A stretch of DNA of 64,000 nt, from positions 5,766,001 to 5,830,000 of the forward strand of contig NC_090340.1 of the NCBI RefSeq assembly GCF_035084215.1. The letters run 5' to 3'. Of the stretch, positions 1 to 64,000 are shown one piece after another. Under the pieces are notes generated by a model. That model was not told where the DNA came from and made no database searches. It saw only the letters and a list, made by a program, of their open reading frames with translations. Both the position numbers and the translations under genes were made by a program. This DNA comes from Heptranchias perlo. Taxonomy: Eukaryota. The first letter of the stretch is position 1; each line of letters starts with the position of its first letter.

Positions 1-88
1 CGCTTCACAATGCCAATTACGGTCAGGAAAATTATCAATCCTGCTCCCAGACAACCGAAAATCAACGGATAAGGAAGGTCATCATGCT
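1..88 (-). CDS. Exon 4 (transmembrane, truncated by the window edge) of the VJ-C1 Ig-superfamily receptor
   Basis: Minus-strand acceptor ctcgcag| at 89. Phase-1 translation (E)HDDLPYPLIFGCLGAGLIIFLTVIGIVKR gives ~20 hydrophobic residues followed by a KR stop-transfer, in frame with the C1 exon. Confidence 0.88.
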
Positions 89-203
89 CTGCGAGATTAA
101 TAATGAATATAGACGTCAGGTGTAAAATATATATAGCGTTATAGGATAGTAATAACTGGCAAATGATTCCAACTTTTTCACTTCTGCTTATCTTTTATAT
201 CGG

Positions 204-306
204 GGGAATATTTCCTCTGACGGTCCTATGTTAGATAAAAAGTAAATACAAGGGAATGTTTCCTATGACGGTTCTGTGTTAGAAACACAGTAAACACACG
301 GGATAT
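204..306. repeat. Degenerate 48-bp tandem repeat (~2.2 copies), intronic
   Basis: GGGAATRTTTCCT.TGACGGT.CT.TGTTAGA.A.A.AGTAAA.ACA units start at 204, 252 and 300. Confidence 0.7.
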
Positions 307-921
307 TTTTATTATCATTTACACTGATACGGCCAGTGAGTCCATGCATTGTCAAACCAGAGTAGCCTGACTCCTCCAACGGACATAGCCTTAAAATGTA
401 ACTTTGGTGTTAGTGTGACGTATGACGCAGGAGTTGGATTTAAGACCAATTCTCCACAGACAGTACTTAAGCAGTTGACTTAAAGTCGCAAACCTAGTGT
501 GAAGCTAATCAGGACACCAGACTAACCCATGAGTGAAGCTAAGGGATATATAAATATGAGTGCATGTATATCGTGGATCACCCATGGTATTACTGGCAAC
601 AAGTTAAAGCTTCTACTGTTGCAAGGGAGTGCAGATTTGAGGCGTGGAGACTATGACATGAATGTTTAGAAACATCAAATTGTTTCCTCAGAGACTGTAG
701 GTGGATAAATAATTGCCCCTCTTCACACATCAGATTACAACCTAATTCATCTCTGTATGCAAAATGTAAAGGAACAATGGCTCAGGACAGGGGCAACTCA
801 CTGGGACGAAATTGCAGATTAGGATCATATAATATCATAATTCTTTTTTGCTCCAGCAGTGTTTTAGGAGATAGTTGCAAAGTGGCAACGTTTTCAATTG
901 CAGATCAAATTTAGAGACAAT

Positions 922-1109
922 GGGAGCAACTTTAACTTTAACCGCTGAACGGGAAACTGATAAGGTCGAGTGCAACGGTGGATTTACACACTCCCATTTT
1001 ACTCTCAGTTGATAAAGTCAGTGAGAGTAAGATTGGGCATTGTGAGTAACCAGCATTCTACCCCGTCAAGTAGGTTTCCCACCAGGAGAGTTAGATGAAA
1101 ACTACTCCC
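922..1109. mobile_element. Palindromic MITE with 3-bp TSD (AAT), PIF/Harbinger-like
   Basis: Ends GGGAGCAACTTT...AAAACTACTCCC, internal inverted symmetry (GGGAAAC/GTTTCCC; TTACTCTCA/TGAGAGTAA), AAT on both flanks. Confidence 0.6.
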
Positions 1110-1300
1110 AATGTAATGATGGGGCATGGGTGACACAGGCCTAAAACTGGTACCGGCACATGCATGAGTAAGTATTCTCCAGAGATGGTGAGAAGAGTGA
1201 TTTAATTGTGGAAACGAAAATCGGCCTTACCCCAACCCTAATGCAACGTGCGGCTGGTCCATTATCGCTCAAAGTCAAAATGACCCCCAGTCTGTAACTT

Positions 1301-1432
1301 GGGGCAATTTTAACCTAACCAGCCTGTCGAGAAACTGACGGGATAGAATGAAGCGTTAGCTTTACACACTGCCGGTTTATAATCTCTATTAAATTCGTTG
1401 TCCCACCGGGTGAATGAGGGGGAAATTGTCCC
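1301..1432. mobile_element. Internally deleted MITE of a related family
   Basis: Terminal inverted GGGGCAATTT / AAATTGTCCC; left arm resembles 922-990. Confidence 0.5.
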
Positions 1433-2517
1433 TTCTGCATCAGAAAATACACGGATTTCTGCTTTACTAAACATGTGCCACATAAATAAACAGCCGCCTG
1501 CAGATAGTTAACTTCCTGGCCCAGTTGCTTCAGTTAATGTTCCAAAGGTCATGGTTTATGCTTTTGGTGCATTAATACAAAAATAACTTTCCATTCCTAG
1601 AAATAGCCCACCCGCTTGTGACGCCAGTGCTTTGCCATCCGTACAGGAGAGAGCGGTGGTTACAATCAAAAAACAACATTGCAGTCTGAATGGTTAGTGT
1701 CACCGTCAATCGCTAAAAGACCCTGGTCTATTAAGCGGGCCAACAAGTTCAAAATATCGTGCTGTTCATTTGACTTGAAGGCTAGTTTGCGGCGTGACAC
1801 TTGGTTTCATTTTAGGATCTTGAGGGTGAACATTGGTCTTGGGCGGTAGCGCAAAACGGGCGATGGAGAATCGGACGACTTTCTGTACTCCGCCCGAATT
1901 TCTTTTCAATTGACCTAAATCACTTTGTCCTTAAAGTGCCTCATAAAGTGATTCTGGACATTCTGCGAGTTGTAATCGACTACGTATTTGAGCTCTTCCT
2001 TCAAATGATAGAGTGACAGTCTAGGAAAGCCCGTGGCCAAAGCTTTCAGGTTTCTCAGCGTGGAACAAACAAATGACATTTTCTAGATACATTTAATCTT
2101 GATTTTGTGAATTTTATTCGGAACTTTTTACAAATTTGTTCCTTTAGAAATGATTCACATCATGAACTCATTGGCTTACTGGAAAGCAATATACTACCCA
2201 CTAAAAGACTTTCAATAATAATTTGTAACGCCTGGGACCCTTTAGGTTTCCCGACCTCCCTGCAGGATTGGTAGATTTAGAACTTAGTTATTTACCGTTT
2301 ATGTTCCCTCTCGACAATGCTATATTTTCACGACATGTCAAGCAATCAGAACCTGTGCTTCAGTGCAACCCGAAGCTGTGCTGCACAAAATGTGACGGCC
2401 CAAACCTATGCTGAACAGAAGACTGTTAAAACAGCTGTTTAAGGTAATGTCCATTGCACATAAGAATCACGTTTTCAAATGGCTAAAGCAAACTAACAAT
2501 TCATAGGTTGATCTTAC

Positions 2518-2823
2518 CCAAACTATAGAAAGTGTAGCTGATATTGGCTGGAATCTGGAGGGAAACATGAGACACCTGACAGGTATAAACCGTCCCGTTA
2601 TCCACGGGCTCTGTCTCATTCAGGTAGCTGGTAACCTCATACAGACCCGCTGGGTTGTGCCGTTTGAAATGCTCAATTCCGGTTACAAATTCTGATCCAT
2701 TTTTGTACCAAGTGATGTTCAGATCCTCCGGGGAAAACGCGGCCGTTTTACACACGAGAGTCAGATGAAGTGCTGAACCAATTTCAATCCGGGTGGCGGC
2801 CATCCAAAGAGGTGTCGGGGGCT
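2518..2823 (-). CDS. Exon 3, Ig C1-set domain of the VJ-C1 receptor
   Basis: Acceptor ttttttccag| and donor G|GTAAGA; 306 nt, phase 1-1. Contains LTLVCKTAAFSPEDLNITWYKNG (B-strand Cys, FxP, C-strand Trp) and YTCQVSHVSL (C1 signature CxVxHxSL). Confidence 0.95.
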
Positions 2824-3042
2824 CTGGAAAAAATGAAGCAAGCATTTGATTTTATATCGTGAATTGATTTGGCGAATCTGAAGCAAATTCCATCGCTGCA
2901 AGCCCGATAAAGGAGTTAATGAAACCACAATGGCCCTTCAGCGCTATATTATAACCAGCTCAATGTGTCTTAAAAGCGCATTTGCTGTATTTTATGAGTG
3001 TCAGTGAACAATACAAATTAGCGCGTATTCCAGAAAAATCGA

Positions 3043-4035
3043 TGTTGGGACCATTATTGTTCACTATTTACATAAACGATTTGGAATCCGGAATCGGAAG
3101 TACAATTTCAAAATTGGCGAACGACACCAGATTGGGGGCATAGTTATTTCTGAGGATGACTGCAACAAAATCCAGGAATACATTAATAAAGATTGCAGAA
3201 CTTGTAATTGGCAAATGAATTTCAATATAGATAAGTGTGATGTGGTAGATTTTGGTAGGAAGAATAAGGAGGCCGATTAGTCCTTGGAAAATAAGTGCCT
3301 GTATGGGGTATCAGAGCAGAGAGATCTGGGGGTACAGATACAACAAACTCTAAAACTAGCCACGCCGGTTAATAAAGCCATAAAAAATGTAACAAAGCAC
3401 TGGGGTTCATTCCTGGAGGGATAGTATTGAAAAGTAGAGAAGTTATGTTAAACTTTTATAGACCTTAGTGAGAGTACACTAGGGGTACTGTGAACATTTC
3501 TGATCTTCATATCATAAAAAAAGGGCGTAGAGACACTGGAGAAGGTGCAAAACAGCTTTACTAGGGTGATATCAGAACAGAGAGGTTATACGTATCAGGA
3601 ACGATTGAACAGGCTGGGGTTCTTTTCTCTAGAACAGAGAAGACTGAAGGGTGACCTGATAGAAGTTTTTTAAGATTATGAAAGGGTGCGATAGGTTGAC
3701 CTAGAGAAAAGGTTTCTACTTTCGGGGGAGGCCACGGTAGGGGCCATAAGTATAAGATAGTCACTTATAAATCCAATAGGGAATTCGGGAGAAATTTCTT
3801 TACCTAGAGAGTGGTTAAAATGTGGAAAACGCTACCACAAGGTGTAGCTGAGGCATAGATGCATTGAAGGGTAAGCTAGATAAACACATGATAGAGAAAG
3901 TAATAGAAGGATATGTTGAAGAGGTTAGATGAAGAAGGGTGGGAGGAGGCTCGTGTGGAGCATAAACACCAGCATGGACCCGATAGGCCGTATGGCCTGT
4001 TTCGGTGCTATACATTCTTTGTAATTCTATGTAAT
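3043..4035 (+). mobile_element. 5'-truncated CR1 LINE in the V-C1 intron, antisense to the gene
   Basis: LGPLLFTIYINDL...ISKLANDT RT motif, degraded C-terminal motifs and a CR1-type short-repeat 3' tail. Confidence 0.85.
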
Positions 4036-5765
4036 AAGAAAGGGAACCAGTAAAGATTTCCTTAGACAAAGGTTAGATTTTTTTGAAACTTCTAAGGACA
4101 ACAGATTATATTTATGTAGGGCCTTTAGCATATCGCATCACAGAGGCTGAATCAAACGAAATGATACCTTAGCCCCTCCATCGGCCAACTATCATCAGTT
4201 TCATCTGCGAAATAGAATAACTACGTTCTTGCAGCGTCTTACCATCTTGTCCAAACTTTCCGAAGTACTTAATGCATGTATTACCTCATTGTTGTGCGGT
4301 CCAAAGCAACAATGAGATGTTTGGCTCTTCAAAAAGATTTTTTTAAAGGATGATTGTTGGCTGTGGGATCCTTAGCGCCTCATCCATGGAAAGGTCTCTC
4401 CGACAACATAACATTGAACCAGTAGTGAAGCACCAACGCACAATTATCTAACTCAGATGTAATAAATTGTGCCGAGCTCGCACTCATCAAAGTAAAATCA
4501 ATGGATTGTAAATTAAATCAAAGTCCAATCTACAAGTCTGAGTAAATGTAATCCCATCTGTTTCAACAATACTCTGGCCTTGCGGCGGCCAAATGTGGAT
4601 ACAAGGTCCAATACAAAAATTAGACACAAAATCTATGACAATGACGCATTACCCGATGGATTGCTGCATTGTAACATATGCCCTCTTTCCAATGTGGTTA
4701 TATTCTGTACCTCTCTTCCCCATCTGATCGCCATTAAAGATCTATCGCGCTATGCGACTCCGAGGAGCAAGCTCGCAGCCGATAGTGACTCCCTCAGACC
4801 ACGAAACTAGTCTGACTAGTAATACATTTGCTTGCTGTTTGTCGGACCTTGCTGTGGGAAAAACAGCCACGCGTTTGCCGGTTCAGCAACAGAGACCATA
4901 TTTTCAAATAATTAGTTGTATGTGAAATATATTTTCGACATTTTGAAAGCTCAGATTAATCGTTACATATTAATTGTGTGATTCTGTTTTCGAGTCTAAG
5001 ATCAAGGTGCTCTGATATTTCGCAACATGTAAAAAGAGTGATACCCACATCGAGTAAATGTGACAAGTGACATCTTCGATCTGTAAAGTGACACTAGTTA
5101 CAAGAACATGGAGCTCATTTTAATGAGCGGCATATATCAAAATAGACTGCAATGAGAGATCAAAACGAGTGATTAACACTTGGCTGGTCATGTTTGAACG
5201 AAGCAAAGAAACTCGGAAATCTAATTTATCCAGACTAACAAAGCTTCCTGCAATTGTTTTCTCTTTATGTTCTTTCAATTCCCTTTCTGATTCAAATATC
5301 ATTTATTTTTCATCCACGTAAATTAAGATACCAGGGCAACATTCAAAATGTGACCTCTGATAATTTACCGGTTATTTTGTGAATGTATAGTTATTCAATT
5401 GATAACTTGTACATCTTTTATTTCTGAGTAATAACTGGAAAATATAACTTGACATTTATATTCGCGTTTAGTGTTGAGAGAACTCCTCAAATAAAGGGCG
5501 AAAACTTAAGCAGCAGGAGTAGAAAATTAAAAATATTTTTCGAAACCATACAGTAACAAAGATCGCATTTCAAAATGACTGTTTAATCCATGAGCCACAG
5601 CGAGGGAATGATCTGTCTGAACCTTATGCTTTCTATATCTTCTCAGTCAGGCGTTATTAAATCGACTGTCATTCTGCAGTGTATAGGCGGCAGAGCTTTG
5701 TAATTATTTCCCATATGCGTCACCGAAATTGGCGGATTCCGATTGTCCATCACCATGACACTCAC

Positions 5766-6077
5766 CGTAAACAACAAGCTTTGTGCCGGTTCCATTTAGA
5801 ACCGTCAGGTGTATCACTCTGCAGTAATAGAGCCCCGCGTCCTCGGCTCTCACAGATACCAGCTTAAAAGCAGCTCCCCCGTTGTTTAGGAAATAAAACC
5901 GGATTCTGCTGTCTGCACTTTCCTCCAAGAATCCATCCTCCCCGTCTCTCCACCAATGCACTTTCACTGGTCTCTTGTCGGTGAAGATGGGATATATACA
6001 ATATAGAGTAACGGCGCCGCCGCTCCTCACTGCGGAATCAGGAGCTTGTTTCACGGTTGGCGAAGGATTGCCAGCAG
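5766..6077 (-). CDS. Exon 2, germline-joined VJ-type Ig V-set domain (NKp30/NCR3-like)
   Basis: Acceptor ctttgttcgacag| and donor TACG|GTGAGT; 312 nt, phase 1-1. Contains VTLYC, VHWWRDG, EDAGLYYCRV and a J-like G strand NGTGTKLVV within the same exon. Confidence 0.95.
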
Positions 6078-6290
6078 CTGTCGAACAAAGGTTTAAACGC
6101 AACATTAAAACAGAAGCAGAAAATGAAATAGGGAAGCTCAATACAATAAAGGAAATTCTAAGATACAAAGAAACACTGGAAATAAACAGATAATAAAAAT
6201 GCGCAGAATGAGCGCCGTAAATAATATTAATCAATTAAGGAGATGAAACGGTGTTTATAATTAGGAAAGAGCGCTGAAAAATAAATTTAC

Positions 6291-6342
6291 CGGTGCAGCT
6301 GATCTTCAGAAGGATCATGCACTGAAGCACGGCTCTCAGCAT
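6291..6342 (-). CDS. Exon 1, signal peptide MLRAVLQCMILLKISCT
   Basis: ATG at 6342-6340, 17 codons plus 1 nt, donor ACCG|GTAAAT. A 213-nt phase-1 intron joins it in frame to the V exon. Confidence 0.85.
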
Positions 6343-6444
6343 CTTGACTGGTTAAATTGAAGTGATCGTTTTGATTAAAATAAATAATGAACAAAGGATT
6401 AGAGGTAAATAACCCGAGGATGTCTGGTTTCTCGTGGGCGTATC

Positions 6445-6530
6445 AGCACGTGAGTTTAGATGATAGATAAGATTTCTATCTGTGCAATGACCATAAGCAA
6501 CTTGAACCATCCGCAGTACGCATGATAACT
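6445..6530. promoter_or_regulatory. Candidate proximal promoter: E-box plus clustered GATA sites
   Basis: CACGTG at 6447-6452, TGATAG/AGATAA at 6461-6470, CTATCT ~6476, TGATAA ~6523; 100-190 nt upstream of the ATG. Confidence 0.35.
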
Positions 6531-7198
6531 GCTGAAAATGCTAATTTCAAAGGACACCCTGTTGGTTATTTCCACAACGGCTGTGACAACTCGGAATGTT
6601 TTTCATGAACTGTTGCAAAGGTTCTATGGCAGGTAATTTGTTGTCGGTATGTGTTGGTGGACATGAATAACCATAAACCCTGTCCTACTTGCACGGATCA
6701 CCCTGTCTGTCCCAGAATAAGGCAATTTTCTGTGTGTACTAGTCAACATTCTTCTCTCAACCAACAAGAGAATAAACTGATTAACTGCTCATCCACATTT
6801 CGCTGTTGTGGTATTCCGCACCAACTGTATTCAATGTGTGAAACGTTTTCAGATGTCAGTGCCACTAAATATTACCTGAGTAAATGCAAGCCTCTCTTAT
6901 CAATCTTGTGGGCCATTGCCAAATTATGATATCTGAACTTAACGTGACAGAAATAATTATTCTCTCAATCTAATAATGCGTCTTTCCTCAGACATTCAAT
7001 CAGGCGACAAAGGAATTGGTCAGGAAGGCGTTGACTGAGCCGCTGAAAGTGCCGAATAGAATATTCCTTTCACCCATTCCCCAGGGAGGAAAGCGGATAA
7101 GGAAGATCAACTCTTGAGCACATATTTAAGCCGTCTTGACCTCAGTGACAGGACCGTGGAAAAATTAAACACAGTCGTTCTTATGTAGTATAACATTT

Positions 7199-7467
7199 TG
7201 GGGAGTAAAATTGGACATCTGGTGGCGGGGCCAAACGGGCACTCAGTATTACCTGTTTTGCGAAGTTGCCGAAGACCAATTTCACTCCACTCCCACTGAG
7301 TCACAATGTAGGAGGAGTTGCATTCCTTAACTCGTTATATGTAAGGTATTCGGAATTGTACGCGAAAATGATATAAGATTGAAAAGAAAATCGGACGGAG
7401 CATATAACGGGCGGCCGATCCGCTACTGCCTGTTTTACACCTCCGCCGAGGTTGCATATTACCTCCA
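7199..7467. mobile_element. Degraded MITE-family fragments
   Basis: GGAGTAAAATTGG...CCAATTTCACTCC inverted ends and AACGGGC/CTGTTTTACAC motifs shared with other MITE copies in the window. Confidence 0.45.
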
Positions 7468-7584
7468 ATGTCTCCATTTTCGACGGCAGTAACTGTTTTT
7501 CTCAAGAGGGTTCAACTATAATGGGGAGGACGTTATGTTTAAATAATAAAGAGCCTAGGTCGGACCCCATGTGGAATATTGCAT

Positions 7585-8072
7585 TCAGCTCTGGGCAACC
7601 CACCTCAGGTAGACTTTATTGGCCTCAGAGGGGATTCAGCTCAGATTTACTAAAATTATACCGGCGTTATAGGGATAATTTAGGAGGACAGGTTGATTAA
7701 CTTCGGTTGTATTCCCTTGAATTTAGACAGTTGAGTGTTAATATAATTGAGTGTGTTTGAAATGATAAAGGAACTCGATAGGGTGATACAGAGAAATTAT
7801 TTCCACCGATAAGGAAATCCAGTAGGGGGCACAATCCCAAAATTAGGTCTGGACCATTCAGGGGTGAAATCAAGAGGATGGAGAAATGGTGGTATTCTCT
7901 CCGCAAAAGGCTGTGGCCATTGATATTTTCAAGACTGAGATCGAAGAATATTATTGGAGAAGGGTATCAAGGGATATGGATCAAAGGGCTGTACTTGAGT
8001 GAGGTGTAAATCAGCCATGAACTGGTAAATGGAACAGTTTTGAATGGCCTGTTCCTATTCTTGTGTTCCTGT
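7585..8072 (+). mobile_element. CR1 3' fragment
   Basis: Degraded ORF2 C-terminus (YSLEFR..., TRGH-like segment) and CR1 3' UTR ending CCTATTCTTGTGTTCCTGTG. Confidence 0.75.
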
Positions 8073-9019
8073 GTCTCCTCTTGAAGTGAGATTTCTGATT
8101 ATATCACCGACTTATGAGTAATTCTATACTAAGACCTGACCGCACTTCTCACTTGCTTGACACTGTCCTAATTTATAGTCCACCGGAGATCTGCACAAAA
8201 ATGATGGTATGTCCTTTTGGTGCGGATTGGTTTCAACCCGAGTCGCTGGCAAATAAAAATGTTATTATTCTCGGTTGTCTTCTTGTGCCCTAACACATGC
8301 ATTTTATTGAACAGATTTTAAGTGTCTGGCGCCTATTCCTTTTTACGAACGACAGGAAATTATTTTAGTTTCAGTGAACTGTAATGCATTATTGGCAAGC
8401 CGATCCTTCCACATTAATAACCCATGTAACGACTTTCACGCAGACAGAGTAAGTTCGCTAGCATATAGTTCATAACATATATAAACCTGAATCAAACATG
8501 TGGTCATTAGATTACAAGTACAAAAGGCAATGGGCAATTCAACAAGAGCGGAAACACAAGCAACTGATAACCGGAGTGTGAGTTTCCACTGCGTCACAGA
8601 CGAGTTCAGTATACAATACTGAAGCCGCGGTTTCCAAAACCAGACAATTGTCATGACTCGTATTCATGTTGAAATATGGATGAAATCCGGTCACACATCC
8701 GAATCTTTCGTACAATGATAACGAAACTCGCCTGAAATTTTAGAATGCTGTTCAGTTACTTTTATTTTTAGACAATTAAGGTAAACTAAGTATCTTAAAC
8801 ACCAATATTGAAAAGAGTTGTCACTTTAAATCTTCACTGCGTGAGCTTTGATGTGTGATATTATAACTAACTTGCTTAATGATGTGAGAAAGTATTTTGA
8901 CCCCCATTATATTTTCCCCTCCCCACTCCTTCCCTCCCTCCTAAATATGCTAAATTGTAATGAACACGGTTCCAGGGACCATAATAGGCTTCGGCACGTT
9001 CTCCCTGTGACCATTTGTC

Positions 9020-11269
9020 ATATGTAAAAGGAGAATCCGAGAGCGAGAGGAGAGTCCGAGAGGTGAGCGCAGTGTAAAAGGACAGTCCAAGGGTGGGAGG
9101 AGAGTCCGAGACGTGAGCGCAGTGTAAAAGGAGAGTCCGAGCGGTGAATGCAGTGTAAATCTAAGGCAAGTCATGTCAGCAGAGCTCACACCCGTGATAT
9201 GCTCCTCCTGCACTATGTGGGAAGTCATGGACACTACCGGTGTCCCTGGCGACCATGTGTGCATGAAGTGTGTGCAGCTGCAGCTACTGTCTAACCGCAT
9301 TTCGGAGCTGGAGCTGCAGGTGGATTTACTGTGGAGCATCTGCAATGCTGAGATTATCGTGGATAGCATGTTCAGTGAGGTGGTCACACCATAGGTAGAG
9401 ATTACACAGGCAGAAAGGAAAGGGGTCACCGCCAGGCAGAGTAAAAGCGCTAGGCAGGTAGAGCAGGTGTCCCCTTGGGTCATCTTCCTCTCAAACAGAT
9501 ATACCGCTTTGGATACTGCTGGGAGAGGTGGCTTATCAGGGGAAAGCAGCAAGAGCCAAGTTCGTGGCACCACGGATGGCTCTGCTACACAGGAGGGGAG
9601 GAATAAGAGTGGCAGGGCTATATTGATAGGGAATTCAATTGTAAGAGGAACAGATAGGTGTTTCTGCGGACGCAAACATGACTCCAGGATGGTATGGTGC
9701 CTCCCTGGTGCTAGGATAAAGGATGTCACAGAGCGGCTGCAGGGCATTCTGGAGGGGGAGGGTGAACAGCCAGTTGTCATGGTCCACATCGGTGCCAACG
9801 ATATAGGTAAAATAAAAGGGATGAGGTCCTGCAAGGTGAATTTAAGGAGTTAGGAGAAAAATTAAAAAGCAGGAACTCAAAGGTAGTGATCTCAGGATTA
9901 CTACCAGTGCCACGTGCTAGTGAGTATAGGAACAGGAGAATAGACCAGATCAATGCGTGGCTGCAGGGACGGTGTGGGAGGGAGGGATTTAGAAGGTGGG
10001 ACCTGTACGAGCCGGACGGGTTACAACCGAGCAAGACCGGGATCGATGTTCTCGCGGGGGTGTTTGCTCGTGGTATTGGGGAAGTTTTAACCTAGAATGG
10101 CAGGGGGATGGGAACCTGAACAAGGAGACAGAGGAGGAGGAAACAAGGATAGAAACAAAAGACAGAAAGGGAAGAAGCAATAATGAAAGGCAGAGAAAAC
10201 AAGGGCGAAAAACAGATAGGCCATAGCGCAAAATAGAACTAAGATGACTAGCAATCTTAAAAAGACAAGTCTAAAGGCATTGTGTCTTAATGCGTGGAGC
10301 ATTCGCAATAAGCTAGATGAATTAATAGCGCAGATAGATATCAACGGTTATAATGTAGACATGGCTGCAGGGCGACCAAGTATGGGAACTGAACATCCAG
10401 AGATATTCAATATTTAGAAGGGACAGGGAAAAGGGGAAAGGAGGTGGGGTAGCGTTGTTCATAAAGGAGGAAATCAATGCAATAGTGAGGAAGGATCTTG
10501 GATCGGAAAATCACGATGTGGATTCTGTAAGGGTGGAGCTAAGAAACACCAAGGGGCAGAAAACGTTGCTGGAGGTTGTTTATAGGCCCACAAACAGTCG
10601 TGGAGATGTAGGAGAGGGCATTAGACAGGACATTAGAGATGCATGCAAGAAGGGTAGAACTTTAATCATGGGGTGACTTTAATTTATAAATAGATTGGTC
10701 AAACCAAATTAGCAATACTACTTTCGGGGAGGAATTCCTGGAGTGTGTACGTGATGGTTTTCTAGACGAATACGTTGAGGAACCAACTAGAGAACAGGCG
10801 ATCCTGGGCTGGGTATTGGGTAATGAGAAAGGATTAATTAACATTCTTGTTGTGCGGGGTCCCTTAGGGAAGAGTGACCATAACATGAGAGAATTCTTCA
10901 TTAAGATGGCGAGTGATGTAGTTGAACCCGAAACTCGGGTCCTGAATCTAAATAAAGGACATTACGAAAGTATGAGGTTCGAGTTGGCTATGATAGGTTG
11001 GGGAACTTTACTAAAAGAGATGACGGTGGATAGGCTAATATTTAAAGAAAGTGTGCAGGAATTACAACAATTATTCATTCCTGTCTGGTGCAAAAAATAA
11101 AACAGGAAAGGAGGCTCAACCGTGGCTTACAAAAGAAATTTGGGATAGTATTAGATCCAAAGAGGAGACATGTAAAATTGCCACAAAAAGTGGCAAGCCT
11201 GAGGATTATAAAAGGTGTGAAAACATAACACTTGGAGGGCATTAAAGGGATTTGACAAAGTCAGCATGG
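9020..11269 (+). mobile_element. CR1 copy 1, 5' part: 5' UTR repeats, ORF1 (zinc finger/zipper/SGNH esterase) and APE endonuclease
   Basis: CSSCTMWE...CMKC, ILIGNSIVRG, VHIGANDI; APE motifs LNAWSIRNK, VVYRP, MGDFN, SDH. A ~50-bp unit repeats at 9023, 9074 and 9124. Stops, frameshifts and an internal deletion near 11210. Confidence 0.92.
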
Positions 11270-13617
11270 CATTATTTTTCTTATTTGTTTATAGGATGTG
11301 GGCATCGCTGGCGAGGCCAGCGTTTATTGCCCATACCTAATTGCCCTTGAGAAGGTGGTGGTGCGCCGCCTTCTTGAACCGCTGCAGTCCGTGTGGTAAA
11401 CGTTCTCGGGCAATGCTTTTAGGAAGGGAGTTCCAAGATTTTGACCCAGTGACAATGAAGGAATGGTGATATATTTCCAAGTCGGGGTGGTGTGCGACTT
11501 GGAGGGGAACGTGCAGGTGGTTTTGTTTCCATGTGCCTGCTGGAGGGAAGGTCATTGGTGAAGCAGCTGAAGATGGGTGGGCCTAGGACACTGCCCTGAG
11601 GAACTCCTGCAGCAATGTCCTGGGGCTGAGATGATTGGCCTCCAACAACCACTACCATCTTCCTTTGTGCTAGGTATGACTCCAGCCACTGGAGAGTTAT
11701 CTCCCTGATTCCCAATGACTTCAATTTTACTAGGGCTCCTTGGTGCCACGCTCGGTCAAATGCTGCCTTAATGTCAAGGTCAGTCACTCTCACTTCACCT
11801 CTGGAATTCAGCTCTTTTGTCCATGTCTGCACCAAGGCTGTAAAGAGGTCTGGAGCCGAGTGGTCCTGGCGGAACCTAAACTGAGCATCGGTGAGCAGGT
11901 TATTCGTGAGTAAGTGCTGCTTGATAGCACTGTCGACGACACCCTTCCAACAATTTGCTGATGATTGAGAGTAGACTGATGGGGTGGTAATTGACCAGAT
12001 TGGATTTGTCCTGCTTTTTGTGGACAGGACATACCTAGGTAATTCTCCACATTGTCGGGTAGATGCCAGTGTGGTAGCTGTACTGGAACAGCTTGGCTAG
12101 AGGCGCAGCTAGTTCTGGAGCACAAGCCTTCAGCACTGCAGCCGGGATGTTGTCAGGACCCATTGCCCTTGCTGTATCCAGTGCACTCGGCCATCTCTTG
12201 ATATCACGTGGAGTGAATCGAATTGGCTGAAGACTGGCTTCTGTGATGGTGGGGATACCGGGAGGAGGCCGAAATTGATCATCCACTCGGCACTTCTGGC
12301 TGAAGATAGTTGCAAACACTTCAGCCTTGTCTTTTGTACTCACGTGCTGGACTCCACCACCATTGAGGATGGGGATGTTTGCAGAGCCACCTCTTCCCGT
12401 TAGTTGTTTAATTGTCCACCACCATTCACGGCTGGATGTGGCAGGATTGCAGCGCTTCGATCTGATACGTTGGTTGTGGAATCGCTTAGCTCTGTCTATA
12501 GCATGTTGCTTCCGCTGTTCAGCATGCATGCAGTCCTGAGGTGTAGCTTCACCGGGTTGGCACCTCATTTTTCGGTACGCCTGGTGCTGCTCCTGGCATG
12601 CTCTTCTACACTCGTCATTGAACCAGGGTTAATCCCCTGGCTTGTTGGTAATGGTGGAGTGAGAAATATGCTGGGCCAAGAGGTTACAGATTGTGCTGGA
12701 ATACAATTCTGCTGCAGCTGATGGCCCACAGCGCTTCATGGATGCCCAGTTTTGAGCTGCTAGATCTGTTCTGAATCTATCCCATTTGGCACGGTGATAG
12801 TGCACACAACACGTTGGACGGTGTCCTCCGTGCGGAGACGGGACTTCGACTCCACGAGGACTGTGCGGTGGTCACTCCAACCAATACTGACATGGACAAA
12901 TGCATTTGCGACAGGTAGATTGGTGAGGATGAGGTCAAATAAGTTTCTCCCTTGTGTTGGTTCGCTCACCACCTGCCGCAGGCCCAGTCTGGCAGCTATT
13001 TCCTTCAGGACTCGGCCAGTTCGGTCAGTAGTGGTGCTACCGAGCCACTTTTGGTGATGGACATTAAAGTCCCCCAACTAGAGTACATTCTGTGCCCTTT
13101 CAACCCTCAGTGCTTCCTGCAAGTGGAGTTCAATATGGAAGAGGACTGATTCATCAGCTGAGGGAGGACGTAGTTGGTTATCAGCAGAAGCTTTCATTGC
13201 CCATGTTTGATCTGATGCCATGATATTTCATGGGGTCCAGAGTCAATGCTGAGGACTCCAAGAGCTACTACCTCCTGACTTTATATCACTGTACCGCCAC
13301 CTCTGGTCGGTCTTGCCTGCCGGTGGGGCAGGACATACCCAGGGATGGTGATGGAAGAGTCTGGGTCGTTGGCTGAAAGGTATGATTCTGTGAGTATGGC
13401 TATATCAGGCTGTTGCTTGGCTAGTCTGGGGACAGCATTCCCAATTTTGGCACAAATCCTCAGATGTTAGTGAGGATGATTTTGCAGGGTCGATGCCGGG
13501 TGGTCCGTCCGGTTTTATTCTTATTATGAATTTCCTGCGAGATTGTACAATTTAGTGGCTTCCTGGCCATTTTAGAGGGCAATTAAGAATCAACCACATT
13601 ACTGTTGGTCTGGAGAG
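11270..13617 (-). mobile_element. Second-family CR1-group LINE nested inside CR1 copy 1
   Basis: MGDFNVHHQKWLGS (APE), MGPDNIPAAVLK, DIKAAFDRAWH, GVPQGSVLGP. It splits the host motif QSQHG|FMKG and lacks ~660 bp at ~11542 relative to the 26-27.8 kb copy. Confidence 0.9.
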
Positions 13618-14885
13618 TTTTATGAAAGGGAAATCATGCTTAGCAAATCTACTGGAGTTTTTTGAGGTTGTAACTAGTAAATTAGATAGGGGAGAACCAG
13701 TTGATGTTGTTTATTTGGATTTTCAGAAGGCTTTTGATAAGGTCCCACACAAGAGGTTAGTGTGCAAAATTAAAGCAGGTGGGATTGGGGGAATATATTG
13801 GCATGGATTGAGAATTGGTTGACAGACAGGAAACAGAGAGTAGGAATAAACGGGTCTTTGTCCAGGTGGCACGGAATGACTAGTGGGGTACTGCAGGGAT
13901 CAGTGCTTGTGCCCCAGCTATTCACAATACATATCAATGATTTGAATGAGGGAACTAAATGTAACATTTCCAAGTTTGCAGACGACACAAAGCTGCGGTG
14001 GAATGTGAGCTGTGAGGAGGATGCAAAGAGGCTCCAATGTGATTTAGACAAGTTGGGTGAGTGGGCAAGAATATGGCAGATGCAGTATAACATGGATAAA
14101 TGTGAGGTTATCCACTTTGGTTGTAAAAACAGAAAGGCAGATTATTATCTGAATGGTGATAGTTTGGGAAAGGGCGAGTTGCAACGAGACCTGGGTGTCC
14201 TTCTACACCAGTCGCTGAATCGAGCATTCAGTTGCAGCAAGCAGTTAGGAAGGCGAATGGTATGTTGGCCTTCATTGCAAGAGGATTTGAGTGCAGGAGA
14301 TGGGATGTCTTACTACAGTTAAACAGGGCCTTGGTGCTACCACATCTGGCGTATTTTGTGCCGTTTTGGTCTCCTTATCTGAGGAAGGATGCCCTTGCCT
14401 TGGAGAGAGTTCAGCAGAGATTTACCAGACAGATTGCTGGGATGGCAGGACTGACGTATGAGGAGAGATTTGGTCGACCAGGCCTATATTCACCAGAGTT
14501 TAGAAGAATGAGAGGTGATCTCATGGAAACATGTAAAATTCTGACAGGACTAGACCGACTAGATGCAGGGAGGATGTTCCCGATGGCTGTAGAGTGCAGA
14601 ACCAGGGGTCACAGCCTCAGGATACAGGGTATGCCATTTAGAAACGAGATGAGGAGAATTTTCTTCACTCAGAGAGTGGTGAACCACAGAAGGCCGTGGA
14701 GGCCAATTCATTAGATGTATTCAAGAAGGAGATGGATATATTTCTTAATGCTAAAGGGATCAAAGAACACGGGGAAAAGTGGGAACATATTGCTGAGTTA
14801 GACGATCATCCATGATGATTTTGAATGGCGGAGCAGGCCCGAGGGGCCGAATGGCTCCTATTTTCTATGTTTCTATGCTTCTGTG
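13618..14885 (+). mobile_element. CR1 copy 1, 3' part (RT and 3' tail)
   Basis: MKGKSCLANLLEFF, YLDFQKAFDKVPH, KFADDTK and a TTTCTATG-type tail. Confidence 0.92.
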
Positions 14886-15725
14886 TCAAACAAGATCCTA
14901 GACAGTGAACCTTGGTAGACTGATCAATCGTTGGTTATATCAGTGCCCAGTCGTGATCAATTAACTCAGCACAAATCATAAAGTTTAAAGTTTAAATTTT
15001 TAAGTTTCTGTCAGGCTTCAGCAGAGAGAGCTGCTGCAGCAAGCTAATTGGTTAGCTAGATTAAACTGGTACCTGAAGGTGGGGCAGGCCTGACTCATCT
15101 GAGTCACAAACTGTAGAAATACAGGGGCCTGTCAGTGTGACAGCACGGTGTGCGGACAACACAGTGTGAACTGAGAGTTTGGTACATGTGGGAGTTTAAG
15201 GGTTAATCTCTTTAAAATTTAGTGCATATTGCTTTCAACTGTTTAACTCAATTGCTATCAATTGTTTAAGTTCAATTTTAAAGTTGAAATTTTTAAGTTT
15301 CTGTCAGACTTCAGCAGAGAGAGCTGCTGTAGCAAGTTAATTGGTTAGCTAGATTAAACTGGCACCTGAAGGTGGGGCAGAACTGACTCATCTGAGTCAC
15401 AAACTATAGAAATACAGGGGCCTGTCAGTGCGACAGCACAGTGTGCGGACAACACAGTGTGAACTGAGAGTTTGGTACGTGTGGGAGTTCGGTGAAGTGG
15501 GGGAAGGAGGTGCTGCTTTGCCTTGCTTTTCCTAACTTTTTCCCCAGAGCGGCAGTGGACCTGAGAGTAGAAAACTGAGATTGGGGAATAAAAGTAGCAG
15601 CAGACCTGCAACAAGAGACAACTACTGTGCGACGTCACAGGTGATGCAGGAGAGTCCGAGAGGTGAGCACAGTATAAAAGGAGAGACCTAGAGCGGGAGG
15701 AGAGTCTGACAGTCCAAGGCAATTC

Positions 15726-16700
15726 ATGGCAGCACAGCTCGCAACGGTGGTATGCTCCTCCTGCACTATGTGGGAAGTCACGGGCACTACCAGTGTCCCT
15801 GGCGACCATGTGTGCAGGAAGTATGTCCAGCTGCAGCTTCTGGCTAACCGTCTTTCGGAGCTGGAGCTGCGGGTGGATTCACTGTGGAGCATCCGCGATG
15901 CTGAGAATATAGTGGATAGCACGTTCAGTGAGGTGGTCACACCGCAGGTAAAGGTTACGCAGGCAGAAAGGAATTGGGTGACCGCCAGGCAGAGTAAAAT
16001 GACTAGGCAGGTAGAGCTGGAGTCTCCTGGGGCCATCTCCCTCTCAAACAGATATTCTGCTTTAGATACTGTTGGGGGAGATGGCTTATCAGGGGAAAGC
16101 AGCAAGAGCCAGGTTCGGGGCACCACGGGTGGCTCTGCTGCACAGGAGGGGAGGAAGAAGAGTGGCAGGGCTATAGTGATAGGGGATTCAATTGTAAGGG
16201 GAACAGATAGGCGTTTCTGCTGCCGCAAACGTGACTCCAGGATGGTATTTTGCATCCCTGGATCTCGGGTCAAGGATGTAACGGAGCGGCTGCATGGAAT
16301 TCTGGAGGAGGAGGGTGAACAGCCAGTAGTCGTGGTCCATATTGGTACCAACGACATAGGTAAAAAAAGGGGTGGGGTCCTGCAAGGTGAATTTAAGGAG
16401 TTATGAGATAAATTAAAAAGCAGGACTTCAAAGGTAGTGATCTCATAATTACTACCGGTGCCACGTGCTAGTGAGTATAGGAACAGGAGAATAGACAGGA
16501 TGAATGCGTGGCTGCAGGGATGGTGTAGGAGGGAGGGATTTAGATTCCTGGGACATTGGGACTGGTTCTGGGGAAGTTGGGACCTGTACAAGCGGGACGG
16601 GTTACACCCGAGCAGGACCGGGACCAATGTCCTCGCGGGGGTGTTTGCTAGTGCTGTTGGGGAAGGTTTAAACTTGAGTGGCAGGGGGATGGGAACCTGA
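15726..16700 (+). pseudogene. CR1 ORF1 (CCCC zinc finger, leucine zipper, SGNH/GDSL esterase), interrupted by stops
   Basis: CSSCTMWE..CRK, VIGDSIVRG (GDS catalytic block), HIGTND, DGLH; in-frame stop at 16404-16406. Confidence 0.9.
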
Positions 16701-16846
16701 GCGGGGAGTCAGAAGGGAATAAAGTTGAGAGCAGCAAGAGAGGGGAAGACCCAGGGGAAATCTACAATACAAATAGTACAAACAGTTGTTCAAGAACAAG
16801 TAAAAGGGAAAAGCGTAGAACAGCGGAATGAAAGTGTACTTTAGTC

Positions 16847-19818
16847 ATGACAGATAAAATAAAAACTAGAAGGCGTAAGGCGATTAACCCAGCATCAAAG
16901 CTGTGGCAGGGGGTTGGGAACCTGAGCAGGGAGACAGGGGAAAGCGTGTCAGGAAGGGACAGAAAGTATGGAGTAAAAGGTAAAGTGTTAAAAAAGGAAA
17001 AAGCAGGAACTAAGTGTCTCAAAACATATTTGAAAGTTCTTTATCTGAATGCACGTAGCATTCGTAACAAAATGGACAAGTTAACGGCACAAATAACGAC
17101 GTATGGGTATGATCTTGTGGCCATTACAGACATATGGCTGCAGGGTGACAACGACTGGAAATTAAATATGTCAGGTTATTTAACAATCAGGAAGGACAGG
17201 CAGGAAGGAAGGGGAGGTGGGGTGGCTATGTTAATAAAGGAAGGAATCACTGTAATACAGAGAAATGATATTGGGACAAAGGATGGGGACAAAGAAACAG
17301 TTTGGGTAGAGATAAGGGGAAAAAACACTAGTGGGCATAGTATATAGGCCTCCTAATAGTTGCAACTCTGCTGGAAGAAGTATTAATCAGGAAATAGTCG
17401 GGGCATGTAAGAAGGGGACAGCTATAATTATGGGGGATTTTACCTATCATATCAACTGGACAAATCAAATTGGGCAGGGCAGCCTTGAGGAAGAGTTTAT
17501 TGAGTGTATTAGGGATGGATTTCTTGAGCAGTATGGAACTGATACTACAAGGGGGCAGGCAACCTTAGACCTGGTCCTGTGTAATGAGCCAGGATTAATT
17601 AATAATGTCCTAGTTAAGGATCCCCTTGGAATGAGTGACCATAACATGGTTACATTCCATATCCAATTAGAGTGTGAGAAGGTAGGTTCTCAAACAAGCG
17701 TACTGAGCTTGAACAACGTAGACTATGATGGTATGAAAGCGGAATTGATTAAAGTGGACTGGGAAAATAGATTAAAGTGTAAGAGCAGTGGTGTTCATTC
17801 AAGGAGTTATTTTACAACTTTCAGAAAATATATATTCCACTGAGGAAAAAAGGGTGTAAAAGAAATGACAGCGATCCGTGGCTAAGTAAAGAAATTATGG
17901 ATAGTATCCAACTAAAAACAAGGACATATAAGGTAGCCAAACTTAGTGGGAGGATAGAAGATTGGGAAGTCTTCAAAAGACAGCAAAACGTAACGAAAAG
18001 ATTGTTTAAGAAAGGGAAGATAGATTATGAAAATAAATTAGCAAAAAATATTAAAACAGATAGGAACAATTTCTATAGTTATATAAAAAGAAAAAGGGTG
18101 GCTAAGGCAAACGCAGGTCCCTTAGAGGACGAGACCGGGAAATTAATGGTGGGAAACATGGAGATGGCAAAAATGCTGAACAAATGTTTTGTTTCAGTCT
18201 TTACGGTAGAGGACACTTAGAATATCCCAACACTGCACAAACAGGGGATCTATCGGGGGAGGAGCTAAATACGATTACAATCACTAAGGAATTGCTACTC
18301 AGTAAATTAATGGGACTCAAGGCGGATAAATCCCCTGGACCTGATGGCTTACATCCTAGGGTCTTGAGGGAAGTGGCAGTAGGGATTGTGGATGCTTTGG
18401 TAATAATTTTCCAAAATTCTCTGGACTCGGCAAAGGTCCTGGCAGATTGGAAAACTGCTAATGTAGCACCCTTATTTAAAAAGGGTAGCAGGCAGAAGGC
18501 TGGAAATTGTAGACCAGTTAGCCTAATATCTGTGGTGGGTAAAATGTTGGAGTCTATTATTAAGGAGGCAGTAGCAGATCATTTGGATAAACAGAATTTA
18601 ATAGGACAAAGTCAGTATGGCTTTATGAAGGGGTAGTCATGTCTGACAAATTTGCTTGAGTTCTTTGAGGACATAACGTATAGGGTGGATAAAGGGGAAC
18701 TAGTGGACGTAGTGTATTTAGAATTCCAGAAGGCATTCGACAAGGTGCCACATAAAAGATTATTGCTCAAGATAAAGAATCACTGGATTTGGGGTAATAT
18801 TCTGGCATGGGTGGAGGATTGGTTATCTAACAGGAAGCACAGAGTTGGGATAAATGGTTCATTCTCGGACTGGCAACCAGTAGCCAGTGGTGTTCCGCAG
18901 GGGTCAGTGCTGGGTCTCCAAATCTTTACAATCTATATTAACGATTTGGAGGAGGGGACCGAGTGTAACATATCAAAGTTTGCTGATGATACAAAGATGG
19001 GAGGGAAAGTAGAGAGTGAGGAGGACATAAAAAATCTACAAGGGGATATAGACAGGCTGGGTGAGTGGGCGGAGATTTGGCAGATGCAATACAATATTGG
19101 AAAATGTGAGGTTATGCACTTTGGCAGGAAAAATCAGAGAGCAAGTTATTATCTTAATGGTGAGAAACTGGAAAGTACTGCAGTACAAAGGGATCTGGGG
19201 GTCCGAGTGCAAGAAAATCAAAAAGTTAGTATGCAGGTGCAGCAGGTGATCAAGAAGGCCAACGGAATGTTGGCTTTTATTGCTAGGGGGATAGAATAAA
19301 AAAACAGGGAAGTATTGCTGCAGTTATATAAGGTATTGGTGAGGCCACACCATGAATACTGCATACAGTTTTGGTGTCCATACTTAAGAAAAGACATACT
19401 TGCTCTCGAGGCAGTACAAAGAAGGTTCACTCAGTTAATCCCGGGGATGAGGTGGTGGACATATGAGGAGAGGTTGAGTAGATTGGGACTCTACTCATTG
19501 GAGTTCAGAAGAATGAGAGGCGATCTTATTGAAACATATAAGATTGTGAAGGGGCTTGATCGGGTGGATGCGGTAAGGATGTTCCCAAGGATGGGTGAAA
19601 CTAGAACTAGGGGGCATAATCTTAGAATAAGGGTCTGCTCTTTCAAAACTGAGATGAGGAGAAACTTCTTCACTCAGAGGGTGGTAGGTCTGTGGAATTT
19701 GCTGCCCCAGGAAGCTGTGGAAGCTAGATCATTAAACAAATTCAAAACCGAAATAGACAGTTTCCTAGAAGTAAAGGGAATTAGGGGTTACGGGGAGCGG
19801 GCAGGAAATTGGACATGA
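16847..19818 (+). pseudogene. CR1 ORF2 (APE endonuclease plus reverse transcriptase), disrupted
   Basis: YLNARSIRNK, IVYRPP, SDH, KSPGPDG, FQKAFDKVPH, GVPQGSVLG, KFADDTK and RGH motifs spread over several ORF pieces. Confidence 0.92.
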
Positions 19819-21664
19819 ATTTAAATTTGATGTTGGGATCAGATCAGCCATGATCTTACTGAATGGCGGAGCAGGCTCGAGGGGCCGATTGGCCTATTCC
19901 TGCTCCTATTATTTATGTTCTTATGTTCTTATAAATTTTAAAAGGAGCTTCGTTTTCTGCACAGTTCAGTACCACACTGTACATTCACCATATGAGCTTT
20001 CAGCCGGTGAGTAAAACTTATTCTAATATTTCTTCCCTCATTGTTTGAAGAGTAAGCGATGTCACCTTTCGGGTTGGGAACGCACCTCTGTCAGTTTTCG
20101 ATCAACTGGAAGCATTTTTATTACAACTCTTGTTTGCATTGAACCTTATTTTCTGGGAAACATCATGAAACTGCATTACATTGTAAGGAAGTTCTGGTTT
20201 GCACGGTGGTTAAGTGCCCCACTGTTTCGGCACTGGGATATTAGTTCAAACTCAACCCCGACTAACGGGATCAAAATCCCATCCTTCTGTCCGTTGGTGC
20301 ATCCCAGGGAAATAAGTTACAGTACACGAAGGTGCCCAGAATTCAGCAATATAATGACACTATCCTGCCAATATTTTTCCAAAATGATCATTGGGACCGT
20401 AAGTATGATAGGGGATGATAGAATCTGTGAAGGAAACGTTCCAAGTAAAATCGAAGACAATGATAATTCAGTGTCAGCTAATTGTTAGCTGAACGTAGCC
20501 ATATTTTGAATTAGACACATAAAGGATATCTTTCATGCGGCGTACTTAACATGTCTCCACAATTAAATAACATTTCCAATTCGAGCAAAGTGTTTTCCGT
20601 TTCCCACTGATGGAAAGCTGGCAGTGGAACTCCAGACTCAGCCCAGCGATTGGAATCGGCAGTGTACTAAAGCGAGACTGTTGAGGTTCTTTCCACTGGG
20701 CTGGGGTGATTAATCCCATGACAAGTTGTTTGGATTTTGCACATAATGCGACAGTCCAACCTACTATGAAAGGCGGTTTATTAGGCTACGTGAGAACTTT
20801 AAAAAAAGCTCACAAGGTGAGCTGACCACCGCCATTTTTGAATATAAAAATTACACCTGGAGCTCAAAACTGCATATATTACCGAGCACGCATGAGCAAA
20901 CATCGCCTATACTCAGTACTTCGGAATAGCTGTACTCTAATCTCCAAGCTACAATACCACAAGATGCGGGGGGCGGGGTCATCACTTTACTATTGCACCG
21001 TTTAATGTTCTCACGTAATTAATTTGAACGCTGTTTTAACGGTGCGCTGGACACAATTGAAATAGCCTTGCTAACAGTTGTATAAAAATATCCCACAAAT
21101 AAGTTCAGGCCAACGCAATACCTGGAGCACTATGACAAGCAGTTAATTACCATAAACAGCACATTGTGAAAAATGCAGAATGTGAAATCAATCCAACCTT
21201 TTGACAATAATCTAAATTGGAGATTGAAAAAGTTAAGAGAAATAATTTTTCCCCTAATAATCTAACTTGTCCTAAACCACCGTCGAATTGAACCGTTCTA
21301 GTTCTACTTCCCTCCACTGTTGTGAACGATGGAGAACTATTCATTTGGAATACATGGGGAACTGCTTGACCTAACCGTTGTTAACACGATCTTATTTTAG
21401 TAAATAACACTGCTCCCTAAGCAATGGCGACCACCAATTTGGAGAGAAAGCAAAGTGCTTGCAACAAAATAAACTGCGCTTATATCCAAACAGTATACTG
21501 CAGTACATGTCAACAAAGCACTGAAGTTAACTTTGACATGATTGCGTACCACGGTTGGGAGCCCTTGAAAATCGTCTGTCGCTGTCACAAGGAATTAATG
21601 CAACAGGGAACCGCCTCAACTCTCACATGTTTAATATACTTTCGGAATTATCAATAATCTCATC

Positions 21665-22250
21665 GGAGCATGGGAACAGGAGTTGGCCATTCAGCCCCGC
21701 GACCCTTTTCCACGATTCCATTAGATCGTAGCTAATCTCTACTTTCAGCCCAATTAGCCGCATTTGCTCCATACGCTTTGATATTCTTACATAACTGAAA
21801 TCAATCGATCTCAGTCTTGAAAATTTGAATTGACCAAGCATCCACAACATTTTGCGAGATCGATTTTCAGATTTCTACTTACTTAGAACGCTTGACAGGG
21901 TAAGTACTGAGAGGTTGTTTCCCCTGGCTGGAGAGGCTAGAGCTTGGGGTCATAGTCTCAAGATAAGGAGTCAGCCATTTACGACCAAGATGAGGAAAAC
22001 ATTCTTCACTCAAAGGGTTGTGAATCTTTGGAACTCACTACCCCAGAGGGCTGTTAATGGTCAGTCGTTGAATATATCCAAGACTGAGATCTACAGATTT
22101 TTGGACACTACGGAAATCAAGGGATATGTGGATTCGGCGAGAAGGTAGAGTTGAGATCGAAAATCAGACATGATCTTATTGAATGGCGGAACAGGCTCGA
22201 GGGACCGTATCGTCTACTCCTCCATCTAGTTCTTCTGTTCTTGTGTTCTT
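21665..22250. mobile_element. Two CR1 3' fragments in opposite orientations (minus ~21665-21870, plus ~21885-22250)
   Basis: ERLFPLAGEARAWGHSLKIR...FFTQRVVNLWNSLP on +; reverse-complement 3' UTR on -. Confidence 0.75.
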
Positions 22251-22259
22251 ATGGTTCCT

Positions 22260-24480
22260 TTATGTGAAGAATGCTTCCTGATATCACTTCTGAATGACCT
22301 AGCTCCAATTTTAATATTGTGCCCCTTTGTTTAGGATTGTCCCACCAGAGGAAACAGTGTATCTGTATATATCCTATCGAATTCCTTCATCATTTCATAA
22401 ACCTAGATTCCTAACTCCTCGCCATCTACATTCAAGGCTTCCACAAGGCAAGTTTATGCTACTTGTTCTCATAATATAATCCTTTAAGACCAGGTATCAT
22501 TCTGGTGAATCCACGCCACCACCACCACCACACGGCCAAAAAGGCCAATATATCATTCTTGATGTTTGTTGCCAACAACTGAACGCAGTTCTCCAGAAGG
22601 GTGTTCTGGCCAAGACTCCGTACGACTCAACTTCCTCATTTTTGCATTCCCGTACCTCCTCAATTTGTGATAAATGTTAACATTCCATTAGCCTTTTTGA
22701 TTATTTACTGTACTCTTGCACCAGCTTTTAGTCATTTGTGTGCATGGACGCCCAAATTCCTTTGCCCCACCACAGTTCCAGGTTTCACTATTAAGAAAAT
22801 ATTGCGATTCGTCTTCCTTGAATTGAAAGTAGATGAACTCACAATGCCCCACATTCAACTCAATCTGCCATAGTTTTGCCCACACACTTAATCTGTCAAT
22901 GACCCTTTGTGTCTTCCTGCTCCCATTTACACAGCTTATTTTGCTACCGAATTTAGTGTTATCTGTTAACTTGGATATGCAACTTTGTATTCATTTATCC
23001 AAGTAATTGATTTCTATGGTGAAAAGCTGAGGTTTCAGTACATATCCACAGGGAACACCACTTGTTGCATTCTGTCTATCAGACAATATTCCCTTTATCG
23101 CTACTCTATGTCTGCTGCCCATCCCATTACCAACCCAACTGAAAAGGTTATGTCCAAATCCGTGTGCTTTAATTTTTGTTAATAATCTCTTGTGCAGAAC
23201 CTTATCAAATGCCCTCTGGAAATCCATATGGATAACATGAATAGACACTCCCCTATCCACCGCACCAGTGCCCTCCTCAAAACATTCAACTGCATTAGTC
23301 CGACATGAATTACCCTACACTAATCCACGCTGACTCACTTTAATCAGATCATACTTGTCCCAGTGCTCAGTCATTCTGTCCCTGACGATCAATTCCAATA
23401 TCAACCCCACAACTGATGTTAAACTGATTCTGAAGCTAACTCGTTTCTCTCTTCCTCGCTTCTTAAATAATCTTATTTCGTATGGCACCTTGAAAAGCAA
23501 TATAAAATGTCGACATCCAAATTGATAATCCACTCTATGGCCTCTGGTGATACGGAGTGAATAGAAACTATTTCCCCAGGGAAGGAATTTAGCGAGCAAT
23601 GGTTTACAAGACGTTCAAGGATTTGGATAGCAACTCCACAGTCACACATCGGACTATCCTTCATCTTGCATTGATGCAGCAAATGGTTGCATCGCCCATA
23701 TAAAATTCTGATGTTCGCAGTAACCTAGAATAATAGAGCAACATTTACAATTTTTCAATCTAACCACACAATGCCCGAATGTGCAGAGCTTTTGAAAATT
23801 GTGACCTGTGCGTTGGCAAATTCCTCACCCACTTCATTCAGTTTCCTATGGTGGAAACCATTAGGTGCTGGAGGTTTGTCTGTTAAATCCCAATACTTTC
23901 TCCATTACCAATTTTTACTTATATTAAATCCCCTTGACTTATTTGTAGGTTCCCTTGTACTGCTGTTATTTTGTCCTCTTCCTCCACTGTGAAAACCGAT
24001 ACAAAGCATAAATTGAATAAGTCTGCCATTTCCTCATTTCCATTATAGTCTCGGTTGCACCTGTCTTTAATGGACCCACGTTCCCCCACTGATTAAAGCT
24101 TTTGTTTGTTAGCTTTGATATTGCTTCCATTTTTCCCTGTTCCATTTTTGCGGTCAAAACTAATTTTGTTATTGCCATTTTTTTTGTTTTTAATACCTTT
24201 CACAGTTCGCTGAATTTCAATTTTTCCTTACATTTGTGTAAGCCTTTAGTATTAGCTGAATTCTGTCTTTTACCTCGTTTGTTGACCATGGTTGCTTAAC
24301 TACACATTGGAGCCTTTGCTTTTTCAGGGTATACACTGTTTTTATGGTGCCACGAACTTCCTTGAATACTTCCCTCTGTTTGTCTGTAGATTTAATCATT
24401 AACAGTTCAATCCAATTTACTGCCGTCAATTCTATTCTGATCGCTTCTAAGTTTGCGTTACTTAAAATTAAAACTATGGT
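22260..24480 (-). mobile_element. Degraded CR1 ORF2, minus strand, interrupted at 23472-23725
   Basis: MDFQRAFDKVLH, SGVPCGYVL, ISLTSVVG, QPWSTNEV motifs on the minus strand. Confidence 0.8.
23472..23725 (-). mobile_element. 3' end of a Vingi/Ingi-like non-LTR element
   Basis: GRCNHLLHQCKMKDSPMCDCGVAIQ.LE.LVNHC...EAIEWIINL matches the C-terminal zinc region of Ingi/Vingi-type ORFs; 3' end CCATACGAAATAA. Confidence 0.6.
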
Positions 24481-24517
24481 TTGAATCGATGGAAATACAA
24501 ATCGGGAAAGGGGGCCG

Positions 24518-24572
24518 ACTCATTACCTCCCGTTTTACACTATCGCATAGTGTAAAACGGGAGATAATGAGT
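24518..24572. repeat. Near-perfect hairpin (26-bp arms, 3-nt loop)
   Basis: ACTCATTACCTCCCGTTTTACACTAT-cgc-ATAGTGTAAAACGGGAGATAATGAGT, one mismatch. Confidence 0.9.
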
Positions 24573-24629
24573 AATGAGTAATGTTTTTGCCCAAGTTAAT
24601 AAAGAATCAAAAATTGAAAGATTGTTGCT

Positions 24630-24905
24630 ACGACTCCGACTTGTTGCACAATTGGCGGCGATGTCTTCAGGCATCTGGGCCACTCTGGAATTTCCTCCCA
24701 AAACTTCTTTGCTTCTCCACTTCCCGCTCCTTCTCGAAGACCCTACTTGAAACCCACTTCCTTGATTAAGCTTTTAGTCATTTCTGCTAATATCTCCCTT
24801 GGCTTGGAGTCCATGCTTTCGTGATTATACCTCCGTGAAGCGGTTTGGGACGTTGTCCTACAGTAAGTGTGATATATAAATGGAACTTATTGTGGTTGTT
24901 GTTGC
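24630..24905 (+). mobile_element. L2-type 3' end
   Basis: GTGAAGCG..TTGGGACGTT...ATATAAATG...(TTG)n tail, similar to the reverse complement of 46562-46690. Confidence 0.6.
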
Positions 24906-26017
24906 AGCGAATTAGGTGAAATGTGAGTTTTAATAGTGCGACATGACCAAAGACATGCTGCGGTATACTTCGGGTACACAACAAGAAAAACTCATGGAAA
25001 TTAATCGATGGTAAATGTTTGAAAGATGGCCTTATTTCGATGTCTTGAGAATCTGTAGCGTACCTGCAACCTAGAAAGTAAAAACCCACATTCTACTTGA
25101 GGGAAAAAAACTGGCAGTTGCTTGTCAAACTTTATCTTCGGTTCAAGGAAGCCCATTGATTTGAGTACTATACATCTTATTAGGAAGTATCAGCTGAATT
25201 AAACACCAGGGGAAGGCAATTTCCTACCGTCTTCTCTCGCGTTGGCAGGCACCCGTTATACGTATAAATAGGATTTTCATTGCTGCGACAGCTGCAACGT
25301 GAGAGAAGCTCTGAGGAAAGTCAACTCTGGGGGTATAGATTCCTCTGGAGTTCCCGATCTCCCACTATAATCAGTGCAATCCATGGAGAAATGAAACATT
25401 ACTTCGTTTCACCTGGTTTCGGCCAATCCTCCGCCAAAGTTATCACGGAATATCAGGAGAACGCCCATGGATGTTCTCTCCCCTCGGGTCTCTGCATAGA
25501 ATATTTGCTCTTCCTCAACTATAAATTGTTGAATTACCATATAAAATGGTACAGTTCAATAAAATATATATAATTCAATTTTTCAGCAAACGAACAAATC
25601 AGCTCAGCATTGGGAAGCACAGCCCGTGAGTGATCGTTTAGTTTTCAATGTAACTCTAATTACTTTCCTTGGCTGCTGCCTGACTGCAACTGGAAGAGAG
25701 CTCTGGTATGCCCACATCCTTGGAACTCTGAGTCAACACTTAAAAAGTTAAATGTTTAGAGAGCGAAGAGTTGCGAAACGTGTGCTCTGAAATTTTAGCT
25801 TGCGGTAAGGTAGCTTTACAAAGTGTACAGAAGCTCTTGAGCACTGCGCAAATACATTTACTATAACAGAGCATTTACTTTTCATGAGGTGTCAACGAAC
25901 GTAGTGAAACTACTCCCCTCGGGATTCTCCTTCCGCAGATACTGCACCTTGATGTACTGCAAAGGCTTACATGCTCCATTGATCCTGGGAACCATACAGG
26001 TAGGAGTCTAACTCTTG

Positions 26018-27780
26018 GTTTTTTACATTCATTCATGGGATGTGGGCGTCGCTGGCGAGGCCGACATTTATTGCCCATCATTTGAGAAGGTGGTGGTGAG
26101 CCACCTTCTTGAACCGCTGCAGTCCGGGTGGTGAACGTTCTCCCACAGTGCTGTTGGGAAGGGAGCTCCAGGATTTTGACACAGCGACGATGAAGGAACG
26201 GCGATATATATCCAAGTCGGGATGGTGTGTGACATGGAGGGGAACGTGCAGGTGGTGCTGTTCCCATGTACCTGCTGCTGTTGTCCTTCCAGGTGGTAGA
26301 GGTCGTTGGTTTGGGAGGTGCTGTCGAAGAAGCTTTGGCGAGTTGCTGCAGTGCATCCTGTGAATGGTACACACTGCAGCCACAGCGCGCTGGTGGTGAA
26401 GGGAGCGATTGTTTAGGGTGGTGGATGGGGTGCCAATCAAGCTGAATGCTTTGTCCTGGATGGTGTCGAGATTCTTGAGTGTTGTTGGAGCTGCACCCAT
26501 CCAGGAAAGTGAAGAGTATTCCATCACACTCCTGACTTGTGCCTTGTAGATGATGGAAAGGCTTTGGGGAGTCTGGAGGTGAGTCACTCGCCGCAGAATA
26601 CCCAGCCTCTGACCTGCTCTTGTAGCCACAGTATTTATATGGCTGGTCCAGTTAAGTTTCTGGTCAATGGTGACCCCCAGGATGTTGAAGTTGCGGGATT
26701 CGGCGATGGTAATGCCGTTGCATGTCAAGGGGAGGTGGTTAGATTATCTGTTGTTGGAGATGGTCATTGCCTGGCACTTGTCTGGCGCGAATGTTACTTG
26801 TCACTTATCAGCCCAAGCTTGGATGTTGTCCAGGTCTTGCTGCATGCGGGCTCGGATTGCTTCATTATTTGAGGGGTTGCGAATGGAACTGAACACTATG
26901 GAATCATCAGCTAACATCCCCATTTCTGACCTTATGATGGAGGGATGTTCATTGATGAAGCAGCTGAAGATGGTTGGGCCTTGGACACTGCCCTGAGGAA
27001 CTCCTGCAGCAATGCCCTGGGGCTGCGATGATTGGCCTCCAATAACCACTACCATCTTCCTTTGTGCTAGGTATGACTCCAGCCACTGGAGAATTTCCCC
27101 CCTGATTCCCATTGACTTCACTTTTACTAGGGCTCCTTGGTGCCACACTTGGTCAAATGCTGCCTTGGGCAGTCACTCTCACCTCACCTCTGGAATTCAG
27201 CTCTTTTGTCCATGTTTGGACCAAGCCTGTAATGAGGTCTGGAGCCCAGTGGTCCTGGTGGAACCCAAACTGAGCATCGGTGAGCAGGTTATTGGTGAGT
27301 AAGTGCCGCTTGATAACATTGTCGACAACACCTTCCATCACTTTGCTCACGATTGAGGCTAGACTGATGGGGCGGTAATTGGCCAGATTGGATTTGTTCT
27401 TATTTTTGTGGACAGGACATACCTGGCCAATTCTCCACATTGTCGGTTAGATGCCAGTGTGGTAGCTGTACTGGAACAGCTTGGCTAGAGGCGCAGCTAG
27501 TTCTGGAGCACAAGTCTTCAGCACTACGGCCGGGATGTTGTCGGGGTCCATCGCCTTTGCTGTATCCAGTGCACTCAGCCGTTTCTTGATATCACGTGGA
27601 GCGAATCGAATTGGCTGAAGACTGGCTTCTGTGATGGTGGGGATATCGGGATGAGGCCGAGATGGATCGTCCACTCGGCACTTCCGGCTGAAGATGGTTG
27701 CAACCGCTTCAGCCTTTTCTTTTGCAATCACGTGCTGGACTCCACTCTCATTGAGGATGGGGATGTTTGCAGAGCCTCAT
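26018..27780 (-). mobile_element. 5'-truncated second-family CR1-group LINE
   Basis: NYRPISLASIVSK, GVPQGSVQGP, LADDS, ILGVTIDQKLNW; co-linear with 11270-12400. Confidence 0.9.
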
Positions 27781-28899
27781 TGCCGACAATTCGAAAGACG
27801 GACGCCAGACTAAAGACAGTTCACCAGTCCTCCTGGTTGGGAGTTGTCGGTCAGGTGAACAACCTGTCCAGGTAAAAATAACTTTATTTACATGATCAAC
27901 CCAGAGACAAGATCAGTCCGTTACAGACTCACAAATATAAATGGCAACTGTGGAGAACAACGAGCTGCTGGATGTTAAGCAAGATGATACTGCGGCTGGA
28001 ATCAAATACCTTCCTCTGAGCAAACTTCAGTGGAAGAAACGCATTGTCCCGCTTGCCACTAGGGCAGGGGACTCTAACTACAGGAACTTTCACTAAACTT
28101 CGTTTCCGAGTTAGTTCATAGTCTGACTCTGTATTTACACTGACAGTTCAACATCCATTTAAAGCTATTCGCGCTTTATTCTACCGTTGAACGGGCAGAT
28201 ACACCCTTATCAACTGAAGTACTTGAGTAAATCTGCCATGAGTGCAGGGTATCACCAAGTTTTAAATGACAAACAGGAAAGATGAATAGAATCAAGAAGT
28301 AGCAATGAAGTATGCTCAAACTTTGGTTTAAAATTCTGCAGATTTTCTGAGAAAGTGGATACTGAGGGAAGTGAAGAGTTCCACAGCTTGCAAATGCTGG
28401 AAAAGATTGACTGCCCTTGCTCTCTAACCATTCATTCATACCCCATCAGTGGAGGCGTGGGACACCACGAATTTAGAGCTAAAGCTTGCATCGGGTGCCG
28501 AGACCGCAACAGAATCACAAGAGAAGTCATGTGAGCTACCTCCTCCGGAGACTCTTGCTCAGCTCCCATCAGGTGTAAGGTCCTGCGCTGATGTGGATTC
28601 AAGTTGCATTTCACTATTAGTGCTCGTGTCTGTGAAGCGAAATCATGCACCACCTAAGCTACGACTCAGTACGGCAGTCAGTATTAATATATTTGTGTTA
28701 TGATTATGATTCTGTCTGATAGAAGGGGAATGCCAAGTGAGCAAGGGATGTCAGGATAATGCAATATAAGAAGCATCAAAGGGTTTTCGAGAAAATGGAG
28801 TAGACTTTGAATACGGGCGATAGTGCAAAACGGATGACAGCGATTCGGCAACCCATTTTACATCTCTCCCGATTTTTATTATCGTTAAATCATAGAATT

Positions 28900-31330
28900 C
28901 GTGGGAAGAGGAACAGCCAGAAGCCGTGGTCCATGTGGGAACCAATGACACAGGAAGGAAAATGGTTGAAGTTCTGCAGTCAGAGTTTCAGGAGCTAGGG
29001 CGGAAGTTAAAGAGCAGGACCTCAAAGGTAGTGATCTTTGGATTACTCCCATTGCAACGCGCTAGTGAGTACATGGATAGTAGGACAAGGCAAGTAAATG
29101 CGTGGCTGGAGAAATGACGCAGTAGGGAGGGCATTAGTTTCATGGGGCATTGGGACCAGTTCTGAGGCAGGAGGGATCTGTTCAAGATGGACGGCTTGCA
29201 CCTCAACAGAGCTGGGACCAATGTCTTCGCGGGGAGGTTAACTAGTGCTGTGGGGGAGGGTTTAAACTAATTTGCAGGGGGGTGGGCACCAGAATGAAAT
29301 ATTAGGAAGAAGAAACAAGGTGAACAGTGGACTGGGAGGGGCAATTAACAATTGAGTAAATAATCGTTCAGAAATAAGAGGGATCAGAAGGGGGGAAATG
29401 TGAGGCTGTCGAAGACGAGGTTCGAGTGCATGTGCTTAAATAGACCTAGCATGGAAAATAAGGTTGGTGAGCTGCAGGCACCAGTTGCCACACGAGACTA
29501 TGATATAGTGACAATAACAGAGCCCTGGCTTAAAGATGGCGATGATTGAGTAGTTAATATTCCTGGCTACAATGTATTCAGGAAAGGTAAGGGAGGAATG
29601 AAAGGAGTTTGGGTGGCAGTATTGAACAAAGAAACTATTATAGTACTGGAAAGAGAGATGATGTAGTTGAAGGGTTAAAGTCAGAATCTATTTGGATAAA
29701 ATTATGGAACAATAGAAGAGTTATTATGCTACTCGGTGCATACTATAGGACACCAAATGGTTGGAAAGAGATAGAGGAACAAATTCGAAGGCAAATTATA
29801 GAAGAGCAGCCATAATGCGGGACTTCAATCATTCAAATATGGTCCGGGATAGTAACAGTGTAAAGGACAAAGAGGGAGAGGAATTCCTGAAATGTATACA
29901 AGAGAACTGTCTGCGTCAATGTGTTTCCAGCTCAACGAGGAAGGAAGCAGCGCTGGATCTAGTTCTGGCCAAAGTGGTGGGGAAAGTGGAGCATGTTTCA
30001 ATGGGGGAGCACTTGGAAAAATATGGGCTAATAAATGAAAGTGAGCAAGGATTTCTTCGAGGAAAATCCTGTTTGATAACTGGTTTGAGCTCTCTGATGA
30101 ATTAACGGAGTGGGTTGATGAGGGTTGTTTGGTTCATTTTGTGCACATGGACATTCAAAAGCCATTTGCTAAAGTACCACATAATAGACTTGTTAGCAAA
30201 ATTAAAGCCCATGGGATTAAGGGGACATTGGCAGCATGGATGCACAATTGGTTAAGGGACAGAAAGCAGAGGGTAATGCTGAACGGTTGTTTTACAGACT
30301 GGGGAGAAGTATACGGTGGTGTTCCTGAGGGGTCGGTATTGGACCATTGTTCTTTGTGATATATATTAATGACCTGGATTTGGGTATAGAGGGCATAATT
30401 TCAAAGTCTGTAGATGACATAAAACTCGGAAATGTGGTTAAACAATATGGAGGATAGTAGCAGACTTCAGGAGGACACAGATAGACTGGTGAAATGGGCA
30501 GACACGTGGCAGATGAAATTTAATGCAGAGAAGTGTGGAGTGATACATTTTGGTAGGAAGAATGAGGAGAGGCAATATAAACTAACTGGTACAATTTTAA
30601 AGGAAATGCAGGAACAGAACCTGGGGGCGTGCATTACTCGAATCTTTGAAGGTAGCAGGAGAAGTTGAGAAGGCTGTTACAAAAAGCATATGGGATCATG
30701 GGCTTTATTAATACTGCATATAATACAAAAGCAAGGAAGTTATGCTAAACCTTAATAAAACACTGGTTAGGCCTCAGCTGGAGTATTGTGTTCAATTCTG
30801 GTCACAACACTTTAGGAAGGATGTCGAGGCCTTAGAGAAGGTGCCGAAGAGATGTACTGGAATGGTACCGAATATGAGGGACTTTAGTTATGTGGAGAGA
30901 TTGGAGAAGCTGGGGTTGTTCCATTTAGAACAGAGAAGGTTAAAAGGAGATTTGATCGAGGTGTTCAAAATCATGAACGGTTTTGATGGAGTAAATAAGG
31001 AGAAACTGTTTCCAGTGGCAGAATGGTTGGTAACTCGAGGACACAGATTTTAACGTGATTTGCAAAAAAGCCAGAGGTGACATGAGGTAACTTATTTTTA
31101 TGCAGCAAGTTGCTATGATCTGGAATCCACTATCTGAAAGCGTGGTGGCAGCAGATATAATAATAACTTTCTAAAGGGAATTGGATCAATACTTGAAGAG
31201 AAAACGTTTACAGGGCTATGCGGAAGAAGCAGTGGTGTTGGACTAAATGGATAGCTCTTACAAAGGGCAGCAAAGGCATGGTGGGCAGAATGGAGTCCTT
31301 GTGTGCTCTATCATACTATGAAACTATGAA
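28900..31330 (+). mobile_element. CR1 copy 3 (ORF1 3' half, deleted APE, RT, tail)
   Basis: VHVGTNDTG, DGLH, GEGLN*, YYRTP, GVPEGSVL, RPQLEYCVQFW. Confidence 0.88.
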
Positions 31331-31341
31331 ACTAATCGGAG

Positions 31342-32498
31342 AATCATAGAATCTTACAGCACAGAAGGGGGCCATTCAGACCGCCATGACTGTGACTCTT
31401 GAACACGCTGTCCAATTTAGTCCCACTCAGCAGCGTTATCCACATAACCCTGCAAATCAGTCCTCTTCAATTACATGCGCAATTGTCTTTCGAAAGTTGC
31501 TATCGAAGCTGCTTCCACCATCCTTTCAGGTACTGAGTTCCAGATCTTAACAACCCTCTGTTTGAAGAAGTAGCTTCTCAAACCCTCTAGTTTTTTGCAA
31601 ATTATTTTAAATCTATGACCTCTGGTTACCGACCCATTTTGGCAGAGGAAACAGTATCTCCCTATTGGCTCTATCAAAACCCCTCAAAATTTTGAATACC
31701 TCTATTACATCTCCCTTTAACTTTCTGTGCTGTAAGTGGAATAGTTTCAGTTTCTGCAATCTCTCCACATAGCTGTAGTCCCTCATCAGTGGTATCGTCC
31801 TGATAAACCTCCTCTGTACCGTCTTCAAGGCCTTGACATCCTTCCTCAAGTGTGGTGCCCAGAATTTGCATAATACTCCAGCTGAGACCTAACCAGTGAT
31901 TTGTAAAGGTTGAGCATGACTTATTTGTTTTCGTATTCAATTTACAAAGCCAAGTATTGAATATGCTTTCTCACCCGCCTCCTTCAACGATTTGTGAATA
32001 TGCACCCGCAGGTCCCTCTGCTCTTGCATCCCACTCAAAACAGTGCTGTTTAGTTTATACTGCCTCTCCACGTTGTTCCTCTCAAAGTGCATCACTTCAC
32101 ACATATCCGCATTAAATTGCACCTTCCATGTGTCTGCCCATTTCACCAGTCTTTCTATACCCTCCTGAAGTCAGCGACTATCTTCCTCACTATTTACTAC
32201 GTTGCTAATTTTTGTATCATCCACAAACCTTGACATTTCACTCCCTATAACAAGACCAGGACATTTATATGTAACAAGACCAGCAATGGTCCGAATACTA
32301 ATCCCTGAGGGACCCCACTGCAAACTTATCTGGAGTCAGAAAATGAAAGCTATTCGCCACTATTGTCTGCCTCCGATCCCTTAGCCAATTGCTTATGTTA
32401 TGTGGTACTTTATCAAATGCGTTTTGAAAGTCCATGTATACAACGTCTACTGCATGAACTTCATCAACCCCCTCTGTTACTTCAGCAAAGAACTCAAT
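31342..32498 (-). mobile_element. CR1 3' part, tail-to-tail with copy 3
   Basis: YMDFQNAFDKVPH, KWADTWKVQFN and TRGHRFK on the minus strand. Confidence 0.85.
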
Positions 32499-33899
32499 GG
32501 AGTTAATGGAGGGAAGCAAAACGTGCTGCCGATTCGCTATCACCCGATTTACACTATGCCACAAAGTCAAAATCTACCACAACATGTCTCTTTTTCAGTT
32601 TTTTATTATTCTGGTATGGTGTGATGTTTGTAACCATGCAAAATTGTCTTGTATTCCAGAATAACAAATAAGTACCAATCACATTTCAATGAAAATGGAG
32701 TGTATGTGGTGTGACATTGCCATATACTGGAGTAGTAGCACATAACAAATAAAGTTCGCATGGAATTCATCTCAGAATTAATCGGTTCAGAGTACGTAAT
32801 ATGACATTACCTGTCTCGGTATATAAATAGGCTCACTTTCAGTAATTTTTTGGTATTTGGTGCTGAGAACTCGCCTGAATTGGTTAGTAGTTTGCTCAAT
32901 CCCGACAGATATCCAACTGACATATGAGCTTGTTTCTACTTTTTGTTAAAATTAATAAAACCAACGTGTTGATCTATATCTGGCGTCCGAAACTGCATAA
33001 TTTAGTGTAACTGACTCGGTTGATCTAAAAAACCCTCTCCCCAGTCCATGATCCTCTTGTTTTCTCTTGGCTGATGAATTTCCTCCCCGGCATTAACGTT
33101 GTATAAATGGCCGTAGGAATTGTTTTGAGCAGGGATAATTTGGAAGAAAACTTGTCCGCCCTTCATGCGTCTTAAAAACACTTCCTTTCCCCTGTTTCCT
33201 CGTTCTCTGAGCCGTCCCAATCGTCACTGGTCTCCTTTGTATATGTCAGAGTGAGAACAAGTGCCATAGCATTGTCGGGTTTCCTGGGTTTACACTAATA
33301 CTGCAGACTGCGTACGTTAGACTAAGATTTATGAGGTGTAGCAGCCATTAGAATCATCTGATCAAGGTAGTAGTAATGAGTTGATGAGCATGAACAGTCT
33401 GGAGAGTTTAAAAACAGACTTTCGCCGCTGATCATAGCGTGAGCCCCCTGGTAGTCTGCTCTGGCCTCCCACATTCCACTGGCGTGGTGTTCCTTGGGGG
33501 AGGCCTGAGACCTGGCTTGTGCTGCTGCCCTGAGAGATGGCAACATTAGGCAGGTGGATTCAGCCATCTTCATTCCACTGGGACCTAGACCTGAGGACCC
33601 ATTGATCGGCTGGGTTGGCTGGCCTAATGGGAACTATCAGATCCTGAAAGCCCTGAGAGATAACAGCCGCCCACAGTCTTAAAGCTACTCTTAATGTTGC
33701 ATTGTAATCTGTCCCTTGCTACCTCCTGTGCTTCCCTAGAGGTATCTACAGGTCTTTGCCCACTTCTTAGCAGGCGATCTACTACAGATTCCAGTGAAGT
33801 TGCTATTCGCTTCATTGGTGCCTACAAGCAACAGAAGTTTACATGACGTTGCTATCAAGCACAGCTGTAGACTCGAGAGTCACACCTGTCAATTTCTGC

Positions 33900-34985
33900 A
33901 TATCTTCGGACCTGTAAGCAGGTATAATATTCCTCAAACGTCCTTCTTTTCAGCTGTCCAAGCATGATTTCTGGGTCCCACACATCTGAAGCCCTTGCTA
34001 CCCTCCTTCTCAGCCTTCACTGGGAAGGTCTCACGTCATCATCCACCGCCCACTCCTCCACACACCCTGTGGTCTTTGAAAGACCCTTGCCAGTTTCTCA
34101 CCACTCCCTCTCTTATACCTCCAGAAGAAAGTATTTCAGCTGGTGCCTGGGAGCTAGTTGGAACAGGTTGGAACAGAGGAATATGGAGCAGGACCTTGCA
34201 GCTGCACGAGGAATGTGTCCAGCTTCTCATCCTCCTCTTCCTCATCATCGACATTGGCAAAAACCACGATGGAGAAATATCTTGCCAGCACTTCATCCAC
34301 CTCCTCCGCCTCCTCATCGTTATCACCTTGCTGTTCCGATGTCCCTCGTTGCTGCGGTGATCTGCAGGAAAGGAGGGTAGTATGTAAGAATGAATAATCA
34401 TTACGCACGAGGGGTTCTGGAGAAAACGAAAGCGGGTCGGGCAGTTATGTCCCTGTGGTGATTCACGGGAATGTGAGGGTGACAGTGTAGGTGTTCAGCT
34501 AACCTGATGTTAGCAAAATGTCACTGACCTTGCCATCTTCAATGGAAAGAGGAGAGTGAGTGCCCACTAGTGCCACGATTTTTCCCTCGTAGGGAACGAC
34601 AGGTTTACAGGTGTTGGTGCCCACACTGGTGGTCTGCCTTTGGCGGTTATTGTACGTCAATTTGTCCTGCAAGAAGATAGAGTAAATATGGATAAGAGTG
34701 ATAGTTGACGACGATGTGCCAAGTGGCACGAGATAGTTCAAATAAGAGATGTGAAGGTATGAGGTTATTAAAGTGGAGGAAGGAATGCAATAAGTAATTA
34801 GAGTAAAAGGATCTGCGTAGCCGTAAAGCATTGTACAGAGTTGGAAACGCCCTGAACCGGATAACACTGACTAAGAGGGTGAGTCGTGTTCTGGCGCCCA
34901 ATAGCCAAGGAAGGTAAAGATAGAGTGTCAAGTGTGCTTCCTTGTCAGCCCTGGTGAGGTTGTTGATCTTTCTGCAAAACAATTC
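33900..34985 (-). mobile_element. Degenerate spliced Myb/SANT-like gene of a PIF/Harbinger transposon
   Basis: CRKINNLTRADK (end of Myb/SANT helix 3); exon 34504-34666 DKLTYNNRQRQTTSVG... with AG/GT ends; then an acidic exon from 34361 (DNDEEAEEVDE...DDEEEEDE). The 5' part is cut by a CR1. Confidence 0.55.
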
Positions 34986-34994
34986 AACAAACAG

Positions 34995-35656
34995 TAGCAA
35001 GCGGTTAGGAAGGCGAATGGTATGTTCGCCTTCATTGCAAGAGGAATTGAGTACAGGAGATGGGATGACCTACTGCAGTTATACAGGGCCTTGGTGAGAC
35101 CACATCTGGAGTATTGTGTGCAGTTTTCGTCTCCTTATCTGAGGAAGGGTGTCCTTGCTATGGAGGGAGTGCAACGAAGATTTACTGGACTGATTCCTGG
35201 GATAGCAGGACTGACGTATGAGGAGAGATTGGGTCGACTGGGCCTATATTCACTAGAGTTTAGAAGAATGAGAGGTTTATCTCATCCAAACATATAAAAT
35301 TCTAACAGGACTAGACAGACTAGATGTAGGGAGGATGTTTCCAGTAGCTGGGGAGTCCAGAGTCAGGGGTCACGTCTCAGGATACAGGGTACGCCATTTA
35401 GAACCGAGATGAGGAGAAATTTCTTCACTCAGAGGGTGGTGAACCTGAGGAATTCTCTACCACAGAAGGCAGTAGAGGCCAAGTCATTAGATGTATTCAA
35501 AAATGAGATAGATATATTTCTTAATGCTAAAGGGATCAAGGGATATGTTGAAAAAGCGGGAACAAGATACTCAGTTTGATGATCAGCTATGATCATTTTG
35601 AATGGCGGAGCAGGTCCGAAGGGCCGAATGGCCTACTCTTGCTCCTATTTTCTATG
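34995..35656 (+). mobile_element. CR1 3' fragment
   Basis: MFAFIARGIEYR...RPHLEYCVQF; closely similar to 14235-14870. Confidence 0.9.
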
Positions 35657-36064
35657 AAAGAACCCACCACTCTTCCGTTCTTACCTGGCTGTCCCCTAGC
35701 CTGCGGTTGAAGAATGCAGGCTGAATTGTGTTTTTATAAGCTACATAGTTGTTTCCATGTAGTTCAGCTGCTTTCACTCGTTTTACACAATGACTACACT
35801 TATGGGAATGCAATTGAACATACACAGGAAATAGGCGTTTATCTCCTTCTGGACACTAATTGCGGGCGCAATTCTTTATTTTTCTCAGGATGCAGCAGTG
35901 GTGCAATTGAATGTGAGCAAAATGTCAACGTGGCATTTTTATCAATTCCAATTGTAACCACCAGATGGCCTTATCCACATGATTACAAGCACCTTCTCAT
36001 ATTAAAAACATCTTCAAGTGCTTCGCATGGAAATAATTATTTTACGTGCAGTAAGTTTTGTTAG

Positions 36065-36295
36065 CTAGGCAAGTGCAGCAGCCAATTGGTGCATAGCAAG
36101 AACCTTCGACGAGATAAATGACCACCTATATTCTATGTTTAGTTTGTGCTGGCTGAGGGATAGATGCAAGACAGTGATCCATCTCAAGTACTGAATTAGA
36201 TAGAGGGATCTCACTTCAATGAGTCTTCTGAGGGATGGCACTTCTGCCAATGCAGCACACCATTCGCCATAGTGCATCAGTTTCTCAAGTGCTCT
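36065..36295 (-). mobile_element. Partial Deu-domain SINE (SacSINE1-like)
   Basis: Similar to 61545-61820 (GATGGCACTT...TGCAGCAC...TGCATCAG). Confidence 0.5.
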
Positions 36296-36334
36296 CAAAA
36301 TTCTACATTTCAATAAATGACCTCGAGTTCGATG

Positions 36335-38545
36335 TCCTGATCAACTTTCTTGATCAGTATGTTTCCGGCCCAATGAGGAAAGAGGCATTGCTGGTTCTAG
36401 TTCTGGGGAAGGAGGTGGGTCAAGTGGAACAAGTGCAAGCAGGCAACATTTAAAGATGAGTGAATATGGTATCATAAATTTTAGATTAGTTATGGAACAG
36501 GTCAAGGCACAATCGAGAGTAAAATACTTAATTGGAGGAGCGCCAATTTCCTTGGGTTGAGAACAGACCTGGCCCGGGTAAATTGGAATCAAAGATTGCA
36601 GGCAAAACTGTAATCGAACAATGAGCGATCTTTAAAGAGGAGATCGTTCGGATAGAATCTAGGCACATTCCCACGAGGTGGAAAGGAGAAGCAACCAAAG
36701 CCACAGCTCCCTGGATAATGAAAGAAAAAGAGAGGAAGATGAAGCAGGAAAAGAGGGTTTATGACAGATGTCAGGTTCATAATACAAGTGAGAACCAGGC
36801 TGAATAAAGAAAGTACAGAGGAGAAGTGTAAAAGGAAATAAGAAGGGCAAAGAGAGAGCACGAGAATAGACTGGGGGCTAACATAAAATGGAATCCAAAA
36901 GTTTCTATAGGCATATAAATATTAAACGTATAGTAATAGGATGGGGGGGGGGGGTGGGTTCGATTAGGAACCCAAATGGAGGCAGAGGACATGGCTAAGG
37001 TACTAAACGAATACTTTGCACCTGTTTTTAGCAAGGAAGAAGATGCTGCCAAAGTTACAGTAAATGGGATGCAGTTGCAATACTGGATGGGGTAAAGATT
37101 GATAAAGAGGAAGTACTAGAAAGTCTGGCTGTGCTTAAAGTAGATAAGTGATCCGGTCCGGATGGGATGCATCCTATGTTGCGGAGGGAAGCAAGGGTGG
37201 AAACTGCAGAGGTGCTGGACATAATCTTCCAAGCCTCCTTATGTACAGCGGTGGTGCCAGTGGACAGAAGAATTGCAAACTTACACCCTTGTTCAAAAAA
37301 GTGTGTAAGGATAAATCCGGCAAACACAGGTCAGTCAGTTTAACCTTTTAGAAGCTTTTAGAAACGATAATCTGGGACAAAATTAGTGGTCACTTGGACA
37401 AGTGTGGATTAATAAAGAAATGTCAGCATGGACTTGTTAAAGGCAAATCGTATTTAACGAATTTTATTGAGTTTTTTGATGAGGTAACAGAGAGGGTTGC
37501 TGAGAGCAATGCGATTGATGTTGTGTATATGGACTTCCAAAAGGCGTTTGATAAAGTGCCACATAGTTGGCTTGTTAGCAACATTGAAGTCCATGGAATA
37601 AAATGGGTAGTGGCAGCATGGATACGAAATTGGCCAAGTGACGGGAAACAGAAAGTAGTGGCGAACAGTTGTTTTTTTTCGAATTGGAAGACGGTATACA
37701 GTGGTGGTCCCCAGGCGTCGCCTAGGACCACTGTTGTTTTAAAATATATAATCAATGTAATCAGTGCAGCGGATAATGTTAGACTTCAAGAGGACATAAA
37801 CAGTGTGGTGGAATGGGCGAACACATGGCAGATGAAATTTAATGCAGTGTAATGCAAAGTGATACATTTTGGCAGGAAGAACGAGGTGAGGCAATATGAA
37901 CTAAATGGTGTAATTTTAAGAGAGTGCAGGAGCAGAGAGACCTGGAGGTATATGTGCACAAAGCTTTGAAGGTGGCAGGGCAGGTTGAGAAAGTGATTAA
38001 AAAAGCATACAGGATCCTGGGCATTAAAAATAGAGGCAGACAGTACAACAGCAAGGAAGTTATGTTGAACATTTATAAAACAACAATTCTAGGCAATGAA
38101 CTTTAGGAAAGATGTGAAGGCCTTAGAGAGAGTGTAGAAAATATTTACTAGAATGGTTCCCGGGATGAGGGAATCCAGTCATGTGGATAGACTGGAGAAG
38201 CTGTGGCTGTTCTCCTTAGAGAAGAGAAGATTGAGATGAGATTTGATAGAAGTGTTCAAAATCATGAAGGATTTAGATAAAGTAAATAAAGAGAATGTTT
38301 TCCTATTGGGGGAAGGGTCAAGAATCAGAGGACACAGATTTAAGGTGATGGGCAAAAGAACATGGGGGAAAACATTTTTATGCAGCGAGTAGTTATGCTC
38401 TGGAATGTGCTGCCTGAAAGGGTGGTGGAAGCAAATTCAATCGTGGCTTTCAAAAAGTAATTGGACAAAAACTTGAAGAGACGGAATGGGTCAATGGGCC
38501 AAATGGCCTCCTTCTGTGCTGTACCGATTCTATGATTCTATGCTT
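36335..38545 (+). mobile_element. Degraded CR1 ORF2 with 3' tail
   Basis: GPDGMHP, CQHGLVKGKS, YMDFQKAFDKVPH, WQMKFN and an ATTCTATG tail. Confidence 0.88.
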
Positions 38546-39846
38546 CTATTGTCTGTGTCTCTGACGAGAGTCAAGAACAATTTGTTCAGTCGTGCTGATG
38601 CTCAGTTGGAGGAGATTTTGAAATATTCAAGCTTTCTGTCAGGCAGGCAGTCTGACAGCTCAGAGATAAGTGTGGGGTCAAGCAACGCGACGGATGCATA
38701 GAGCTGGGTGTCTTTAGCGCAGAAATGGAAGCTGGCTCTACAGATGTTGGGACTTCCATTGGTGCTTCAGATATTGTTGATACCTGCCGGTTACTTGGAT
38801 TATCTGCCTTGCAGCTAGCGAACTCGAAGAATTAAAGAGGGTGCTCCGTTTCTGTTTCTTCTTGCTGGTATAGTGAGTGGGGGTTCCTGTTATACGTTCC
38901 ATGAGTCGGGTGGAAAGCGGCCAAAAATCTTGTCAAAGAGCGGAAATGGGTCGAAGTCATCCGGGAAGAGGCTGAAATCACCGTCATTGCAGGCGGGGGA
39001 AAGGAGCCCTGTACTTGCTTGAGTGGGGGTGTTGGCGGGCGGAAGAGTTGGGCTGAGCTAAATAATTGCTAAAGTTTGGGGAGGGGGAGGGGCGGTGGCA
39101 GAAAACAGCTCCACCGCTCAACACATGAGGGCTCTTTGCGCGGCCCGTCACTTTGTTCTATTTACAATAGTTCAGGGGATTTCTATCGATTACATTCTTC
39201 TGCAATCTGCTTTATCCCTTACAGAAATCCTTTACTTTCTATCTTCTATATATTCCAGCGGACCTCCATTCCTTTCCATAACTCGTCTAGTTTATACATT
39301 TTTCTCCATGATTGTATTCTTTCAGGTTTTTTTGAGTGCCATTCTCAAGAATATTTTTTCTTTTCCTATCAGTTTAAAGGTTTAAAATATTGCAATTGTA
39401 CAACCAGATGAAAGATTCTACTTGCTTCATTTCACTTAATTTTTGATACCTCAAATGCTGCGTGAAATGCATATAGTTTCTTAAGGTTGCGGATTGGGAT
39501 GTAACGTAACACTAGGAGGCGTCCCAGTGTTTCAATTTGTTATGTAAAGTTGCATGATAGTGCCACCTAATGGTGCAGTACCTTTGAACTCGTTTGCCCG
39601 CCCACCGATTTTAATAGCTAATGGATATAAAGAATAAATTAAATATTAAAATCAACACAATGGGTGATGGGTATTACGTATGCTTTAGTCAAGATTCTCC
39701 AGTAGTCCAATATTTGGATGATGGGTCTTCTTGAGTTTATCGAATATTGAACATTGATTAAAATTAGTGTTTTCATCATTTTTTTTTCAATATTTTCTCC
39801 AGGGTTCTCACCATTCTGAACATGTGACAGGACCCATTAAGAGGAC

Positions 39847-40075
39847 AGATGCAGCTGTGTAACCAAGGCACTGAACTCAGGTACCAATACTGACCCCTGG
39901 CAAAGCTGTGAAACTTCAGTATTGAGTCCAGGTACAGCTGTGTCACCCCAATATTGAGCCCAAGTACAGTTGTGTAACCGGCTTAATACCAGGTGCAGCT
40001 GTGTAAAAGCTGGTACAGAACCAACTACAGCTGTGAAATCCTTTCCAATCCGCAGGTACACCTCTGGTAACAGCT
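39847..40075. repeat. Degenerate ~30-32 bp minisatellite
   Basis: Recurring CAGGTRCAGCTGTGT.A...ATTGAG.C units. Confidence 0.65.
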
Positions 40076-40784
40076 CAGAAGGAGGGAATTCGGCTTATCG
40101 CACCTCTGCCATCTCTCTACCAACTTCGACCCATTCCATGCTCTATCCTCGCACCTTTCCATTTCAAATATATTTTTATCATCTTCACTGAAGCTATTCT
40201 AGATCCTGCTTCTACAATTATTTCTGGTAGGAAATCGCATGTCCTAAGAAACTTCTTCGCGGAAAGAAATTCCTAACCTCTTCCTTGGTTCTTTTGGTGA
40301 TGCTCTTACATTTGTGCTCGCTAGTTAAGGACTCACTGAGCAACGGTCCTTAGTGTTTACTGATTTACTTGAACAAAACGTCTCATGACCTTGAGGTTCG
40401 CCATCAGACCTCCTCTTAACTTTATTTGATCGAATGAAAATAGCCCCAATGTGTGATCTGTACGATAGCGGACCCAGCGATAGCTGAACAGGCTATTGTA
40501 CACACAAGCAGGTGCCTCAGCATTTCGATCTAAATGGCACTTTAACTTATGGAATGAAATGTTAGTGATCAGACACCCATTCCATCTCTGGAGAATTCAT
40601 CTGCAGGAACTGGCTGGAAACAGTTTAAGATTTTTAAGAAACCATTCTTGTGGAAAGAGTCGGTGCACCAGAAAAGCAAAGAAATTCAACTCAACAGGTG
40701 GAAGAGGGAGGAATGTACATGGGTTCATGTTAGGAGATGATATAAATAATCCAGAACAATGTCCTGAATTGTTATCTCTGTCGC

Positions 40785-41040
40785 ACTCTATCTCTCCTGC
40801 TGGTAGTTAGCTATGGCTCTCTTTCTCTCTCTGTGTACCTCTCGTTGTGTTTTTCTCTATATATATCTATCTATATATCTATCACTCTCTCTATCTGGGT
40901 GTCTCTATGTCTCTTTGTCTCTCTCTCTTTCTATCTCACTTCCTACGTGTCTCTGCTTCTCTCCGTTGGTCTCTCTCTCGCCCTGTTTATCTTTCTGTGG
41001 TTCTCTCCGTCTCAATGTCCGTCTCTCTCTGTTTTTCTGT
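40785..41040. repeat. CT/CTAT-rich low-complexity microsatellite
   Basis: Direct inspection. Confidence 0.85.
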
Positions 41041-42444
41041 CGAACTCCTAGTGTTCTGACTGCACTGTACATAACGCTATCGCTATTTTAATAAATTATT
41101 GAATAATACATCCAGTACATTTCAAGCAGATTTTTACCTTTCTCTGGTTAGAAATGGAGTGGAAATTCGAACCCTGTAGAAATAGCGTTACCAAGTCTTT
41201 TGGCTTCGACCAATTCAATCCTCACTGATGGCACAATGATTTTGGTAATTAATCGATTTCGTATTCAGATAAGATGCGTTTTTAATCTGTTGTCCGTTTC
41301 ACGTGTAAGAGGCTCCAGGCGGGTTTTAGTTTAAGATAGATGATTAATTCTAATTTTCACATATTCGGATCTACTCCTGCCGCGTTATTGTAGGTACTAC
41401 TAACCTTACACTGATAAAGGATTTGAAACAATATATTCATTTAGTGCTGCTAATTAGACTATTAAAGTTATTAGGGTTATCATCACAAATAATATGAGGA
41501 ATTTTAAGCAAATTCCGAGCTGACATCTTATTTAGGCTAAATAAGAAAGTGATGCCATCGGGCTGAGAATGACGGTTTCGAAAAATCAAAGAACCATTAA
41601 ACCTATAAAACACATCACATATTTCCGTTAAATTACTGAAACTGAAACGTACCAGGTTATTCTGAAGTTAAAACTAAGGAGCGTTACATGGAACAAGAGA
41701 ACAGATTGAAATTATGTTTAGTGAATATAAAGTAATGACATTGCTTAATATGGATACATAATAAGCAATGTAAAATGCAATATTCGGTCCATGTGAGACA
41801 CTGACGGACATTTAATACTTTTAAATAAATGGGTATCATAACATAACTTTAATACAGACAATATTTTATCGAAAAGCTAGCTACTGTCGCTGTGATGTCG
41901 ATTGTCGAGGTGTTGGGCGCAGTTACGCTGCTGTTTCCTCCCTAACAAAGAGAAGGACAATACAAAGTAAATTTTAAATGAACAAAGATTAGCATTAAAG
42001 TCCTTTTAATTCCAATTAGGTTCCTATCTATCTCTTGAATATTCTGCTTGCGGCACATACATCCTATGCCCGTTACTGGGCTTTCGCCTCCTGCTAATGA
42101 AGGTTCCTCAACCATCTGCGCAATATCGTGTTTGAATTAGTTCTGTATAAGATACTCACCTTTAAGGTACACGAAGGTCCCTCTCATACTTACATTTAAT
42201 AAGCGAAAGAGAGATGACTTTAGTTTAAAGCGTAGGGAAGTTCCAGGGGTTTCAAAAGCATTCCGTGTGTTTGCACGTTTCTAGCAAGATTGCAACCACA
42301 TCCTATAAGAATGATGAACAATCCCTCTGCGTCTTCTGTGTAGCCAAACCATAGAAGTTTATTTTATATAACCCGCTTCACAATTTCCTTATACACAGGT
42401 TATCAATCTGCGTTTTGCATTTCAATTGCTATTACTATCCAACT

Positions 42445-42630
42445 GAGGGAATCCCCGGGATATTATTTCCTTTGTAGCAACACAAAGTGCTCGAGGAAAT
42501 CTCCTGGAACACATGTAGCCTGTAGCTACACACACTACTAGAGGGAATCTCTAGAAACACATTTACCCTGTAGTTACACACATTACAAAAGGGAATTTAC
42601 AGGAACAAATTCAATTTGTAACTATTCACG
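42445..42630. repeat. Degenerate 48-bp tandem repeat, 4 copies
   Basis: Units start at 42445, 42493, 42541 and 42589 (RAGGRAATYY...TGTAG.TACACA). Confidence 0.75.
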
Positions 42631-43079
42631 GTATCAACCAGAAGAAAAACTCCAATTTCCATAACAGATGCAAAAGTAATATTACAAATGTATAATTTTC
42701 AGGATTTTTAGAACTGCCTGGTAATTTTGGTTTGGTTCTCGGGGGCTGCTACTACATAAATGCATTTGAAAAGATCTCGTCTATTGAGGGTTTTTTTTAG
42801 GGAAAGTGCAAATACATTTCAGAGAGGTTTTATAAAGCGCCTTCGTAATTATTGGGTATATTATCGGATCGGTCATGTCCCTGTTGTAGTGCTTGCCTCT
42901 CTAGTACTAAATCTATCCGTTCGCGTTTGTAACCAATGAAAAAGTCTTGGGTTGAAATAAAAGGTCATAGATGGATTTAAGCTTCCCTCCAGGTATATCA
43001 CCAAATAGGAAACATCTCCATAGTAACCGGATTGGATTACTTTCTCATCGTGGATCGGGGATTGTGTACAGTTGCTGCC

Positions 43080-46000
43080 TATGTGGACTTCCAGAACAAA
43101 TGATTATCAGCAAAAATAAAGAGCACATGGAATTTAAGGTATCCTTGTGAAATAGATTCGTAATTTGTTGGGAAGAATGAGACAGTGAGTAGGGTATAAA
43201 GGGTTTGTTCTTTGATTGGTGGGAGGTGACAAGTGGTGTTGTCCAGGGATCTACACTGGGCCATCACCTTTTCACCATACATATCAATGACTTGGATGAT
43301 GGAATAGAGAGTTGTGTATCCAAGTTTGCAGATGACACTGTTAGGAGGCACAATAAGTTGTGTCGATAGGAGCAGTAAGTCACAAATGGATATACACAGA
43401 TTTAGCGGCCGAACCTCTGGCAAATGGAGCTCAATCTGGGTAATTGTCAGGTCCTTCATTTTGGCTCTGAAAAGGACAAATTGGTATATGTTCTTGATGG
43501 TGAGAGACTGGTAGCTGTGGAGGAGCAAAGAGATTTTGGTGTCCATCAAATAAAAAATAGTGCACAGATACAAACAGTATACAAAACGGCTAATGGAACA
43601 AGATCATAATAGCATACGAAATAGGAGCAGGAAGAGGCCATACGGCCCCTGGGGCCTGCTCAGCCATTCAATAAGATCATGGCTGATCTTTGACCTCAAC
43701 TCCACTTTCCTGCCCGATCCCCATATCCCTTAATGCCCCTAGAGTCCAAATATATATCTCTCTCAGCCGTGAACATATTCAATGCCTCAGCATTCACAGC
43801 CCTCTGGTGCAGAGTATTCCAAAGATCCACAACCCTCTGAGCGAGCAATTTCCTCCTCATTTCAGTCTTAAATGGCCGACCCCTTATCCTGCGACTATGT
43901 CCCCTAGTTCTAGACTCTCCAGCCAGGGTAAACAACCTCTCAACATCTACCCTGTCAATCCCCCGGAGAATCTTGTATGTTTCAATGAGATCACGTCTCA
44001 TTCTTCGAAACTCCAGAAAATGCAGGCCCATTCTACTCAATCTCACCTCATAGGACAACCCTCTCATCCCAATAATCAATGTAGTAAACCTTTGTTGCAC
44101 GGCTTCGAAGGCAAGTATATCCTTCCTTAGGTGAGGAGACCAAAACTGTACACAGTATCTAGGTGAGGTCTCACTAAAACCCTGTACAATTATAGTAAAA
44201 CATCCTTACTCTTGTACTCCAAACCGCTTGCAAAAAAGGCCAAAATGCCATTTGACTTCCTAATTGCTTGCTGTAAGTGTATGATAAATTTTTTGAGTTT
44301 CTTATTTGAGGACACCCAGATCTCTATGAATAGCAACATGTAATAGTTTCTTTACTATTTTTTTAAAAATCTGTTTTCTATTCTTCCTACCAAAGTCAAT
44401 AATCTCATATTTCCCCACATTATACTCCATCTTCCACCTTCTTGCTCACTCAGCTTACCTGTCTGTATCCCTTTGCAGACTCCGTTTGCTCTCCTCACAG
44501 CTTACATTCCCACCTGGCTTTGTATCGTCAATAAATGCTGGTCTTTATCTTAAGAGGTTATGAATTCAAAAATGAGGAAGTTATGCTTCAGTTGTACAGA
44601 GCCTTGGTCAGACACCATCTGGAGTATTGCATTCAACTTTGGGTGCCAAACCTCAGGAAAGATATGTTGGCCTTGGAAGCGGTACAGTGCACATTCATCT
44701 GAATGAAAGCAGGGCTTAAAGGATTGATTTATAAGGACAGGTTGCTTGTATTCCCTTGAGTTTAGAAGGTTAGGGGATGATCTAATTGATGTGTTTAAAA
44801 TGATTAAAGGGTTTGATAGAGAAGATACTGCAAAACTAACTCCTCTAGTGGTGGAATCAACAGCTAGGCCATTCAGCAGTGAAATCAGGAAGCACTTGTT
44901 CACAGAGAGGGTTGTGGTCATCTGGAATTCACTTCGCAAAAAGTTGTGGATGCTGGCTCATTTGAAATTATCCAGACTGAGACGAATAGATTTTTTATTG
45001 GGTAAGGGTAAAAAGGGATATGGAGCAAAGGTGGGTAAATTGAGTTGAAGCTACAGATCAGCCACGATCTAATTTAATGGCGGAACGGGCTCGAGGTGAT
45101 GAATAGCCAACTCCTGTTCCTATGTTGTTATGTCCCATATTTCGGTGACAATTTAAAAAATAAAGTCATGAATGTGAATCGGTGAATATGTGAAATTATA
45201 AATGGAAGTTGTATAGTTACATGGAATTACATAGAATTACATAGAATGTACAGTACAGAAACAGACCATTCGGCCCAACAGATCCATGACGATGTTTATG
45301 ATCCTCATGAGCCTCCTCCCACTCTTCTTCATCTAACATCATCAACGCACCCTTCTATTCCTTTCTCCTTCATGTGTTTATCTAGCTTCCCCGTAAATGC
45401 ATCTATGCCATTCGCCTCAACTACTTCTTGTGGTAGCGAGTTCCACATTCTAACCACTCTTTGTTTAAAGAAGTGCTTCCTGAATTCCCTATTGGATTTA
45501 TTAGTGACTATCTTATATTTATGGCCCCTAGTTCTGGTCTTCCCCGCAAATGGGAACATCTTCTCTACATCTACCCTATCAAACCCATAATCTTAAAGAC
45601 CTCTTTCAGGTCACCCCTTAGTTTTCTCTATTCTAGAGAAATGAGCCCTAACCTGTTCAATCTTTCCTGATAGGTATAAGCACACAATTCTGGTATTATC
45701 ATAATACATCTTTTATGCACCTATTCCAGTGCTTCTATATCCTTCTAACAATATGGAGACTAGATCTGTTCACAGTACTCCAAGTGAGATCTAACCAAGG
45801 TTCCACACAAGTTTAACATAACCTTCCAATCCTCCTTAGATAAGGGGTTGGTGCCCAGAGGACTGGAAAATTGCAAATGTTAGACCCTTGTTCAAAAATG
45901 GGTGAAAGGTTAAACCAGGCAACTACAATGGTAGTTAACCTCGGTGGAGGGAAGCTTTCAAATGATAATCCAGGACAAAACTAATAGTCACTTGGACCAC

Positions 46001-46470
46001 TGTGGATTAATAAAGGAAAGCCAGCATGGATTTGTTAAAGGCAATTCGTATTTACCTAACTTGATTAAGTTTATTGATGAGGTAACATAGTGGTTTGATG
46101 AGGGCAATGCGGTTGATAAAGTGCCAAATAATAGGCTTGTCAGCAAAATTGAAGCCCATGGAGTAAAGGGGGCAGTGGCAGCACGGACATGAAATTGGCT
46201 AAGTGACAGGGAACAGAGAATAGTAGTGAACGGTTGTATTTCGGACTGAAGGAAGGCATATGGTCGTGTTCCCCAGGGGTCAGTACTGGGACAACTGCTT
46301 TTCACCAGTCTGAGAAACAACTATTCACCACTTTGCTCTGTTTCCTGTTACTTAGTCAATTTCGTATCTATGCTGCCCCTTTTATTCCATGGGCTTCAGT
46401 TTTGCTGACAACCCTATTATGTGGCACTTTATCAAATGCCTTTTGAAAGTCCATATGCACAACATCCATT
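43080..46470. mobile_element. Cluster of alternating-orientation CR1 fragments (+43080-43605, -43606-44540, +44550-45135, -45225-45830, +45830-46300, -46300-46470)
   Basis: RT and C-terminal CR1 motifs and 3' tails on both strands. Confidence 0.8.
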
Positions 46471-46561
46471 CAAAGTCCCCAATGGTACCTTGCTTCCAAG
46501 TTACCAGGATTTCGGTCTTTCCGAGCCCTTGGAAAATATTGTGTGAAGGGAGGCTGCGCGG

Positions 46562-47425
46562 CTACAACCACAACTACAACAACTTGCATTTATATATAGC
46601 GTCTTTAACGTAGAAAGCATCCCAAGGTGCTTCACAGCAGCGTTATCAAAGAAAATTTGACACTGAGCCACATAACGAGATATCAGGACAATTTTCAGCC
46701 GAGTTTTGGATGAGGCCAAGTGTATGAGGGGGCGGAAGATGGGAGGCTAGCCAGCTGTGCATTGGAATCGTCCAGTCTAGAGGTAGCAAATGCATGGATG
46801 AGGGTTTCAGATGCGGATGAGCAGAGGCAGGGGCGGAGGTTGACCATGTTACGGAGGTGGAAGTCGGCAGTCTTGGTGATGGGTGTGTGGTCAGATACTC
46901 ATCTCAGGGTAAATAGGACGTCAATGTTTTGAACGGTCTAATTCAGCCTAAGACAGTGGCCAGGCAGAGGGATGGAGTCAGTGGCTCGGGAACAGAGTTT
47001 GCGGCAGGGTCCAAAGACAATGGCTTCGATCTTCCCAATATTTGGAGGAAATTTTTGCTCATCCAGTAAGTCATACAAGCAATGTGACAAATGAGAGGCC
47101 GTGGAGGGGTCGATGGAGGTGGTTGTGAGGTAGAGCTGGGTGTTGTCAGCGTACATGTAGAATCTGACGTTGTGTTTCGGATGATGTCGCTGAGGGGGTC
47201 AATTATAGATCCTTGGGGGATTCCAGAGGTATCGTTATGAAAGCGGGAAGAGGAAACATTGCAGGTGATTCTCTGTCTATGACTGGATAGATAAGAATGG
47301 AACCAGGCGAGTGCAGTCCCACCTAGTTGGACGGCGGAGGAGAGGTGTTGGAGGAGGATGGTGTGGTCAACCGTGTTAAAGACTGGTCGAGAAGGATGAG
47401 GAGGGACCGTTTATCATCGTCACAG
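46562..47425 (-). mobile_element. L2 LINE 3' part
   Basis: MYADNTQLYL...NIGKIEAIVFG (L2 RT) and an L2-type 3' tail ending in TTG-like repeats. Confidence 0.8.
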
Positions 47426-48129
47426 TTTGCCATTTTCTGGAGCTAGAGGGTAAAGTTCGTGAGGTAACCAACTCTATGGGAGGAATGGGGTGGAAATTCT
47501 GCAATTGGAGTTTCAGAAACTAGCTAAGCAATAAGGGAGAAATACCTCCACGGTACAATCTCTGGACTATTAGCTGTGCTCTGTATTGTACCACTTAGCA
47601 ATGAACCGATCAGACAGGTCAATTTGTGTCTTGAGAATAAAAGGTAACGTTTTGGTTACATTCTCCCACCAAAGGGCAACACCCACAGGGAGAACATATC
47701 AGAAATTGCAGGGGTGCAGCCCTGATTTTCTGTAAATTAATTTGAAGATAAATTTGTTTCCACATCCGATAATGAAATGAAGAAAGGAAAACTGCCATAC
47801 TTGAGGCATTAAACAACTAAAATCACCAACAGTCATTTTGAGCCTTAACCAAAGTTTACTGGGTGTAATAAGAATGAACTTGAACCCAGAGTCAAGAAAC
47901 AAACATTATTTTGCTAATAGATGATCACAAAGAAAGTATTTGCATTTATAAAGTGCCTTTCACGACCCGGGACGTCGCAAAGACCGTCACAACCAATGAA
48001 ATGCTTTTGTAGACAAATTACACGTAACAGGGTCTTACAAACAGGAATGAGATAGTGGCCAGTCACTCCAGCTTTGGAGATGTTGGTTCGTTCTGTATTA
48101 GTTTTCTGTCCAGCTCTCATTGGAAGTAG

Positions 48130-50010
48130 TATACATATCAGAAAATATTTGTGAATATACAAAAAGTATAGTTCCAAAAATGTCAAAAACAGGTTTTCTG
48201 TGGAAGCATGGCCCAAAGATGGCCCAAACAAAGAACAGCAAAGGAAGTCAAAACAGATAGTAAGATCTGCAAAAAGGCAATACGAAAATAAACTTGGGAG
48301 GGATATCACGATTAATACAAAACGTTTTTACAATTATATTAGAAGAAAAAGGGTAGTCAAGAGTAATGTGGATTTTTAAAAATAGATGTGGGCAATATTC
48401 AAATGAAAATAAGGAAATGACAGATTTGTTGAACAATTACTTTGTGTCAGTCTTCACAGCAGAGAAAGAGGATATTATACCTGATATTCCAGGGTAACAA
48501 TGAATCAAGGGGACTGAAACTCAATAAAGCTCAGTAAGAAAGAAAAAAGTATTAGAAAAAATAATGGCACTAAAGACTGAGAAATCCCCAGGACCTGGCA
48601 GTTTCCACGTCAGGGTTATAATGGACGCACGTGAGAAAATTGCAGAAGCTTTAGTCATAATCTTCGAAAGCTCTCTCTATTCAGGAATTGTCCCTTTGGA
48701 TTGGAACATTGCGAACCTATCTCCATTACTTATATAAGGTGAGAGAGAGAATCCTGGAATTATAGACCTGTTAGTCTAACATCTGTTGATGAGAAGATAT
48801 TGGAATCTATAATGAAGGACAGTGAGACGTACAGAAACGTGAGCTGATTAAAGAGAGGCAACGAGGTTTTGTGAAGAGTAGGTCATGTCTAACGAATCTT
48901 TTTTTTTGGAGGAAGTAACTGCAGTAGTAGAGAGGGGAATGACTATGGATGTCATTCATATGGACTAACAGAAGGCATTCGATAAGGTTCCACATAACAG
49001 ACTGGCAGTTAAAATTAAAGCTCATAGAATTGAAATAGTGAGCTGGTTAGGAGATTGATTAGGACGTAGAACACAGTGTAGGGATAATGGCTATGTACTG
49101 CAATTGGAAGGAAGCGATTAATGGAGTCCCACAAGGATCTGTGTTGGGGCCTCAACTATTCACTATATTTATTAATGGCCTGGATAACCAAATAGAGAGC
49201 CATATATCCAAGTATGCCAATGACAGTGATTGGTGGCAAAGTAAGTAGTGTAGATGGAAGCATAAAATTACAAAGAGATATTGACCGATTCTATGAGTTG
49301 GCACAACTGTGGCAGATCGATTTCAACGCAGGTAAGTGTGAGCTCATCCATTTTGGACCGATAAATAATAGATCCGAGCATTTGAAATCGTGAAAAGCTG
49401 GAATCAGTAGAAGTCCAAAGAGATCTATTGGTCCATGCACTCCGGTAACTTAAATGTAGTGGTCAGGAACAAAAAATAATCGAAAAGGCTAATCGAATGT
49501 TAGCCTTTGTATCTAGAGGGCTACAATATAAAAGGAAGGATGTTTTCCTACAACTATCCAGGATGTTACCAGGGGTCCAAGGGTTAAAATATTCGGAGAT
49601 ATTAAATAAACTAGGCTTGTATTCCCTGGAATATAGAAGGCTAAGGGGTGATTTGATTGAGGTTTTTTTAGGATTTTGTAAGGAATTGATAGGAAAGATA
49701 GAGAGAAACCTTTTCTGTTGGTGGGGCAGTCGAGGAAAAGGGGACATAACCTTAAAATCATGGCCGGGCCATTCAGGAGAGAAGTTAGGAAACAGTTTTC
49801 ACAAAAAGCGTGGTAAAAGTATGGAACTCTCCCTCAAAAAGCAGTAGATTCTCGCTCAATTTATAATTTTAAATCTAAGATTTCTGCTAGCAAAGGGAAG
49901 GAACCAAGAAGTGTTTTTGGAGATAGGATACAGATGATCCATGATCTCATTGAAAAGCGAGACATGCTCGAGAGGCTGAGTGGCCTATTCCTGTCCTTAT
50001 GTTCCTATGA
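48130..50010 (+). mobile_element. Degraded CR1 ORF2 (short minus piece at 48130-48240)
   Basis: KSPGPG, NYRPVSLTS, AFDKVPH, GVPQGSVLGP, YSLEYRRLRGD and a CR1 tail. Confidence 0.85.
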
Positions 50011-50159
50011 ATATAACAATCCGATGTTTCTATATTCTGTTTGAGATGTCCATGCAATGATAGTAACGTTACTAAATAATTAATTTATATTTTGAAGTGT
50101 TTATTTGTTTCCATTTATGAAGAGATTAAATAATGTCGAAAAGAATAGGATTACTTACA

Positions 50160-50272
50160 TGTGTGTGTGTGTGTGTGTGTGGCTGTGTCTGTCTGTTTTT
50201 CTGTGCGTGTGTGTGGCTGTGTGTCTGTTTTACTATGCGTGTGCACGTTTCTGTGTGTGTGGTGTGTGAGTG
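50160..50272. repeat. (GT)n-rich microsatellite
   Basis: Direct inspection. Confidence 0.9.
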
Positions 50273-51279
50273 TTTTCCTACATTAACAAGGACCTGCCAA
50301 TTGCTGTGGTCCTGCTTCAAGGCGCCAGTAAGGTTCTGTAGTCTCACTGAATGACCATTGCTCACGAGTGAGCACAGGTGGGGTCCCAGGGCCAATAACC
50401 CTTTTTATATCATAGCCGAGCGACAAGTGACCTCACCCATACTGAAACACATGCACTTATAAGTGGACACAATTAGAACCAGGGTCGCCACCTGATCGCT
50501 GTCCTTCCTCATCACGTGGCACGAAGACCACTTGTGCAACTCCTGCCCCCGCTGAGATCCGATAACTCAGCAGAACAACTTTTCAATTTGGGACCTTCCT
50601 GCTATTTTGGCTCAATACCAACCGCGCCCCGCTGTGCTACAGATCTACTCCTGTATGTCTGGGCACTTGGCCCGTTGGACACTTGCCCCTTTGTGTCCAT
50701 TTCCAGCCTTTGGTGCAGCAAGCGGCTCGTTCTTGCATTTGTAGCTCTTGTGTAATATTCAGACCGATATAATGTGATCACTTTTATGGGAGTTTGTTGC
50801 ATTACATGGGGTCAAACATTACTGGAGTCTGATGTCTTATATCCCTGGTTTTATTCACTAAGCACTACCGTGACACCGTGAGTCCCGCATTCACATTAAT
50901 TTAAACTAACCGGTAATTCTGCTCTGCGATTTGATGCTCGTTTTGTTTAAGCACCGATTGTTTTCGAGGAAGAAGGAACTCTCCTTTCTTTTTAACAGCT
51001 ACATAACTGATGACAAACTGGCATGAGCTGCTCCCGATTTTACCGACTCCAGGAGTGCAACTGCATTAACGCCAAGAAATCAGTGCAGAGGCTGTACCGG
51101 CGGGGAATGGAATGTCGATTTGACGATGTTCATTCTGCCTTATATAGAACCAAGAGCCAATGTATGTTGAGGTTTCCCTGTACATGGCGCAGCTTACCCA
51201 TTTGTGATTGTCCAACACACGGTCCGTGTCATTTATGGGGCAGAAATTCGGTTTGAAGATGATGAAAGTGGCAAGTCCC

Positions 51280-54200
51280 CAGGAATGCAGGGTGATGGGG
51301 GCTCATATCTCGAATGTAGGATGATGTGAGCCAATATCAGGAATCTCGGCTGATCGGGCATGTATCAGGAATGTAGGGTGACGGGGGCCCATATAAGGAA
51401 TGCAGGATGATGGGTGTTCATATCAGGAATGTAATGTGATTGGGGTCCATATCAGGAATGTAGGATGATGGGATCCTATATCCACAATGCCAGGTCTTGG
51501 GGCTAATATCAGGAATATAGGGTGATGGGGGTCCATAACAGGTATATTGGGTGACGGGGCACATGTCAGAATTGCATTGATGTGGGCATATATCAGGAAT
51601 ATAAGGTGATGGGGGCCCATATTAGGAATGCAGAGTAATGGGAATCAAAAGCAGGAATGTACGATGATGAGGGTCCATATCAGTAATAAATAATCAACGA
51701 GGCCCATATCAGGAATATAGAGTGGTTGGGGTCCATATCAGGAATAAATGGTGATGGGGGCACTTATCGGGAATGTAGTATAATGAAGGACTATATCAGG
51801 AATGCATTGATGGAGGTCCATATCAGCAATATAGGGTGATGGGGTCCCATATCAGTAAACTGTGATGGCGCCCCATATCAGGAAGATAGCGTGATGGGAG
51901 CCCCTAATAGGAATGCATTGATGGGGGCCCTTATCAGTAATGTATGTTAATGGGGGCCTGTATGAGGAATGAAAAGTATGGGGACCACATCAGGGATGTA
52001 GGGTGATGGGTGTCAATATAAGGAATATAGAGTGATTGGAGCCTCATATCAGGAATATAGTGCTTTTGGGACCCACATAACGAATAGAGGCTGTTGGAGG
52101 ACCTTATTATGAATGCAAAGTAATGGGAACCCAAAGCAGGAGTATAAACTGATTGAGGGTCCACATCAGGAATTAAAGGAAATGGGGGGCCATATCAGGA
52201 TAAAGGATGAACGGGGCCCATATCAGGAACATAGAGCGATGAGGGCCCCTATCAGGAATATAATTTGATGTGGGCCTATATCCAGAATAAATGGTAATGG
52301 GAGCCCATATCAAGAATATAGGGTAATTGGGGCCGATATCAAGAATACAGGGTGATGGGGGCCCATATCGGGAATGTGATAGGATGGGGGTCCATATCAG
52401 AAATGCAGTTACTAGACTCTATATCTGTAATATAGGGCAAAGGGAGTCCTTGTCATTAGTAAAGGGTAACTTGAGGCCCATATCAAAATAGAGGATGACG
52501 GGGGCCCATATCAGGAATACAGGGTAATGGGCGTCCATGTTAGAATGCAGGGTCATGGCCGGCCATATCAGGAATAGATTAATTAGGATGGAGACCTATA
52601 AACGGATTGAAGGGCAATGGGGTCCTTATGAGGAATGTAAGTTAATGGGAGCCCATATCAGGAATGTAGGCTGAGGGGGCACATGTCAGGAATGTGTGGT
52701 GATGGTTGCACATACAAGGAATGTGGGGTGATGGGGGCGCATATCACGAATGGAGGGTGATGTGGCACATATCCAGAATGGAGGGTGTTTGGACCAATAT
52801 CAGGAATATAGGGTGATGGGGGTCCATATCAGGAATATTGGATGATGGGGGCCCATATTAGTAAAGTTGTGATGGCGGCCAATATCAGGAATATAGCGGG
52901 ATGGGGATTGTATTAGGACTGCATTGGTGGGCGCCCATAAAAGGAATAAAGGGTGAATGGGGGTCATACCAGGAATATAATTTAGGGGGGGCCCACATCA
53001 GGAATAAATTGTGATGGGGGGTCCATATCAGGAACACTTTATGATTGGTGCCCATATCTGGAATATAGGGTGATTAGGGGCAATAACAGTAATGCAGAGA
53101 GATTAGGACCCATATTAAGAATGTTGGTCGATAGGGTCCATATCAGGAATGCAGGTGATGGAGGCTCACAGCCGGAATGCAGGACGATGGGGTCCATATC
53201 AGGAATGCAGGTGATGGAGGCTCACAGCCGGAATGTAGGACGATGGGGTCCATATCAGGAATGCAGGTGATGGAGGCTCACAGCCGGAATGTAGGACGAT
53301 GGGGTCCATATCAGGAATGCAGGTGATGGAGGCTCACAGCCGGAATGCAGGGCGATGGGGTCCACATCAGGAATGCAGGTGATGGAGGCTCACAGCCGGA
53401 ATACAGTGCGATGTCGCCCATGTCAGGAATGTTGGTTCATGGGGCCCGTATCAGGAATGCAGGGTGATTGGGAACCAAATCAGGAATATAGGCTGATGGG
53501 GGTCCATATCAGGAATGTAGGATGATGGTGGACTTTATCAGTAATGTAGGGCGATTCGCGCCCATATCAAGAATAAAGGGTGATTGAGGCCCATAACAGG
53601 AATATGGCGTGTTTGGGGCCAATATCAAGAATGCCTTGATAGCTGCCCATAACAGGAAGTTAAGTAGATGGGAGCCAATATTAGGAATGAAGAGTGATGG
53701 GGACCCATATTAGGAAAGTAGGATGATGAGGGCCCATATCAGGCTTGTAGGATGATAGAGGCTTATATCATGAATGTAGGGTGATATGTGCCCATATCAG
53801 GAATAAAGGGTAATGGAGGCCCAAATCAGGAATATATGGTGATTGGGACCCATATCAAGAATGGAGACTGCTGGGAGCCCATATCAGAATTATAGAGTGA
53901 AAGTGATCCATATTAGGAATGCAGTGATGGGGGCCCATATCAGGAATGCAGGGTCTTGGAGGCCCACATCAGTGTTGTAGGGCGATGGGGGCCATATCAG
54001 AATTAGAGTTATTGGGGCCCATTTAAGGAATAAAGAGTGATGGAGGACCTATGATGAATACAAGGTGATGGGTGTCCATATCAGGAATGTAAGATGATGG
54101 GGGCTCACAGGCGGAATGTAAAGTGATTAAGTCCATATCAGGAGTGCAGGTTGATGTGGGCATATCAGTAATTCAGGGTGATGGGGGCCCATATCTGGAA

Positions 54201-54350
54201 TGTGTGGTAATGGGTGCTCACAGCTAAAATTCAGGGCCATGTGGTCCATATCAGGAATGGAGGACGATGTAACCCCTATCACGAATGTTGGTTGATGGGG
54301 CCCGTATCAAGATGGGGCCCATTTCAGTAATGTAGGGTGATGGGGGCCTC
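51280..54350. repeat. ~3.1-kb minisatellite, 28-29 bp unit (~105 copies), consensus ~CATATCAGGAATGTAGGGTGATGGGGGCC
   Basis: Head-to-tail diverged units without unique spacers; homogeneous 56-bp dimer block at 53139-53403. Confidence 0.95.
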
Positions 54351-54817
54351 ATCCATGACGGCGTCTCTCTCTCTCTCTGAATATCAAATTCTTTATCCAA
54401 TGAGCGGTAATTTTAGACATGGTCCCTGGACTGTTCGCCTTTGACCAGGATTGAAACACACTGTAACACGTGACTGTTTGCTATCGGTTCTAAAAAAAGA
54501 TTAAATAAAGGCAGCACATTTCAGATTTGTCTTATTTTAGATTGTCTTTAAGGATTTTATTTAATTTTAATATATCAGCGCATCAGACGAATTGTAATAA
54601 AATTAATGCGCCATGAAATATTAACAATAGGTGTGGAATGTGGGGCAGGGATGGAGCAAAATGATAATAAGATCACGGACAGGAGTTTAGTCCCTGCTCA
54701 GCTATATTGACGGACTGGAGAAGCCAAATTGAGCACTGGAATTAAATTCGAAGGGAGACATCGCTCCCATCTCCTGGGCTAAAACAACTCTAGTCCTGCC
54801 CCAGTCACACCATCACC

Positions 54818-54941
54818 ATGGGATCTAGTTCACAGAACTTACTGTCACTCTCCGTATGTGAACGATTTTTACACTGGGAGCAATACTGGACTGTGTTAAA
54901 CGGGAGAGTTACCAGAGGGGAACTGATCTCTGCGCTCACAG
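54818..54941 (+). pseudogene. Candidate degenerate leader exon for the IgSF V pseudo-exon at 57104
   Basis: ACCATGG Kozak context, 41 codons plus 1 nt ending LISALT-G|GTAATC (phase 1). Splices in frame to give ...LISALT-V-EVQ. The hydrophobic core is weak. Confidence 0.35.
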
Positions 54942-55774
54942 GTAATCGGGATCGATTTATACAAATACCTTTACTGACAGGATCCCGTGTGCGCAGGGCA
55001 GCGAAACACGGCCCTTGTAAAGTCACGTGAATTTGTATTGGATAAGGTACCATCAGTGTTGGAGGAGACGACTGGGACAGAAGAGGGAAAAGACTCAGAT
55101 TAAGGAGGCGGGCCGCCCTATAGACTGGAATCTACTCCATGCACTTCAGTTACCGGCCCATAATCATTAATGTCCTCAGGGGTCCCGTCACTCAGGACGA
55201 TTCTGATTAATACTTCCTGTTAACCTTCGAATAAATGGAGCAGTTTTATTAAGGGACCTGGAATTTTACAGCTCACCCTGCACTCAACCTTTAACCGTTT
55301 GATCAGTAAACCTCATCATTTGTATCTAGTGACATACCGTAGTTCGTTATTTGTTCTCTTGTTTCTTTTTGAAATGTGTTTATTTCTCCTTTTTGAACGG
55401 ATATTCCCTCTCATAATGTGCCATCCTGTTCCTCTTTCCTAACCCACTCCTCGCGGTTTGAAAGCTGGTTGCTTCTGAGTGTTCACATGCCTCTATGCAG
55501 CCGCAAGGATCACAGGGACGGACTTGTGGTGAATCCCCATGAGCACACTCCTCCAAATCGAAATCATGGGCTCACATTTGGTGTGCGGTGGATTGAGATG
55601 AATCCCAATTAAAATGTATTTTGCCCGCTTAGAGAATCCCATCCACAGAAACCCTGTTGTAAGGAACCAGCCCCACAAATGTAAGAAACCAATCTCCAAA
55701 TACGTGTCCGGAGAGATGGGGGCCCAGAGATTTTCTTTTAATCATCACTCTACAGAGAGGGTCGATTAGGGCAA

Positions 55775-56950
55775 TGTAGTTGACTTTCAAAAGGCGTTTG
55801 ATAAAGTGCCGCATAATAGACTTGTCATCAAGATTGAAGCCCATGGAATAAAAGGGGCAGTAGCAGCATGAATAAAGAATTGGCTAAATAACAGGAAACC
55901 GAGAGTAGTGGTGAATGGCTGTTATTTGGCCTGGAGAGAGGTGTACAGTGGTGTTCCCCAGGGGTCGATACAAGGAACACTGCTTTTCTTGACATATATT
56001 AATGACTTGGACTTGAGTGTGCAGGGTGCAATTTCCAAATTTGCAGATAACACAAAACTTGGAAGAGTCGTGAGCAGTGAGGAGGATAGGAGTAAACTTC
56101 AAAAGGATTGGTGGCATGGGCAGACACGTGGCAGATGAAATTTAACGCAGAAAATGCGGAGTGAGACATTTCGAAAGGAGGAATGAAGAGAGACAATACA
56201 CACTAAAGGGCACTATTCTAAAATGGGTCCAGGAACCGAGAGATCGGGGGGTATATGTTCACAAATCGTTGAAGGTGGCAGGGCAGGTTGAAAAATCGGT
56301 TAAAAAAACATACCATGTTCGGAGGCTTTATAAATAAAGGTATTGAGTACAAAAGCAAGGAAGTCATGATGAACCTTTATAAAACATTGGTTCGGCCACA
56401 ACTGGAGTATTGTGTCCAGTTCTGGGCACAGCAATTTAGGAAAGATGTGAAGGCCTTAGAGAGGGTGCAGAAGAGATTTACTAGAATTATTCCAGGGATA
56501 AGGGACTTTACTTACGTGGATAGACTGGAGAAGCTGGGGTTGTTCTTCTTGGAACAGAAAAGGTTGAGAGGATATTTTATAGATATATTCAAAATCATGA
56601 AAGGTCTAGACAGAGTAGATAGAGTGAAACTGTTCCCATTGGCGGGAGGGTCAAAAACCAGAGGGCATAGATTTAAGGTGATTGGCAAAAGAACCAAAGG
56701 TGACATGAGGAAAAACTTTTTCACACAGCGAGTGGCTATGATCTAGAATCCACTGCTCTCGGGGGTGCTGGAGGCAGATTCAATCCTGGCTTCGAAAAAG
56801 GAACTGGATAAGTACTGGAAAGGAAAAAAAAATGCAGTGTTGCGGGGATAGGGAGGGGCAGTGGAACTAGCTGGATTGCTTTTGCGTAGAGCTGGCACTG
56901 ACTCGATGGACCGAATGGCCTCTTTCCATGCTGTAACCTTTCTATGATTC
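55775..56950 (+). mobile_element. CR1 3' part (RT and tail)
   Basis: GVPQGSIQG, KFADNTK, RPQLEYCVQFW, TRGHRFK. Confidence 0.9.
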
Positions 56951-57103
56951 TAGTCATTAGAGAAACACGGCAGCAAGGAATTCTCATGTAAAAGCAGGAT
57001 AATACAAAAGAGATGGCGTTATTATCGCTTTTACAAAGTATATATTCTGTCGGTTTTGAATGTTTCTCTTTACTTCTTTCTCAATGCGATTTTCTTTCTT
57101 CAG

Positions 57104-57422
57104 TTGAGGTCCAAAATGTTATTATCCATACAGAAAACAGTCGGATAAAAGTGAAAGTCGGACGCAACGCACATTTGTTTCAGTGCAGTGGTCAGTTGAG
57201 ACGACGATTGGGGACTGGGCATTCGGGGAGGTAACTATTGCTGTATGGATAGGTACAATTGTTTATATAAGTAACAAATGCACGACGCGGGTTGAGTTAT
57301 TCCTCATAAACGGATCACTCCTGCTGAATTCAGTGACAGGATGCGATAGTGGATAATACTCTGCTATCATTTTTCAAGGATGTGAAATCGCGCATCCACA
57401 ACCATTAGCCTAGGTATGTTTG
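57104..57422 (+). pseudogene. Pseudo-exon of a CEACAM/HEPACAM/CD2-like N-terminal V domain
   Basis: Acceptor ttttctttcttcag| and donor TTTG|GTAAGT. Repaired translation: EVQNVIIHTENSRIKVKVGRNAH/SVQWSVETTIGDWAFGEVTIAVWIGTIVYISNKCTTRVELFLINGSLLLNSVTGCDSG*YSAIIFQ.../RASTTISL. Two frameshifts and one stop. Confidence 0.75.
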
Positions 57423-58039
57423 GTAAGTGATTCATTAACTATTTTAATTGTATCCCTCTCACAATTCATTCTTCACCGGTTATATAAGCATCTTCGCGGT
57501 AAACCTAAAATAATTCTACATCCTGCATCACTGTCACCATAGCACACCCAATCTCGCTCTATTGATATGTTTAGTTTGACAACTGAACGCTGAGTAAAAT
57601 ATATTAGCCTCTGGCATTCTTTATCATAGATTATTACTTTACCAGGAATCAAATTAGATCGCTGTCATCCAGTGTAGTCCCCACCAAAATCTATTATTGC
57701 ACGCAACAGGAAGTGTTGGATATGCACAGTGGATCAATGAGAGCCTTGAGGAAAACCAGACGCAAACGCTTCACGTGGCATTTTTGCAAAGCTGGGGACA
57801 TACTCAGTTCATTTTTGCAAATAAAGGTTTAACTTCCTTGTTTCCCTAGAGTCATAGAAATGTGGAAATACCAATGGGGTTGTGCAGAATGTTGCTGTAG
57901 GTAAGTCAATGCAGAATGAAGTTAAATGGGGAATAGAGAAATCCCGCATATCATATTGGAGCTGTCGCAAAGCCACCCAGCTGCAAAGCCACTTCGCCAG
58001 TATAACTGATGAAAAGATGCGTGGAGTGTGCGATATTTC

Positions 58040-58695
58040 ATAAGAACATACGAACATATGAATTAAGAGCAGGAGTAGGCCATTTGGCCCCTCGAGCCTG
58101 CACTGCCATTTGATAAGGTCATGCCTGATCTGATTGCGACCTCAACACTTCTTTCTCATCTACCTACTATAACCTTTGACTCCCTTGTTAATCATGAATC
58201 TAACTAACTCAGCATTAAAAATATTCAATGACCCTGCCTCCACCGCTCTCTGAGGAAGAGAGTTCCACAGACTCACGACACACTGAAATAAAAATATCTC
58301 ATCAGCTCTGTCTTAAATGGGAGGCCCCTTATTTTAAAACTGTGGCCCTTAGTTCTAGTCTCTCCCACCAGGGGAAACACCCTCTCGGCATCTACCACTT
58401 CAATTCCCCTCAGGACTTTACCTGTCATTCTTCTAAACTCCAATGTATACAGGCCCAACTTGTCCAGCCTTTCCTCTTAAGATAACCCCATCATCCCAGG
58501 AATCAGTCCAGTGAACCTTTTCTGAACCGCCTCCAAAGCAATTATGTCCTTTCTTAAATAAGAAGACCAAAATTGAACACAGTATTCTAGATGTGGTCTC
58601 ACCAATGCCCTGTACAACTGTAGCAAAACATCTCTACTTTTATATTCCATTCCCCTTGCAATAAATGACAACATTCCATTTGCCTTCCTAATTTC
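58040..58695 (-). mobile_element. CR1 3' fragment
   Basis: MLSFIARGMEYK...RPHLEYCVQFW, TKGHSFKIR and a reverse-complement tail. Confidence 0.88.
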
Positions 58696-59546
58696 TGGGC
58701 AACGAATCAGGGAAATTCTCTTGAATCCACAAGACGGTCGCTATCTCAAAAAGGAAGTACCAGTCAGCTCAGATTTTCTTCATTAAGCAGTTCAACCAAA
58801 AACAATCTAAATGTATTTGCTTGCCACAGATTGGCTGATTCTAACACAGTATTGAGTCTCTCAGTTGCAGCTGCGGAATACACAAAAACGGGATCAGTCC
58901 CATCTGGATTTGGACAAATGCGAAGCCCATATATAAATGTTGTGCTTTTAGCATTTGACCACCTTGTCTTACAAGGATTATGCTGCGTTTTTGAAATTTC
59001 AGCTATTGCTATTTTATTCTAGACTTCAGTTATATCCTAAACAATGCCCAACAAATACTCAGCACAAAGTTCAGATTATTAGCAGGACAATTATTTTTCG
59101 TATTATATAGTTCGTGAATGTTGTTATTCTAATTTGATTATATTGATTCAAATATGTAATATCTATCCTACCCACCCTTATGTGATTTCCTTGTGGAAGG
59201 AATGTGTGTTGGCTGGTTGCAAGATTTCGCTGAGCCCGCAGGGATTCCGGTAACCCTGGACGCCAATGGGCTGTAAATTGCATTCGGTTCTACATGTGAG
59301 TCAGCAACGCCGGAAGTTATAGTGGTTTGCTCTTATTGCCTGATTTAATATAACTTTTCCCATGGCTGATGCAACAGGACCTTCAGCGGGAGGGAGGCAC
59401 TTTAAGAACACTAGGACCAGTATCCCGACAATTATTTATCAAGGAACCGGACGAATCCTTAACCGCTTGTCAAGGAATCATCTGAGTTTACCGCCCAGCT
59501 GAAGCACCAGGAGTGAATGTTACCCAACTTTGGTTCGTCGAATTGC

Positions 59547-60342
59547 CTTGAGTCACACAGTTCCTTCAGAATTTGGGCTCACCTTACAAACCTCCAGTTA
59601 AAATACCCAGAAGCTGCTGAGTCAAACATCAAAGAAGATGTCAGAGGATATGTCATGCACGCAGTGAAGTGACACAACTTCAGGCTTTTCATCAACGCAA
59701 CAAATTTCAGAGGTTATGGAGGAAGTTCAGTTGAACCTCTGTAATTCCGATATTATGTGCTGGTGGTTAACAATGTTCCTGCACTTAAACGACCTCGGCC
59801 AATATCAGCTGCAAGGCTGATCAGGTTGCTTGCCTTCTCTGGGACGTTGGTGTTTGCTTCTCTGGTGCCGAGGTGATCAGCTTCCTTCTGTACAGGTGTT
59901 ATCTGTTCCTCTGGAATCCTCTGTCCCGGTGCTAATCCACCTTATGCACTGGCAATGGTTTCTGGACTAACCGGCTTATATTTTGCCCTCCCCAAACTCA
60001 GGAAAATTTGAACATTTAAGTAACATTGTTACATCAGCCTGCTATTGGCTGGTGTAGTGCCAGCTGACTTTTGGAATCTCTCTCCCTTTGCTTTAGATGC
60101 ACTTTTTCTTTTTAGAGACACCCTTCGACACACACGAGGAAAAGTTTACAGAAATCAAAGAAGGAAAGCGAAGAAGCAAAGAAAACCAAGAAAAGTATGA
60201 AAAGCCTGAAGTTGTGTCACTTCATTTCGTGCATGACATGTCCTCTGACTTCTTCTTCGATGATTCACTCAGCAGCTCCTGGGTATCTTAGCTGAATGTT
60301 TATAAGGTGAGCCCATATTCACTAAGAACTGGGTGATGCAAG
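59547..60342. repeat. Inverted repeat: 146-bp arms (59547-59692 / 60197-60342), 504-bp spacer
   Basis: Ungapped manual alignment gives about 21 mismatches in 146; the innermost 28 bp are identical. Confidence 0.9.
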
Positions 60343-61444
60343 ACGAAACACCCTCTTATATACCCTATATTTTAAAACGAAACCCCTCTCCATTCCATTG
60401 ACCAGTCTTATTCAAATATGTGTCAGAAGAGTTCATTTCTTGTTGGTTTCAGTCATCTCAAACAGCCATGTTAGTGCCCCAGGTAACGTCAGGTTGTAGG
60501 AATCTGAAAAATCCAGACATGTTAAGTGGTAATTCACCGCCTTTGCTTCTCAGTCACTTAGTACAAAGAGCTGATGTGTTGTTTGATGTGGAATCACCAG
60601 CTTATCTCTCCTACTGAACTATCTTTGGGCCTGCTGCCGTGAAGGCACACACTTGTTTAAATTCTGTTGTCAAAGGCATTCACAGTTCTTAGCTGTTAAG
60701 TAGCTTTCAGTTCTGTCTGGCGAATGACTCTATTTTGAGGATGTCCTTAAGACATTTGCAGGGCATTGTACCTCCAGTATCAGTCCCATAAAGTGATTGT
60801 CTTCTTTCCCTGATCTATTGCACACGAGCACTTGTCATTCAGTAATGTTTTATTGTACAGCTATATTAGTGAGCTGACTTTGCTTCTCCATTGGTATGTA
60901 ATTAGCTTAATTGTTCTTAAGTGAAGTTCACAGCAGTTTTAGCAGTTTAGTGTTAAATCCTGTTACGTTGGATGGGAAATTGTGTGAGAGAGATCGCCCA
61001 GATTTTTAATTCTAGACTGTAAAGAATATTTGTGAGTTAACCAGAAAAATCCTCCAAAAATATTTAGGGAAAAACAATTTAACCATAAACAGCACAGCAA
61101 GGAAATACTTGTTGGCTTATTTCAGGAGTTTGAAGGTTTGACGAAGGATTCACATATCAGGTGCATGATTTTATTGATAGAAACAGAATTAATCCGCAGC
61201 ATCTAAACATCAGTTGTGTCACAGTAAATTATTTATTTTTAAAAGAATAATGGGATGGCCTATATTTTTCTTATTGGCAAAAACAATGTTGATTTTGCAA
61301 CTGAAATAATGTATTAATTCGTTACTAGGCTGCAGGTAAGTGATGTGTGTAATTCATCAGTTTTACGCCAATTGGCTTTAGTAATACAAGGGAAAGTGGA
61401 CTAAGGGAAGGTGAAAGGCTTTGGTATAAGAAGAAATAAAGAAT

Positions 61445-61850
61445 TTGGATTTATTTAATGCTTTTCCCAACCACAGGAAGTCCCAAAGCGCTTCACAACA
61501 AATTAAGTAATTTTTTGAAGAGTAGTCAACGTTGTAATGGAGGAAACGCAGTAACCATTTGTTTGCACAGAAAGATACCACAAACAGCGTTGAAATAAAT
61601 CACCATATAATCTGTTTTAGTCATGTTAGTTAAGGGATAGTTGTTTACCAGGTCCCAGGAAGAACTCCCCTGTGCTTCTTTAAATATTGACATGGAATCT
61701 TTACCTGACCGAGCAGTGGGGGCCTTGATTTATTGTCTCATCGGAAATATGTCACATCCAAAAGTGCAGCACTCCCTCAGTATTGCACTGATGTGTCAGC
61801 TTAGATTATGTGTCCAAATCTCAAGGGTGGGGCATGAACCCAACGATCTT
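61445..61850 (-). mobile_element. Near full-length Deu-domain SINE (SacSINE1/AmnSINE-like)
   Basis: Minus strand: B-box-like GGGTTCATGCC, Deu-like core CAGTGCAATACTGAGGGAGTGCTGCAC and L2-like tail GTGAAGCGCTTTGGGAC. Confidence 0.65.
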
Positions 61851-64000
61851 GCCAAGAATTGCTCTGGTCGATAAAAGAATGTTACAATGTTATCACTGCA
61901 AAACACAATGAAATTAAAATATTGGTTCGTCCAACAATCAGTGATGCTTTAATGAAGATAATATGAAGCACTCGAGTGAGAAGTTGTCAGTGCTGCGAGA
62001 ATAAAGGCACCTGTATGTTGTATGACAGTTTATAACCGATCTGTACCAAGAAGCCTTGAAAAGACATTATCAGTGCGACATTCCTACCTGATGGTTTACA
62101 CACTGGGAGAAAATAAGAAAGTAAACAAATTTAAAGTGAGGTTTTGTATAACCATTGGAAATCTATTATGGATATGTTGAGACATTTGTTGTTTAGTTCA
62201 ATTAAATATTGAAGAATTATTGACGCAGTTAACGTTGTTGTGTTGATTGGTCATGTCACCAGGAGCTGTTTTCCTTGATAAAGCTTAACGCACGAAGGTC
62301 ACTATTTTTTGTATAAGTCAAAGCTTTCAGCGGAAGGAGAAGGGTTGGATGGTAGGTTAAAATGTGAATAAGAATAGGTTTTGAATACTAAACATATTTC
62401 AGAAGTTTTTAAGTTATAGGATCAAAGTGGGATAGGTGTACTGCAATCTTTCATTCAATAGCATATATTTTAAAATAGACAAAGCGACATATAACAGAAA
62501 AAAGGAATGTATAACACAGCATACTGTAATTTTCCTCAACATTGATAGATGTGTAATAGGCTGTTATTGAATTATAGAATCATAGACTCATACAGCACAA
62601 AAGGAGGCCGTTCAGCCCATTGTGCCGGCTCTTTGAAAGAACTATCGAATTAATACATGTACTTCAAACAATAAATCTTCTTGCATTCAATAAATGGACC
62701 ACCAAACGGCACAAGAAATACAGAATGAGTATCATAACATATTAAATAACTTTCGTTACCTACAAAACCGTACTTCTCATTACCAAGGTTTTTATACACT
62801 TGTGTCAAAGTTTTCCTATTTTAAATTCATATGTCCGCATTTATAATGGAAACTGCCCATGTAAGCTTGTCACTCTGTAACTGCACCTTCCTACTAATGG
62901 TATTGCTACATTTCCAGAGTTTTGCTTTCCCCAGCTCCTCAGCCTATAGTTCAAGGGGTATATAATGCTGCCACCAACTTTACTTCTTTCTCAAATTGTG
63001 ATCAGTTTTGTTATTTAGCTATAAATAATTTCAATTCAAAGTTGCATAAAAATGAGCACTGAAAGTTGGCGAAAAATGAGGATTGAATTCAGTCTGAAGT
63101 ATTGGTCCAATTTAACCTCACGTTTTAACGCCACTTCAAACGAAGACCACATTTGGGCTTGACTCCCTATATGTGGTACTACGGGGAATGTTCTACTACT
63201 ATTGGAAAAACTTTACAAATTAAGTCAAATTTGGAAAAAGTGTACGAAGAAATTAAGGCAGCTTTTGAAAACTATAGCCAAATCTGCAGGGGCACTGTTG
63301 TAATTGTCCCAACAGATCATTATTTTAATCATTAATTACCATTCCTGCTGAATTTCTGATTGTGAAAGAGAACGTTTTGACCTTTTGGGTTCAGTAAGCA
63401 TACAGATTTACACTTCTACAATACCAAGGATAAATTGTTGTGAGTTTATTTACTTCAAGAAGTATACATGAATTAATTGCACTTTTTAGAGACAGGACTC
63501 GTAGTAAAATAATGTTCACTGATGGGTAGTGATGTCGATCTGGAGTATGCTCAATAAGACAGTTTGTGTTGCATATACACCTGTTCACTGACAAAAGCAT
63601 CTAAAATAAAATAACCCTTCAGGCTGCGCACACTATAGAGTTATGATTCCCAGATGACACTGCCCATCACTATTCTGCTTAACACTGCTGGTTGTGATAC
63701 CAGGTGACGTAATCTATAAGAGCTAAAAGTAAATAGTGTCAGAATAGTTTTGCGTTACTTCAGTGGCAGTTTGGGAATAAATTGAAAGGATCAAAATGTA
63801 GTTTGATATTTCCCATGCAATTAACAATCATAAATAATTAAGTTTTAGATCCACAAAATGTGAAATTCAGATTTGTTTGGGAAAAGAAAATCACGATTGA
63901 GCAAAATAAAGTATAACTCTATAGAAATTGTATTTCAAAACAAAAAAATATTGATCTTACACTGGTGCAGTATCCGCACAATGCGTTTTTACAGTTCATT

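Follow-up and report, generated by a model that had tools for sequence, protein, structure and literature searches.

The CR1 retrotransposon copies in a Heptranchias perlo window (the whole 64,000-nucleotide stretch analysed, contig NC_090340.1) raise the question of how the ORF2 enzymes of these elements are translated. The original prediction was that CR1s make a Gag-Pol-like ORF1-ORF2 fusion by a -1 frameshift. The sequence comparisons support this proposal: U_UUA_AAC at the end of CR1 ORF1 probably acts as a programmed -1 frameshift site leading to such a fusion. The slip and the fusion protein are what we infer from the motif, its register and conservation, the phase of ORF2 and the absence of an AUG in several lineages, all of which were observed.

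Structure of the CR1 copies

The features of copy 2 and the junctions of the two other copies are the following.

15726..16676, + strand: ORF1 of copy 2 (zinc finger CxxC..CxxC, coiled coil, SGNH esterase)
16649..16651, + strand: last -1-frame stop, 5 codons upstream of the heptamer, limiting the shift window
16667..16673, + strand: slippery heptamer T_TTA_AAC, the final two ORF1 codons (Leu-Asn)
16667..17047, + strand: -1-frame linker of 127 codons, hydrophilic and basic
16674..16676, + strand: ORF1 stop site, TTG in copy 2 and TAG in 29/30 relatives
16679..16693, + strand: G-rich motif TGGCAGGGGGATGGG, candidate 3' stimulator
17048..19818, + strand: ORF2 endonuclease (APE) plus reverse transcriptase (RT), decayed in copy 2
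19819..19932, + strand: 3' UTR, with an inverted repeat resembling a hairpin and a repeat tail of TTCTTATG type, read directly
10086..10095, + strand: copy 1 junction TTTAACC-TAG, a private change; TTTAAAC in 28/30 relatives
29261..29270, + strand: copy 3 junction TTTAAAC-TAA; TTTAAAC in 26/30 relatives and TTTAAAT in 3/30

The predicted heptamer of copy 2, read as GGT TTA AAC in the ORF1 frame, was verified at 16667-16673, as were the -1-frame landmarks TAG (16649-16651), FKLEWQGDGNL..., TGA (16829) and ATG (16847) and the junctions of copies 1 and 3. A start of the endonuclease at 16847 had been expected; placed via the intact sister copy L245, the Pfam APE match begins instead at Asn 17048, the -1-frame codon 128. 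ORF1 of copy 2 is interrupted by a stop at 16404, and its own stop has been altered to TTG. The register of the heptamer at this ORF1 end is as predicted, while the adjoining stop is masked by a private TAG>TTG change. In copy 3, a single-base loss just past the stop disrupts the phase. The tandem site G_GGT_TTA described there is present, but it is limited to 2/10 lineages.

In the intact relative L133, ORF1 gave a Lipase_GDSL_2 match (PF13472) 63 bits above the cut-off and an E value of 4.9e-29 with the ZfL2-1 ORF1 esterase (PDB 4C1B), the latter match stopping at residue 308/317, short of the terminal Leu-Asn. A CxxC-x-CxxC motif and a heptad Leu run were also read, so that zinc finger, leucine zipper and SGNH esterase are all present. 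ORF2 carries APE and RT, as expected for CR1; a phmmer search of the APE region against PDB gave no match. The 3' end, inspected by direct reading in copy 2 (19819-19932) and in L245, consists of a hairpin-like repeat and a short tandem repeat, with no poly(A). The zinc finger, coiled coil and SGNH esterase of ORF1, the APE-RT ORF2 and the repeat tail are shared with canonical vertebrate CR1, and by its likeness to entries labelled CR1 the element appears to be one, with an ORF1 of type IVB. Canonical CR1 with an esterase ORF1 is described as CR1 subgroup 7, ORF1 type IVB, by Metcalfe and Casane (PMC4120745). Compared by eye, the junction in CR1 consensuses published for catshark, dogfish and ray is nearly identical to that of H. 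perlo (Stuart et al. 2026, PMC13343379).

Conservation of the heptamer

TTTAAAC was found in 30/30 of the copies closest to copy 2, with the adjoining ORF1 stop in 29/30. Among 62 loci picked solely by their Pfam esterase domain, it stood exactly in register in 51, and in 48 of these 51 it was followed by a stop. Five ORF1 ends were recovered from 34 random 10-kb stretches, reading TTTAAAC (three), TTTAAAT (one) and GTTAAAC (one). Within the 64 kb window, the + strand holds four TTTAAAC, two of them at the CR1 junctions of copies 2 and 3. The occurrence of TTTAAAC at CR1 junctions is more than chance. Contigs from four sequencing runs span the junction and carry the TAG state.

An X_XXY_YYZ heptamer in the correct register was accompanied by conservation at synonymous sites. 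TTA AAC encodes Leu-Asn in 10/10 lineages, in which the ORF1 ends are 44-82% identical where aligned; these lineages are interrelated and not independent tests, and three are represented by 1-2 copies. Codon -3 encodes Gly, Thr, Ala, Tyr, Asp or His across the ten, and ends in T in all of them. Third positions are invariant in 3/3 heptamer codons versus 3/27 upstream codons, and three further invariant Leu columns of the ORF1 end use 3-5 different codons each. Synonymous change, which could have destroyed the heptamer, is frozen at this site in the ten lineages.

At the protein level, 59/93 ORF1 relatives end in LN or IN, among them proteins of frog, lizard, turtle, parrot and chimaera; in these 59, residue -3 is any of 10 amino acids, and 58/59 allow a T-ending codon. 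The motif also occurs in CR1 consensuses published for animals ranging from chimaera to crocodilians: by eye, it lies at the ORF1 end in 18/22 of the matches listed, which were retrieved by a motif search, so that they provide no denominator, and which include no bird or turtle DNA. Cross-species DNA scans gave one useful locus among eight metagenome loci and one short contig in genome_contigs, and found none in viral_contigs or plasmids.

Phase and openness of the -1 frame

The codon equivalent to the upstream TAG at 16649-16651 is a stop in 29/30 relatives of copy 2, and 10/10 lineages have a stop at this site, variously TAG, TAA or TGA. Such a stop five codons upstream is not universal, being compatible with 41/59 of the ORF1 proteins. 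Downstream, the -1 frame of the copy 2 family is open for 127 codons up to the endonuclease in 26/30 copies, and 20/30 have no Met within them, the Met of the others being scattered. The TGA at 16829 is private to copy 2: the 30 copies have AGA (28), AAA (1) and TGA (1), so no stop is conserved there. Similarly, the ATG at 16847 is not a conserved start, since 24 copies have ACG and only 6 have this minority CpG-type variant. From the heptamer onwards, the sister copy L245 has an open frame of 1051 codons, with APE at 128-329 and RT at 618-823. Its first Met is residue 136, downstream of the conserved APE Asn 128. This Asn is probably the counterpart of N17 in the Zorro3 endonuclease, where the N17A change lowers retrotransposition below 5% (PMC1965478).

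For the 51 in-register esterase loci, APE was found in the -1 frame in 36, in frame 0 in 8 and in +1 in 5, and was not found in 2. Out of the 36, 28 were open, and 21 of these 28 lacked a Met. Linkers of 127, 94, 68, 61, 60, 55, 47 and 35 codons are all in -1 phase. These eight linker types contain 0 stops in the -1 frame versus 1-12 in each other frame, while shuffled linkers gave an open frame in 0-25%. Two apparently recombinant linkers retain the -1 phase. In copy 2, the second half of the linker (from ~16904) duplicates the junction of another CR1 lineage, minus the heptamer.

The old lineages are less clear. In D, the -1 phase was found in 17/32 copies (p 0.016), a weakly resolved result, and the phases are split 14/12/11 of 37 in E and 3/4/5 of 12 in F. 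The weak or absent signal in D, E and F is attributed to variation in the length of the G-run, and the frame-0 majority in D and E to noise in the same run. Stop readthrough was rejected, because ORF2 of the young lineages is not in frame 0.

Lineages A127, A94, G and L215 have no Met ahead of the APE Asn, and the position of the Met differs in the remaining lineages; accordingly, no conserved AUG start for ORF2 was found either behind the ORF1 stop or in overlap with it. In lineages B, C, H and I, a Met lies 3-32 codons ahead of the APE Asn, sufficient for reinitiation there. It is a family trait in B (position -15 in 17/19 in-phase copies) and in C (-8/-3 in 12/12). Besides the heptamer and the G motif, both B and C retain a stretch of 52-53 open codons ahead of the Met, an openness reached by 4.3% of shuffles in each case.

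Candidate stimulator

The block downstream of the heptamer was predicted to be a G-run at about 5 nt. A TGGCAG block indeed lies at 5 nt, but the run of four or more G was found at 6-10 nt; the main G-run thus begins up to 10 nt past the heptamer, exceeding the usual 5-8 nt. The G motif is nucleotide-identical in lineages A, B, C, G and I, with one change in H, and the flanking -1 codons vary. A two-tier G-quadruplex was predicted in 8/11 copies and none in 3/11. G-quadruplexes located 5-8 nt 3' of UUUAAAC are described to stimulate -1 shifting in reporters (PMC3919603). The G-rich motif, 5-10 nt downstream, is a probable stimulator and may act as a G-quadruplex or as a protein-bound site.

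Other structures were also evaluated. Folding of 11 copies by a pseudoknot-blind method gave no stable common local 3' hairpin (z -2.1 to +1.7), and a local 3' hairpin or, so far as this method covers it, pseudoknot was rejected on this basis. A C-rich ORF1 stretch ~640 nt upstream was considered as pairing partner of the G motif and rejected as a general solution: it is the best partner in lineages A, B and G, not in C, D, F and L215, with a mixed result in E. No long-range partner of the G motif was conserved across lineages.

Alternative explanations

ORF2 might instead be translated by termination and reinitiation as in human L1, restarting at a downstream AUG or non-AUG codon, with Leu-Asn retained for the sake of the protein, the heptamer being simply inherited. 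The L1 ORF2p is described to arise by inefficient termination/reinitiation (10.1101/2020.06.18.158667), the L1 ORF2 AUG can reportedly be replaced by any sense codon (PMC1965478), four CR1 lineages have a Met close before APE, and CTG, GTG and TTG codons occur in the AUG-less linker. However, this explanation does not account for TTA, AAC and the final T of codon -3 being frozen although six amino acids occur at that codon, for -1 frames open 23-127 codons ahead of any Met, or for recombinants that keep the phase. The lineages have no start codon in common; the ATG inside the G motif is in frame 0 and opens a 3-codon ORF. This explanation is considered improbable. A combined use, with an ancestral shift kept in the AUG-less lineages and the AUG-bearing ones also or mainly reinitiating to give free ORF2p, is compatible with frameshifting and not exclusive of it. 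The family-trait Met of B and C favours it, but these lineages still have the heptamer, the G motif and the open codons before the Met; it is regarded as a possible, though rather unlikely, situation.

A spliced or subgenomic RNA for ORF2 would make TTTAAACTAG a branch point plus 3' splice site, or a promoter element. CTAG|A resembles a YAG acceptor in 7/10 lineages, but 3/10 have TAA instead of TAG, TGA occurs in L179 and in a published lizard consensus, and purines dominate upstream, where a pyrimidine tract is missing. It is the identity as a stop that is kept and not the AG. A splice acceptor was rejected because of the lineages with TAA or TGA as the ORF1 stop, and this explanation is extremely improbable. 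The heptamer and G motif could also form a DNA or RNA element for packaging, template switching or a stop-coupled -1 slippage of one P-site tRNA, the linker being an ORF2 N-terminal extension made otherwise. In favour of such a role, recombination in lineage A joined at the G motif, a duplicate of which lies at 16904, and the motif is hypervariable among old copies. Against it stand the exact X_XXY_YYZ register and a -1 frame closed within 5 codons upstream and open downstream, which agree with tandem slippage and put no AUG into the overlap; this possibility is judged very improbable.

Comparison with known systems

U_UUA_AAC is the heptamer of the coronavirus 1a/1b -1 frameshift. Coronavirus, retroviral and LTR gag-pol sites likewise have an X_XXY_YYZ motif ending an upstream structural ORF and an AUG-less enzyme ORF in -1. 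Unlike coronavirus and retroviral sites, the CR1 junction showed no pseudoknot or stable hairpin and has a G-rich motif and an immediate stop instead; its host, unlike retroviral and LTR gag-pol elements, is a non-LTR element without protease. In silkworm SART1, ORF2 is translated by UAAUG stop-start coupling, and in zebrafish ZfL2-1 by reinitiation. No conserved slippery heptamer is known in L1, SART1 or ZfL2-1. These three share with CR1 a bicistronic LINE RNA and a low ORF2 output, and ZfL2-1 also the esterase fold of ORF1 (PDB 4C1B), but they produce a separate ORF2p with its own start, in contrast to the proposed CR1 fusion.

The original prediction stated that the LINE ORF2s studied use reinitiation or stop-start coupling. 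This needs correcting for Dictyostelium TRE5-A and TRE3-A, whose ORF2 is stated to require a -1 frameshift (PMC5911963); these amoeba elements would have the -1 shift in common with CR1 and belong to a different lineage. No report of a CR1 frameshift was found in a literature search that stopped short of the original CR1, SART1 and L1-reinitiation papers. In the accessible text of PMC4120745 and PMC13343379, the word "frameshift" is absent and the mode of ORF2 translation is not addressed.

Proposed mechanism and implications

According to the frameshift model, most ribosomes would terminate and release the ORF1 protein (~320-350 aa). A minority would slip one base back, with tRNA-Leu and tRNA-Asn re-pairing on UUU AAA, and would continue with LEWQGDG... 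across the variable linker of 35-127 codons. The product would be a Gag-Pol-like ORF1-linker-endonuclease-RT fusion of ~1,350-1,400 aa. Slow termination at the adjoining stop may aid the shift alongside the stimulator.

CR1 is described as the main retrotransposon in most vertebrate orders (PMC13343379), and a Gag-like role has been argued for ORF1 (PMC3905857). If the model is true, the frameshift would set the ORF1:ORF2 ratio and the reverse transcriptase would be tethered to a lipid-binding ORF1 shell, so that the Gag analogy would reach gene expression. The annotation of CR1 and the design of assays would change, as ORF2 would lack a free N-terminus, and the known chromosomal -1 sites would gain one that is deeply conserved and has an unusual stimulator. 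It is fairly likely that the LINE family dominant in jawed vertebrates has relied for >400 million years on a programmed, retrovirus-like -1 frameshift that joins its reverse transcriptase to a membrane-binding esterase ORF1 in a Gag-Pol-like fusion, and that the shift is promoted by a non-pseudoknot stimulator, namely a G-rich motif and an adjacent stop.

Identity of the element

The window (Heptranchias perlo, genome of 3.25 Gb) carries a LINE in three decayed copies, with an SGNH esterase encoded by ORF1 and APE and RT by ORF2. All positions in the original prediction were correct on re-reading. Among named ORF1 relatives, the closest belong to sharks and rays. An intact sister-lineage ORF1 comprises zinc finger, coiled coil and an esterase that matches PF13472 and the ZfL2-1 ORF1 structure 4C1B. 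This architecture is that of type IVB ORF1 in vertebrate CR1 (PMC4120745). Fragments of another, GC-richer RT element were also observed:

11422-12628, minus strand, fragment interrupting CR1 copy 1 between ~11207 and ~13619
26081-27172, minus strand, second fragment

In public records, ray and bird gene models (proteins P0094, P0038, P0021 and P0095) take in CR1 ORF1 under host gene names; in P0094 and P0038 ORF1 runs straight into FKL... and the endonuclease. CR1 ORF1-like sequence in a 506-base contig labelled Providencia alcalifaciens (L223) and a protein labelled Pseudomonas aeruginosa (P0008) is probably vertebrate contamination.

Conservation of the heptamer

TTTAAAC, located at 16667-16673 in copy 2, was present in 30/30 copies of its family (the best 30 of 2653 candidates, window copy included). 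TAG, the ORF1 stop, follows directly in 29, being replaced by TTG in the window copy. The -1 frame was stop-free over 127 codons in 26/30, and the linker, i.e. the -1-frame codons up to the conserved Asn of the ORF2 endonuclease (APE), lacked Met in 20/30. The codon at 16829 is AGA in 28 copies, AAA in one and TGA in one; that at 16847 is ACG in 24 and ATG in six. In one intact sister copy (L245), 1051 codons are open from the heptamer, the APE match beginning at Asn 128 and the first Met being residue 136. Therefore, neither a consensus stop at 16829 nor a conserved AUG at 16847, which the original prediction had named as arguments against itself, was found. Relatives of copy 1 carried TTTAAAC in 28/30 cases and those of copy 3 in 26/30, with TTTAAAT in three more.

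Nine shark lineages (54, 38, 30, 20, 20, 19, 5, 2 and 1 copies), each represented by its majority reading, and a distant metagenome contig (L215) were compared over the last 30 ORF1 codons, columns upstream of -30 being omitted because one reading misaligned there. The third position was invariant in 3/3 heptamer columns versus 3/27 upstream columns, in ten lineages that are related and hence are not ten independent trials. The heptamer Leu codon is TTA in all ten, compared with 3-5 different codons in each of the three other columns with invariant Leu. Six amino acids occur at codon -3, whose last base is always T. At the protein level, 59 of 93 ORF1 relatives (including frogs, lizards, turtle, parrot and chimaera) end in LN or IN, and a residue permitting a T-ending codon occupies position -3 in 58/59 of these, versus 24/59 for position -4.

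A heptamer-blind sample consisted of 62 loci among the 150 matches listed by a Pfam esterase search. TTTAAAC lay exactly 71 bases past the DGLH codon start in 51, directly followed by a stop in 48 of them. Nine loci differed, three having the heptamer shifted one base after an upstream indel, and two lacked the DGLH anchor. Among the 51, the APE motif was in frame -1 in 36, 0 in eight and +1 in five, and was not found in two; the off-phase loci are read as reflecting decay indels. The -1 frame was open in 28 of the 36, without Met in 21 of these.

In the accessible supplement of a 2026 CR1 survey (PMC13343379), TTTAAAC plus stop gave 23 matches, 22 visible, a motif-selected set with no denominator. 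By eye, 18 of the 22 lie at an ORF1 end (alligator, crocodile, bearded dragon, bullfrog, coelacanth, bowfin, chimaera, rays, sharks and one halosaur row labelled Crack) and four are unrelated; none of the 22 is bird or turtle DNA. The teleost entry AldAff_Crack-2 shows, by eye, an esterase-like ORF1 end with TATTTAAAC-TAG; according to the same survey, no ORF1 was detected in Crack.

Reading phase and start codons

Linkers of 127, 94, 68, 61, 60, 55, 47 and 35 codons were all in -1 phase. Seven were counted for stops, with none in the -1 frame versus 1-12 in each other frame. Linkers stay open in 0 to 25% of 1000 dinucleotide shuffles, the corresponding figure for the stretches ahead of the first Met being 0.1-36%. 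Two apparently recombinant lineage A linkers (window 16904-16935; loci L179 and L141) also retain -1 phase: one repeats another lineage's TGGCAGGGGG junction, L179-like, without its heptamer, and the other is joined to a D-type endonuclease start. The joint 16673-16904 was seen in one contig. ORF1 and the junction seem to move as a module between ORF2s.

The -1 frame is shut at most five codons upstream of the heptamer in all ten lineages, so that no upstream AUG can serve ORF2. The stop five codons before it (window 16649-16651) is kept in 10/10 lineages, switching among TAG, TAA and TGA; it is not universal, since only 41/59 proteins are compatible. It possibly guards against out-of-frame ORF2 entry.

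The main rival to a frameshift is production of ORF2 by reinitiation, because L1 can start ORF2 without an AUG (PMC1965478). Against the frameshift counts a Met 3-32 codons ahead of the APE Asn in lineages B, C, H and I; in AUG-bearing lineages reinitiation may operate additionally. Also on that side, G-run length varies in the old lineages, which leaves -1 phase weakly resolved in D (17/32 copies and the modal length in -1, p 0.016) and no phase prevailing in E (14/12/11 copies per phase) or F (3/4/5).

Candidate stimulator

The G-run block originally noted about 5 nt after the heptamer is present, but its run of at least four G begins 6-10 nt past it in 10/10 lineages. TGGCAGGGGGATGGG is unchanged in five lineages although adjacent -1 codons vary. 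Among 11 natural copies, a two-tier G-quadruplex was predicted 3' of the heptamer in eight, the G-richest 25-mer of the region lay there in four, and folding gave no stable hairpin (z -2.1 to +1.7). No long-range pairing was common to the lineages compared. In reporters, G4 RNA 5-8 nt behind UUUAAAC stimulated -1 shifting (PMC3919603), although that G4 is three-tier, unlike the two-tier one predicted here. The adjoining ORF1 stop may contribute. In old copies (L155-L194, L264-L303), the G-rich tract 10-40 nt past the heptamer is hypervariable in length and sequence, far beyond its flanks.

Relation to known systems and proposed mechanism

No report of CR1 frameshifting was found in the open-access literature searched; the founding CR1 papers lie outside that scope and may contain a remark. 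HeT-A and TART are the only non-LTR elements named in the available portion of the Atkins 2016 review (PMC5009743), and a term search of the accessible PMC13343379 text gave neither 'frameshift' nor 'slippery'. The original view that LINE ORF2s studied so far use reinitiation or stop-start coupling was incomplete: a review states -1 frameshifting for Dictyostelium TRE5-A and TRE3-A (PMC5911963), so LINE frameshifting has precedent.

Register, conservation, phase and the absence of AUG in several lineages bear out the sequence part of the predicted ORF1-ORF2 fusion. As for the slip itself, tRNA-Leu and tRNA-Asn would move in tandem from UUA AAC to UUU AAA, giving a ...GLN-LEWQGDG... junction and, at a low rate, the fusion. 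From these sequence comparisons, we consider it quite probable that such programmed slippage occurs at the end of CR1 ORF1. The junction heptamer is real and deeply conserved, and is likely a programmed -1 site of CR1.
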